64,000 bases of DNA, taken from contig RDEW01000015.1 of the NCBI GenBank assembly GCA_011109175.1, forward strand, positions 770,868 to 834,867, written 5' to 3'. Position 1 is the first letter of the stretch. Each line of letters begins with the position of its first letter. Position numbers and translations under genes: made by a program. Positions 1 through 64,000 of the stretch are shown in pieces. Source of the stretch: Dicyema japonicum. Its lineage: Eukaryota > Animalia > Dicyemida. The notes under the pieces were generated by a model. It ran no database searches. It was not told the origin of the DNA and worked only from the letters and a program-made list of their open reading frames with translations.

Positions 1-604
1 TTCTTATGAAGTTTTCATTTTTTCAACTCTGAAGGTATTACTAGTTATCAACTATCTTTTGATTTCAGTTTTTTAGTTTTGATTTTCTTTGCAGATTTTT
101 ATCAAACAAGATAATATAGCAGTAAGTTTTTCGATCTCCAAAATATCAATTACATCTCATTCTATGAAAGTGAATTTTGGCCTCTCAAACGTTCTTTCCT
201 TTTTTTAAAAAAAAAATGTGTATCGTGCTTAAGTGGAGGTTCAATGCGAAACATTACTCCTCCTCTACAGAAGGGCTGTTATTATTATTGTCGCCGTTCA
301 ACAAGAAAACTCTGCCTATGATATGTCCATCTTTTTAATACATACAATAAATTAATAATTTAACTTTTACTGGGGTTCAGTTAGGGCTAGATTTTATCTA
401 AGTTCTGTCGATGGAACCAGTTGCCTTAATCAGATTATCAATGTTGAATTAGACTAGAGTGAATAAACTAAAAATATTCAGGGAATTCTACAACCAAGTC
501 CTCATATAAAAATAATAATAGATATATTTTAAATATTATTTTTATAAGATTAAAAAATAATTATACCAAAATTTCAAATAAAATAATCAAAGTAAATACG
601 AAAA

Positions 605-1304
605 ATGGATAACAAGGATAACAATAACTACAAGTAATTCTTTTAGTAACTTAAAGTCTAACTGAAAACGTCTATGAGTATCTCCATCATATGGGGGGAG
701 ACATTGCAGATAATTTCATCAAAGAAGTGAGATTCTTGTTTTAATAAAATAGATCAACTACGACAAGCCTGTGAGCGTGGGAGAATCACCTGGATTGCTT
801 GAAAGTGGTGGGAGTAAGTTCACTTTGGAATAAATTTAGTAATTTTATCCCGTTTACTCTTCAGTTACAGACAATTCTCAATCTCAATCAACCGCCCAAA
901 ATTATGATACTAATTCAACATATAATCAGTATTCGAACCAGAATAGATTTCAAAGTTATAACCAAGATTTTAATTCTTATCCAACATATAATCAGAATTT
1001 GTACCAAAATGAGGCTAATTCATACTATCAAGACTCTTATAACTATTCGTATAGCCAAAATCGACATAAATCTACATCTGATCCTTATTTTGGAGGAAAT
1101 AACCCATTTATGTATTACCAACCACCTCCCGAAGATATTGAAGACCCCATTTCTTGTATGCACAAATATATTCCACAGCCTTGTATTATTTTGCTAACCA
1201 TATTAGTTTTGAAGCCTTTTCTCAATTATTTGGAGGCTCAGGAAAGTAAAGAGCCTGAAAAATGCTTAGATTGCGAAAAATTAAACAAAAAACGCAAAAA
1301 ATAA
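605..1304 (+). CDS. Ssdp: SSDP/SSBP2-4-like LUFS (LisH) domain protein with a Q/N/Y/S-rich tail. Spliced; 3' end uncertain (stop at 1249 or 1304).
   Basis: ATG at 605. Introns 634-656, 727-752 and 814-839 give MDNKDNNNYNLTENVYEYLHHMGGDIADNFIKE-INYDKPVSVGESPGLLE(SWW)..FYPVYSS, matching SSBP [40 protein letters not shown]. Two 1-nt deletions (near 806 and 843) must be assumed. Confidence 0.8.
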
Positions 1305-2324
1305 CAAACCGATTCAAAATCTTTAGCCCTATTCCTTATTTTTCTTTCCTGGTTTAATAAATTCTATTCAAATTTTTGAAAATCTAGCTGTTAATGATTA
1401 TTTTTTTTATTTATGATTTTTGTGCGAAATTAAAATATTAAGTGTTTTTCAAGCATATAGTTTTATTAGAAATTAGTGATTCAAAATAAACAAGAATTTT
1501 TTATTGTCTTAATGTTTTTTATGCAGGAAACACTAACTCGATGTTAATGAAAATTAAAGCATTAAGATTAACGTTCAAACAAATAAAATCTTTATTTCAC
1601 GACCACCGCTAAAACAAAAAGACAAACTAAGTGATCCCAAAAATTAGATCCAGGATCTTAGGTGGGTCTATGCTCCTCCTCGATCCTATGCAAGCTCGTT
1701 GGGATCTGGTCTCCTACGTTATTACTTCGGATTAGGATCCCCAATGGAAAAACTATAAACAGTGTGTGTACATTCAGGATATTTAAAGATTATCAAAATT
1801 GTCTATTTTCATTTAGTTGGCTCATGTTATTTACTTGGTCAAAGGATTCCCTTCTGTTTTTTGCATTCATCAATTTTAAGAACGTCATGAGATCAATCTA
1901 ACTCAAAAAACAGTCAGTGCTCAAGAGGATTTTTTCTTCCCCTCTAATGAAGAATTTTCACAAATGGCGAATATGAATGGACGTGCGCGTCTCACTCTGA
2001 CCATGGGAATTGGATAAAATCTTTTTTGTGTATATCCAGAATTATTAAAAAATTTAGTGGCTTGAAAGTACTAGCGTCGTTTGGAAAATAATCTTTTGAT
2101 AAATTGATATTGTTAAAAAATAAATCCGAAATTTACAAAATTCGCAATTTTTTAATGTGATAAACTCGACAAAAATAGTCATATTTGGTATAACTTTTAG
2201 TCCATGAAATTTTTTTTATTTAAAGAAAAGTTTTTAAATTTACATTTTTGTTACTAATTTTCGATAAGGTTAACAGTTAAATTGTACTTATTAAAATTGT
2301 AATTACTTCTCAAGGATTATTAAA

Positions 2325-2480
2325 GCACACTGATGTTGAAAAGTTTCGTAAGTTCGATTTCCTGGCTAAAGAGCTCAAACTAATGTATGTCCTCCAGTCA
2401 AAGTCATACCTATTTTTCTAGCATGGGACGGTTTCGTTTCATTTGTAGAGGTGTTGGTGGAATATAAATATGGGGTGCTC
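2325..2480 (+). mobile_element. Relic of an R4-like non-LTR element (REL endonuclease fragment)
   Basis: Translates DVEKFRKFDFLAKELKLMY, similar to VEVEKLHKYDLVAGELSQIY in the 22621-23073 ORF. Confidence 0.6.
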
Positions 2481-3049
2481 ACTATCGAGGAAAATTTGAA
2501 CAGCAACCAATCACCTAGTGGAATTAGCAAATCAGTTCAATGACGTCCAGGAAACCTGGGTGAAGAGAAAGCGAATAGGTTTTAGGTCAACGACTTTTCT
2601 TCTGAAAGGAGAAAAGTCTTAAAGCGAGTAGTAATTTTGATTTAATCGTGTTTTCTGTAAAAATAAAAATTGCCTACACTTTATTAATTTTTCAAGACAA
2701 TTTATTAAAAAATAAAAAAGATATAAGTCTGCAACCTTACTGCATGGTTACGCTAAAATAACAAAGCTAGCAGAATTTATGAAAATCTCCGATGCCAAAT
2801 GAGATTAGACTTTCGAGGGTGCAAGTGCTCTGGTTGTTTCTATCGTAAAAGAAACAACTGTAACATCATGGGAGCATTCTAAGTATTTTATTCGTTTGGG
2901 CTTTACACTATCTCAACAGGTAGACATAATTTGACTGCGCTCTGACGAAGATTATGTGTCGAGATAAACTAAAGACATCTCAGCCTCAAAAGAAAGATTA
3001 TTATTCCATGATGGCTTTCCAACACGGCTCAAAAACAGAGATACTATTA

Positions 3050-5190
3050 AATATGCCCTCCAGACTTACGATTGGGTGCGCCTATTGAGTTTTGGTGCGC
3101 GATTGGTGCGACTGGGACTTGATCGAGATGGTCACGGATGGAGTCTCTCGTTACCACCATGAGGACCAGCTTTCCTTTTTATGGGAAGAATCCACATCCC
3201 CAGTTGCCCCAAAGCTTCTAACTGTACGAGGGAGACACATTGTCCGAACAAAGAAGTCGAAGTGCTCCGTCTCAAAAGAACTGTTCGCTCTGAGTTAATC
3301 GAAGGTGGTACCCTCCAGCTATCAGAAAAAAAGCATCCTCTGCCACCCAACAACCTACGTCCAGTCGCTCCCCCGGCCGAAGTGAGTTCCCTGAGTGCAT
3401 CAAACGATGAAGTTCTCCTCGCAATACGGAATTTTGCCCTTAGTAGCGACGGCGGGCTTGACGGAAAGAGACCAGGCTATCTGATTTAACCTCTTTATCC
3501 GTAGGAGACAAGGTACTTCGTCTTATGAATTCAATTACTTCACTTATAAACCGGATCCTGTATGGAGTTCGTCCATAATTTATCCGCCATGTCCTTTTCT
3601 CCGCCAATTTGATAACCTTCGATAAGAAGGGCGGCGGAGTACGTCCGGTTGTGGTCGGGTTTGTCTTCAGAAGAAAAATTGCCTCCAGATATTCTATTCC
3701 ACTCGTCACAAATTTCTTGAACCTACCTCAAATAGGCGTCGGTATTCGCTTGGGATGCGAAGCTGCTGTCCATTCAGTGAGAACATTCCTAAACCGCAGT
3801 ATAGAAGATTCCCGGGGACATGTCCTGATCAAACTGGACATCAAGAACGCTTTCAATAATCTACCTGGAGGCTTAGATTGAGAGATGTCCTAATATTTTC
3901 GAATTTGTGAATCAGTCATACGGCCCACCTTTATCCTTAATTCTCGGGGATTACCTAATCCATTCGTATTCCGGAGTGCAACTAGGAGATCTCTTTGGAC
4001 CCCTGTTGTTTTGTCTTGCAATCGAGAAAATCACTAAACCTCCACGCTCGCCCCTCAACCTATGATATCTGGAAGATGCGGTCCTCGGAGGAACCCCAGA
4101 TACTGTTTCCCAGGATTTGAAGGTGATAATTCCAGCACAAAAACAGCCTCCACGTACAGAAACTTTCATATGTCATGAAGACTACTCCCCTTTTCACCTG
4201 GTGTGATTGATGGGATCTTCCATTAGATAGCGGAGCGTATCTTCAACGTCCGGTTTGAGGATTACCCATGGAAGAAAGCCACACTGCCGGTGAGACTCTG
4301 AGGGCTTGGAATTCGCAACCCTCTCCCTTCATATCTCTCGTCGCTAATGGCCTGTAACACCCTTTTCAGAAAGATTCTCCCTCCCTGAATCTTCTACTGA
4401 CCAGGACGATACTCATGCTCGTGAGGCTTGGAGCCGTACCTATTAGTTTCCCTACCTTCCATGTTCGCTCAGCTGGGTCTGGACAATGCTGTATGCTGGA
4501 TTTTTTTTGAAAATCTGTTAGTTCATATAACTAACATCACCGTGCCTGTTTCACCGAGCGTCTTCTGAGAGCGGTGCCTGCTTAACGCCATTCCCAATGG
4601 AGTTTTGGGTACCTTTCTGGATGATGAATGCGTCCGTATTGGGATCTCATTACGTCTGAGATTAAAAGTCTGTGTTCCGCATCTGTGCCGATGAGGAGAC
4701 CCTATCGACTGTTTTGGCCTACACCCTCTTTCCTGAAGGAGATTGCAGGCAGATTTCCCAGACACATGGCCTTTAACAAAGTCGTTAGGCGAGCTTTAGA
4801 CGCCGCCGGAAACGACCAATCGGTCTTTGCAGGAGTGACGGGAAACGAGCTGATGGGATGACCATTTTTTTGAAGCTGAAAACCACTTGTCTGGGACATC
4901 ACCTGCACGGACACTTTTGCCTCTTGCAGCCTACTCCAGAGTACCTCTGGGCCCTGTTCTGTCGCTGAGCAGTCCGAGAGGTTGAAACGGGCAACGTACA
5001 CCGTCCTACCCAATGATTTTTGTTTGTTCCATTCGTTGTTGAGACGTCTGGTTCCCTTGTGCCTTCGACGATGAAATTCTTTAGTCATCTGGGGAATCAG
5101 ATTTCTACACGATCAGGAGACCCCCGTGAGCGCTGCTAGTTATTTGAAAGGGAATAAAAAAGGGAATAGCCACGCAGTCAGGCCACCATT
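3050..5190 (+). mobile_element. CRE-clade non-LTR retrotransposon (RT plus REL endonuclease), decayed
   Basis: KKGGGVRPVVVG..PQIGVGIRLGCEAAVHSVR..KLDIKNAFN (CRE-type RT); GVQLGDLFGP; LNAIPNGVLGTFLDDECVRIGISLRL; RFPRHMAFNKVVRRAL; WDITCTDTFA; FVPFVVETSG. Many frameshifts and stops. Confidence 0.85.
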
Positions 5191-5929
5191 TTCCGTAATA
5201 TATTGTTCATTTTTGGAAAGATAAAAAACATTCTAATATTTATAGTTATGATAATTAGAGTTGTCCACCGATTATGTAATTTTCATAAATTTATTATTAA
5301 TTCTCGATTAAGGCACGTTAAAAATAAGTTTAAAAAAACATAGTGAAAAAAATTAAATAAAATCTTAATGATGTCTTTCACAATAGAGGATGGGAAAATA
5401 CCGTGACGTTGATGATCGGTTTGCCTTTCAGCTGATTTTTTGATACGCCTGACGCATGTAGCCTTAGCAAGGAAAATTTTAAAGACTGATCGGGCGGCTT
5501 GCAGGAAGAAAGAGCCTAGAATGACACGATAGCTCTTCCAGAACATTGGGCTCTTGATTATGAGAAGTAACTCCCATTGCGTGGTCAATGCCTACATTCC
5601 ATAATTGAGCCCTTGTCCTAAAAATTGACTCTTACAAATTAATTTTATGCTATTAACGATTAAATAATTTTACAGTTAATTTTTTGTCCCAAGCGGGATT
5701 TTTGATGACGACATTTATTGCTAAGCCTGCCGGACTGATTAAAAACCTAAAATTTGTAATTCTATTAAACACGTCACGAAAATCCTTTCTTTAATCGTTC
5801 TTAACAAAATCCAAGAGCCAGTGAATAAATACTTTCCCCATAGTCATAGTGGATTCAGAACAGGAACAGGGAGGTCAACGAATGATTAACGTGGTGCCAT
5901 AAATGGCTACTCAACATGGATTTCGAAAT

Positions 5930-6170
5930 GCCACAACAATCTCACCAGAGCTTTCGACACTGCACTGTGGAAAACTGATTGAAGTACTCAAAAAGTTTTC
6001 TGGATCGCGATTCAGTTATCTTGATACAAACTCTCTTCTTCGAAACAAGGATGAGGGTTTGCATTGGAAAAGCCCAGTCTAGGGAAATCAAATCATGGCG
6101 ACACCTCAGGGAGATTCTCAATCTCCGTTACTATTCGTCTTTTATTTGGAATCGGCTTTCAGAAAGTTCT
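5930..6170 (+). mobile_element. RTE RT fragment
   Basis: Nucleotide similarity to 46915-47100 (ACCAGAGCTTTCGACACTG...GGAAAACTGATTGAAGT...CCTCAGGGAGATTC). Confidence 0.7.
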
Positions 6171-6914
6171 ACATCAATGACTATAAGAAATTGTGTACCC
6201 TGATAACGCGGACTTTGTATGAAATAATTGGAAAGCACACGGATTTTCTGAGTTAGCGACAAGTTATCTGAACTATCCATGAAAACTTCAAGGAGAGAGA
6301 TAATCGAGATCAAACGGATGGAGTCACGTAGAAACAACTAAATTAACCAACTGATAAATAAAAAAACGTTATGTTTACCTCTCCCATTGTCTCATTGTGT
6401 GACACTTTTTAAAGCCAATTCTAATCCATAATTCGGACACATGAAGAATCTCAAATTCGAATAGAAGGGGCTCTGGTCCTCCTCACAGAAGACAACTTTG
6501 GTCCCTCCTAGGATTAAATAGTCAATGCAAATAAAAAAATGCTATACGGTTCCGAGGCATCACATTACTCTTCAAGCCAAAAGTAAAGTAGATGAATCAA
6601 ATTATTAACGGAATGGACAGCGGTGAAATTTGAACGAAAGACACTTCTGCCTGGTACATTCGCTTTAAATTTTTTCGGGAAATTGTCAAACGGTCCAAAA
6701 TATGAGGGTGCTTCAACACCTGGGTCTGTAATATGCAGACAATCGATAAATTCTTAAAATAATTCAAAAGCAGATAAATCAATAGTCTTGAAATGGCATT
6801 AAAATATGAATTTGTGCAAAGATCATAGAATCGATAATGGCACCAAAAATTGAGTATTCTATTCTCAAAAATTAAATTCCATTAATTTATTAACTCTGGA
6901 TATACATAGAAGGG

Positions 6915-7200
6915 AATTAATAGTTAGCAACTAATTAAATGTTTTCAATTCTCACAGTCACAGAAGCAGTGAGACCTTCTAATGTCCATCCAGAATCATG
7001 GAAAGGAATAAAACGTCTGATGCTATTAATTTGAAAACATTTAGGGAGAGAAAATAATCCTTTTTTGTGTCATCCTGCCACTGGGGGTCATCCGAGACTG
7101 GTGGATCACATAACGCTACTCTAGTAGAAAGAAAGAAAATAAGGAACAGAGGAAAAGAAAAAAATCTTTCATCCAAGTAGCCAGCGGATGAAATCGAAGC
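6915..7200 (-). mobile_element. Family B short element, diverged copy (B3)
   Basis: Reverse complement aligns with 23300-23630 (TAGAGTAGCGTTATGTGATCCACCAGTCT...CAGTGGCAGG...AAAAAAGGATTA; GACGTTTTATTCC...TGGAC; ACATTTAATTAGTTG). Confidence 0.75.
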
Positions 7201-7412
7201 AAGGACATTTTTTATAGTAACTGTTATTAATTCATACTGTTACAATTAAATAAAAATGATTTGCTTATAATTCATATAAATAAAATTATTTAATTGGACT
7301 TAAAACAGTAAAATATTTATTAATTGTTATAAAAATAGTTAATTTATTTTTAAACGAAAAAATTTAAAAAAATAATAGATAATTTGAAATTGACTTCATT
7401 CGTTGAATTCTT

Positions 7413-8532
7413 ATGAGTTTTTTGGCCGCATTATTTTTCTATTTTTTGATAAACCATGTGGATACATCGTTAATTCGATTTGTATACGAAGAAGCATATG
7501 TTGACCCAATTCATCAAGAATCTCTGTACTATGAAAGATGGCAGAAGTTCGTGAAAAAATACAGTATTTTTTTAATAATTCTAGACAAAACGTATACCGG
7601 AAGTGATTTTCATTTTCGAAGAAAACAATTCGAAGAGAATCTCAAAATGATAGATGATCATAATCTTCAGTTCCTTAAAGGACTGAAGTCGTATAGACTT
7701 GATGTGAACCACCTTGCTGATAGAGTAATTTTATCTGTAACTGAAGTCGCGCTACGAAATAGCGAATATGCTCAATGGATACGTTTTCGACGAAAAAAAG
7801 ATTAGAAATACCAAAATTATGCAGAGTTTTTCAAAATTGCCTAATGAGGTCAATTGGGTGACAAAGAAAGTGGTCTCCGAAGTGAAGAACCAAGGTAGAT
7901 GCGGGTCCTGTTATGCGTTCAGTGCGGTAAGTGTTCTTTTGACCTCTAGACTGGTTCTATCGAGGGACAATTTGCAATAAAATATGGATATGTGAAATCC
8001 TACAGCGAACAGAATATCGTAGACTGTTCTATGCGATTCGAGAACCAAGGATGCAGTGGTGGATTGATGGACTCTGCCTTCAAGTACGTAAAGGCTAATG
8101 GAGGACTTGACACAGAGGCTCAGACCCTTATGAGGAAAGAGTATACTGTCTGTGGCATTTTAGGTGGGTAGATGTCGGTATGTTCAACACCCTTTGAACT
8201 TGACGGGTTATGTGGATATCAAAGAGGGCAATGAGGAGGAATTGAAGAAGGCTGTGGCTTTAGTGGGACCGATTTCTGTTGCAATTGACGCGAGTCGGTC
8301 GAGTTTTATGTTCTATTCTGATGGAGTCTATGATGAGCCCTCGTGTTCACAGAAATCACTGGATCACGGAGTCCTTGCGGTTGGATATGGAGAAGAAGAC
8401 GGCAAAAAATATTGGCTCGTCAAAAATAGTTGGGGTTCAATGTGGGGCATTGATGGCTACATAAAGATGTCACGTGATAAGAATAATCAGTGTGGGATAG
8501 CGACTAGTGCGAGTTACCCACTTATAGATTAG
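7413..8532 (+). CDS. CTSL: Cathepsin L-like papain-family (C1A) cysteine protease with signal peptide and I29 propeptide
   Basis: Introns 7564-7584, 7725-7746, 7927-7949 and 8141-8163. ERFNIN-like [16 protein letters not shown]; [10 protein letters not shown] (Q, C), LDHGV (H), KNSWG (N); [16 protein letters not shown]. One 1-nt deletion near 8124 (QYPYEE). Confidence 0.95.
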
Positions 8533-9399
8533 CTTTAACTTGATTTGCTCTTTTTTGGTTGATGGGTCGCTATCCTTTTGTTTGTTTTGTTCAAGATTAT
8601 TTGGTTTTATTTGTTTAAGGTTTTCTGTGGCATTTAATGATGACAATATTACTGTATTTAATTTGTGGTTTTGATATATCATTCCGTTTAACCTTTGTGG
8701 TTAAATGTTGTAGTGCTTAGAAACCCTTATCTTTAGAGATTATATGACGTTCAATTGGAGCATTGTTTCTTTCTACAAAAATTAATGAGAATTAAAAAAT
8801 TAGTAACATATCAGACTCAAGGTGCCGAGAGACAGTGGAATTGCCGACGATGGTAATTTCAAGGTGCTGGAGCATTGTCGTAAATTACTTTTATATTTTT
8901 TGTTAATTGAAGTGTTTTATTAACATTTTTTAAGAGTGGCTTCCTAATTTTGCAAAATATAATTTTGAATTAAAATGTCTAAAAATGTCTAATTTTTTCT
9001 TATATCAAATATACTAGAATTACAGATTTTTATCCGATAGGTTTACATTCCGCATAGATTATGTTGTTCACAACGGAGATTATCGAAAAAACCGTGTCTG
9101 AAACTTTTATCACTACTGTGACTTTAATTGCAGTTAATAGGTCAGATGGGCGTACAAGGTTGTTCCATCAACGCTTTCAAAAATTTTCGGATCCTAAGCA
9201 AGGGCCCAGATCATGGAGGGTAGAACCGCTTAGGTTGATTGTTTTTAACGACGCACGGGTAAAACTATAGATATTACGGTTTTACGTTTTAATAGTCCAT
9301 TTCTCCTCCGATTGGAATCCAAAAACGTGGAAGACAAATGTACTTCATCAGCAAATCAACTGAAGCTCTCCATTCGGTGTGGATAGCCATTTAAAGTCA

Positions 9400-10100
9400 A
9401 TCGACACTACTCAAGAATCACAATCGAGCTAGATAAGCTCCAAAATCAGAAAGAGCATGGCCAACGCGAACCTGCCGAATGATACATTCACGGAAAACGT
9501 TCTTCAAGATATAATAGACACCAAAATGCAAACAAATATCAGATGCAACAGATAGAATGTCCAAAAAGGAAAGAAAACGTTGAAAGAAAAGTTCAACGGT
9601 TGCTATAGAGATGAACAGAATCCAAGTGTTTTAACCATTGAGCTATCAGCCAACGACAGGTGCGTGGGAAATATCGAGTTTGCAAATTTCTCATGCGGAT
9701 TAAAATCCCTAAAGAACGTCAGAAAAATGGGTAAAGGTCATGGAGTTTTTAGGTGAGGGAAGCAGATAAATCTTCCTTCAAACAACTTAACTTGTCTGCT
9801 CCTTTCTGAAAATACATTTTAAAATCAAAACGTAACGTGCACTCGGAGATTGTTCTGAGGAATCTTCCGATATGGGTGGAGAATAGTGAACTTATTGGTA
9901 ATGCGAAAGAACTTACTCCAACCACTGAGTCAATAAAATTTCTAGTAAAAGATAGAAGGAGAGTTATTCAGGTACATCACTGCCTTAGCCATCAATATCC
10001 AACTTTATCAGTTTACCATCAGAATAACTAGAGCAGTTTATTCAAATTTATTATTAGAAAGAAAAAACAAATCAGACTCCAGCTGCCAAGAAACAGCGTA
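9400..10100 (+). mobile_element. Possible LINE ORF1-like relic
   Basis: EIVLRNLPIWVENSELIGNAKEL resembles ORF1 RRM-like segments of I/Jockey-type LINEs. Fragmented by stops. Confidence 0.3.
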
Positions 10101-10280
10101 CATTACTGAGAATGAGGCGTTCACGGTGAACCTAGTTGCGCTATGAGCAGTTGGCAGATGTTTTCGTGGGTACGACTTTCCTTGTGTTCACGACTTTCTT
10201 TCTTTTACAGTCTTCAATACATCGTGCAATCACGATAAAGGAAATTAATCAATCAGAATTATGAAATGATTGAGAAACCT

Positions 10281-10530
10281 GGCCTCGTGGCGCCATGTGG
10301 TGCTATGTGGATAGTTGGTCAAAATTTATTTTCCTTTTTTCTGATGGCGTCATTGGATCCATCTTACTGAAGAGACGCTCAATGCCTTGCCGGCATCAAG
10401 AGGATCCAACTATTTTTTCCCCAGAGACAATCTCGTTACCTGGAGATAAATTCTGGAACGCTGGAACGAGTCGGATTAATGAGTTCGTTAGTTTGGTTAC
10501 CCTTAGTCTTTGGAATAATTTTAATATCTT
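10281..10530 (+). mobile_element. Family A short element (A1): GC-rich head, pyrimidine tract, pseudoknot module, AT tail
   Basis: About 245 nt, aligning end to end with the reverse complement of 16281-16524. Both copies end in GTCTTTGGAATAATTTT. Confidence 0.85.
10346..10408 (+). ncRNA. Candidate structured RNA: nested pseudoknot with HDV-ribozyme topology and a non-canonical core
   Basis: P1 GGCGTC(10346-51)/GACGCT(10374-79); P2 TGGATCC(10354-60)/GGATCCA(10402-08); P3 TCTT/AAGA; P4 ATGCC(10382-86)/GGCAT(10392-96). Pairings are kept with compensatory changes in related copies. Confidence 0.55.
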
Positions 10531-10899
10531 TGTTTTTTATAGTTTATTGAGTTTCTTGAACAGGCTACAAGGTTTCGAACATGACCTAGATAGAAAAAAG
10601 AAGTCAGACAGTTATTCAAAACTGTAGCATTTATCCACTTATGTCACTGTAGGGCAAACAACTCTGGATGCTTGTTACAACTAAATTATTGTAATTCTAT
10701 TCTGATGAAGGTGTATTTTAGAATATAATAATTCGAAATAGTCTTGATTATGGCAAAATCTACCTTGTGTCGATCATTCAGATTTTCAAGCAAACAATAT
10801 CCTTCAATAGCACGTCCTTTGTCGACCTTCCCACATCGATATCAGTTTCCCACAAACCTTCCGGTGTGACAAACTCATATTTATGTAGGTAGGGGTTAC

Positions 10900-13450
10900 T
10901 CTTAATCTTTTCTCATCGTCGTTCGCAATTCCCACTGCATATCTGTATCCATTAAGAATACTCTCTGGTGTCTTTTTAATCGTGACAATCTGTATCTAGG
11001 CTTTCACGGGACATTCCAGCCTCAAAGCTTCTAAATGGTATTTTTGGTATTTGCCGACGATTCCATCCAAGTCAAAAACTACTGGAATTAGATACACTTT
11101 TCCTTTTTGAATTAATCCGAGTTCGCTTGCTAAAAGATCATATTTACGTTCCTTCTCGACTTCGACATACTTTAGCGATTGTTGGGATGTTATTCCCACT
11201 TCTATTAGATTTTTTGAATCCTTTATTCTATCGAACACATATATGTCCGGTTTGTTATTTTGTACCCTCATGTCCGTGGCTATTGTTGTATCCACTCGAA
11301 TCTTTATGACTCATTTACAACAATAGACTGGACGGAGTGTGTCTTGAGTCTCCTAGTCTTCTTAATTCCATATTGAAGACACGGCTGCAGATGTATGCAT
11401 TTAACCACCTCATTTGTTTTCCCAGGTAGTCGCTGTTTAACATATGTTTCCACATGGTTGACACTTTTCCTGGAAGAATTAAAGTGACTGCAATTTTCTC
11501 CACCTTTTTTGAAGAATGAATCGCGGTCTTGTATAAGAAACAGCATCCTTCAGATCTTGTAGAATTGTTCCCATGTGATAACCACTGAGATGATTCCCTG
11601 ACGTCGACGTTGATATCATCCAAACGTTCGAAAAGAGTTACATGAAATTGCTTCCTCCGTATTTGTCCGATTAAATATTTCTCCTACAGCTCTTTCAGTA
11701 AGTTCATATGCATAAAAGTTTTTTACCTTCGATTGAGAAATTCTAAGATTGTAGCCACATGTGTTTTCTTTGATTTGTGACCCGTAGAATCCTTGCTTTC
11801 CTAAACAATACTTCGACTTCTCCAGGTCTCGGAAGAATTGTAAAAGAATTTGTTCAGTTTTATGGGTAATGGATACTAATCATCTTCCAGACTCATCTCT
11901 TAGCAGATAGTCATTCTTTGTTTCCACGTTTCAAATGAATCCGATTCTAATTTTCTTTATGCTTTGGTCAATTAGCTCAAATTCTGAAGGTTTTCTATCT
12001 ATGAGCCCAATGTAGTAACTATATGAGAATAAAGCATGTTGGTTTATGGCCTTGAGCATGTTACCCAAGTTCAATCTCTTTTTAACCACATCAAATATTA
12101 GCTTCATTTTTTTCAAGATATTGCTTTTTCTATTCTCTACACACCAAGATATCTATATCCATCCATTCCGTTAAAAAAGTAGCTTCGGATCCAAGGGTTA
12201 ACACATGAGTAGCAGATTTTTCTACATTTTGTTCAAGTCTATCTGTTAGAAAGAATTAACTTCCTTCATCACCATAATCGTTGTGTTTTCCTCTCAAGGG
12301 AATATTTTTAGGTCGTCCATAAATAGCAGGTGGTTTTTTGCATAGCTTCGAGATCCTAGTGGTGGTTGTCGATAACCACTTTTTGGTATTTCGCATTTAG
12401 TATTCTGCTCAGAAGGTCCATTAAAAGCACGAAAATCTGCGGTGACAGAGTCACCCTGCAGTATCCCTCTCTTCATCTTGATTTCCCCAATTTTTTGTGA
12501 TTAAAATTCAATTTAATTTTTTATTTCGTGATCAAGTTTTTTTTACGAATCTACAATTCCGTAAGGGAGTCCAAAGTTATCAGGAACCCGATAAAAGAAG
12601 TCATGATCCACTAAATCGAAAATTTTTAACGTCTATCTACACAGTGACGAAATTATTTCCGCTCTGCTGGTTGATGCAGTGATTAAGTATTGCCTGTTCT
12701 TTAGCCTTTTGACACACCCTTCGGGTTCCCAAATGATTGTTACTGCTTCAATGTAGTCTGACAATTTTCTGTTCACAACTTTCGTAACTACTTTTATAAA
12801 TTGGGCATACATGTAGTTCCGGTGTAGAACCACTCATCTGGAGTATACTTTCCGTGTATCAACTTGGAGATTTCTTCACAGAGGTGGTCATGAATTGAGG
12901 TGAATTTTTTGAAAAAGAAGTTGTGCACCCAATCAAATTCTCTAGCTCTCCAGTTCAGGAGCTGTTTAATTTCTTCAACGATGTATTCTTTGCTAAATTC
13001 TGAAAATGTGTCTTCTGCGCCGGTCACTCGTTTGTTCATAAATTATTTTCATTTCTCTTCTGTTTTTTCGAAATATTCTCCCAAAATAAAAGACCAGCAT
13101 TCTTTAAGTTTAAATAAAAATTCAGCATTCATTAAGTTTAAGCCATAAAATATCTTCGAATGACTTCAAATCACCAATTATGTTTTTTGAATTCCTTCCT
13201 AGATTCATGGATTCTAAGTTTTTTCTCCACACTCTTTATGCCATCCTGAAAACAAGCTCAGATTCTCTAGAATTTACCCTTCTTTGACTTTCGACATCCA
13301 TATTGGCAAAACATGTCCCTCGTTTCATCGTCATATCTTTGACTTCCTCTCAGTCCGGTAAGCTCTGTAGTGTGTTCGAGCTGCTTCTGTTTTGTAAGTT
13401 TGGCTTCCATAAAGTGAATCCAATCGCACTTTTTTTGGTTATCTTATGAG
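10900..13450 (-). mobile_element. R4-like non-LTR retrotransposon (RT, CCHC, REL endonuclease), frameshifted
   Basis: KRGILQGDS; NHLLFMDDLKIF; SSQWLSHGNNS..QDRDSFF; NNKPDIYVFDR..IEVGITSQQSLKYVEVEKERKYDLLASELG. Confidence 0.85.
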
Positions 13451-13464
13451 AACCTCATATCCCC

Positions 13465-16200
13465 GCTTTTTTAATTTTTTACCCCAAGATCACCGGATTA
13501 GAAAAGTTAAAAGTTAACTACTAACTAAGTGATCCCGGTTTTCCGGGTTCTGGCTCTCGTTCGGGGTCCTCGAAGATCCAACAGAATTGGTAGAAACGGG
13601 GACGGTCTCATTCTCCATAGATTTCCCGCATTTTCTAGATAGTCAGATATAGAGAGTGAAAGCGGACAGCCGGTTTTCATTGCCCACTGTAGAAATGACT
13701 TCACTCTCCACCTTAGGTGTTCTTTAACATTCAATACGTTATCCACAGTTTTCTTATTTATTATTTTCAAGGCAGCAAGTTGTGCGGCTTCTAATTTTTG
13801 AGACGACGATTCAGAAATCATCGAGCTCCAGGAAGGACATGCGTATTCGATTACTGGCAGTATGTATTGTCTGTAAATTTTCTGTAGTAAGAAGGTGTTG
13901 CGCCCGATTGGTGATCGGGACAAAATTTTCAATATGTTGGTCCTCCTCCTGACCTTGGTAATAACGTCATTGACGTGTTGGCCGAATGTCAAGAGAGTAT
14001 CCAACTTTAATCCTAGTATTGTTGGAGACTTATTCATAGGAATTTCATATCCAAACAATTTGATTTTGGGAGAGTATAATGATCTTCTATATGTAGAGAA
14101 AATTTTTATAAACGACTTTCCTGTAGAAACTTCCAGTCGATTTAATATGAGCCAATGTTCCAACATACTAATATAACTTTGAAGTTTTATGCCTGCCTTC
14201 TCATAGTTAGAGTCTCTCGTCGAAAGAACAATTTCATCTGCGTATAAGAGTATTAATGTATCGGGATCGTCTTTGGTGTACAGGTTGAAGAGCAGGAGAG
14301 AGGTGAACCTTGAGGGACACTATTCGGCAATAAACGGGATTTAGATTTTCTGTTGTCTGACATCACTTGTCCTCTTCTTCCACTTAAAAAGTTCGACAGC
14401 CTTCTTTTAATGTTTGGATTTATAAAAGTGTTAAAAATTTTTTCTATAAGCAGCGTCCGGAAAACGGAGTCGAATGCTTTCTTAATTCTATTGAAGCCAT
14501 TATGGTCCTTTTATGTGGATTTGGATAAGAGAATCCATCAGAAATATATTGAGTTAATTTTGTTAAGTGAGTCGTAGTAGATTGATTTTCACGGAATCCA
14601 TGCTGGAATACTCGATTTGGTACAATATTTTTGATTCGTGTTAAGATTAATTTTTTTTAAATTCGGGACATTGCACATAGTATAGAAATTGGACGATAAG
14701 AAGAGGGATCGTTTGCAGGTTTGTTTGGCTTCCGAATTGGCAGAATTATGGATTTCTTCCATATAGAAGGTATCATATTATTGTTCACAGATATAGTATA
14801 AACGTATGATAGGAATTTGGTTGCTTTTTCACCAAGGTGTTTCAGTTCCATCATCGAGACATTGTCAGCACCTCGGGAACGGGAGTTTTTGGCATCCATG
14901 ATTGCGTTTCGAACTTCTTGTGGAGTAAAGACAATCAAATCATATGATGGATACAACTTCTTCTTGTAGACTCTGTGTTCCCTCGAGAAATTTTTATGGC
15001 TGATTGCGACATAGTGCTTCATTAAAATATTTGGGTCGATGTTGCTACATTCCTGTCCGTGGAGGACTTTCTCAGAGCCTTCATTGCAACGTCTCAAATA
15101 TTTAATTTTCCTCCATATCAGCGTCTCGGATGTATTTGGCGATAGAGAATCAATAAGTGATGTCCATCGCTTTTTGATTCTAGACTTGGTAACTTGTTTA
15201 ATTTGTATATTCAAGAATTTCATTTTTTGGAAATCGTCATTTGATAATTCCTTTTGCTTCTTTAATTTATTTCTTTCTCTGATAAGTGTTTTTGTGTGCA
15301 TATTATAATAGGTATTCCTTGTTTGATGGCATCCCATTGGAATAAATAGTTTTCTTGCTTTGAGTATAATGTCCGTGAAAGTTTTGATCATGTGGTCAAT
15401 TGATGAGAATCCCAATGTGTAAAATACTTCCATATTGGTGTCGATGTAATTAGAGAAATTGGATTAATCTGCGCTTTCAAAATTTAAAAAAGTGGAATTC
15501 TGTCTGATAAATTTATTTTCAGTGTTGATTTTCATCATAATAGGGTTGTGATCACTTCTTAGTTCATATTTTACAGTCCAGTTGATGAGGGGAAACATTG
15601 ATGAGGAACATAAGGAGAGGTCAGGGGATGTAGGTTTGTCTCCTTTTCGAGTAGGTGTTCTTGTGTTGTTTTTGGTGTTATTCAATATACAAAATTGTCC
15701 CAAGTTTCTGGCCAGTAGATTTCCTCTACTCTGTGGTTTCTGGCCTTCATACCATAATTGATGATTGGCATTGATGTCACCGCATAGTATTACGTTTTTG
15801 AGGTTTGAGAAAATCTGTAGGTTAGGGTAGTACCCACTTGGACAGGATGTAGTAGGGGAATATATACATTGACAATATTTATAGTTTTCCTAGGAATTCT
15901 AACATTTATGCCAATTAGTTCCTAGGGGTCATCTTCTCTTGGACTAGAGCAATGTCAACTTCATTAGAGCAATGTCAACTTCATTATGAGTAAGTGGCGG
16001 ACTTCCAGAACCTTGTTTCGTATTCCGTTGATATTGATCTGGACCAGGTTGATTTCAGGGCCTGGGTTGGATTCGACGTCACCACACAAAAAGAGACCTG
16101 GAAAACCATCCTCCTTCATAGATAGGGATACGAAAGTGTAGTTCTTTTCAACATCATGTGATGCACAACACCACCATACAGGTGAACCACGCGGCATTTT
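13465..16200 (-). mobile_element. APE-RT LINE (I/Jockey/Ingi-like) carrying an N-terminal 2A-like peptide; decayed copy
   Basis: GDVESNPGP-EINLVQININGI (APE start); CGDINANHQLW; SDHNPI; RT SRGADNVS..WKKSIILPIRKPNKP..SYRPISIL; DSVFRT; YADE (catalytic D to E); ILGLKLD..F..HV; 3' UTR and A-rich tail near 13470. Confidence 0.9.
16057..16083 (-). other. 2A-like ribosomal skipping (StopGo) motif GDVESNPG|P
   Basis: GGT GAC GTC GAA TCC AAC CCA GGC CCT is an exact D(V/I)ExNPGP consensus directly before the APE domain. Confidence 0.85.
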
Positions 16201-16280
16201 AAATCATATCCCCGCTGTCCAACATAAATGATATCCGTAATATCGTTTATATAAATAATACTGTACTTTACGTAAAAAAA

Positions 16281-16524
16281 TTAAAAATTATTCCAAAGAC
16301 CAAGGGTAACCAAACTTACTAATCCTTGATCCTGACTCGTTCCAGCATTCCAGAACATGTCTCCAGGTAACGATGTTGTCCCCGGAGAAGAAGAATTAGA
16401 TCCTCTTGATGCCGGCCAAGCATTAAGCGTCTTCCTCAGAAGGGTGGATCCGATGACGTCATCGGAAAGAAGGAAAACAATTTATGTCACCTAGCCACAT
16501 AGCACCACATGGCTTCATGCGGCC
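16281..16524 (-). mobile_element. Family A short element (A2) immediately 5' of the 2A-LINE
   Basis: Homologous to 10281-10530. Pseudoknot at 16398-16460 (GACGTC/GACGCT, GGATCC/GGATCT, CCT/AGG, ATGCT/GGCAT). Confidence 0.85.
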
Positions 16525-16999
16525 AAATAAAATTTTTTTACAAAAAGAATAATAATTTGAGAAATAATAATGATAATGAAATGCAGGTAGTTTTAAGATA
16601 CACTATTCATCCAAAAGAGTTGTTGATAAAAAAAATCAATTATATCTCATTTTTGTTACTAACGTTAAACGCTGAAACAGATTATAGCGTTCTGTACACA
16701 AATTAATCAAATCGATCTTAGGAACCTCAGGAATTGAAGATATATAACTCCTCCCTTGGTTTTCATTTATCTTCATTCCCTTCAAGTGAAGGAATAATGT
16801 GGATACTATGACAGTAACTACCAAAAGTAAATGCTACCGACTCCTTTTTCGGTGTCATCAAAAAGTCTTCTCTTGGAGTCTTAAAATTATCATCTAACTA
16901 TAAAAAATGAGTCACTATTCTGTGACAATCTTATGGTCAGTTCCCGTTTCCAAGGTCATTAAGTAAGAGATCTCTGATATATGCAAACGAAGTCCTACT

Positions 17000-17630
17000 G
17001 TATGATGTGTCAAGATCGAGAATGATCTCGGAAAAGAGACGCAATGTGTATTTGGAATAGATAAAATCCTGGTGGGTCTCAAAGGATTAAAACTGTCAGA
17101 AGAAAAATCTAATGAAATGAGGTTTTTCGGTCAAAATGGAATAGGAAATCGATAAGAATCCTTATGAGGAATAAATATTGTGAGATCCCTGAAGTATCTC
17201 GGAACAGCTATTGAGAAAACTGGGAGTACATTATGTGAATTTAAACTCATAAAAAAGAAAGCACACTATGCGATTTTGTGAATGAGGAAATTAAGACTCA
17301 AAACAGATATGTTTTTTTTATTTTTTACGTACGATCATTCCATCACCCTTTTATGAACTGGAAGGATGGTATTACACTGCATACAAGGAGCGTTTTATCT
17401 TGCCTTTTGAAAAATCAAAGAGAACAGGGATCAAGATTGCCCTGTGCAAAAAGGCTCGACGAGAAGTAAGATGATGATTTATTAGTGATGTCGATCAGAG
17501 ATACAGCAGAGAAAAGGATGACAAACTTCCTAAAAAGGGATTCCATAATTGACTCTTACGTCGCAGCTCGGAATAAATCATAAGAGAGATCTGAGACCGC
17601 AAGGGAGAGTCCAAGCTATGGCAGGACTGG
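17000..17630 (+). mobile_element. LINE RT C-terminal relic (clade uncertain)
   Basis: VRSLKYLGT..EFKL.KKKA..IIPSLLY-type fragments; partial similarity to 32920-33030. Confidence 0.45.
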
Positions 17631-18574
17631 TGGTGAGAAGCCAATTAATACCCTCTTTAATTTCCTCTTTAATAAAGTCTGTTAAAGTTTAAAGTGTGAC
17701 AATTAAACAATTCTTATGGCATATGTCGGTATAAAAAATTAAATATAACAAATTTGATTTTTCTATGATAATTATATTCTTCGAAAAGAATTATTGTTCG
17801 TTAAACCATTGATGTTGGATAAAACTTGAAAATAGATGTTTTCTCTAACAAAGAATAATTTTGTCGAAAATAGTGTTGATGGCGCCATGTAGATGTCTAG
17901 AAAATTCAAATGCTTTACAGCATTTTTTAAGAATTATGCCCAGCAATAATCTTGTTTCCAAAATTATGTTTATTGAACTTAACCTTAAATATTGTCATAA
18001 AAACTATAAAATAAAATTTAACAGTAATTATGACCTATTATTTAAGAAATTTTGCATTGATGATGATGTCTATTATTTCATTGAAATTTAAAAATTAAAT
18101 TGACTTAGGTTAGGTGGTTACAAAAATTTTCGCCTTATAATGCATTGAACAGATTAGTCGCTTTGTATGATACAATTATAGACTTTCTGAAAATTAGGAG
18201 ATGATAGCTACGATTTTAATGAATTACAGAGAAAAATTATTTGAGTTGGGTTTTTCTACACTTAATGAGGTTAGAAGAAATTAAGGACTACTTTAAGTAT
18301 TTTGATGTTGCAAAGCGATCGCCGTAACAATAATAGATGCTAAAAGAATAATAAATTTTTATGGATAAAATCGATTTTTATTATTATTTTCAAGAAAATT
18401 AAAATTTGCCAATTTCCTGAATTATAAAAAGTTGCAGAGTATGAATTTGGAAATTTATACATCGCACTTATCATAACTCAAAACTGAACTTCTTTTCATG
18501 ATTTTCTTTATTTTAATACTCCACAGTGGATGAGTATTATATTAAATTGTTAAAAAAGCACTCTCGAGAAAACA

Positions 18575-19015
18575 TAAAATTAGTTAAGCTTCCATTGTGC
18601 CGTACTCCGAATCATCCTCTCCGTTAGCTTCGACCATGATCTTCTGTTGAGCATTAGTTCTCTTAGGTAGTCCAGGTCGTCCACCATTCCATTATAAAGT
18701 CAGATGCTGTCCACACCCTTGTACGTAGTGAATCAGGTCCTGATGACGATGGACTGCAAATCCGAGACCATAATGTCGGCAAACCGACGGGAGGATAAAA
18801 ATGTAGAATTTTCCAAACAGTTCTGTACACTGTACGGTCGTTTTTGTCTCTTGTAGACAGCAGACAGAGACCTCATATTTGGTTAGATCCCACACCAGTT
18901 GGTGTTTCTAGTAAAGTTGATTAAGTTTTCTGCAATTGAAAGATCCCAGAGTAGACGAAGAAATCGGTATGGAATACGAATATGCCATAGTGCGATAGAG
19001 GTGTCGTCCAATAAG
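18575..19015 (-). mobile_element. Non-autonomous bipartite RTE derivative (copy 1)
   Basis: The 5' part encodes the APE start (LTKYEVSVCCLQETK..RHYGLGFAVH). It is fused to an RTE 3' end similar to 47860-47955 and has the same junction as 32360-32795. Confidence 0.8.
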
Positions 19016-19244
19016 GATGATACGTTAGATAATTGATTTATTCAAATCCAAAATTTCAAAACTCTGATTCCGAATTAGAGAGGAAATAATAAACATCAAA
19101 AATAATACATCTTATGATTAGTTTTGACAGGATTCGAAGATTATAGAACAATTTCCAAAATTGTGTAATTCGATCTCTAGATAATCTTGTACTTGCAAAC
19201 CTTATATCTTCTTAAGAGAGGATACATCTCACTTAGTTAATTAT

Positions 19245-22200
19245 TATTATTATTTAAGCACTTCACAAGAGCCATACTAATTATAGCCCCGCATGTGCAG
19301 CAAAAGAAACAAGGTTAGATGTCATCCTTTTCCATGCTCCTCTGTTCCTAGCCAAGGCTCTCATGCTGTCCAGGTCGTCGGCATTTGTTAGATTTTTTTA
19401 TACTGACCAGGTCTTTTTGTAAGACTATTGGCAGTGTTGTTCTTGGTCTTCCCGATAGCGGCCTTCTTGACTAACATAGTATGTTTCCATAGATATGTTC
19501 GGTGGGGAAGTTAATTCCATCCTCAGCACGTGTCCGAAGAGCCTCCATCGGGATTCCAGTACTTCTAAGCTGATAGGTCTAGTGCTGCATCTCTTATATA
19601 AAGCATTCCTAGATATTCTCGTAGGCCAAGTAGTTCCTGTTATTTTTCTCAGCTGACCTCTGTGGAACGAGTCTAGTTTTTTCATATCCGCTGATGAGGT
19701 CGCCCAAGTTCCAGCGTTATATAAAAGTACGGGTTTTATGAATGAGTCGTATAGTAGGATTCTCATTTTCGTGTCGATGCCTTTTTGATTGAGCCATAAA
19801 TTCTTCAGTTTATATAACGCAGCATTGGCTAGAGTTTTCCTACGTAAAATATCTTCGCTATCTCCCATAAGTGAACCGAGTTTCTTTACTTGTCGCCACT
19901 TCTCTTCTAGGACGTTACTCATCCTTCTTATCTCTGTGAGTTCTGTTTTTTCTCTGTTCACAGTAAGAAACCATTTCCCTAGTACATCTGGTGCTTTTTC
20001 TAATAGGTTTTCCAGGACCTCTTTGTCTTCAGAAATTAGGTCTACATCGTCCGCGTAGATTACTTCTTCCGTCTTTCCTTGGTATGACGGTCTAAGTTCC
20101 CTCATAGCGGCTTCCAAATAAATTGTGAATAGTAGAGGAGAAAGAGAGTCTCCTTGTGGAGTGCCCGTATTTGTTTCAAATTTTCTTGAATAGGTTTTTC
20201 CGACTCTCACAAGGAGCTCAGTGTTAGAAAGTAGAATTCGGATCATCCTTAGACTCGATTCATCAAGAAATCCGCCCAGTACCCCCATTAATTTGTTCCT
20301 GTTAACCGTATCAAAAGCTCTTGATAGATCAATTCCCAAAATATTGGTGGCGTTACGGTATCTTTGATATGTTGCACACCTCCATCTGTGACTCCAGACC
20401 GCATCAGCTGTGGATCTCCCTTCTCGAAAACCACTTTGACTATCTGGTAGGTATTTGTAAGCAGGTCCTTTTATTCGTTCAAGCACAATGTTTGCCAAGA
20501 CTTTGCGTAATGAATTTAGTAGTATGATGGGTCGCAAATTTTCGAGCGGTCCTCTGTTTTTGTTAGTTTTTTGTATGGGGATTAGTAGTCCCGTACCCAG
20601 AGGTAGAGTTGAGTTAGTTGAAAACATTTCATTTAGTAGTGTAGCGATTTTTTCAAAAAGGAGGTCAGGGCCGTATTTCAGTAGTTCTGGGTTTATCGCA
20701 TCTGGTCCGGGGCTTCTGTTATTCTTGAGTTTTCGGCAGGCCGTTTTGATTTCCTCGGCCGTGATTGGTATCTTAAGGGGTCTTGGCCTTCCATCAAATG
20801 GGTGGATTTCTATGGTTTTGATGTTGAAAAGCTTCTCAAAGTGAGCCGCGATGGCTTCAGTTTGTTCTTTGGTGTTCAGTATCAGCTTACCGTTCTCGTC
20901 TTTTATGGTTAGTCGACTTCGGTTTGTTCGCCGCAGCAAACGGCACACTTTGTTTACTTCTTCTATACAGGAGGCTATTTCTTCTATGAAAAGCTTCTTG
21001 TTCAGACCCTTTATTTTTCTTCTGACACGTTGTCTTTCGCCTTGAAGGGCTTTTATCGCATTAGTGTCAGTGGCATTTGATTTTCTCATATTTATTTCTT
21101 TTAGACTTTTCGCAAGCTCAGGAACATCTGGATGAATAGCCTTCAGGTGCATTTTACTATTCTCCCTTTTGCCAAGACATGCTTCAGCAGCTTCGTTGAT
21201 GGTGTCCTTTGTGCGTTTCCAGGCGTCTTCTAGCGTGGTATCCACCAATACGTCCTGCAAATTAGTCTGAATGTATTGTTGATATCTCTCAGTAGTCTCC
21301 GGTTGAGAAATCAGCCTTTCAGTCGCGTAGTCGCCTCTGATTTTCTCAAATTCGTGATTTTTTGCATTCCTGTATTTATGGCATGTTTTTTCAGGGTGAA
21401 GGTCGCAATAACCATCTTGTGGTCGCTGACAGTCGTCGAGCCTTCATATGAACGTGCGTTTACTAGAAGGTGTTTGTCTTTAGCCCGGCATATGACATAA
21501 TCGATTTGGTTGTATATTGGGACCAGCTTTCCTTCTGAGTTCCTTCGCTTCCCCATCCACGTAGTTTTGTGGCAGGCAGGATGCGTAAATGCAGTATTGC
21601 ATAGGAAAAGGTTGTTTGCCATACAAAAGTGACCAAGTATTGTCCCGGGTAAATTTCTTATTCCACGTCCATGTTCTCCCAAGAAAACATCATCCGGGTT
21701 ATTCTTCATCCCGACTTTTGCATTCAAATCACCAGCAATGAGTATTAGTGATGACGACTCATATTCGTTGTACGTCCGTAACAGTGTTGAATAGAAGTCG
21801 TCTAGTTCTGTCGGATCTTTCGCTACTCTCCCGCAGTGTGGCGCATAAACATTTACAATTGTCAGAAAGCTCTTCGAAGGAGGTAAGTCGTTTAGCCGGA
21901 TTTGTATAACACAGATCCTGTCATTCACACTCCATATACGGTGGACTGCACTTGTCAACTTTGAGTGGATGGCAAATCCAAGTCCATAATGTTTTGAGTC
22001 GCTCGGCTGACATATAATTCGATATTCGCCAAAGTTTTCATCAAGGCTACAAGTAACTTTCGTCTCTTGTAGACACCCAATAGATACGTCGTATCTCTCC
22101 AGGTCATCACAGAGAATCTTCCTCGACCAGGTCGTAGATAAGCCTCTAGCATTGAACGTAAGGACTTTTAGACGAGATGCATCCCTTTGTATCCATTGCC

Positions 22201-22262
22201 TTTTAGACATTTTTCTCAATTGCGATCCAATCAAGAAACGAGGCACGTCACCACCTCACCAA
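19245..22262 (-). mobile_element. Near full-length RTE retrotransposon (APE plus RT), (TAA)n tail
   Basis: ORFs 21311-22246 (TFNARGL, CLQETK, AGDLNAKVG, SDH) and 19425-21260 (SPGPD, QSGFREGRST, DLSRAFD, PQGDSLSP, YADD). Two frameshifts. TTATTATTATT at 19241-19255. Confidence 0.95.
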
Positions 22263-22599
22263 AAAGTTAATGATTATTGAATTATTTGTAAAACTATTCG
22301 TTAACGAGCTAAACAAAAATTCAGAATTAAACTATTTAAAATTGATTGGCTGCATTAATTTATTCTCTTTCGTTTTGAGCCATTCCTTAGCTTTCTAACT
22401 GCAATCTCTTGGTCACTATCAGCAATCTGATCTTCACTTTATCATTGTTGTTCAATAGGCACGATTCCGTCATCCTCAACTTGTTCTAGAGACTTTCGTT
22501 ATAGGAATTGAATGACCTCATTAACATCACTCTATTGAAAGTTCATCCCATGTCGGTACTCCACTAACATGCTTTCAAGAAATTTTTTTAACATAATAG

Positions 22600-23295
22600 A
22601 TTGAATATATGCCCTCGGAATTATATCCACATCCAAAACATCCATATATGACTTGTAGAACTTACAATTCCTTCCCAAGTCAAAACAATAGGAATAATTT
22701 TAACTTTCGCGATGTATATTTGAGACAACTCTCCAGCGACGAGGTCATATTTGTGAAGTTTTTCTACCTCAACCGCCTTCAGCATCTCCTGAGAAGTGAT
22801 CCCAACCTCCATCAAAGTAATCTCACTTGTCTTTTTATCAAAAACAAATATGTCCGACTTGTTATGCTGTATTTTGACATCAGTCATTAGCGTCGTATCG
22901 ACACGAATCTCGACATTCTCAGTTGTTACTATTGATTGGACTGAGTGAGTCTTCAGTTTCTTTGAATATGTGATTCCATATTTACGACACAGGTTTAAAT
23001 GAAGACATCTCACCACTTCATTGTGACGTCGTATGTAATCACTATTTAATATCCTATTGCATCTCGTTGCCAAATGATCGACTGTTTTTTGGCAGATTTA
23101 CAATGATTGCAATTGGATCCTTTTTCTTCAAAAAACAAATTTCGGTCTTGTAAAAGGCAATGCAAAGCTTCGGCTCTTAGACTATTATTCCCTCTTGCAA
23201 GCCACCCCGAAGATGATGCAATGTCAGCTTTTAAACATTTGAATAGCAAAGAATTGAGAGATATACTGTTAATTTTCATCAATAACCATTCAATT
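22600..23295 (-). mobile_element. R4-like element, 3' part (CCHC plus REL)
   Basis: LLQDRNLFF..CNHCKSAKK..HLATRC..YIRRHNEVVRCLHL..IEVGITS..VEVEKLHKYD. Confidence 0.85.
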
Positions 23296-23299
23296 TGAA

Positions 23300-23630
23300 C
23301 TTGTTATTATTATTAATTAACCCCTAATACACCGAGAAAGAAGTAAAAGTAAACAACTAATTAAGTGTATCCAGTTTCCACTTATACAGAAACAGAGTCC
23401 ATTTGGAATCAGCATAAAAGGTAAGACGTCCATTACATGCAGTTGTGGAAACCCCTCCAGTGGAGTGGGGAAGAGCAAATGATCCTTTTTCGTGCCGGCC
23501 TGGCACTGGGCGTCACCTAGACAGGTGGATCACATGACGCCACTCTATTAGGAGAAGAGAGGAGGAACAGACAAGCAAGCAGAAAACTTGAACCAATTAC
23601 CCACGCAGCACCACATGGCGCCACGTGGCG
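23300..23630 (-). mobile_element. Family B short element (B1) with pseudoknot module and LINE-type 3' tail
   Basis: Near-identical to 27415-27732. Pseudoknot at 23480-23541. The 3' 65 nt resemble 13480-13545. (TAA)n tail. Confidence 0.9.
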
Positions 23631-24852
23631 TGAGAAATATTAATGAACTTGTTAAATTCAATTTTAACGAACTAAATATATAAATTTGTTATTAATTTAA
23701 TAAAATTCTAAATAATTAAATTTACTCTTGGGGGTGGAAATTTTTGGATGTGCGGTGATATTTCAAAATGGGCGCCGGGAAAAAGGGTTTAGAATCACTG
23801 GATTAGGGCATTGAATCTCAAAATTGCAAAATAACTTAAGAAAGAAAAGATGTAGTAGAAATTATATTCTACAAACAAATATTATCTTAACGTTATCCAG
23901 ATTTTCTTTTGAATCTGACCCTTCGAGATCATTGGAAAAGATCACCGGAAGTATATTTTGCTTTCATCCATAAACTTAATCATAATTTATGGCCAATTTA
24001 GCAGATTTTTAAATCATGTAATTGATCGGATATTTTTAACTGCAATCCATATAGTACATGTATTAAATAAAAAACTACATTTATTAAATAACAAAACATT
24101 CATGAATTAAGAACAATAATTCTCATGTTAACGCTCAATCAGATCCTGCTTGCTCAGGTACCTTCTATTTGGGGCAGACGAGATTAGAACCAAGATATTG
24201 ATGAATCTAATTTTTCCTTTCTGATACTCGTCATATTCGATGTCTTCTGAGTCCATTAAGAAGGGACGAGAAGAAATGAAAATATTAGTGTATTACAGCT
24301 ACGCTATAGTGCACCAGGGCTACGTAACTAGCTCAATTTTCTGACCAATTGACCGCTAGGGTAACTGGTCAACTACATTTTTATTAGCAAAATACATAGA
24401 ATCCTACGTGGAGCTTCTGACGGATAATCCTCCAAGTTCATTCAATTTTGGGCCAGCTGGATTTGGACATAGATCCTACGTGAATCCGACACTTTTTTCT
24501 CCGAATATCAAGTTTTTGATGACTCTCGAGTCCGTCCTATCGCAGTTCACGAGAATAAGCAAAACGAGGGCTTCCATCAATCATGAAGCAAAGTAGACAT
24601 TTAGCACAATAGAGGTATTTCGGGTGATTAAAATTCAAAGCCTCACTGTAAATCAAAAAAAGTCAATGCACTTAATATTTTACGGAATTTATTTTGTTAA
24701 TTTTAAGGTTAACAATGGAATGCCCTTTAGGAAAAACAATTCAGGCATGTAATCAATAGTCACGTTTTATTGATTTGTATATCACCTTATTTTTAAAATT
24801 CAATAATAATGAATTTCTATTTTACTATTAGTAAAAACTGTTAGATTTCTAA

Positions 24853-26380
24853 CTACATTCGAGATATTCTTTTAATCAGATCAGAAATATTAATATTTCC
24901 CGTCGTTTGAGTGCTCTTTGCCAGTTTGGAATCTAACTTTTTTTTAACTTCAATTATATTATCAGGAAGACTAAATAAAATCATTGGATCATCAAGGATG
25001 TCACCTAAATTTCGAGATTATGAATTCTTACAGTGTTCTAAATAAAATATTAAAAATTAAAAACCTTTGTTGGAGTTGTTCCATATGATGTTATTTGAAG
25101 ATCTCTCTATAGTTTCTAGAATGAAAAGAGAAAATTTACCAAAATTTGTCCATTGCTCAATTTCGGGCATAGAACCATTAATTCTGATTCCATTTGTAAT
25201 AAAATAATCATATGACGTCTGGTCAACTACTAATAGAGTAAGATATCCTCCAGAGTTTTTAAGAAGTTGGGCTAAAATATCATGTTCCATGTCTTCTACA
25301 TTCACACCGTTTACTTCTATAAGAATATCATTTTCTCTAATCCCGGCATTTTCTGCAGGGGAATCTTTGATCACGTTGATAAGAAAGTGATGATCAACCT
25401 TAGGCTCTCTAAAAAGAGTATATCCAAAAGTGGAATTTTCATTTTTTCTTAAATGGCACAATCGAGCAGTTGGAGTATTATCGGATGTCTCTCTAGAAAT
25501 CCTTGATCCATATGAATGTTTTGGACTCTCCAAAAAGTTTGGTGGAGTTGCTGTTTGTAGAGTATTCTCAAAATCAACATCTTGAGGAATTTCGTCAATA
25601 TTTTGAATAATTAATTCTACTTTCGGACTTTCTCCGGTAGTCTGAATTTCTTGATTTTTCCGGTAAATTTCAGTTTTAAAACCTTTTTTTATTAATCTTT
25701 TTTAAGATTTTTTAGTTTTGAATTCGAAAAATCACATTCATCAACTGAAAGCACAACATCCCGACCTTCAAACCAGAGGTATCTGCAGGACCTTCTGCTT
25801 TACTTCAGATACATAATTATCATTAACACCACTTTTCATTGAAAATCAAATCCATCATGGGAGCGTTCAATGTTTAATAACAATTCGGTCATTGTTGCCA
25901 ATTAACAGAATTTATAAAATTTATTTTTTATGTAAAAATATGAATAAAATAAAAATGAAAATATTATTTGATTAATTATAATTATTTATTTAAATAAAAA
26001 TAAAAGTAAAGTTTTCAAGAGGTGTATTAAAATTACTATTTCTACCTCGAACAGAAAAACGGTGACAAAAATTTATAATGTGAAGTTAATTAAACTTTCC
26101 TTGGCTGTAATTTTTGATTTTGTTCAATTTCTCATGCATGATTGCGCAATTTATTACTATGATTAATCATTAAGACAAACCACCATTCTCCAAATTATCA
26201 GAGAAAATGATAATTGCACATAAAACTTTGTCTATCTATGAATCTTTAATTCGTCAATTAATTTATGTGTGCTAGAAATCCAAGGAAATGAAGAATCCTA
26301 TAAAGCGACTTAGACAATTGTCAAATTGTCACGTTATTTCAACAAGTCCAATCAGCCAATGTTTTTAAACATGGTTCATT
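24853..26380 (-). CDS. NHERF/PDZK1-like multi-PDZ scaffold protein; 5' boundary uncertain
   Basis: ORF 25057-25533 has RLCHLRK..FGYTL..DSPAENAGIRENDILIEVNGVNVE..H..LLVVDQTSYDYF (NHERF-type PDZ). A second PDZ near 25720-25900 (GFDF..NYVSEVK..GPADTSGLKVGDVVLSVD) needs indel correction. Last exon ends ISDLIKRISRM*. Confidence 0.75.
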
Positions 26381-26484
26381 AAAATAAAATGTGATTTAAA
26401 AAACTATTATTATAAATTGGAATATTGAATGATAATTTGATTTCAAGTTTTAATATGGTCACCTAGAATAGTAATGTGTGTGAA

Positions 26485-27305
26485 CGTTAACGTCTGATGA
26501 CATCGGATTTGAAGGTCGTGGGTTCGAATTCTTGTCATACAGGTCCCACTTGTGAGGCGACGAGTCTTTCTGGCACGACACAGTAGTTAAAAAGGATCTT
26601 CCTACCTTTCTTCTTGACCAAATCCTCTGATGAAGATTGCATTATGAAAACTATTCCACTAAAGCAGTGGTTCTCAACCTTTATTGGTCGCGAACCCCCA
26701 ACATATTTTTACAAGTTTTTTTGTCAAAAAATTATTACTTTTCTAAAAACACAATTTATTATTAAAAAAGGAAATAAAATTGATGAGAAGGTTGATGTTG
26801 TTTTTTTGAGAATTTTTTTTCAATTTGAGTACTCTGATGTCATCCTCAATATTCAGTCGTGCACGATAAGTATTTTTTATATTGAGAAGTGCTGAAAACC
26901 CATGTTTGCATAAATACGTTGTCGGAAAAATAATACTATTGTGTGACAGAATTTTCATACAAACAACACATTTTGGGCTTTCAAATCCATTTTTTCAATA
27001 CAAGTAAACCCATATTTGATATAATCAGGATTATAAATAAAATTTAAATAAAGGTTCAGAAGTATCTCGCGGACTCCAGGTTGAGAACCACTGTAAAGAA
27101 TGAAGTAATGTCCGCGGACGGTAAGACGTGGGACAAAAATGGAAGATGGAAGACCTACTTCTCCACCTCTCTTCGGAAGCGGAAGCCTGTAATGAAGTAT
27201 TGGTAGATGGATTTTGTCAACACAAGCAGATGTTCCTTCCTTGGATTAGTTATGATTGTTTGTGGTGGGTTTACAATGGTAAGCCTGGGGTTAATAATAA
27301 TAATA
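26485..27305 (+). mobile_element. SINE family 1 (tRNA-type B box), interrupted by a hAT MITE, (AAT)n tail
   Basis: GAAGGTCGTGGGTTCGAAT head. Sequence on both sides of 26665-27093 is contiguous in the uninterrupted copy at 43020-43310. Ends GGGGTTAATAATAATAAT. Confidence 0.75.
26665..27093 (-). mobile_element. Buster/Charlie-type hAT deletion derivative
   Basis: 16-bp perfect TIR CAGTGGTTCTCAACCT; TAAAG direct repeat on both flanks; internal transposase C-terminus FPTTYLCKHGFSALLNIKNTYRARLNIEDDIRV. Confidence 0.9.
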
Positions 27306-27334
27306 TCTGAACGCCTGCTCGTGATACGAAAAAA

Positions 27335-27830
27335 AACCTTCCCGTTGTGGAGATTTATCCAGGACTCTAAAACTCATTGCAGGAAAAGGACGGGTATGGA
27401 CACAATTTTTTTTAATTTATTAACCCGGATACACCGAGAAAGAAGTTAAAGTAAACAACTAATTAAGTGTATCCAGTTTCCACTTGTACAGAAACAGAGT
27501 ACATCCGGAATCAACATAAAAGGTAAGACGTCCATTACCTGCAATTGTGGAAACCCCTCCAGTGGAGTGGGGAAAAGCAAATGATCCTTTTTCGTGCCGG
27601 CTTGGCACTGGGCGTCACCTAGACAGGTGGATCACATGACACCACTCTAATAGGAAGAGAGAGGAGGAACAGACAAGCAAGCAGAAAACTTCAATCAATT
27701 AACCACGCAGCACCACATGGCGCCACGCGGCCAATTTAAAATTTAAACAGAAATCATTTAATTAGTCGATAATTTTTTTCCTCTTTTTCGTGATTCCAGA
27801 GTTAATAAAATTAAATTAAAATTAATTAGT
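27335..27830 (+). mobile_element. LINE 3' end fragment split by the B2 insertion
   Basis: 27335-27405 and 27745-27830 match consecutive parts of 59960-60100. Confidence 0.65.
27415..27732 (-). mobile_element. Family B short element (B2)
   Basis: Near-identical to B1. Pseudoknot at 27582-27643, with GGTGTCA/TGACGCC keeping P1 through a G-U wobble. Confidence 0.9.
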
Positions 27831-27899
27831 TCTGTCTCTCTAGTTGCGATTATTAGTTCGATTCCTAGACCACTATGCCTAAAAGATTTCGTTCTATCA

Positions 27900-28620
27900 A
27901 CAATAACAATTTATTAACAAGATTAAGAGTTTTCTGGAGGTATTACATCTGAGTCCTACCATTTAGCTTGGTCTCAACACCTGAACCCTTCCTCCTTTTT
28001 AATTTTCTCAGAACGTTTCTCCAGTTCTACATACGTGTCATGGATATTTGATCTTCTCTTGAAATCATTCTACACAATCCTGCTAATCGGCTCTAACAGC
28101 TTGTCTTCGTCCTCGCTTAGACAGTCTCTCAGTTTCTTGTTTTAGGATAACTTAATTGCCGTTTTCCTTGTCTTCTCAAAGAGGAATAAGATTTACTCCT
28201 TCGTAGAAGAGAACAACTGGTCGCGCACATAAAGTAGGCTAGGGAGAATAACTCACTTGAAGATGAATAGTAAGGTGTCACGGATAAGGTGTAACTTTTG
28301 TGTATATAAGAGCGACTGAAAATCTCTCATCCTCCTCTCCCTTATGTCGTCCATGTAATCTCCTACGTGTCTATAGTCGACCCCCAGGTATCGCAGACTG
28401 CGAGCATTGTTTACTCCCAGTGCGTAATCATGTTTCAGGTGCTTTTTCACTGCTTATTCGGAGTGTGATTTTTTCAGCAGAGAGCTTTAACCCTCTCACC
28501 ATTGTTCAATCTGGTCCACATACTCCCGGATTCTTCTATCAGATATAGAAGATTTTAGGAATGTGTCAACCACAATTACGTCATCCATATAAATAAGAAG
28601 ACTAGTATTAATATTCCTCG
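27900..28620 (-). mobile_element. LINE RT relic
   Basis: LYMDDVIVV..RSLRYLGVDY..VILPSLLY. Confidence 0.6.
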
Positions 28621-29030
28621 GACGTGGAAAACTCGCAATGAATTAAATATTTTTATGGAGCTGATCTCTGAATATCAAAAGTGTTTCCTTCGTTATGCAT
28701 ACACCCTCTGGTTAATTTAATATAATCAGTTCGATCTCCTGATCAATCAAACACTTGTTTTACCAAATATTAATTTTTGTTCGAAAACAGAATCAAATAG
28801 ATTAGTAAAAAAATTATCTTCCGAAAAAAGTGGGGGTTGATCAAATCGATGTCAATTCTCAGGAACCGTAAAAACAATCTCTAATCACGAAAGTCTCAAA
28901 ATTGCGGCACAACTAGTCGAGAAAATTTGACTTTCAGCAAAGATGTTATAAAATTTAATAATAAAAGTTAAAAAATATTTTTTTTAATTTAAAAAATAAA
29001 AGCATTTAAGTGCTGGGTGTTTTTCTCGTT

Positions 29031-29852
29031 ATGTCTAACTATGACAGAACAACCACTATTTTTTCACCCGACGGAAGGCTTTTTCAGGTGGATTACGCAC
29101 AGAAGACAGCAACCATGGGAAACAACGCGGTATCAATGATTTTTATTTTAACTAGGTCGGTGTTTGTGGGAAAAACATAATTGTTTTGGGAGTCGAGAGA
29201 ATATTCGCAGAAAAACTGCAAATCGAAAGTACTGTAAGAATGATTGAAACAATTGACGATCATATCGCCGTAGCCTTTGCAGGACTTACGGCAGACGCCA
29301 GAAAAGTCATCAAGGATGCCCGAATTTACTCCCTAAGCCACAGATTGATGATGGAAGATTCTATTTTGCCGTCAAATCTTGCCAGATTCGTAGCTGACTT
29401 AAAACAGAAGTTCACCAGATCTTCCGGTAGAAGGCCTTTAGGCTTCTCAATGCTCATTGTGGGCTTCGATAACGAGCACCCACACTTGTACATGACGGAT
29501 CCGGCTGGGAATTACTGCGAGTGGAAAGTAGAGATCTAAAATCCATAAAGGCCACTGCTATTGGGAGAAACAGCAGTTCAGTTTTAAAATTTTTGGAAAA
29601 AAATTACAACGAAGAGGTTGCTTCTTCTGACCATCAAGTCAAGAAATTTACTCTGAGAGCTCTTTTGGACAATGTCCACAATAGTGTGGACAATTTAGAG
29701 TTGGCATATATGAGTAAAGATCAAAAATTGACAGTTGTGATCATTTTGACTCGTAGACATTAACCAGTGATGAATTAAACTCTTTAACTGAAGAAATTGA
29801 AAAAGATAAACAAAATGAGATCGTGGCTAGAAGGACTGGAAGATTAGTTTGA
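29031..29852 (+). CDS. PSMA7: Proteasome subunit alpha type-7 (alpha4)
   Basis: Introns 29130-29155, 29528-29550 and 29734-29756 give an open frame: MSNYDRTTTIFSPDGRLFQVDYA..AFAGLTADAR..GRRPLG..TDPAGNYCEWK-ATAIGR..FLEKNY..TGRLV*. Confidence 0.95.
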
Positions 29853-30867
29853 ACTTTATTTGGACTTGGGCTTGGTTTTCTTTATGAAATTATACTGTTT
29901 TTTGATAGTAAATATTTAAATTTTTACTGATTTCAGAAATGAGGGATACTTACTGATTGTATCATTAAATCTGAGTCATGTCGTGATTGCATCTTATTTA
30001 CTGGGAAGAGACTAATGGATGACTTTTTCATTTTTAAGTGGTGATCTTTCGAGACGCACATCAACTTGCTTACTGCTCCACCATTTTTATTTTCTGGCCA
30101 TTCTGACTAGTCAAATACCGACTCTGGTCAACGAAAGATTGAATAGGTGCTCAGTTCTTGGACATCGCTTTCTAAATTTCCGGAGATGTTGGTAAGTGAG
30201 CCATCAATGAAATTAGGAATGCAATCTCGACGTCACTTAGAGACTTTTGTGAACAAAGATGTTTTTTTATTTACGTTCTTCTGAAACTGATTAAATGTTA
30301 ATTTTTAAGTTTAAACTTTTTTATACTCTAAAATAACATTATATTGAGCTCTTGTATTAAATACAAGTTTTCATTGATCTGAGCGCCTATATGTTAGAAT
30401 GAGAACACATGGCTCCCGTTTTAATGTCAAAATATACCGCAGTTAACGATTTAATTGGAAAATTAAAATTTCTTTTTCTGAATCAATAAATCCCAGAGCT
30501 ACGTTTGATGAGATCAAATTATCTCTAGATGTAATCATCACAAAATCTAATTAGAAAAATTGCAAAACTCACGGGATTCAATCCAAGAAAGTTTTGCAGA
30601 TTTTGAAAAGATTAATTCTATAAAGGGGATATTTAAAATTATTTTATCGAAATGTATGAGAAGAATGATTTAATGTTGTCAAAATGACTAACAAATCAAT
30701 AAATCCAAAGACATATTACAACTTTCTAAAAATGTCCCGCTACTTTAGATGCAATAGAACAATATTTCTCCCGTTTGAAAAAAACAGATGTCTAAAGATA
30801 GAAATTTTAATGAAAACAACGTTGACAAATATTTCATGCTAAATTACAATTTCTTAAACAATTATGT

Positions 30868-31870
30868 TTTATTTAACCAACAATAAAAAGTTAATATTTA
30901 ATAATCAACAACCTTCCTAGCTTGCCTGTTCGCCAGCCTCCTCAGGCAGGTTCGCTTCTAGTTGCTAAAACAACTCCGAGAGCGCCTTGTCCAATTGAAC
31001 CCTCTGCCAATATGGCATCTTTGAGCTCTGCCTCCTATACTCCAGTGTCAGGATCTCTAGGGTCCGCTTTAATACAGTGACTGTAGATTGGCCTGGAGCT
31101 TCCTATCTACGCCTAACTGCTTCAGATAACCCTTGTGGTACTTTGTTGCAATTCCTTCCCACGTCATTACTATTGGAATAACGAGGACCTTGCAACCTAG
31201 CATCTGCCCCATTTCGTTTGCAAGCAAGTCACTTCCTTTTTTTCTCTACCTCCACAGTCTGGAAACGGTCTTGAGACGTAACGCCAACCTCTATGATAAG
31301 AACTTGGCCAGACTCCAATGTACCACAATGTCCAATTTATTGTCTTGACTAGCATCGAGGTACGGATAACACTGTCTACCTTAATTTGGACACTGGTGTT
31401 CTCTACTACAGATTGCACCTTATGAGTCCGCAACTTTCTGGTGTGGCGAATACCATACTTATTGCATAGTAGAAGATAACTCCTTACTACCTCTTTATGC
31501 CTCCACACATAGTCGTGGCAGAACATGGATCCGCACCGAGTGGTTAAATGATCAACCGACATGCTCCTTGACTTCAATGGAGACATGTATTTGTCGATCG
31601 ACCCCAAAAGATATTGCGGTCTTGCATATACGTGTACAGCGCCTCCGACCTAGGTGAGTTGCCATATGTGACGATTAAGGTTGACATTGGTTAACATGCT
31701 CTGAAGAGTACCTTATAAGGGTTTTTTAAGTTGATCTTTTCCATCATATTATTATGTAATTCGATCAACGCCTTCACATTTACTAGCCCACCATCATAAA
31801 CACCGTACTTAGCAGACAAAAAAAGTCTGATAGTCCTAGGTGGGTTGCCCGTGTTTTCTCGGTCGTTATT
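30868..31870 (-). mobile_element. R4-like element, 3' portion
   Basis: DHLTTRCGSMFCHDYVWRHKEVVR..; 30868-31320 is near-identical to 59490-59945. Confidence 0.85.
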
Positions 31871-31989
31871 ATGGCGTGCTTCCTATCAGACACACTTGAC
31901 CCAGCTATCAGGGTGGAGAATAATTTAAAGCCAGATTAAGTATTTGTGATATTTTGTTTACAGTTAAACGTTAAAAACACAGAAAAAAC

Positions 31990-32345
31990 TCCACCTATAC
32001 GCAAGGCCATATTAGCTATAGCTCCGCTCAGGCAAAACACACTTTATTTAAGTAAAGAATAAACAGTTATTATTATCGTAAGGGAGAAGTAAAGAACAGT
32101 TATTATAACTAATCGTAGAGGGAGAACAAAGGAAGCTCTTCACTTCTTTTTTTCTTTATGTTGGATATATGTCCTTTATAGACGATCAGGTTGCGCACTG
32201 AAATGTTTCTGATGACGGCGTTACCCGTTAAGGCAAAGCATCGTAGATCCGTGGAACCTTCAATCGAAATGTAAAGTAGCGGGATTCGGACTAGGGACAT
32301 CAGGTCTCTTGCCCGGCTCTCTTACGACTGAAGAGTCAATTATTA
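31990..32345 (-). mobile_element. SINE family 2 copy
   Basis: Shares GGTTCCACG.ATCTACGATG, TCATCAG and AAATAAAGTGTG...GCGGAGCTAT with 44985-45282. Confidence 0.75.
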
Positions 32346-32359
32346 ATTAATTAAAAAGC

Positions 32360-32795
32360 ATTCCCGAGAAAGCGTAAAATTAGTTAAATTTCCTTTGTGC
32401 CGTATTCCAAATCATCCTCTCCGTCAGCTCCTATGATCTTCCGTTGCGCGCTAGTTCTCTAGGTAGTCCAGGTGTCCGCCATTTCCATTATAATGTCAGA
32501 TGTTGCCACACTATTGTAACACAGAGAATCAGATCCTGATGGACTGAAAATCCGAAACCATGATGCCGGCAGACCGGTGAGAGGGTAAAAAGGTGGAATC
32601 TGCCAAACAGTTCTGTTCGGTCGTTTTTGTCTCTTGTAGACATCAGACAGAGATGTCATATTTTGTTAGATCGCATGTCATATTTTGTTAGATCGTTTAA
32701 GTCTTCTGCAATTTAAAGATCCAGAGTGAACGGAGAAGTCGGTAAGGAATACGAATAAGACATAATGCAATAGAGACGTCGTCACCACTTCAACC
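32360..32795 (-). mobile_element. Non-autonomous bipartite RTE derivative (copy 2)
   Basis: Colinear with 18575-19015 across the CATCTGAC|(T/A)TTATAATGGAA junction. Internal 22-bp tandem duplication near 32653-32697. Confidence 0.8.
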
Positions 32796-33039
32796 AAAAA
32801 AGAGTCAATTGGTAGCACCAAAAAGCACAAAATAATAAAATAATAAAAAATTAATTGTTCTAAGATTTCCTGATTTTACTATTTTGTTTTTAAAATGTCC
32901 TAAACAATTGTTCTAATAATATTTCCGCCATACTATCGGTGTTTTCCTTGAAAAATCTGAGAGCACGTTGTACGATTTTAAACTCAAAAAAAAGAAAGCC
33001 CACTATGCGATATTGTGTATGAGGAAATTGAGACTTGGG

Positions 33040-33350
33040 AATCTTTTTGCGGTTCTTTGGCAAAAATGGCATGATGTCGATAAATGTCGACAGTAACACC
33101 GCGACTGCATTTGTTAACTTCCAGTTCAAGTCTGATGGAGATGCAAATGTAGATAGTATCGTCATAAAGGAGGGTTTCAACGCTTCCAATCGGAAGGGCA
33201 TTGATCTGAGAACCACTCGCCTTGTATCTTCCAACAACCCTACAAATGCGATACTCCATATCTTTGATCCCGGAAATGATCAAATCCTTCATTGCTGATT
33301 TGGGCGAAAGAAACGATTCAATTTTTACATAATAGATTTTTTGCATGTCT
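33040..33350 (-). mobile_element. CRE relic
   Basis: INALPIGSVETLLYDDTIYICISIRLEL..VDIYRHHA is homologous to the CRE segment at 4580-4740. Confidence 0.7.
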
Positions 33351-33457
33351 CTTCTTTTTTAGGTTGCTTTTTTAAAGCATCACATCACAAAACCGGTTTA
33401 TTGAATTAAGGGCCTTAATTTTGAGACAAAAATGGCAAAAAAATACTACCAAGAAAA

Positions 33458-34525
33458 CAGAGTGTCATATAAATTAATATGGTTAAGGTCAATCAATTTG
33501 TTCTCCGCCGACATAATTAATGTAGCGTTACCTTTCATGAGTCAATGGAGATTAACTGGAGAAGCAACTGGTTAAGACCAATTGATTAATATCTGGTGTA
33601 AAATCCTGAGTTACCGTCAATTTTATAATTTCACTTAAATGAGTGTGAGCCTCGAACGAAATCTTGTTTTGTTTATGTTCATTAAAGAGAACAGTTGTTC
33701 ACATAGATATGTACTCCCAAACATGGACAAAATCTTCGCAGCTAGGGCTATTAAGTTGGAATATTTCGTCAAGAGATATTTATAAAAGCTGCCTAAGCTC
33801 ACCATGGTGAATTTATTTTTCAGATCTGATTCATATTTCAAATCAATAATTTCCAGTTGTAGACTGGCTGGAAGATCAGCAATATTTGCAGCAATGGTGA
33901 TCGAAAAACAGTAAATTAATTTTCAAGTTCACGGAAAATTTCAAAACTGTCGTAGCAATTCTGTAATTTTCTCTTTATCCGATTTATGTCAACATTAGAT
34001 GCAGTGGAAATTACACTTTTTAGACAAGAAAAATGCTCAGGGTTTTCCGCTGTCAATTGTGTCTCCCATAACATTAGTTTCATAATGAAAGCTGTATGCA
34101 TTCGAAATATTGTGTAATAACTTTATTTCGGCCTTCAAACTTTTGTTAAGTGTGCTCAGGTGTTCTTATATATCCACCAAAAAAGCTAAATCTAGCAACC
34201 AATCAAGAGATTATATTCTGGTAATGGTTTGTTCTTTGCAAACATGAAGTGTTTGATTTCTTCTCTTAAACCAAAAAATCTCTTCAATGACAAACCTCGA
34301 CTTAACCACCTTACTTCGGAATGATATGGTAATCCGTAGTAAAACCAATATCGCTGAGAAAATTGTCGAATTGACGGTGATTTAGACCTCTGGCACGGAT
34401 AAAATTTACTGTTCGGACGACCACCTCCATTACATGATCATTTTTCCATTTTTAACGAATACACTTTTAAACTTATGTCGCGGGCTATATGAGACCATAC
34501 CGCAGGCCGAATCTTTGACACCCTA
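33458..34525 (-). mobile_element. SPIN/GTF2IRD2-like hAT transposon remnant
   Basis: AAKILSMFGSTYLCEQLFSLMNINKTRFRSRLT; FIMKLMLWETQL; TIR-like TAGGGTGTCAAA at 34514-34525. Left end is tentative. Confidence 0.75.
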
Positions 34526-34679
34526 GTATAAACATTTCAACAGTATCTAGGAAGCTGTAAGCATTAAAATCAATATATTTTATCTAATATTTAATTTTCC
34601 CTTATAAATATGAATAAAATTTAATTTTAAAAATTTAAATTTTTTTAATTAATGTTTATAAAACTATGGATTGCCAACT

Positions 34680-35560
34680 TCTTAAGTGGGAGACGTGGAC
34701 AAGTCATTTGCAATAACATAAAGTAAAAATCTCGTCTCATACCAAATGGAGTCCCTCAAGGATCTTCACTATCGCCAGCCCTTTTCAACCTGTACATCAA
34801 TGACATTCCGAAACTGCCCTACGAAAATTGTCTTCTATTATACGCGGACGATATCATTATCGCTGCAAATGACAAGTACCAAACTGCCTACCACGATGGC
34901 CAAGAACATGCTTAACAATTTAACTTCTTGGCTTAAGAAACTCCTTCTTGAAGCTTCCCCTACAAAATCACCCTATTTACAACGTGCAAGAGGCACTTTT
35001 CATTTAAACCTAACATTTCTCTCAATAAAACAGTAATTCCCATCAGTTACACACCAAATATAATTGAAGTGACACTCGACCAGGACTCTCTTTCGCAAAG
35101 CATGTGGATAATCGGGTAACGGCCGCACTGAAGGGGATGACGTATTAAAAGTCGTTACCAAGGCTCTCATAAGTGACGCTGGATGCCTTCAGATGATCTA
35201 CAAACAGTTTGTCTAGCCGACGTTGCTCTAAGCAAGTGAGGCTTGGTCTCTGTCTCAAGAACATCGACCATCAAATATTCAAAAGGCCGCAAAGACTATT
35301 ATCGGCCCAACATTCTCCTCTAAATCTACAGATCTTTTCATCCAAAAACAAAGAATTCTTATCAGAGAAGCAAGAATACCAAATCATCATCTGCATGAGG
35401 TACTCATCTCATATCTCCAGACGAACAAGAGATATGAGCCGAAGCCATGCCCTTTTAGAAGGGCAATTCTGGACGCCCGTCCCCGGCGGACCCAGGTCCC
35501 TAGTTGTCAGGTAGTTAAGAACTTTATTCTTTTAATTCGGTGATCCTGAGACAATAATAA
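34680..35560 (+). mobile_element. I/Jockey-like LINE 3' half, decayed
   Basis: GVPQGSSLSPALFNLYINDIP..LLYADDIII. The 3' tail resembles 13480-13545. Confidence 0.8.
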
Positions 35561-35899
35561 GTAATGTTAAGTATTTTGCGGCTTTTTTGTTGAGCTGATA
35601 ACGTGGGTCATGAAGACTGTCTTGAAAACATGGAATTTAGAAGCATGACCTCTACCTTTTGACGTTCAATGTCAAGGGCTCTCTAGTATTTGGAAAGAAG
35701 AGAACTTAGTGAGATACAGAATATCATTCGGATGTCTTCAACAGACAAAATTAACTAACAAAATAAAATAAGAGGGAGTTTCATGCTAATCTTCATTCCC
35801 GGCGAATCCAAGCTCTAAGAGTGAACTCGTCTGAAAAATTTACGCTATTGCAATATAAATGAATGAATTTGGATACTACAAATAAAATTGGACAATTTA

Positions 35900-38060
35900 A
35901 CCCCACTAAGAGTTACCAAACAGTTACATTCTCCCCCACAGTGAATGACTTAATGAGAACTCTGAGGAAATTTAAGACTATCATACTAATCTCTCGGATG
36001 TCTACGATGGACATGCACACCCATAATTAATAATGATTGCGGGAGACTCAAACGTGAAAGTGGATGATCGGATACTTAAGAAGAAACATTCGTTGGAATT
36101 CACGGCAAAAGAAAAAGACACTTGTCGAAAACCCAACAAATCAGAGGCAAGCTACTAAACAATGAGACGAACCAAGGGATATACAGTGCAACTTCCATTT
36201 GGGGCGGACCTCCTCATTGGGGCACATCTATTTTTGGGGCACCCCCAGGTTTTGGGGCAGTTTGAAAATTAGATCATTTTTATACAGTAATTTCCAAATT
36301 TGGAAATTACCTGAACCTCTTAGTGGGGCACTTAATTTTTTTAATTTATATAAAGCCTTGCAATTAATATTAAATTTAATTATATAAAAATTTCCTAGAC
36401 TTCGCGTGCTAGATCTGCGTTGTTGTTGTCATGGGGAGGAAGCTTACTCTGGAGTTAAAGCTTAAAATTGCCAAAGAAATCAACGAAAATTGTTTTATGA
36501 GCGAACGAGATATTGTCAAAAAGTATAAAATTAGTAAAGGTTATCTGAGAATTATATTGTTTAGGAGCAGTATCTAGAATTAAACAAAATTATATGAACT
36601 TTATAATAATGGGTCCGTACAATCAATTGTCTTAGTCAAATTTTCACAGAGAAGAGACAGTCTGTCACAGAAATTCGATAAAATTGTTTATGAATTCTTT
36701 TTTAAAGCAAGGGAAGAATTTATTTCCGTTTCAGGACCTATTCTTAAAAACATTGCTATAAAGTAGCTAGAATTTGAACTATACCTCATTCAGAGGTTCG
36801 AATGGTTGGCTTGAAAATTTTAAGAAAAGACACAATTTGTCATTAAGAAAATAAGTGTGAAAAAAATTCGTGATATTTCTTGCCTTGGAATTTTTTTTTG
36901 ATAAGTACGATGACTATGTTAATAACTATGGCATTGAAAATATTTTCAACTGCGATGAAACGGGATTGTACATTAAAAGAATAACATCAAAATCGTAACT
37001 TTAGATGAAGATTGTAGAAAATGATGACGAGAATATATACGACGGTGTAAAATGTACCTATTCTCATTTGGAAACAATAACTGCGATGAATACACTTGAA
37101 GAGAACATTTGCAATTTGTTTTTTGAAGCTTCGAAAGATTATTATAATTTCAGAAAAATATTAGGAATGCAAATGAAAAAATCCGCAACCGGAGGTAAAT
37201 TAACAGACTATTTTCCTATCGTTAAATAAATTTGTTTTTAATATAATTCTGAAAAATCTATTTAAAAAACATTATTTATCTATAAATTTAATAAAAAGCA
37301 AATTTAAATTGTTAAACTGTGGATAAATCTAAAAAAAATCCCGAACCTTCATTTTTGGGGAAACCTCTGTTTTTTGGGCATTTTTTTAAATAGGTGCCCC
37401 AAATAGAGGTCATACTGTATATCGGACCAATTTGAAGTGTCGAGCTTATTCCTGACCACTTCGAAAGTTAATATCAAACGACTATGAAATATGAGGACCA
37501 CTTTAGAAGGGGCAGTATTTTTAAGAGGAAATACAACGATTATTTTCGGGATTGACATCTCGAACAGCTTTTGAATCGGTCAATAAAAAGAAAAAACAAT
37601 ATCGAATCCTGAAAAACTTGGTTTTCACGTAAAGATCTAGAAATGGATACAAGAGTCTGTACAACCAACTTATGAACCCATATTCTTGTACAATACGGGG
37701 CTCAGAAAGCTGAAATCTTTTCACAGAGACCAACTTGGGCATATCCTATATTCCTGGAACCACTACTCCAGATAGCCATCCGACATTCACTATAAGATGA
37801 CGAGGCTTTCGTACAAGATCCTAGAATCAAGATGGAAGCTGTTTGAACATATATTTCGTCTGGATTCGGAAACCCCCGCAAATGTGGCCACGGAGACTAA
37901 TTTATTATGAACGCTCCGCGTTTCCTGGTCGACCAATGATAACTTTGCCAACTTTCTCTGAAGAAAACATAAGTAATCGGAAAACGCTCAGAGACTGAAT
38001 GGACCTTAAAATAGTACGAGTCACAAAAAGTTGTCAAAAATGAAAGAAGCTAACTAGTAA
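35900..38060 (+). mobile_element. RTE relic (APE piece 35900-36130; RT/3' piece 37560-38060) interrupted by a Tigger element
   Basis: MIAGDSNVKV in the first piece; ILESRWKLFEHIFRLDSETPAN in the second. Confidence 0.6.
36184..37417 (+). mobile_element. pogo/Tigger DNA transposon, internally deleted
   Basis: TA|CAGT..AC.TC.ATTTGGGGC TIRs with TA on both flanks; CENP-B-like HTH (GPILK..GSNGWLENFKKRH; IFNCDETGL); repeated TTGGGGC subterminal motifs. Confidence 0.85.
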
Positions 38061-38889
38061 TTTGATTTTCCTTGTTGCGCATGCTTCGCCATTCCTCTAC
38101 AGCGATGGATTGTGCAAACATCTATTCAGAGGTGGACGGAAACCCCAATCCTATATCTCGCACCTACAATAAATTAACTTACTTACTTTAAGCATAACGA
38201 TATGTGAAATACTCGGTCACTCCGTAAAACGTCTTATAGCTCTTTTATGTTTGAATATATTTTGGCAAGGATGACGTAACCCAAGGCGCGCTATCCAAAC
38301 CATTAAAGATCGTATGAAGCATACTAAAGTTACTGGCTTTATCCTAAAATAAGATGTATTCACTCGTTTATGAATAATTAAATATTCTCCCATTGCTATT
38401 ATCGACCCATGGGTGGAAAATCGGTGTATGGAACATCACTTAATAAACATTAAGCAATATAATTTACAAGTAGAGGCTTGATTGGGTACTCCTCAGGTAT
38501 TTTTAGGAATATTTTGAATCTCTCTTTTTTGTATGGGAATTATGAGAAATTCAATGATGTTTGCTGTAAGATTGGATGATAGTAGTTCTAATCCATCATT
38601 CTAATTTTATTAATATTATTACTGGCTTATTCCAGCTTTACAATTTTTTATTAATCTTTTTTGTGCAACTCTTAAGTTTTTATATCTTGTCCCTAGGAAA
38701 TAGTTATTTGTATTCATGAAAATATCTTTTCAACGGCACTCTACTTATACAGTATTTTCTAGCCTATTGAAAATTCAAATTAATACTAATTTTAGTTTTA
38801 TTCATGGTTGTAGCTTATAAATGGTATAAGGAAATCTTTAGAAAATTCTGATTCTTTTTTGTTTTAAGATTACTAAGTGATATCTTTTA

Positions 38890-39175
38890 AGGTTGAGTGA
38901 CAAAGTATAACGAGTGCCGGGAATTTCGCTGCTGTAATTTCTAGTTGAGGTTCCACGCATCTACGATCCTTTGACTTGACGAGTGGCGCCTTCATCAATG
39001 AAAATTTCACTACGAAACCGGATCGTTTACAAAAGGACTCAAACCCAACAAAAAAATGAAGACCATTCTTTGGTTCTCCCTCATCGATTAATTATGATAA
39101 CAATTCTTTACTTAAAATAAAGTGTATGTCCTGCCTGGGTGGAGCTATAGCTAATATGTCTCTTAGTAAAGTGCA
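38890..39175 (+). mobile_element. SINE family 2 copy
   Basis: GAGGTTCCACGCATCTACGAT...TGACGAG...AAATAAAGTGTATGTCCTGCC...GGAGCTAT. Confidence 0.8.
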
Positions 39176-39889
39176 GTATTATTTTATATTCATATTTTTC
39201 AATTCTAGAATTCAGTAATTGCAAATCCATTAGTAAATGCTGATTAAGGAAATGCTAATAGTTGCATTTAATTGGTTTTTTTGCTAAATTTAATGTCTCT
39301 AATCAAGAAATAAGTTATACTGAAAGTTTTTAATTTTTTTGTTCCTTCTCAAAGCAGACAATAACTGTAAAGTATTAAACACTTAATTTATTAATTTCAA
39401 ATCAAGTTTAATGTTTTTTATCAAATTAATTGAGTTTGTGAATATTTCTGATAATTAATATTTTTAATTAAATATTTATTTTATTACTATTTTTAGCATA
39501 ACGTCACTTACCTTAAGGAAACAATGCCGCAAATTCTGAAATGTTTTCAATATAAATTTCAATTTACGCAAATTCAAGATATTCTTGAAGAATCGCCTAT
39601 TTGGATTTTCTGAAAAAATAATGGTAGAAGATCAACTGCTCGCCTTATGGCAAACATCATTTATTTTGGAAGAACACATTAGTACAATTTTTCAGAACTT
39701 TGATACCTTCAAAACACCACCAAGGACGCAATTACCTCCGATTAATAGAATTCAAATCAATAATGACTGTTCGAAAACGAGAGTGAATAAATTCAATTCA
39801 GCGAAACGAAAGCTTAAATTTTACTAACATTTTCATTTTTTCTTTTTAATAAATCTTAATTAGAATTACGAAAAAACGTCAGACAGTTA

Positions 39890-40720
39890 GGTAAACCCAG
39901 TTCCCGTAATAAACCGAACCACCCAACGTCTGTGGTATCCCATTGTTTCCACAACAGTACGAAAGAACCTTCTCTTCCCTGCAGAGGAATCATATTGGGG
40001 AGGGGAGCTTCTTAACCAATCGACATTGTTTTGCCCTGAAAAAGGTATCCATCATCCCCGCAGACCTGTAGGAATCCGGATCCTCGATTACAGGTCGCTT
40101 CTTTAGTTAGTAGGGGATTGACTGTTGATCCAATGTGAAGCCCCATTATATGTATGGTTTGTATATCTAGTTGAGTCTGTGAAGCATGGTCTCCAATAAC
40201 GCGAATTTCCATGCAACAGAAGGTTACTCCACAAATAGTTTTCCAGTAAAAAGATTGCAACAGAAGCATCCAAATTCAAAGGAGTCCTCTGGACAAGCGC
40301 ACGTACAACGTTCAGGTTCTGCATGCCTTTATTGAGGACTTTCTTCGCTTGGGAGTTGAAATTCAACAGTCTGTAGAACTTTAATCCAAGAATTGAGGGA
40401 GAACTTGTTACTGATATCTTGAGTGGTGCAATTATTAAATCGTCTGCGTAGGATAATAACAAAAAATTTAATGTTTGCTTGAGGTATCCAATTGCATAGT
40501 GGCTTAGGTGTTTTAGGTGAATCGATGATGCTTTGTCAGGGCCGCAGGCCCGTGAGATCTTTAGTCTGGCATAACCTGTGAGACCTGCTTGTCTGAGAAT
40601 ATTTTTTGGTAAGGTTCCTTCTTGTCAACAAAGTTACTGAAGCTAGTCCAATCAATAGCATAGTTCTTGAATCTTTTCAATCAGTCTGCAGTGTCCAGCT
40701 TCTTCAAAATTCTCTTATTG
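39890..40720 (-). mobile_element. I/Jockey-like LINE relic
   Basis: LLSYADDLII..SILGLKF..NFNSQ. Confidence 0.65.
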
Positions 40721-40744
40721 TTTTGTTATGTAATAAATTAGTTA

Positions 40745-42359
40745 CAGTCAAACCCTTCTAAACCGATTCCTCTCGGGACCGGCAGAATTGTACGGTATAG
40801 AGGGAGGCCAGTATATTGAACAAGTCATTAACTTTACTTATAACGAAAAAGTAAAACAGTAAAATTAATAGAAATCTGTCAATAAGGATTGCCTCATATT
40901 TAGCTTCGATTCAGTAATCGCTTTATTGTTCAGATAGATCAGTCTGTTGACGGGATCGAGTAATGCAAAGTCTTGAGTGCAAGCAAAGCAAAATGGCAGA
41001 TTTGGTCTAGCATTTGTTGAACATTTGTGTGTGTTAATTTCTCTATATGTTTTGCCTCTGTTTGTTTATCAGAATTTGGTGTCGCATTGATTTCTGTGTC
41101 CATTTTGGCAAGAAGTTGAGTCATTAGTAGTCTTCTGTGTCTTTCTTTAGATGAACGAATAATTCCTTGATCCAGAGGCTGTATGACACTCGTTGTGTTA
41201 GCTGGAAGAAATTTGAGTTACACGTTGGAATATTTTACGTTTGGTGAATGTAATGCTGCATTATCCAAAAACATAATAATTTTTCGTTTCTGGCGCATCA
41301 TCTGCATGTTTACATCTTGCACCCATTTTGAAAACAATTTCGATGTCATCGAGGCTGTAACGTTGGAGCAGTAAATAACAGGTAACTCATTCAGATTAAT
41401 ATTCTTTAAACATCGGGGTTTCGAGACTTGCCAATTACAATTGGCTTTAGCTTTTCTCCTGTCGAACTGCATGCAAGCATTACAGTAAGACGTTCCTTCG
41501 ACTTCTTTGATCCACTGTGATGATTACTTCTTACTGATAGTGATTTATCAGGAAGGCACGATAGAATAGTTCGATTTCGTCGCAGTTAAATATATCCTAT
41601 GGTCGATATCCCTCAATTAGAAAAGGTACACGTTCCATCCAGTCAGATACAACATCACTGTCAACATTTGCTTTTTCACCACTGATACAGTACGACTGGA
41701 TTGAGTAACAAGACTTTCACCTGCATAACAGCCGATGGAAGCTTTAAAGCTTTAGCAAACTCTGTAGCTTTTGCGATAATAATTGGTCCTGACAAACAAA
41801 AGTTTTTGGAACGTGCTATCTGGAACCACTCCCAAGTGATTTTATTCAAATTTTCAAATTTGCAGTTGTTGTCATAACTTTTTTTTAGCAGAATTTGCGT
41901 TGTTATTGAATAATTCCAAATAAATATCAGCCTTTTTAAGTATGTCTGATACAGTGCTGCATCCAACTCCATCTTCTTGCTGAGAAATTTTTGTGTCGGC
42001 TTAGGTGTTTGGTTCGATTCATTTGTTATTTGAATATTTTTTTAAAGACAATTCGCAACGTAATCGTTTTCTTTGCGGAGCTATCATCTTTTAGTTTTTG
42101 ATTTTCTGTCAAGTTGTTTGCAATTCAAGGTTAAAGACGATTAATAGGATTAGATCAAAGATTGATGTCAGAAGGTTTATGATAAAATAAAATTCGAGTT
42201 GAGACCACAAAATACGGCCGGTATTCGGAATAGAGAAGATCCGGTATATCGAAGATGAAATAGCAGTGATGGCCTATGAGGTGAATCGGGACCAGAAGTT
42301 TAGTCTGGTTTTAAGGGAATTCCGGTATACCGAGGAGTCGGTTTAGAGGAGTTTGACTC
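40745..42359 (-). mobile_element. pogo/Tigger DNA transposon (second family)
   Basis: 28-bp imperfect TIR (CAGTCAAACCCTTCTAAACCGATTCCTC / GAGTCAAACTCCTCTAAACCGACTCCTC) with TA flanks; WEWFQIARSKN..LSGPIIIAKA; KPRCLKN..MTSKLFSKW..RKIIMFLDNAALH. Confidence 0.9.
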
Positions 42360-42399
42360 TATTTAAAAACTCGTTCGCGTTGGCCTGACTAGGTCGGGT

Positions 42400-43020
42400 A
42401 TTATTCTTTCAACAATCCTCGCTGTCATCAGTTTCCAAGACCTTTTGTTTATTGCTCGCATTCGAATATCATACACTTCATCAATGGGATTGAAATTTTT
42501 TACGAGTAGTCTTCTTTTAGGAATACTGATAATGTCCATCTCGGCCTCCCTCGGAAAACAGGTCTTCCGTTCGTATTGAAATACATTTCCGTGGAAATAC
42601 TACATGGTGTATCGCAGTTTAGTCTTGACATGCCCAAATAGTCTTTATCTGGACTCTATAATTTCATGGCTAGTCGGTTTAGCGTTGCATTTTTTGTATA
42701 ATTTTTCATTCGATATTTTCCTCGGCTATCGTATTTTGAAAATGGTCCTGAGATGCCGCCGATGAATCGTGTCGAGTTTATCCAGCTCTTGTTTACTAGT
42801 CCCCCAAGTGTCTGAGTTGAATAACTGAATGGGACGGAAAAACGTTCCATTTGCGAGTGATATCTATACTGCGTAGCGCGGACTCAACCATGTCCTTATT
42901 GGTAGATACAAACTTCACATCATCCTCGTATATAAGTTCAGTGATTTGGTGATAACTGTGGCCCATAGTCTTTCTCAGATCTCTCAGCGCCGCCTCAAAA
43001 TATACGGCAAACAAAACAGG
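42400..43020 (-). mobile_element. RTE RT relic
   Basis: VLFAVYFEAALRDLR..LIYEDDVKFVS; similar to the 19425-21260 ORF. Confidence 0.7.
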
Positions 43021-43310
43021 GGACAGAGAAAGAGAGGTGTAGAAGTAGGTCCCCCTTTTCCATTTTCACCACACGTCCGACCGTCGCGGACATCACTTGA
43101 TTTTTCGGCAGAAGAGTTTTCATAATATAATCTTCAACAGAAAATTTGGTTAGGAAGATCCTTTCAACTACTGTGTCGTCCCAAAAGGACTCTTCACATC
43201 ACTGGTGGGATCTGTTAGGCGAGAATTAACCTTTGCTGAAAACTCCATCTTCCGTATTCGAACCCACGACCTTCAGATTCGACGTCATCAGACGTTCACT
43301 CAGAAAGCAA
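43020..43310 (-). mobile_element. SINE family 1 copy (uninterrupted, 3' end lost)
   Basis: GAAGGTCGTGGGTTCGAATAC...GACACAGTAGTTGAAAGGATCTTCC...GATGTCCGCGACGG; colinear with 26485-27180. Confidence 0.75.
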
Positions 43311-43393
43311 TTAATGAATTATGTCCTAATAACAGTAATATATGATCTAGCAATAATATTGAATTTAGAGTTATTAGAGTTAACTAAAATTCC

Positions 43394-44604
43394 TTAGTAT
43401 CCTAAGGATTTGTTTGCTAAAAATTTGAGTGGAAGTCCACTTTTCAGTGCTTGGAAGTTTTCAATAAATAACTTTGCTACCTAAAATTAATTTTTTATCA
43501 AAAACATCTTCAGCTTGCGAAACAGCTGCTACGTGGGGAGTTATTATAACATTTGGCATCGACCAAAGTTCAGATTCCTCTCCAAGTGGTTCATTACTAA
43601 AAACATCCAAAATTGCTCCCCCAATCCATTTATTCCTTAAATTCTTTATTAACAAAAACTTTAGAGCTTCTACCAGCGAGTCGTTCGAAATGGCACTTCC
43701 TCTTCCAACGTTGATAAAAATGCTTTGCTGGAATATTTCTTAATTTAACCTTTTCTTCACAATTTTGGAGAGCAGACTCTAAAATTCCAACAGTTTCTTT
43801 AGTTGACGGTAAAAGATTACAAATATAATCACACGATCTCAATATTTCATTTAGACCGTCAGAAAATCTAGAGTAATCGATTTCAAAAAACAGTATTTTA
43901 TCCACAAAAGGTATTTCTTCCTCTAAGACCGTTCTTTTCATTACCCAAACTTCCATTCCTAGTAATTTGCACATTTTAGCAACTTTGATGAAAATTAACG
44001 TTAACCTTGTTTCCCAATTGCTCCAAATCCGAGAATTCCTATCCTCATTGTCCTCATTGACCTGTAAACTAAAAATTTTGAGTTGTCCCTAAAAGAGTAA
44101 ACATTAAAACCAACCAGATTTTATTTCTCTGCAAATAATCGGCATATTTAAAGTTTCGCTCGAAAGCAACCATCTGACTGATTACATACTCACCGATGTC
44201 GTACCCAAATTTGCCACCAAATTTGGTTAAAATAATGTCAGTGTCCTATTTTTTAATTTCTCTAATCCAACTTCAATCGCATTGTTTATAAACGAATCCA
44301 CACCGGCAAATGTTGACTGAATCCAAACGGCTGACGGAATATAGTCCCTTAGCTTCTTGTAGCTAGACGGCTGCATCACAAAATAACGAGTTTTCCTTAG
44401 TAACTCAATATTTTTGTCTGATAAAACAGCTATAATACCAATGTCATCTTCATCGATATCTCTTAGAGTCATGTTGGAACATAGGTTGCTTACAATTCCA
44501 CCTAATCTGAGTTCAGATGAAATTGCGATGGCAAAATTTTCAAAGTCGATAGCAGATTCGTCCATGGATTGATTGCTATGGTTTAATTTTGTATTTATAT
44601 TCAT
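43394..44604 (-). CDS. D-isomer-specific 2-hydroxyacid dehydrogenase, GhrA/glyoxylate-hydroxypyruvate reductase A-like
   Basis: After removing several short introns: WIQSTFAGVD; IGILGFGAIGKQ (Rossmann GxGxxG); DYICNLLPSTKET; IFINVGRG; GAILDVFSNEPL..LWSMPNVIITPHVAA; ends NKSLGY*. One indel near 44075. Start codon uncertain. Confidence 0.9.
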
Positions 44605-44984
44605 ATTATTGTGGTTATAATCTTTGAAAGCCACAAAAATGTTAACCAGTGTCATGAATTGGACATTTAAATATATTGGACCAGTTTTCAGAGAGGACAA
44701 TAAATAACATTTGTTCACATTGTGAAGAAATAATCTAGCTTATAGCGAAATTGTGAAGAAATAACAAATAAATAAAAAGTTTAAGAGAAAATCGACTTAT
44801 AGATTAATTACCTTTTTATAAGGACCATAACTTGATTATCGGAGAATAAATTTAAACATTTTTATAAGAAATTTTATTTTTTATTAACACCAAACCATAA
44901 GAAACGTGATAAGAGTTATCATCTAATTAAGTGATTCCAATTACCATACAGAATCAGTGCCTGCGAATCCTACTTTTTTTAAAG

Positions 44985-45282
44985 CCTTTTCACGAGTGCC
45001 ATAGTATTTATAGCTCCGCATAGGCAGGACACACACTTTATTTAAGTAAAGAACAGTTAATTTTAACTAATCGTGATCTTCACTTCTTTTTTTCTTTTCT
45101 TGTGTGTGGGTCCTTTCTAGACAATCCAGTTCCGCAGTGAGTATCAACTGATGACGGCTTCACTCGTCAAACCTTTTGGCATCGTAGATGCGTGGAACCT
45201 TCCACCAAATGAACAGAAGCGAGATTCGAACCCGTAGCCTAAGCCACTTAAGCCCGACACCTAACCACTATGCCACCCGACT
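44985..45282 (-). mobile_element. SINE family 2, best-preserved copy (tRNA head, core, RTE-type tail)
   Basis: A box TGGCATAGTGG (45265-75); B box GGTTCGAATC (45223-32); 32 of 39 nt identity between 44989-45027 and the RTE 3' end at 19262-19300. Confidence 0.85.
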
Positions 45283-45289
45283 TAAACGT

Positions 45290-45950
45290 AATAGAATATA
45301 TATCCACCTCATCGTTGAGGAATACACTTAATGTCATAAAAGTGATGGATCATCTCTCGGACAGATACCACTTCCTAAAAATGTCGAGGTCTTCTGGAAG
45401 CCCCCTTGACGATGAGATTCTTGCCTACCAGAAGTATGACGCAAATTTGAATGCTAACCTTCTCCCTTTCGATTCCAGACAAAGCCGGAAAAGAAAGAGA
45501 TGCAGTGACACCGGTAGACGATAACTTTTTCCTTTTTTCCCTGGGTAATAATAATAATGAAATTCCGAAGAGTGTATAGTCGACTTCTCTGATCTACAAA
45601 AGAAAGGTTAATAATCAAATTCAAATGAGGAGCCTGCAGTCTAGCATGTACAAAAATCTGTTGGAAGATTAAATGAGTTTACAACATTCCTCTCATTGTT
45701 TCCTTGTAGATTCTGAGGATATAATCTCCACTTAAACCAAGAGGATCCGGTTTTCCTTTTATTCAAGACGAACAAATCTGGCTTATGCTCAATGATTATG
45801 TCTGTCTTGATAAAGGTCTCAACCCTTATTTCCACTAATTCATTCATAGCAATTGATTAAATAGTCTTCGATTTCCTTTCGTTCTTCAAATCAAATTCCT
45901 TACAAATATGGAAATGGAGGCACAGCTCTACTTCCTTATGCTTTCTCTTA
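45290..45950. repeat. Composite unit (LINE 3' end on +, R4-like relic on -), repeated at 48045-48680
   Basis: Shared blocks ATCGTTGAGGAATACA, GACGCAAATTTGAATGCTAACCTTCTCCCTTT, (AAT)n and ATAATCTC.ACTTAAACCAAGAGGATC in the same order. Confidence 0.75.
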
Positions 45951-46541
45951 TTTCTAGTCATTAAAAAATTAATTATTTTTAAATATAAAAAACTACACAC
46001 TAAATCATTATGAGTTTTAGTTACGAGAAAAAAGTTTAAATTGCTCGACTACTGAAATATCATTCATACAGAGTACTTGCTCGGAAATATGAAGCGAGCA
46101 TTGACACAATAGCCAGAATAAAAAAACGATTATGCCGTACATAACATGTGGGAACATTATTTCAAATTTTCGAACTCAAACAAAAAACTGACGATATTGT
46201 CGTCTGATAATCTGACGGATGATGTTATAGAACAAATTGTAGACGATGTTTTGGAAAGTCCGGAAAACAGCGATTATAAAGAAATTTTGTATAATGGAAT
46301 GCAAAATAAAAAGACGACGATCATGAGATAGTAAAAAAATTAATGAATTGGAATTGCTCCAAGTTCGTAAAGGATTTTTACTGCTTCAGACAAAATTTAT
46401 TCAGTAGTTTGAACAAAAACTATGGATGTTAAAATAGAATTGATGATTTTTTAATAAATAATGATTTTTATGACTTTCTTGCATTAATTAAATTACTAAA
46501 TTTATATTGGTGTTAATTTTTTTTGACAGAACCACGGTTTT

Positions 46542-48001
46542 ATATAATATACCATCTGAATTGCTAAAATTTGGCCCTCCAGAACTTGCAGATAAACTCT
46601 CAAAATTGCTGAATGACATGATAGAAAACAAGGACTTTTCAGAAATTGGAAAGGGGATACTAGTACCAGTTCAAAAAGGTAATAAACCCCCTGGGCCAGT
46701 TGAAAACCTGCGCCCTGTCATCCTTCTAAACACCTTAAGGAAGATCCTTGCCCTAATTACTCTTAATCGGATCCAAGAGCCGGTGGACGGGTACTTGGCC
46801 CAGAGCCAGAGTGGTTTTAGGACAGGGAGATCAACGGCTGATGTAGTATGGTGCCATAGATGGCAATGTGCTATTCAACAAAGATTCCGGAGCTCAAAGA
46901 CTATCCTTGGAATTGATCTGACCAGAGCTTTCGACACTGTCCGTCGGGGAAAACTCATTGAAGTGCTTGAAAGTTTCCTGGATAAGGACTCGGTTATTCT
47001 GATACGGATACTCTTATCAAACACGAGGTTACGAGTGCGTATTGGAAAATGTTTGTCACGGGAAATTATTTCAACAGTGGGCACACCCCAAGGAGATTCC
47101 CTTTCCCCAGTATTGTTTGCTATATACCTTGAATCGGCTCTGCAAGACCTCCGGAAGTATTACAACAATGATATTATGGAGATCGTGTATGCCGATGATG
47201 TTGACTTTATCTCGACTGACAAAGAAGCACTCTTACGTCTCTTGGAGGTTGCATCAGGCTGTTTGGCCAAATGGTGTCTATCACTGAATGTTCAGAAAAC
47301 GGATATTGTTGAAATTAAGCGGATGGAACTACGCAATAGTGAATGTTGGAGGAAGACCGTAAAGCTTGGCTCTCTTCTCGGAGACTCCGAAGACATTGCA
47401 AGAAGAAAATTGTTATCTACGGTTACTATGCAAAAACTTATGAAATGTTGGATAAGAAAATGCTCGGTCGGGCCATCACTCCGACTCAGGTTGTATGAGG
47501 CGTTCGTGAGGCCCATACTAACATACAACTCTGGGACGTGGGGAATTTCGAAAACGGACGAACAAAACCTTGACTCCTTTCACAGAAGGCAACTTCGGTC
47601 TCTCTTGGGACTAAAGTGGCCAATGCGTGTAGGGAGTGAAAATTTATATAGAAGATGCGGTTCCGGACCTCTGAGCACCATGATCATGAAGGCTCGCTGG
47701 AGATTGTTTGGCCATATTCTCAGATTGGAACAAGACACGCCAGCAAACGTCGTCATGGAAGAATACTTCGATACGTCAGGAAGAAGTTCAGAGGTCGTCC
47801 AAGAATAACTCTTCCGGAAGTCCTTAATGGTGACCTGAGATCAGTAACCAGACTACTAAAGGACGGTGAAGACCTTGGTAGTCTGCGGCACTTGGCATCG
47901 GACAGAAGGGGATGGGAAAGGCTAATTAAGAGGATTGTTCAGACGCGGCACGAATAGAATTATAGTTTATATGATTCTATGTAGTTGCTTATAATAATAA
48001 T
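46542..48001 (+). mobile_element. 5'-truncated RTE insertion with a 12-bp target-site duplication
   Basis: AACCACGGTTTT at 46530-46541 and 48002-48013; long RT ORF (QSGFRTGRST, PQGDSLSP, YADD); (AAT)n tail. Confidence 0.95.
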
Positions 48002-48044
48002 AACCACGGTTTTTGGAACACATATCCTACTTAAACTTAACAGA

Positions 48045-48680
48045 ATGAAATCCACCCAATCGTTGAGGAATACATTAAATGTCACAAAAGCGATGAAGCG
48101 GATAGAAAGCAAAAGTTCCTAAAAATCGTGAGGTCTTCAGGAAGCCCCTTTAAAGAAAGATTCTTGTCTACCAAAAGTAGGACGCAAATTTGAATGCTAA
48201 CCTTCTCCCTTTTGGACACCCTTGAAAGATTCCAGTCAAAGCCGGAAAAAGGGAGATTCAGTGACATTGGTAGATGATAACTTTTTATTCTTTTCTTTGT
48301 TCTCGGGGTTTTTATAATAATAATAATAATGAATCATCGAAGAAGTTGGTATTTCTCTCATCTACATAATGGAATAGTAACCAGGAGGAGATTCTATAAA
48401 AATATAATCTCAACTTAAACCAAGAGGATCAGGTTTTTCCTTTTATCAAAGGCGAACAAGAATGGCTTATGCTCAATGACTATATCTTTTTTGATAAAGG
48501 TGTCACCCTTATCTCCACTAATTCATCCATAGCAACTGATTGAATAGTCTTCAATTTCCTCTCGTTCTTCAGACCAAATTCTTTACAAAAGTGCAAATGG
48601 AGGCACAGTACTTTATTATGCCTTTTCACATAATCTCCATGCAGAATATTTGCGCTGATTTTTGAGCTTTCCGTCAAGTG
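48045..48680. repeat. Second copy of the composite unit at 45290-45950
   Basis: Same blocks and same LINE/R4 junction as 45290-45950. Confidence 0.75.
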
Positions 48681-49449
48681 TTTTAAGATCCATCTTTGAC
48701 GTTCCAGGACCACTATTCGAAGAAAATTTTGTCCATATAGCTAGAAACATAGCGGTATGAACAACCATATATATCCTACAGGGTCAATTTTTTCAGGCCG
48801 TAATCTCATTCTCGATTCTATTGACCTTTTTCTCACTCTTCAAACCTTTTTAAAAATTTCGGAAGATTGGAAACATTTCTATTATTGAAAATTGTGGTAT
48901 AAAAATAAATTTCAGTTGGCTTATTAAATTAAACCCAGAAAATATAGTGAATATTATTAATTAAAAAAATTATAGAGACATCTACGTAGATTTCTTAATT
49001 CATCAAGTATTTCAGTAACACATTCATATTCCTACATTTAAAAACAAAAAATACCACTAGTAGATCTTGAATCGCGGGGTTTTGCGACGACCTTTCGGCT
49101 AAAAATTATATTGATAACAACCAAATTCAGTTTGAATGTTTTCAGTGATAGACTCACTCGGCGGCGGATCTTCGACTGAGAGTTGGCGAAGATTATCAAT
49201 TAAATTGTTATCATTTTCTTCTAACTGCGATTCGTAAAATTCGATTTTGTTATTAAGATAATTAAATACTTCAATATCTTGCTCTTCCATTTCCTATTTT
49301 TAAATGATTATTTAAAGTATTTGTATTTATAATCAAATTATAAAATTTCATGAATATTAGTCATATTTTTGTGTGAATCTATAAACTTTCCATGAAAAAA
49401 TAGAAATCAACTCATTTTGAATATGTGATATCAAGAATTTAAAAGTTTA

Positions 49450-49965
49450 TTTATTATTATTATTCCCTCAGTGAGTCCAGATCGTCACCAGATGCCAATG
49501 TTTTCTTCACGGCTTTCAGATCGTTTTGTAGAACGACCGGGAGGGTAGTTCTCGGTCTTCCACGAAAGCGTTTTACATTGGAGGAGTAGTAATCTTCCAT
49601 TGCGATATTCGGAGGGGATATCGGGTCCAACCTCAGGACGTGTCCAAAAAGTCTCCAACGAGAGCTAATGATCTCGTGGCTTAATGGTATACAGTCACAC
49701 TTATTGTACAGTCCATTCCGCGAGATCTTGGATGGCCAGGACATTCCAGTTATGTTTCTTAGATGATTCCTGTGAAATGAGTCTAGCCTCTCCAATTCCT
49801 CTTTAGAGGTGGCCCAGGTCCCAGAGTTGTATAGTAGAATTGGTTTGATGAAAGTGTCGTATAACATAATCCTTTCCGTTTTAGCCAAAGATTTTTCAGC
49901 CTTTGTAATGCCGCATTTGCCAATGTTTTTCTCCGTATGATGTCTTCGCTATCTCCGAGTAGAGA
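49450..49965 (-). mobile_element. RTE 3' fragment
   Basis: YDTFIKPILLYNSGTW..SRWRLFGHVLRL..RGRPRTTLP; (TAA)n tail at 49450-49463. Confidence 0.9.
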
Positions 49966-50586
49966 GCCTAAAAGTTTATTTAAGGCTAATAATTATTATT
50001 AAAAAATGGTATGTGCTAGTATATTCGGTAAAATTTCTCATGTTAGAAAGGTTGCCGACCGTCTATTATACCATCTTAGTTATTTTCTCATTCTGATCAT
50101 AAATTGGCTGCAAGCTTCATCAAGTTGTTGTAGATTAAGAATTATTCTTCAAAAGTTTAAATTACGCTTAGTTTCACATGAGCAATACTTTAGCCCCACG
50201 TGGAGGAAAAACACCTATTTGGAGAGTAAAAACAGCTATGCTAACTAATCGTTGAAATGTGGTCGAGACATGTTCCTAACTTGTTTTGATTTTGCATGAG
50301 ACCCTATAGACAATGTGGTCCCACAGTGAGATATCGCTGAAGATAGTGTCATCGTCAAGTCAAGAAGTATGGTAGATCCGTTAAACCTAAGGCCGGAATG
50401 GACAACAGCGATATTCGAAAAGGTAAGCATCCGAATTTTATCCAGCACTCTTTACACTTGTCAAATAATCCAAGATTTTACTAAAAATACTAAATTCGGT
50501 TCATTCAAACAAAAAATAATATTAAATCATAGAATATTCAGAAAAATTAAAATTATTAGGTGAGCGAACCACAAAAATATAAAACG

Positions 50587-51211
50587 TTAATCTATAAATT
50601 TGTCGTCCAATAATTTGAGGAATTTAACTCTGATTTCGTTCGTGTTATCTCCCTTGAAACAATCCTTAACAATAACAGCATCAACTTTCACATTCAGCTA
50701 AAAATAAAAGTAAGACTTACTACTTCGCAGGTACCGCGAATTAAACCACACAATATTTGAAGATAGTTTATATGATTTGGGTTTAGACGTCAAAATGCTG
50801 GAAATGGGATCACTGTCGAACAACACAGAATACTGATCCTTTGTCTCAGACCAGTTAGAAATGTCAGCAGAAATATTAAAATAATATTTTAATAAAATCT
50901 AAAATATCTTTAAAATTTAATACTTTAATAAAACCGTCACCAGTGTCTTTAAAGTCATTACAAACAACGTTTACGTTGTTGGCAACAAAGTCATCGATCA
51001 TCCTCTGTCCCATACTAAATCCCCTAATTTAATGAATAGAAAAAATTACATTTTGTCCAATTGTTTATTCACGTCTTCGTCATTTTTGGAGTCTTTTATC
51101 AATTCAGAGACAAACAATCCATATGTTACGGAAAACAACTCTGAATTCTTACAATTAAACATTTAAAATAATATGTACTGTCTTTGATGTCTTTGCTTTA
51201 TCTTTTGACAT
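50587..51211 (-). CDS. TRAPPC3: TRAPP complex subunit 3 (BET3); missed by the ORF track
   Basis: Spliced translation MSKDKAKTSKT-NSELFSVTYGLFVSELIKDSKNDEDVNKQLDKM-GFSMGQRMIDDFVA..CNDFKDT..ISNWS..(CGLIRGTCEV)-LNVKVDAVIVKDCFKGDNTNEIRVKFLKLLDDKFID*. At least one frameshift near 50740-50800. Confidence 0.9.
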
Positions 51212-52534
51212 GAAGAACCAAAGTAACTGATAATTTAATTAATTTAACGTTTAAATTATTTTATTTATTTAATAAACAAGTATTTAAAATATTTCAATTT
51301 GGAATCATTTAGATATTTTATGTCAGCTGCTTGGCTTAACTGCTTGGTTAGAGGCTGGGATCACCTAATTAGCAAGTTAATTCATTCTTGGTGATCTTGT
51401 GGGTTTAAAAATAGATAAATCGATTGCTGCATTATAGGAGAGTACAGGCTCCATCCCATGTAACACACCAGGGTCTCGATGGAGATTTTTTGGGACATAT
51501 ACTAGAATGGTCCTGGAGGTTTTAGTACATGCTACTGTAGAAGTTTACCCTACGCTCTTCACCATTTGCTTCTGGGGACAATCAGGAATCACTTTTCAAG
51601 AATCAACGTTTGGGAAACGTCTCCAAACAGATGACCTCGATGAACTAGGTGCACGAACATGGAGAAATTGAAGAGACCGACAATGTTGATGATTTTTTAT
51701 TTCGACAAACCTTCACAACCATGGATTCGTGATATGCTTAATGTGAGATCAAAATGCTCTCTAGAATTTGTGATCAGCTCCTTAGGACGGCGTTAATTCC
51801 TTCAGGGTAGGATGGTTTGCATCGCCAGTTTTTGAGACGAAGTTTTCTCTGTTCACTGACCTTAAAGTCAAATACAGTTTTTTCTGACTTTATAGACACA
51901 AAACTGATCAGTTCCATCGGTCAGTAGAAGAAGAAGAGATCCTTCTTTCATAACTGATCCTTGATCGTGGTATAACCGAACTAATAACTACGAAAATCCT
52001 GCTTTTTCGACTCTCATTCACATTTGTCAATACACATTCCCCTTTAAATGCACCTGTCCCTCCTATATCACCAGAATTTATCCCTTATATCACCATGAAC
52101 CTACTTACTTGCTGAGACTCTGATGCAAAACACCCCCTTTGACTGATAGGTCAGGCCGAAAATATGAGGGGGATATAATGATTTAGGATCTGCGTTCTCT
52201 ATGCATTTTGAGCAACCTTAATATCTTCCGAGAACTCTAGCTTAACGAAACGATAAACCTTCACTCCAAACCTATCACTAACATCCATTCTTTTCTCATT
52301 AACTGGTCTGTTAAATGCCATGAGTGAACTCAACCCGATATTTCTGGTAATCAAGACAAGATCACGTTTGAAAAGAAATTTGGTTCGAGGACTAAACTAC
52401 TGATTATAGAAGGAAATGTTCTGAAAGAAAAAATCCGCTATCAAGTGCTGACAAACAAGAATACGAGCTCTTAATAAGGAAATTTACAAACATATCAAAA
52501 ATATGATCAAATGATCTCATGAAACTGTCTTGGG

Positions 52535-52680
52535 ACGAGTAGCGGTGTCATCAGTTAACATCTCACTGCGGAACCAAATTGTCTATAAAAGGACTCACAT
52601 GTAATTAAAAAAGAAGTGAAGAGCATTCCTTAGTTATTATAATTGTTCTTAACTTACTCGGTGTCCCGACGCTCGTTACT
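52535..52680 (+). mobile_element. SINE family 2 fragment
   Basis: GACGAG...GTCATCAGTT...CTCACTGCGGAACC...AAAGGACTCAC...AAAAAAGAAGTGAAG. Confidence 0.7.
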
Positions 52681-54044
52681 CATCTTTGTTATCATAGATC
52701 CATACGATCTTAGATAATAGACCGTCTTGGGCACAAATAATCTAAATTGATTAAACAACAATAATTATCTGTACTTGATTATTGGACAGAAATAATTCTA
52801 CTGTCGCCACAGAGTAATGTGCACTTTCAAATTTTTCCGGTCTTAACACTGGATTGGCGCCGTAGTCTTTTTTAACTTTAATCTTAAGATTTAAGAATAA
52901 AAAAATGATCCTTTTTCGTTAGAGCACGATTGTAATTATAAACGGTTTCGTCGACGACATTCACACATTTTTTAGAATCTTTCCTTAATTCCGCTAAAAC
53001 TATTAAAAATAACAGAATTATGTATTCGTTAAGAGGTTTAGTTGCATACATTCCACTTCTGAAAAAGTCTGTTTAGGTTGACGAAACTTATATTCGTGAA
53101 GAGAAGTATGTTCATACACTTATCGAGAGTATCTATGGCTTTCCTAAAGTATTTTTAATGCTGTGTCATCATTTTATTCCACGTCTAACTCATCTCCACT
53201 CTTGTTGTGACTTTATTGTTAGACGCCAGTTTGCTTCACTTGAAAGGACTGGAAGTAAATAATTATGATATTGGAAAAATTTCAACATTTGGCGAATTAA
53301 TAAAATTCCTTATTCTTATTAACGATTTGGTAATTCCAAGCAAACGTGCTGTACAGCTGACACACCTAGACATCTCTTTCAGTTTTCTCAGCCTAATTCT
53401 TGACACATGCTTAAACGTTTTATATGATCTACCGGGGGCTATAACCAGACCATGATTAACATTAATAACCAATAAAATTGAGAACTCAAAAACAGTTAAT
53501 TATAAATGAAATAATAGGATTCTTGTAAAAACGATACCCAGCGTATATTTCCAAACTTTTCTTCTGATTCTTTCCACTCGTTCACGTTTTTTATTTCTTT
53601 ACGAGCTGGTTCGTTGATTCCAATGAGAAATATATTTTATGTGGATACATGCTAACCGGGGCATTCACTTTCCGGTATCTCTGATGTTCAAAGATGTCTC
53701 AGGATCAATGAGCTTTGGTGATAGTAATTGATTCTCTGTTTGAGATAAACAAATTGTAGATTTCATCTTTGAACACAAGACCAATAAATGGAACGATTTC
53801 ATCACTTCTCTTCAGTACCCGTAATTTTCGGAAACCTTCAAAAATGTTCACTTCAGACAACTAATCTCTCTGATCTCATGCAACCGGTATCATTAAAAAA
53901 TATGTGCTTTCTCTGAGACCACGACAATTTACCGTGTATCATAGCCGTTCAGCCTGGCATCTGATGAATGGCAGCTAGCCGTTTTGAGGCATGTATTCTC
54001 GCATCCCTAGTGCTCTCAAGGTGCTCCCTCTCTTTTCATAGACA

Positions 54045-54950
54045 TGTTATGTTATGTTATCCAAATTAAGTCCTATCCGACCGTTGAGATCTCATGAGCC
54101 AATTTTCTCCACTCTCCCCGATCCGTCGCAATTTGGAGTAGCCTTGATATAGGTCCCGTGATGTTTCTACCGTGGATAGCCACTGAGGTCCTCGACCAGG
54201 TCTTCTCTTTCAGTAATATTGCTCAGCATAATGGTTCTTTCCAGGTAATCAGAGCGGACAACATGCCCAAAGAACGGCAATCTGTGTTTTCAAGATTCTT
54301 CCTTTTAGCGAAATGTCCGTCTCCACCCGTTTGAGTATATCGGTGTTTGTTATTTTGGAAGTCCAAAGGATTCTTAGTAAACTACTCCAGCACCAAAGTT
54401 CAAAAGCATCAATTTTCGCCAATTCGCCTTTTCCAGTATCCATGATTCTGCGCCGTATAGAAAAACCGGGAACATGGTTGCATTAACCAATCTGCATTTG
54501 GTCCTTAAGCAAATATCTTTGCTTTTCCAATTTTATTATTCTCAGGAAGGCGCCCATGGCAACTGTATCAATACTGTGTCAAATAACGGGATGAAAATTG
54601 GAGGCAGAAACATCAATAATTTGCGCTATGCTGGCGATGCAACTTTACTGGCTGAAACAGAGGATGGCCTCAGGGAGTTGATTCTAACATTCAGAGAAGA
54701 GAGCGCCGTCTTTGGTTTATTGCCAAATATCAAGACCAATATTATGACGACTGCTAATAATGAAATAATGGGGCTAAAAATTGGGTATGAGAAAATAGAG
54801 AGTTACGATAATGTTGTCTTTCTGGGATGTCTAATTAATCGGAATGGTGACGAGGCTTGGAAATCAAGAAGGGAATTGCCATGGAACGAGGCGCCTTCCT
54901 GAGAATGAATAGAATTTCATAGACATACTTGACTGTTATTTTGAAAACAC
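54045..54950. mobile_element. BovB-like RTE pieces in opposite orientations (54045-54540 on -, 54545-54950 on +)
   Basis: Plus strand: INNLRYAGDATLLAE..FLGCLI. Minus strand: WKSKDI..IDAFELWCW.. ending in a (TAACA)n tail near 54045-54060. Confidence 0.75.
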
Positions 54951-55159
54951 GTCTCAAACGTAATCGAAAAAGCTCAACTTATCCTAACCGTAGCAAGTAG
55001 ACCTGTTGTAAAACGCGTGGAGAACTTTAGGACTATCCACTAACAGTTTATCTGGAAAACATTGAATTAAGTCGTATCTACATGGGGTTCGTACGTATCA
55101 ATGTACAAGCTCTAAACATTACAGAAACCCTGAGATCAATTACAGATATTTAAAAATCA

Positions 55160-55980
55160 TTTCAACCGACAACCTTATTGAGAGTCGAAAATTCTCCAAT
55201 TCAATGGCGGCTGTGAAGCTGGGATCCACGCAGTGAGAGAATTTGCGTCACAATCAGCTGAATTGAATGTTGAGGACAGAGTTTTATTCAAATTGGACCT
55301 CCGGAATGCCTTCAATTCAGTCAGAAGGGACACCGTCCTTGATACCTGTAAGAGGAGGATTCCTCAGATTTATCCCTTTGTATATCTCGCGTATTCGGAT
55401 CCTTCCCCTCTTGTTTTTGGCAGTGGAATTATTTCGTCCGGATCCTGAGTTCAAAAGGGGGACCCACTCGGTCCTCTTCTATTTTCCTTTCTATCGACCA
55501 TATTGCCCAGGACCGTTGCACTCCACTAAACGTCTGGTATCTGGACGATTGTATTCTCGGTGGAAGTCCCGATGATATTCTCACCAAAGTTGCATCGATC
55601 AGACGTTTGTGTGGAAAAATCAGTCTGGAATTTAACAATGGAAAGTGCGAAGCAATTAATCTGAATTTGAGTTCCGATTCATTCTACCTTTTTCATAGAA
55701 AACTCTGCGATATCATCCCAGGGGTTAGGGAGACTCATATTGATTCTCTCGACTTCCTTGGGTGTGGGATTTTGGTAAACCGGGTGTAAGTAAACAAAGA
55801 AATGTAAGTAAACAAAAATAAATCAATTTGTTAAGGAAAAAAGTGAGCAAATGGTCATATAGCGGCTGCCCTGACTGCGTGGCTATTCCCTCTCAAATGG
55901 CGAGCGAACTCACTCAAATTACCAGCAGCGCTCATGGGATCTCCTGATCGTGTAGAAACCCGATTCTCTAGACGACTCGA
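55160..55980. mobile_element. CRE fragments: RT on + (55160-55790) and 3' end on - (55860-55980)
   Basis: GGCEAGIHAVREF..FKLDLRNAFNSV..VWYLDDCILGG. The reverse complement of 55860-55980 matches 5085-5185. Confidence 0.8.
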
Positions 55981-56149
55981 AAATAGAAAATTTAAAGCGC
56001 AAGGGAACCACAAAATAGATTTTAAAATTAACAGAGAAAATTTCTAGATCATATTAGTAATAAAAAATCAAAAAAAATTACAGTGAAAACTATATCAAAA
56101 ATACAGAATTTTATTTAAGAACGCAATTTCTTAAAACTAACAAAATATT

Positions 56150-59100
56150 TTATAAATCCATCAAATTGCACAAATTTAGGAAAGAAAGCTGTCTCACCGA
56201 GTTAAAACCCAATTCTGAACTCGACATAAGTCAGTCCTAAAATAATCCTATTACTGACCATTCCAATAATCATGGGATATCAGGATAGTATGCTTCTCAC
56301 AAGACAAAATAAAACTCGCCTTGCTCACATCACCTTATCCACCAAAATTTAATCTCTCAATTTTTTTGCTATGTGCCAAGGAATTAACATCAATGAGATG
56401 ATAGGCAGTACTATGTTCTGGGTACAGAATCTGGATGAATTTTAAAGCAACCTGAACAACAACATAATATTTATCCATTTTAATATTTCTCATTTCAAGA
56501 TTTAGCACTACTTTTGATGAAAATAATGCCGGGAAAACGTGAGGTTTCGACTCCAGCCGTTCAACAGTCGGTGAAATCTTCAGAGTCACTTCTTCAGTTT
56601 CGAACAGGAATATATAGAAAACTTACTAAATGGCAGAAAGGGGAGGAAGGAGTCGTCCCTCAAAGCAGAGATGCAGCGATTAATAATAACATCGGGCGTG
56701 GAATTCATAATAATTCGTCTCAACTCAATAAGAAACACTGAATCGTTTAAATCGCTAAAATAAAAATATCAAAAACCAAATTTCGAGGAGTTCCATAAAA
56801 ATTGGTTTAAATTTTGTATCCCCCACACCAAGGTTCTGCTGAGTCTGGCAGAAGTTGACTAAATTAATAATCCACAGTCTTGTGCGCATAAAGCAGCAAA
56901 ATGTGTCCGTATTTTCCGCAAAATTGACAAATTTATGGATCAGATCAAATACCAGGAGGTTAATCTAACATTTCTAGTAAACAAACTTTTTCCAACTGAA
57001 ATTTGCATCGTTGGAATTTAATTGTATTTCTTAACGGAAAACTCGGGCAAAATGTCCAAATAAAACGACGAATCAAAACTTCAGTTTCAACAAAAATCGC
57101 GGAAAATTTCATAAATGGTTTAAATTTCTCATTTCTATCGGCTGCTAGTTTTAAATTTTCAATGTAATGGTCGATTTCAGGATTTTCGATGCTCTTTTTC
57201 CAATCAATGGACCTTAGAAGGTTCACAGAAGCGATGAAAATATCCTTAACATAATCTACTGTGGTTTTGAGCGAATTGAACGATTTAACGTCCAAGATAG
57301 GATCATCCACATGGAATTGGTTTATCTACCGAATACTAAATAAGGCTAACGTGTGGAGTTAAGTGGGGGACAAGGCTGCAAAGGTAGAAATAGTGGGACT
57401 TCATATAAGGCGGAAAAACGTTGAAAATAAGACTATTCTGTTTTGCAGCGTTTATCATCAATAACAGATTAGCTATATCTGCTAGTAAACAAATCATAAC
57501 AACATGCATTGTCGTTAATATGAGGTTCCACCGGGTCCAAGTCAGGGTCTATGTTGAGTAGGTCATATATGATCACATTAACAAAATTGGCATTCAGAGA
57601 GCCAAGTTGGGTCATTATTCTAAAAATAAAATAACCAATAAAATTATTCATAATAACTAAATAATTAAAATTTATTTTTAATAAAATAAATAATTAAAAG
57701 TACAAAATAATAGCTAAAATTTTCTCAGTTTCTACGACCTTGGGTACTAAATACATTTAATTAGTTGTTAGGCAAATCTGGGGTTAAATTTAATTATCTT
57801 TCATGAGAATTTATTCAAAAGTTAATTAATAAAATATTGAAAAATTAAAAATTATTCAAAAATAAATAAAATAAATTAATAGCAATAAATTTTAAAACGC
57901 TTACCGCCAAATTGAGAAATAATCTTCAGGGTAAAGTTCAAGATTGTATATTATGTAATTAAGAGCCTTTTGGAAGGACTCTGAGGATTCGAATGAAAAT
58001 AAAGGAATAATGTCGTGAAATGAATGCCTAATTTGCTCATCCATATCCTATAATAAAGAACAAATAAAATACGTGAAGTATGTCAAACATAATCTCAACT
58101 TGGTCAACTCTCAATAAATACGAGGATATGGAGGTTCGGAGACATTCAATAGTAGCCATGCGGACTTCGCAAATGTCATCACTGAGCAAGTCGATTATAT
58201 AGCCCATCGAAATGTCGCGAAAACGTGAATATTTTTCAGCAAACTTTCCAATCGATCTAACACATGCAATTCGGACGGCTGAAAATATCAAATACCTAAA
58301 ACCGGAAAATTCATCTTCTAACGCCTCAAGGAATACTCCCATAGCTCCCAATCCTGTGAGGCGTATTTCGTCAGGATCAATATCTTCCAAACCAAAGACA
58401 GAAGACCCAGTCGTCCACTTTTGCCCTGCAGACCACTGGCCAGAACGATAAAGATTTTTTTGTTTTTCCGAGAAACCCACAACTTTCTAAATTTTAATTT
58501 AAATATATTTATTATTTCAAAAATACTTAAATTTAAATAAAAATAATAATAAAATTATATGATTTTTGTGTAAAATTTATATTTAAAAAAGGAAATAAAC
58601 TTTTAAATCAGATATGACTTGTCTGTCGAATGTGCTAAGAAGCACGTGCTCTGAAACTCCTTCAAGAAGAGACTAAGCCTTATAAAACATCCTACAATGT
58701 TTTTCATAGCCTCAATTCGAACCGTTAAAGTTGAATCTCTGATCATTTCGGAGATTTTGTCGAAAGTTTCCCTCGAGTGAGATTCGTGGTAGTTACTATG
58801 AGCAACCAACAAACGGATTGAGATCATTCTAACGTCGTCAATTGGATCGTTTAGTATTTTATCAAACATTGAGCTTATATTGGGAAGCTTCACTCGGCAG
58901 TTTGAATAAATTGTGGCCTACAAATTAGTCCTCCTCAAGTCATACAAGGGATTCGATCGTGACGGAGCGGACTCGAGAGTCGAAATCCTAGGAACATTCG
59001 AGAATTTTGTTAAAAATTGGCTCGTATTCGCCATATAAATGGACCATAAATTGGGTGAGGAATTTAATCGAGGAAATCTTTCGAATGCAATTCTTGTCTA

Positions 59101-59334
59101 AAATAAACTGTTTCATTAATCTTTAGAGGCAATACTCTATAAATAGTTGATATAAAATCCCGTACTTTACATTCGTTTGACTGCGTGTTTAGTAGCTCTA
59201 ATATATTTGCTGAATTTGATAAAGGTTCAGTACCTTTTAGATAAAATAAAATTCTTACAAATTTCGCTAATAATTGATGAAAAGAATGGCGATTTCGGAA
59301 ACCACTTGATATCCTCACTAGAATCTACTGTCAT
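56150..59334 (-). CDS. INTS4: Integrator complex subunit 4 (HEAT repeats); many short introns; 3' end approximate
   Basis: LYRSGQWSAGQKW..GAMGVFLEALEDEF..VRIACV..LLSDDICEVRM..LRVDQVE and LGSLNANFV..LLNIDP....EPHINDN match INTS4 LYSSGEFSSGRKW..GACGAFVHGLEDEM..FNDEIEEVRL..LREDQLD..EPDMDD. Confidence 0.85.
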
Positions 59335-59444
59335 TCAAATTATTTAACAATTTTTAAATTTTTTATTAATGTTAGTTGATAATTAGAATGAAATAAACTT
59401 TATAAAATAAAAATAATTTTAAGATTATAAATATTCACCTCTCG

Positions 59445-59945
59445 GTGCTAGTCAAGCACAATAAACCGGACATTGTGGTACACGATAAGGAGTCTGGCCA
59501 AGTCCTTATCATAGAGGTTGGCATCACGTCTCAAGACCGTTTGCAGACTGTGGAGGTGGAGAAAAAAAGGAAGTATGACTTTCTTGCAAACGAGATGGGG
59601 CAGATGCTTGGTTGCAAGGTCCTCGTTATTCCTATAGTAATGACGTGGGAAGGAATTGCAACAAAGTACCACAAGGGTTATCTGAAGCAGTTGGGGGTAG
59701 ATAGGAAGCTCCAGGCCTATCTACAGTCCACTGTGTTAAAGCGGACCCTAGAGAGCCTGACACTGGAGTATAGGAGGCAGAGCCCTGAGATGCCATATGG
59801 GCAGAGGGTTCAATTGGACAAGGCGCTCTCGGAGTTGTTTCAGCAACCAGAATCGAACCTGCCTGAGGAGGCTGGCGAACAGGCAGGCGAGGAAGGTTGT
59901 TGATTATTAAATATATTAACATTTTTATTGTTGGTTAAATAAAGT
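59445..59945 (+). mobile_element. R4-like element 3' fragment with an intact REL ORF
   Basis: HNKPDIVVHDK..IIEVGITSQDRLQTVEVEKKRKYDFLANEMG; near-identical inverted copy at 30868-31320. Confidence 0.9.
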
Positions 59946-59959
59946 AAATATTCACCTTA

Positions 59960-60100
59960 TACAGGTTTCCCCTCTGTGGAGATTAATCCAGGACTCCAAA
60001 ACTAACCGAAGGAAAAGGACTGGTATGGACACCAGGATCACTTAATTAAACGATAACTTTTATCCTCTTTCTCGTGATTTTTGGGTTAAAATAAAATAAA
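59960..60100 (+). mobile_element. Isolated LINE 3' end
   Basis: GGATCACTTAATT...ACTTTTATCCTCTTTCTCGTGATTTTTGGGTTAAAATAAAAT resembles the 13480-13545 tail and the family B tail. Confidence 0.65.
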
Positions 60101-60604
60101 TGAATAAAATACAGGTTTCAAGATGTCACTGACCTCCTAACGCTCTAGTTAGTGCTGTATCTCGTATCGCGTCTGTTAAAACCGATACCTACTTGGTCGA
60201 AGGATTCCTTTCTGTTTTTTCTCTTCTTCAATTCATACGAGACGTTGTGGATTCCATCAAAGAAGAAGGATAGAATCCCACAACTGGTCTAACCTAAATT
60301 CGTTAGCACGTGGTGATGTATTAGATTTTGTAGTGCTTTACATTATAATGAGCTCAATTTTTCAATAGATTTTGGGTTACCGATAAGAGATATAATATTC
60401 TTTGTTAATAACCCACTTTCCCTCATACAGAACCTGTTAAAACTCATGGAAATTATCCAAGAGTCCTTAGAGTGTGAATCCAGATAACTATTATGGTTAT
60501 CAAAGAGCCATTGAACCTAAAAAGTGTAACAAGAAAAAAAAGTTTAAGTTTTACGATAATAATTTCCCCTTTGGAGAGGAATAGTATTATTTCAATGAAT
60601 AAAC

Positions 60605-60720
60605 CTACACCTCGGTAGGACAAACACTTTATACTAATTGCGAGTATAATCCGGTTCCCCAGTGAGGTATCACTGATGAGAACTTAGCTCGTCAAGCCTG
60701 AAGCACCTTCAGTCAGAATG
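60605..60720 (-). mobile_element. SINE family 2 fragment
   Basis: TTGACGAG...TCATCAGTGATACCTCACTGGGGAACCGG on the minus strand. Confidence 0.6.
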
Positions 60721-61199
60721 AGAAACAGCAATATTCGACTCACGAAACATCTGAATTTTTTTGGCACTTGAATAATATTTCGAAAGAAATTAAAAGATTG
60801 TTTCCTAAAACTGAATAAAAATATTTTAAAAATCGTCTGGACTGTCTTACAGAGTTTCTAGAATATGTTACAAGTGCGAAATAAACCAATTTATTTTGAT
60901 CCTCAGTCAGATAAAACAAATAATATTTAACTGTTCGTACTAGTTTAATTTCTGAAAAAAATTCATCTTCAACTTTTTGATAAAGCACCACGCCACGTGG
61001 CTCGTTGATAAGTTCTTTGAGGTATGTAAGTATTTTCACATCTCCAATGCTCTCAAGGTGTTCCCTCTTTTTACAAAAACATGTTTGAAAAAAAGAAAAC
61101 TTAAATTAAAAAAATTGACTTAATAAATTTAAAAAAAGAAGATATGTAAGGTTTATTTTTTGCGTAACCGTTGTCAGGTCACATTTAACATTCATTTCT

Positions 61200-61530
61200 T
61201 AATAAATATGCTTGGCTGAACGGGTTGCCATCATCGTCAATTGGTTCCCTTCTGGAATAGGACTCTCTCCAGAATGGGATATCTATCAGTCTCGGCATCG
61301 ACCTGTGCCAGCCTCATCCATTCCGTTGTTGACTGCAAAGGAGCCGCTCTCTTGCCGTCTCAGCAGAGGTGGGTTCCCGAGGCATGCAGCCATCAACGGG
61401 GTTATGATGAAGCGCTCTCTTGAAGCGGCTGGATTCCCGTCGTCTATGGAACCGATGGGCCTGGATCGTGGAGATCAAAAGCGCCCAGAGGAGGTTACTT
61501 CTTCCCCTTCTCTCATGGAAAATGCTTGAT
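61200..61530 (+). mobile_element. CRE C-terminal relic
   Basis: LSCRLSRGGFPRHAAIN..KRSLEAAGFPSSMEPMGLDRGDQKRP. Confidence 0.8.
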
Positions 61531-62060
61531 TTGTGATGGGCCTGTACCGATACCTTTTCCCAGTCGATACTTGCTGGTTCCGCGTTGAAAGCGCGGGAGA
61601 CTGCTCGGACTTTCTAAGATTTGATATAAAAAATAGGATAGCCTCTCCACAAGATTCCACGTACAGCCCGTTTTTATGGAGTCTTCGGTACCATAACGGT
61701 CTCTTTTCTAAGATCGCTTTGGTTAATGATTTGAAATTTAGCATAAGGAAATCATTTGGCTGTTATAAAGGATTTCTCTGGCAGTTGTCAGAGGGAACAG
61801 CAATTCCATTTTATCAGCTGGATTATTTTGATTGTCTTGTTTTGTAATAAATTGTTTTTTTTTTATAAATAAGCAAAATTTTAAATATTTTCTTTAATGT
61901 AGATCATTGTTATTTGACCGGGGACCAGTTTAGTCTGTTGAATTTTTCTGGGGACCACATGTAACAAAACAATTTAATAAAAAATTAGCAAAATAAAAAA
62001 ATCATAATATTTAGAGTTAGTGTGATTTTTGATTTTGCTTTTCAGAAACTAGCAGTCCAA

Positions 62061-62240
62061 TTTTTTGTACAATGTTGATAAGTGCCATTCTCATATCGTC
62101 TTCCACCTTACAGGGTTTTCAATTCAAAGTGAGAACTTGTTCACATCAAATTTTTGGTACAATGTTGGTAAGTGCCATTCTCATATCGTCTTCCACCTTA
62201 CAGGGTTTTCAATTCAAAGTGAGAACTTGTTCACATCAAA
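62061..62240. repeat. 90-bp tandem duplication spanning flank plus transposon end
   Basis: 62061-62150 and 62151-62240 are almost identical; each contains TA|CAGGGTTTTCAATT. Confidence 0.9.
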
Positions 62241-63512
62241 GTGAGAATCATTCACATCAAAGTGAGAATTTCTTTTATGTAAAATGATTTGCAATCATCT
62301 TGTGAAATGTCTTGACTGTATTTTCTATTCCAAAGAAAAGCATTTCTTCGCTTGTTGGCTTTAGATTTTTCAGTATTTTTTCCACTTAAAGAACATATTC
62401 TCAATAGGATTCAAAAAAGGGGAATAAGGAGGCAATAATTTCAGTTGGTTATTGTTTTGATCAAAATTTTCCTTTATCAAAGCACTTTTATGAAATGGAG
62501 CATTATTGCAGATCACCACAATATTTTGTAAATTTTTTTCATTTACCAAATATTGGAAAAGATCATTTATATATCCCATGATACTTTCCGTGCTATATGG
62601 CTTCATTGAAATTTTGTAAAATATGATCTCCGACTTTGACACTGCACAGCACACACTAATATTCCTTGATCTGATTAATTTAACCACTAGAGTGGGTGTT
62701 TGGCCTTTTTTAGCTTTCCCGTAGTTGTTCCTCATTGATATATTGAATCCAACCTAAAGTTATGAAGTAATAAACGAACTTCATCCACAAAAAAATTGTT
62801 TTCTAGAGTCTCCAATAAATAGATAACCAGTTTTTGCAGAGATACATAGGTTTTCGCTAATTGAGTTAGCTGTGGATCCATTGGACTACATATTTTTAAT
62901 AAAACGCCTATTTTCATCAGACAAATTTCGGGACATTAACAATTACNAAATTTTGCTTTCTAGAGTAGTGGATAGTGTGCCAATAAATTCTTTGGCATAT
63001 TGTTTACGTAAAGCATCCACATCATTTGATATTCTTCGTTCTGGAAGAAGTTGAATTTTTTAAAAGAGTAGTTGAATCCTTCTAAATGATAATGGATCGC
63101 ATATGTTCCGATCGTTAAACCAAATTTAGCAAATATTTTCGAGGATATTTTTTACAAGAACAAGAAATATTACACGAATCCGATATTTCATTCTTATAAA
63201 CAGAGAAATTTCTTTAGTGATTTTTGTATTTCGAGGATCGCCCTGTGGATTACTTGCAATTTTCCCAATTTTTTTGAAGTCCCCAATAATTCGATAGACA
63301 GTTTTCGCAGGGATACATAGGTTTTCGCTAATTGACTTAGCTGTGGATCCATTGGAATACATATTAATAATAAAACGCCTATTTTCATCAGACAAATTTC
63401 GGGACATTAACAATTACGAAGATTAAATATTTGTAGTTACGAAGATTAAAATTTATTTAATGTCAATTTAAATAATTCTCACTTTGATGTGAATAATTCT
63501 CACATTGATGTG
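62111..63512 (-). mobile_element. Tc1/IS630-type DD34E transposon, rearranged
   Basis: HTH ORF 63126-63413; catalytic FVDE..(N)NAPFH-x34-NPIE; inverted CACATCAAAGTGAGAAT repeats at 62232-62272 and 63474-63512; duplicated N-terminus (62800-62945 versus 63275-63418). Confidence 0.85.
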
Positions 63513-64000
63513 TGTCGCGTCCCGTGGTGGCGACGCGTCCCACACTGGTTACATGTCACCTTTCAATCACTATCAGGTCACTATCAATTGTCATACTTAA
63601 TGTGGCTTTGATCATTTTTAATTGTGTCGGACATATAATATCTTTTGCCGTTATTCATAAATATTCATCATGTGCTCNAGAATCAATCCATTTGCAAATA
63701 ACCATTACAATCAAATAACAAAAAAACACGTGGAATAAAATTAATTAAATATTCTAATGCGAATAAATAATAAAAATTAAATAATTTTTTTAGTCATAAA
63801 AATTAATTGACCTAAAAATATTTCTGGGGACCACATTAAGAATCACTGATTTAGATGGTTGTTTTGAATTAAAGGCTTCCAAAATTTCGAAAAGTGACTT
63901 TTATATATTGGAAGTGCGACAGATATCGGTACGAACATCTAGCAAAGATGAGATGGCTGATTAAAGAGGCTGGCATCACCTGACGGCCGCGTATTCTATT

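Follow-up and report, generated by a model that had tools for sequence, protein, structure and literature searches.

An HDV-like nested pseudoknot with a truncated core inside two families of short retroposon-like elements of Dicyema japonicum

Short elements and LINEs of the window

The window, by which the whole analysed stretch of 64,000 nucleotides is meant, consists of AT-rich (36% G+C), repeat-rich eukaryotic DNA in which several APE/RT LINE fragments are present. Self-BLAST of the window placed the copies of a nested pseudoknot motif within two short repeat families, A and B, of 252 bp and 326 bp respectively, both of which are SINE-like.

10280-10531, + strand: family A copy A1 (81.6% identity to 16525-16274 by self-BLAST), laid out as a leader, then the pseudoknot, then a 3' part
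16274-16525, - strand: family A copy A2, outside the TSD-bounded LINE insertion
23304-23629, - strand: family B copy B1, 326 bp
23644-23653 and 23296-23305: 10-bp exact TSD of B1 (AACAAGTTCA), flanking the element
about 23304-23380, - strand: LINE-derived 3' tail of B1; an A-rich stretch follows the family B tail
27407-27731, - strand: family B copy B2, 92% identical to B1
6882-7150, - strand: degraded family B copy B3, from self-BLAST and covariance model
1832-1937, + strand: sixth, decayed copy, with the leader block and the motif carrying internal deletions
13468-16203, - strand: 2A-type LINE with 2A peptide GDVESNPGP, APE and RT, frameshifted
16204-16216 and 13455-13467: 13-bp TSD of the 2A-LINE (AGCGGGGATATGA), bounding the element

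Family B shows the features of SINEs and SIDEs, being short and non-coding (stop codons lie in all frames over the motif), flanked by a TSD and terminated by the 3' end of a partner LINE, since its 3' tail of about 75 nt is homologous to the 3' end of the 2A-LINE (score 27-33 vs 9±1.6 for shuffles). For family A, a partner-LINE tail was not identified and a clear TSD was not found. None of the short elements carries a head known to Rfam, and a tRNA-derived SINE head was rejected, as ARAGORN finds nothing and internal T-runs speak against Pol III. Judged by these features the elements are SINE/SIDE-like, family B being dependent on the 2A-LINE lineage.

The 2A-LINE copy at 13468-16203, the ATG of which lies 7 nt from the 5' junction, has no pseudoknot. 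Reading A2 and this LINE as a single pseudoknot-headed LINE (13465-16524) was considered and discarded: the 13-bp TSD ends the LINE at 16203 and A2 is therefore a separate insertion. A resemblance of the leader, at peptide and DNA level, to the 5' end of the 2A-LINE (GCCGCGTGG...) was seen and is not significant. Since no LINE in the window carries the motif, its link to LINE 5' ends is drawn from the public relatives described below.

Two side observations concern the siting of these insertions. A2 and B1 each precede, by 60-230 bp, a LINE body that is oriented as they are (16274-16203 and 23304-23073, both on the - strand), namely the 2A-LINE for A2 and the APE/RT LINE at 19425-22246 for B1; the TSDs show separate insertions, so that the siting may be fortuitous or may reflect a preference in insertion. 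An ORF of 150 aa with no Pfam match (22621-23073, - strand), which shows, by eye, a nuclease-like pattern of conserved H/D/E/K residues, lies shortly before the APE ORF of the second of these LINEs.

Fold of the pseudoknot and covariation between the families

The five motif copies described in the sequence-only reading of this DNA were verified at their coordinates and on their strands, and the strand order it had proposed (P1-P2-P3-P1'-P4-P2') was borne out, as all intact copies thread into it. The motif is 62-63 nt long.

10346-10408, + strand: pseudoknot of A1, HDV topology
10346-10351/10374-10379: P1 of A1
10354-10360/10402-10408: P2 of A1
10363-10365/10370-10372: P3 of A1
10366-10369: L3 of A1 (ACUG)
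10380-10381: J1/4 of A1 (CA)
10382-10386/10392-10396: P4 of A1
10397-10401: J4/2 of A1 (CAAGA)
16398-16460, - strand: pseudoknot of A2, P1 pair 2 being an A.C mismatch and both P2 and P4 containing G.U wobbles
23479-23541, - strand: pseudoknot of B1, HDV topology
23541-23535/23515-23509: P1 of B1
23533-23527/23485-23479: P2 of B1
23525-23523/23518-23516: P3 of B1
23522-23519: L3 of B1 (GUCU), with J1/4 CA
23506-23502/23496-23492: P4 of B1
23491-23486: J4/2 of B1 (GAAAAA, without C)
27581-27643, - strand: pseudoknot of B2, P1 pair 3 being U.G
7055-7117, - strand: pseudoknot remnant of B3, P1 having two mismatches and P4 a single one
1875-1937, + strand: motif of the sixth copy, with J4/2 CAAGA as in family A

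Every helix quoted in the sequence-only reading is present: P1 as GGCGTC/GACGCT (A1), GGCGTCA/TGACGCC (B1) and GGTGTCA/TGACGCC (B2), P2 as TGGATCC/GGATCCA vs (G)TGATCC/GGATCA(T), P4 as ATGCC/GGCAT vs GTGCC/GGCAC, and a P3 hairpin of 3-4 bp with a 4-nt loop. In the intact copies P1 measures 6-7 bp, P2 7 bp, P3 3 bp with a loop of 4 nt and P4 5 bp with a loop of 5 nt. G1 closes P1 as a G.U pair in A1 and as G-C in B1 and B2; A2 and B3 carry P1 mismatches.

A covariance model made from the five copies recovers all five at 76-95 bits and adds the sixth copy at 1875-1937 on the + strand (16.8 bits, E 0.018). The four-helix topology, defined by at least 6 bp in P1, at least 6 bp in P2, 3 bp in P3 and 5 bp in P4, appeared in 0/200,000 shuffles of A1 and 1/200,000 of B1. 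A relaxed descriptor scan over both strands of the window gave 217 matches headed by A1, B1 and B2, which are its sole compact G+C-rich matches (21-22 bp with 12-14 G-C pairs in 62-63 nt). Folding limited to nested pairs displays P1 with P4 or P2 with P4, which is expected of a pseudoknot and is uninformative alone. A chance origin of the fold is excluded. A scan of metagenome and viral contigs with the pattern GGYGTCATNNGATCCAYC returned chance matches only, none of them with P4 or P2'.

For the analysis of covariation, A1 and B1 were aligned by hand on their structures (22 pairs) and significance was obtained by simulation, because realignment of P2' with the covariance model repeated a MAFFT misregister. 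Between the two copies, 10/44 paired positions are changed (23%) vs 6/12 unpaired ones (50%). Eight of the ten paired changes make up four doubly changed pairs, all four of which still pair (family A/family B: P2-1 U-A/G.U, P2-2 G-C/U-A, P3-2 U-A/C-G and P4-1 A-U/G-C), and the remaining two improve P1, the intact pairs numbering 21/22 in A1 and 22/22 in B1. Ten substitutions placed at random reach the observed compensation with a simulated p of about 1e-5 to 6e-4, a value to be read with two independent lineages (A and B) in the window and with the P3 and outer P2 pairs depending on register. In all, three to four double compensatory changes distinguish family A from family B, and every helix is preserved.

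The covariation put forward helix by helix in the sequence-only reading stood to different degrees. For P4 it holds, the closing pair passing from A-U in family A to G-C in family B. The change reported for P2 does keep its pairs across the families, with no indel however: the helix has 7 bp in both and two of its pairs covary. For P3 (CTT/AAG vs CCT/AGG) the pairing is present, and its covariation depends on the choice of alignment because A2 can form CCU/AGG too. The general statement that pairing survives sequence change applies between A and B; A2 and B3 have mismatches in P1. The motifs of A1 and A2 are about 82% identical, a value that also applies to the entire element, and the four changes between them at paired positions comprise two that disrupt a pair and two C-to-U wobbles. 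Differences within families thus appear to be mostly neutral decay, the real covariation signal lying, on these alignments, between A and B.

Taken together, these comparisons indicate that helices P1-P4 are real and were kept by compensatory substitutions during the divergence of A and B. Recent common descent could account in part for their conservation.

Canonical relatives, truncated core and retained leader

The ORF of the 2A-LINE at 14657-15433 (- strand) was used as query against 1.84 billion representative proteins, giving 7,955 relatives at E<=0.001, and an N-terminal 2A peptide was recognised in 18 of the best 150. A structural descriptor was then run over the region of the ORF start in the DNA of seven 2A relatives. 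In 5/7 contigs, taken from Logan, ENA/TARA and a single NCBI assembly, an HDV-type fold was found that either directly precedes the start of the pre-2A ORF or overlaps with it.

L171:90-169: L3 UGCACGA, J1/4 GC, J4/2 CAAAU
L172:351-416: L3 UGCACGU, J1/4 GC, J4/2 CAAAU
L177:163-228: L3 UCUUCGC, J1/4 AC, J4/2 CCAAAU
L175:103-205: L3 UCUUUGC, J1/4 AC, J4/2 CCAAAC
L173:39-125: long L3, J1/4 AC, J4/2 CCAAA

Two core subtypes are distinguished, L3 UGCACGN with J1/4 GC and L3 UCUUYGC with J1/4 AC, and a compact canonical core, in which a 7-nt L3 follows the pattern U..(.)CG. and J4/2 is of the CAAA type and led by C, occurs in four of the five loci. The L3 of HDV itself, UCCUCGC, fits this 7-nt pattern. 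The helices are wholly different among the loci while the cores agree, which is the signature of genuine HDV-like ribozymes. Since the descriptor background elsewhere in these contigs is about 1 per 6 kb, finding 5/7 no more than a few hundred bases from the 2A start far exceeds background. Rfam detects none of the relatives' HDV-like ribozymes; its HDV-family models also gave no match at E<=10 over the whole window and 111-nt slices, and this silence carries no weight as the canonical-looking relatives are missed too. Two related contigs, L001 and L002, lack a 2A peptide, and their DNA resembles neither the short elements nor the 2A-LINE.

The relatives' ribozymes have in common with the window motif the host type (a 2A-APE-RT LINE), the helix order and the sizes, with P1 of 6-7 bp, P2 of 6-7, P3 of 3 and P4 of 4-5 in the compact ones, as well as the joiners, J1/2 of 1-3 nt, J1/4 of 2 nt and J4/2 of 5-6 nt and CAA type. 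On the other hand, in the relatives L3 has 7 nt, P1.1 occupies the canonical register and J4/2 starts with C, whereas the window motifs have a 4-nt L3, share no P1.1 register and, in family B, carry G at the C position.

The non-canonical core noted in the sequence-only reading was confirmed in that L3 is 4 nt throughout (ACUG, UGAG or GUCU) with no consistent P1.1. J1/4 is CA or UA, and the possible pairings of L3 with J1/4 (UG/CA or CU/AG) fall in different registers in A1, A2 and B; the HDV arrangement, an L3 of about 7 nt with conserved U...CG and a 2-bp P1.1 formed with J1/4, is thus absent from the window motifs. We know of no active HDV-family member with an L3 as short as 4 nt. J4/2 reads CAAGA in A1, A2 and the sixth copy, GAAAAA in B1 and B2 and AAAAAA in B3, so the catalytic-C position, i.e. 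the first of J4/2, holds C in the first group, G in B1/B2 and A in B3. The 'CGAAAAA' given earlier for family B was an error, the C counted there being the closing base of P4. It has been reported that the catalytic C is the first nucleotide of J4/2 and that its loss is rescued by no substitution (PMC10879173). In the P1.1 of fast HDV-family ribozymes, U:A is combined with C:U or U:U (PMC13635239); a weak P1.1 is therefore tolerated and the earlier use of a 'GG' linker (J1/4) as an HDV criterion was too strict.

As judged from the aligned copies, the catalytic core appears not to have been kept, L3 having gone from 7 to 4 nt with no common P1.1 and with G for the catalytic C in family B. Family A retains G1.U, a C-led CAAGA (relatives CAAAU) and a possible UG/CA P1.1, remnants that make weak or unconventional cleavage possible there.

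The other observation bearing on cleavage is the sequence upstream of G1, the would-be cut site. Retention of this leader, claimed in the sequence-only reading, was upheld: it is conserved and present in all six copies, with 66 nt in family A and 88 nt in family B, and the TSD of B1 lies outside it, 14 nt upstream. A retrotransposon 5'-processing ribozyme of the R2, L1Tc or RTE type has its cut site at or upstream of the inherited 5' end, and here the leader precedes G1. As the retroposed unit always includes the leader, the template RNA was presumably not cut at G1. In addition, the 92% identity of B1 and B2 suggests that the family without the catalytic C, the younger of the two, was the most recently mobile.

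10283-10310, + strand: 5'-terminal leader hairpin of A1, stem of 9+2 bp and AUGU loop
23601-23628, 27702-27731 and 16493-16524, - strand: leader hairpins elsewhere, in both families

The first 30 nt or so of the leader form a hairpin of 9-13 bp with an AUGU loop containing AUG (z -3.4 to -4.7); the A1 hairpin has a folding z of -3.5, equal stability being reached in 0/200 shuffles. Several G.U pairs in the stem point to an RNA structure of the sense strand.

Further observations were made on the leader. One stem position is G-C in B, G.U in A1 and A-U in A2, and as DNA the hairpin consists of two E-box-like hexamers, CACGTG-GCGC-CATGTG. The B1 leader segment GGCGCCATGTGGTGC (23615-23601) matches the P1-J1/2-P2 5' strands GGCGTCATGTGATCC (23541-23527) at 12/15 positions, both on the - strand, which could represent a relic of partial 5' duplication or an alternative P1 strand. 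At 60190-60290 on the + strand, a related leader block (TACTTGGTCGAAGGATTCC...), common to 1832-1875, is followed by a long imperfect hairpin (GTTGTGGATTC...GAATCCCACAAC) with no pseudoknot. In A1, an open frame of about 117 codons (10274-10624, + strand) runs from the element 5' end through the pseudoknot and beyond the 3' end, with the leader AUG 8 codons into it; A2 keeps this frame over the motif despite two offsetting indels, which is not significant given the divergence. Three candidate features were rejected: an attenuator pairing of the leader with P2', taken from minimum-free-energy folds, is no better than in shuffles (p 0.09-0.69), a degenerate 2A relic in family A (LPGD.FWNAGT) is not significant, and a -1 frameshift signal has no in-frame slippery heptamer upstream, A2 and B having none at all.

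Origin of the motif and comparison with known systems

The sequence-only reading had offered a choice between a new HDV-related ribozyme variant and a non-catalytic pseudoknot. HDV descent is supported by the relatives, and the evidence on activity (short L3, P1.1, the G of family B and the leader) leans towards the non-catalytic option. On balance, then, the motif is probably a degenerate descendant of a LINE ribozyme that selection has kept as a non-cleaving cis module. Its ancestor would be an HDV-like self-cleaving ribozyme heading 2A-type LINEs, captured by two short LINE-dependent retroposon families behind a hairpin-led leader of 66-88 nt. The transposition template would here be uncleaved and the fold would be maintained in master copies for a cleavage-independent cis role, the most plausible candidates being recognition of the RNA's 5' region by the LINE protein, help with internal translation in the parent LINEs, and stabilisation of the RNA. 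Once cutting was lost, a 5' leader, perhaps serving as an internal promoter, could have become heritable. With the helices compensated in two lineages that already had a short L3, retention of the fold for a non-cleaving cis function would be the simplest reading.

The motif might instead be still self-cleaving, as a minimal-L3 HDV variant that cleaves partially, uncleaved RNAs serving as templates and cleaved RNAs serving another purpose. The full HDV helix order and sizes preserved by compensation are in its favor, as are the G1.U of family A, its C-led J4/2 in a CAA context like that of the canonical relatives, and the ability of UG in the A1 L3 to pair with J1/4 CA, P1.1 not needing to be G-C (PMC13635239). 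However, L3 has 4 nt vs the 7 nt with conserved U...CG of the four compact relatives and HDV, the only possible P1.1 is register-shifted among A1, A2 and B, and family B has G, not C, after the covarying P4 closing pair. Moreover, P1 mismatches like that of A2 abolish cleavage by the R2 ribozyme (PMC3774820), and the leader is retained in every copy. Such residual or novel cleavage, mainly in family A, is considered unlikely.

It is equally doubtful that the motif is a functionless, decaying relic of a LINE ribozyme, with an apparent compensation produced by few lineages and a hand alignment. Three to four double compensations with 0/22 pairs disrupted, acquired after L3 was short (p <= 6e-4), and helices that changed less than loops stand against such neutral decay, although the changes within families do look neutral (A1/A2 about 82%, 2 disruptive and 2 wobble), B3 and the sixth copy are decayed, and trypanosomatid SIDER elements keep well-folded, inactive HDV-like motifs, some copies folding adequately with no cleavage (PMC4035085).

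A new catalytic solution within the HDV fold, working with a 4-nt L3, without canonical P1.1 and in family B without the J4/2 C, and making a regulated cut at G1 that leaves full-length templates, is regarded as quite improbable. Least tenable is the absence of any RNA structure, the motif being DNA palindromes, transcription-factor sites (CRE-like TGACGTCA in A2, GGATCC, GCCGGC) or chance, for although half-CRE sites occur in P1 and a number of arms are hexameric palindromes, the interleaved arms with G.U pairs work on the sense strand only, the compensatory changes preserve pairing and not sequence, shuffling essentially never yields the topology, and the canonical ribozymes of the relatives share position and architecture.

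The known function of HDV-like ribozymes at LINE 5' ends is to cut the element out of a longer transcript. In the short elements the scaffold appears to have been maintained after loss of the catalytic loop and a move inside the inherited unit and, if this is true, the fold has a second, cleavage-independent role. For R2 and further elements, roles in protein recognition and in translation have been suggested, which are difficult to tell apart from cutting. A naturally occurring version that does not cut, beside canonical relatives, would be a clean system for such a cleavage-independent role, and it would illustrate how lost self-cleavage could let an element gain a heritable 5' leader or promoter.

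Among known systems, an HDV-like fold common to a 2A-bearing APE-type LINE and its short derivatives is also found in L1TcRz/Pr77 of Trypanosoma cruzi L1Tc, NARTc and SIDER (PMC3185411, PMC3383444, PMC4035085). The L1Tc ribozyme occupies nt 1-77, cuts at +1 and overlaps the internal promoter (PMC3185411, PMC3383444, PMC4035085), whereas in the window a separate hairpin leader of 66-88 nt precedes the fold within the element and the L3/P1.1 core is shortened. The SIDEs of R2 are likewise short and internally deleted and keep a 5' HDV-like fold together with the 3' end required by the RT (PMC3774820, PMC3414825). R2 and its SIDEs must be cleaved from an rRNA co-transcript, and conservation is high in their 15-nt P1.1/P3/L3 core (PMC3774820, PMC3414825); in the window, by contrast, this core has been lost and sequence upstream is passed on with the element. 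In the R2 model, the element's 5' end is extended via shifts or loss of the P1 cleavage site, and the passage from loss of cleavage to a heritable leader accords with it (PMC3774820). The HDV, CPEB3, C. briggsae and minimal theta ribozymes form a nested pseudoknot like the window motif, and their P1.1 may be weak (PMC13635239, PMC10879173). All active members retain the catalytic C as first nucleotide of J4/2, which family B lacks, and their L3, unlike that of the window motif, is long enough for P1.1 and the return strand; minimal variants of the family lose P4, not L3 (PMC13635239, PMC10879173). Full-text searches of the literature gave no paper that connects HDV-like ribozymes with octopus or dicyemids. 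With respect to all these systems, the motif stands apart by lying inside the element after a hairpin leader, by its shortened L3/P1.1 core and by the maintenance of its helices through compensation after that loss.
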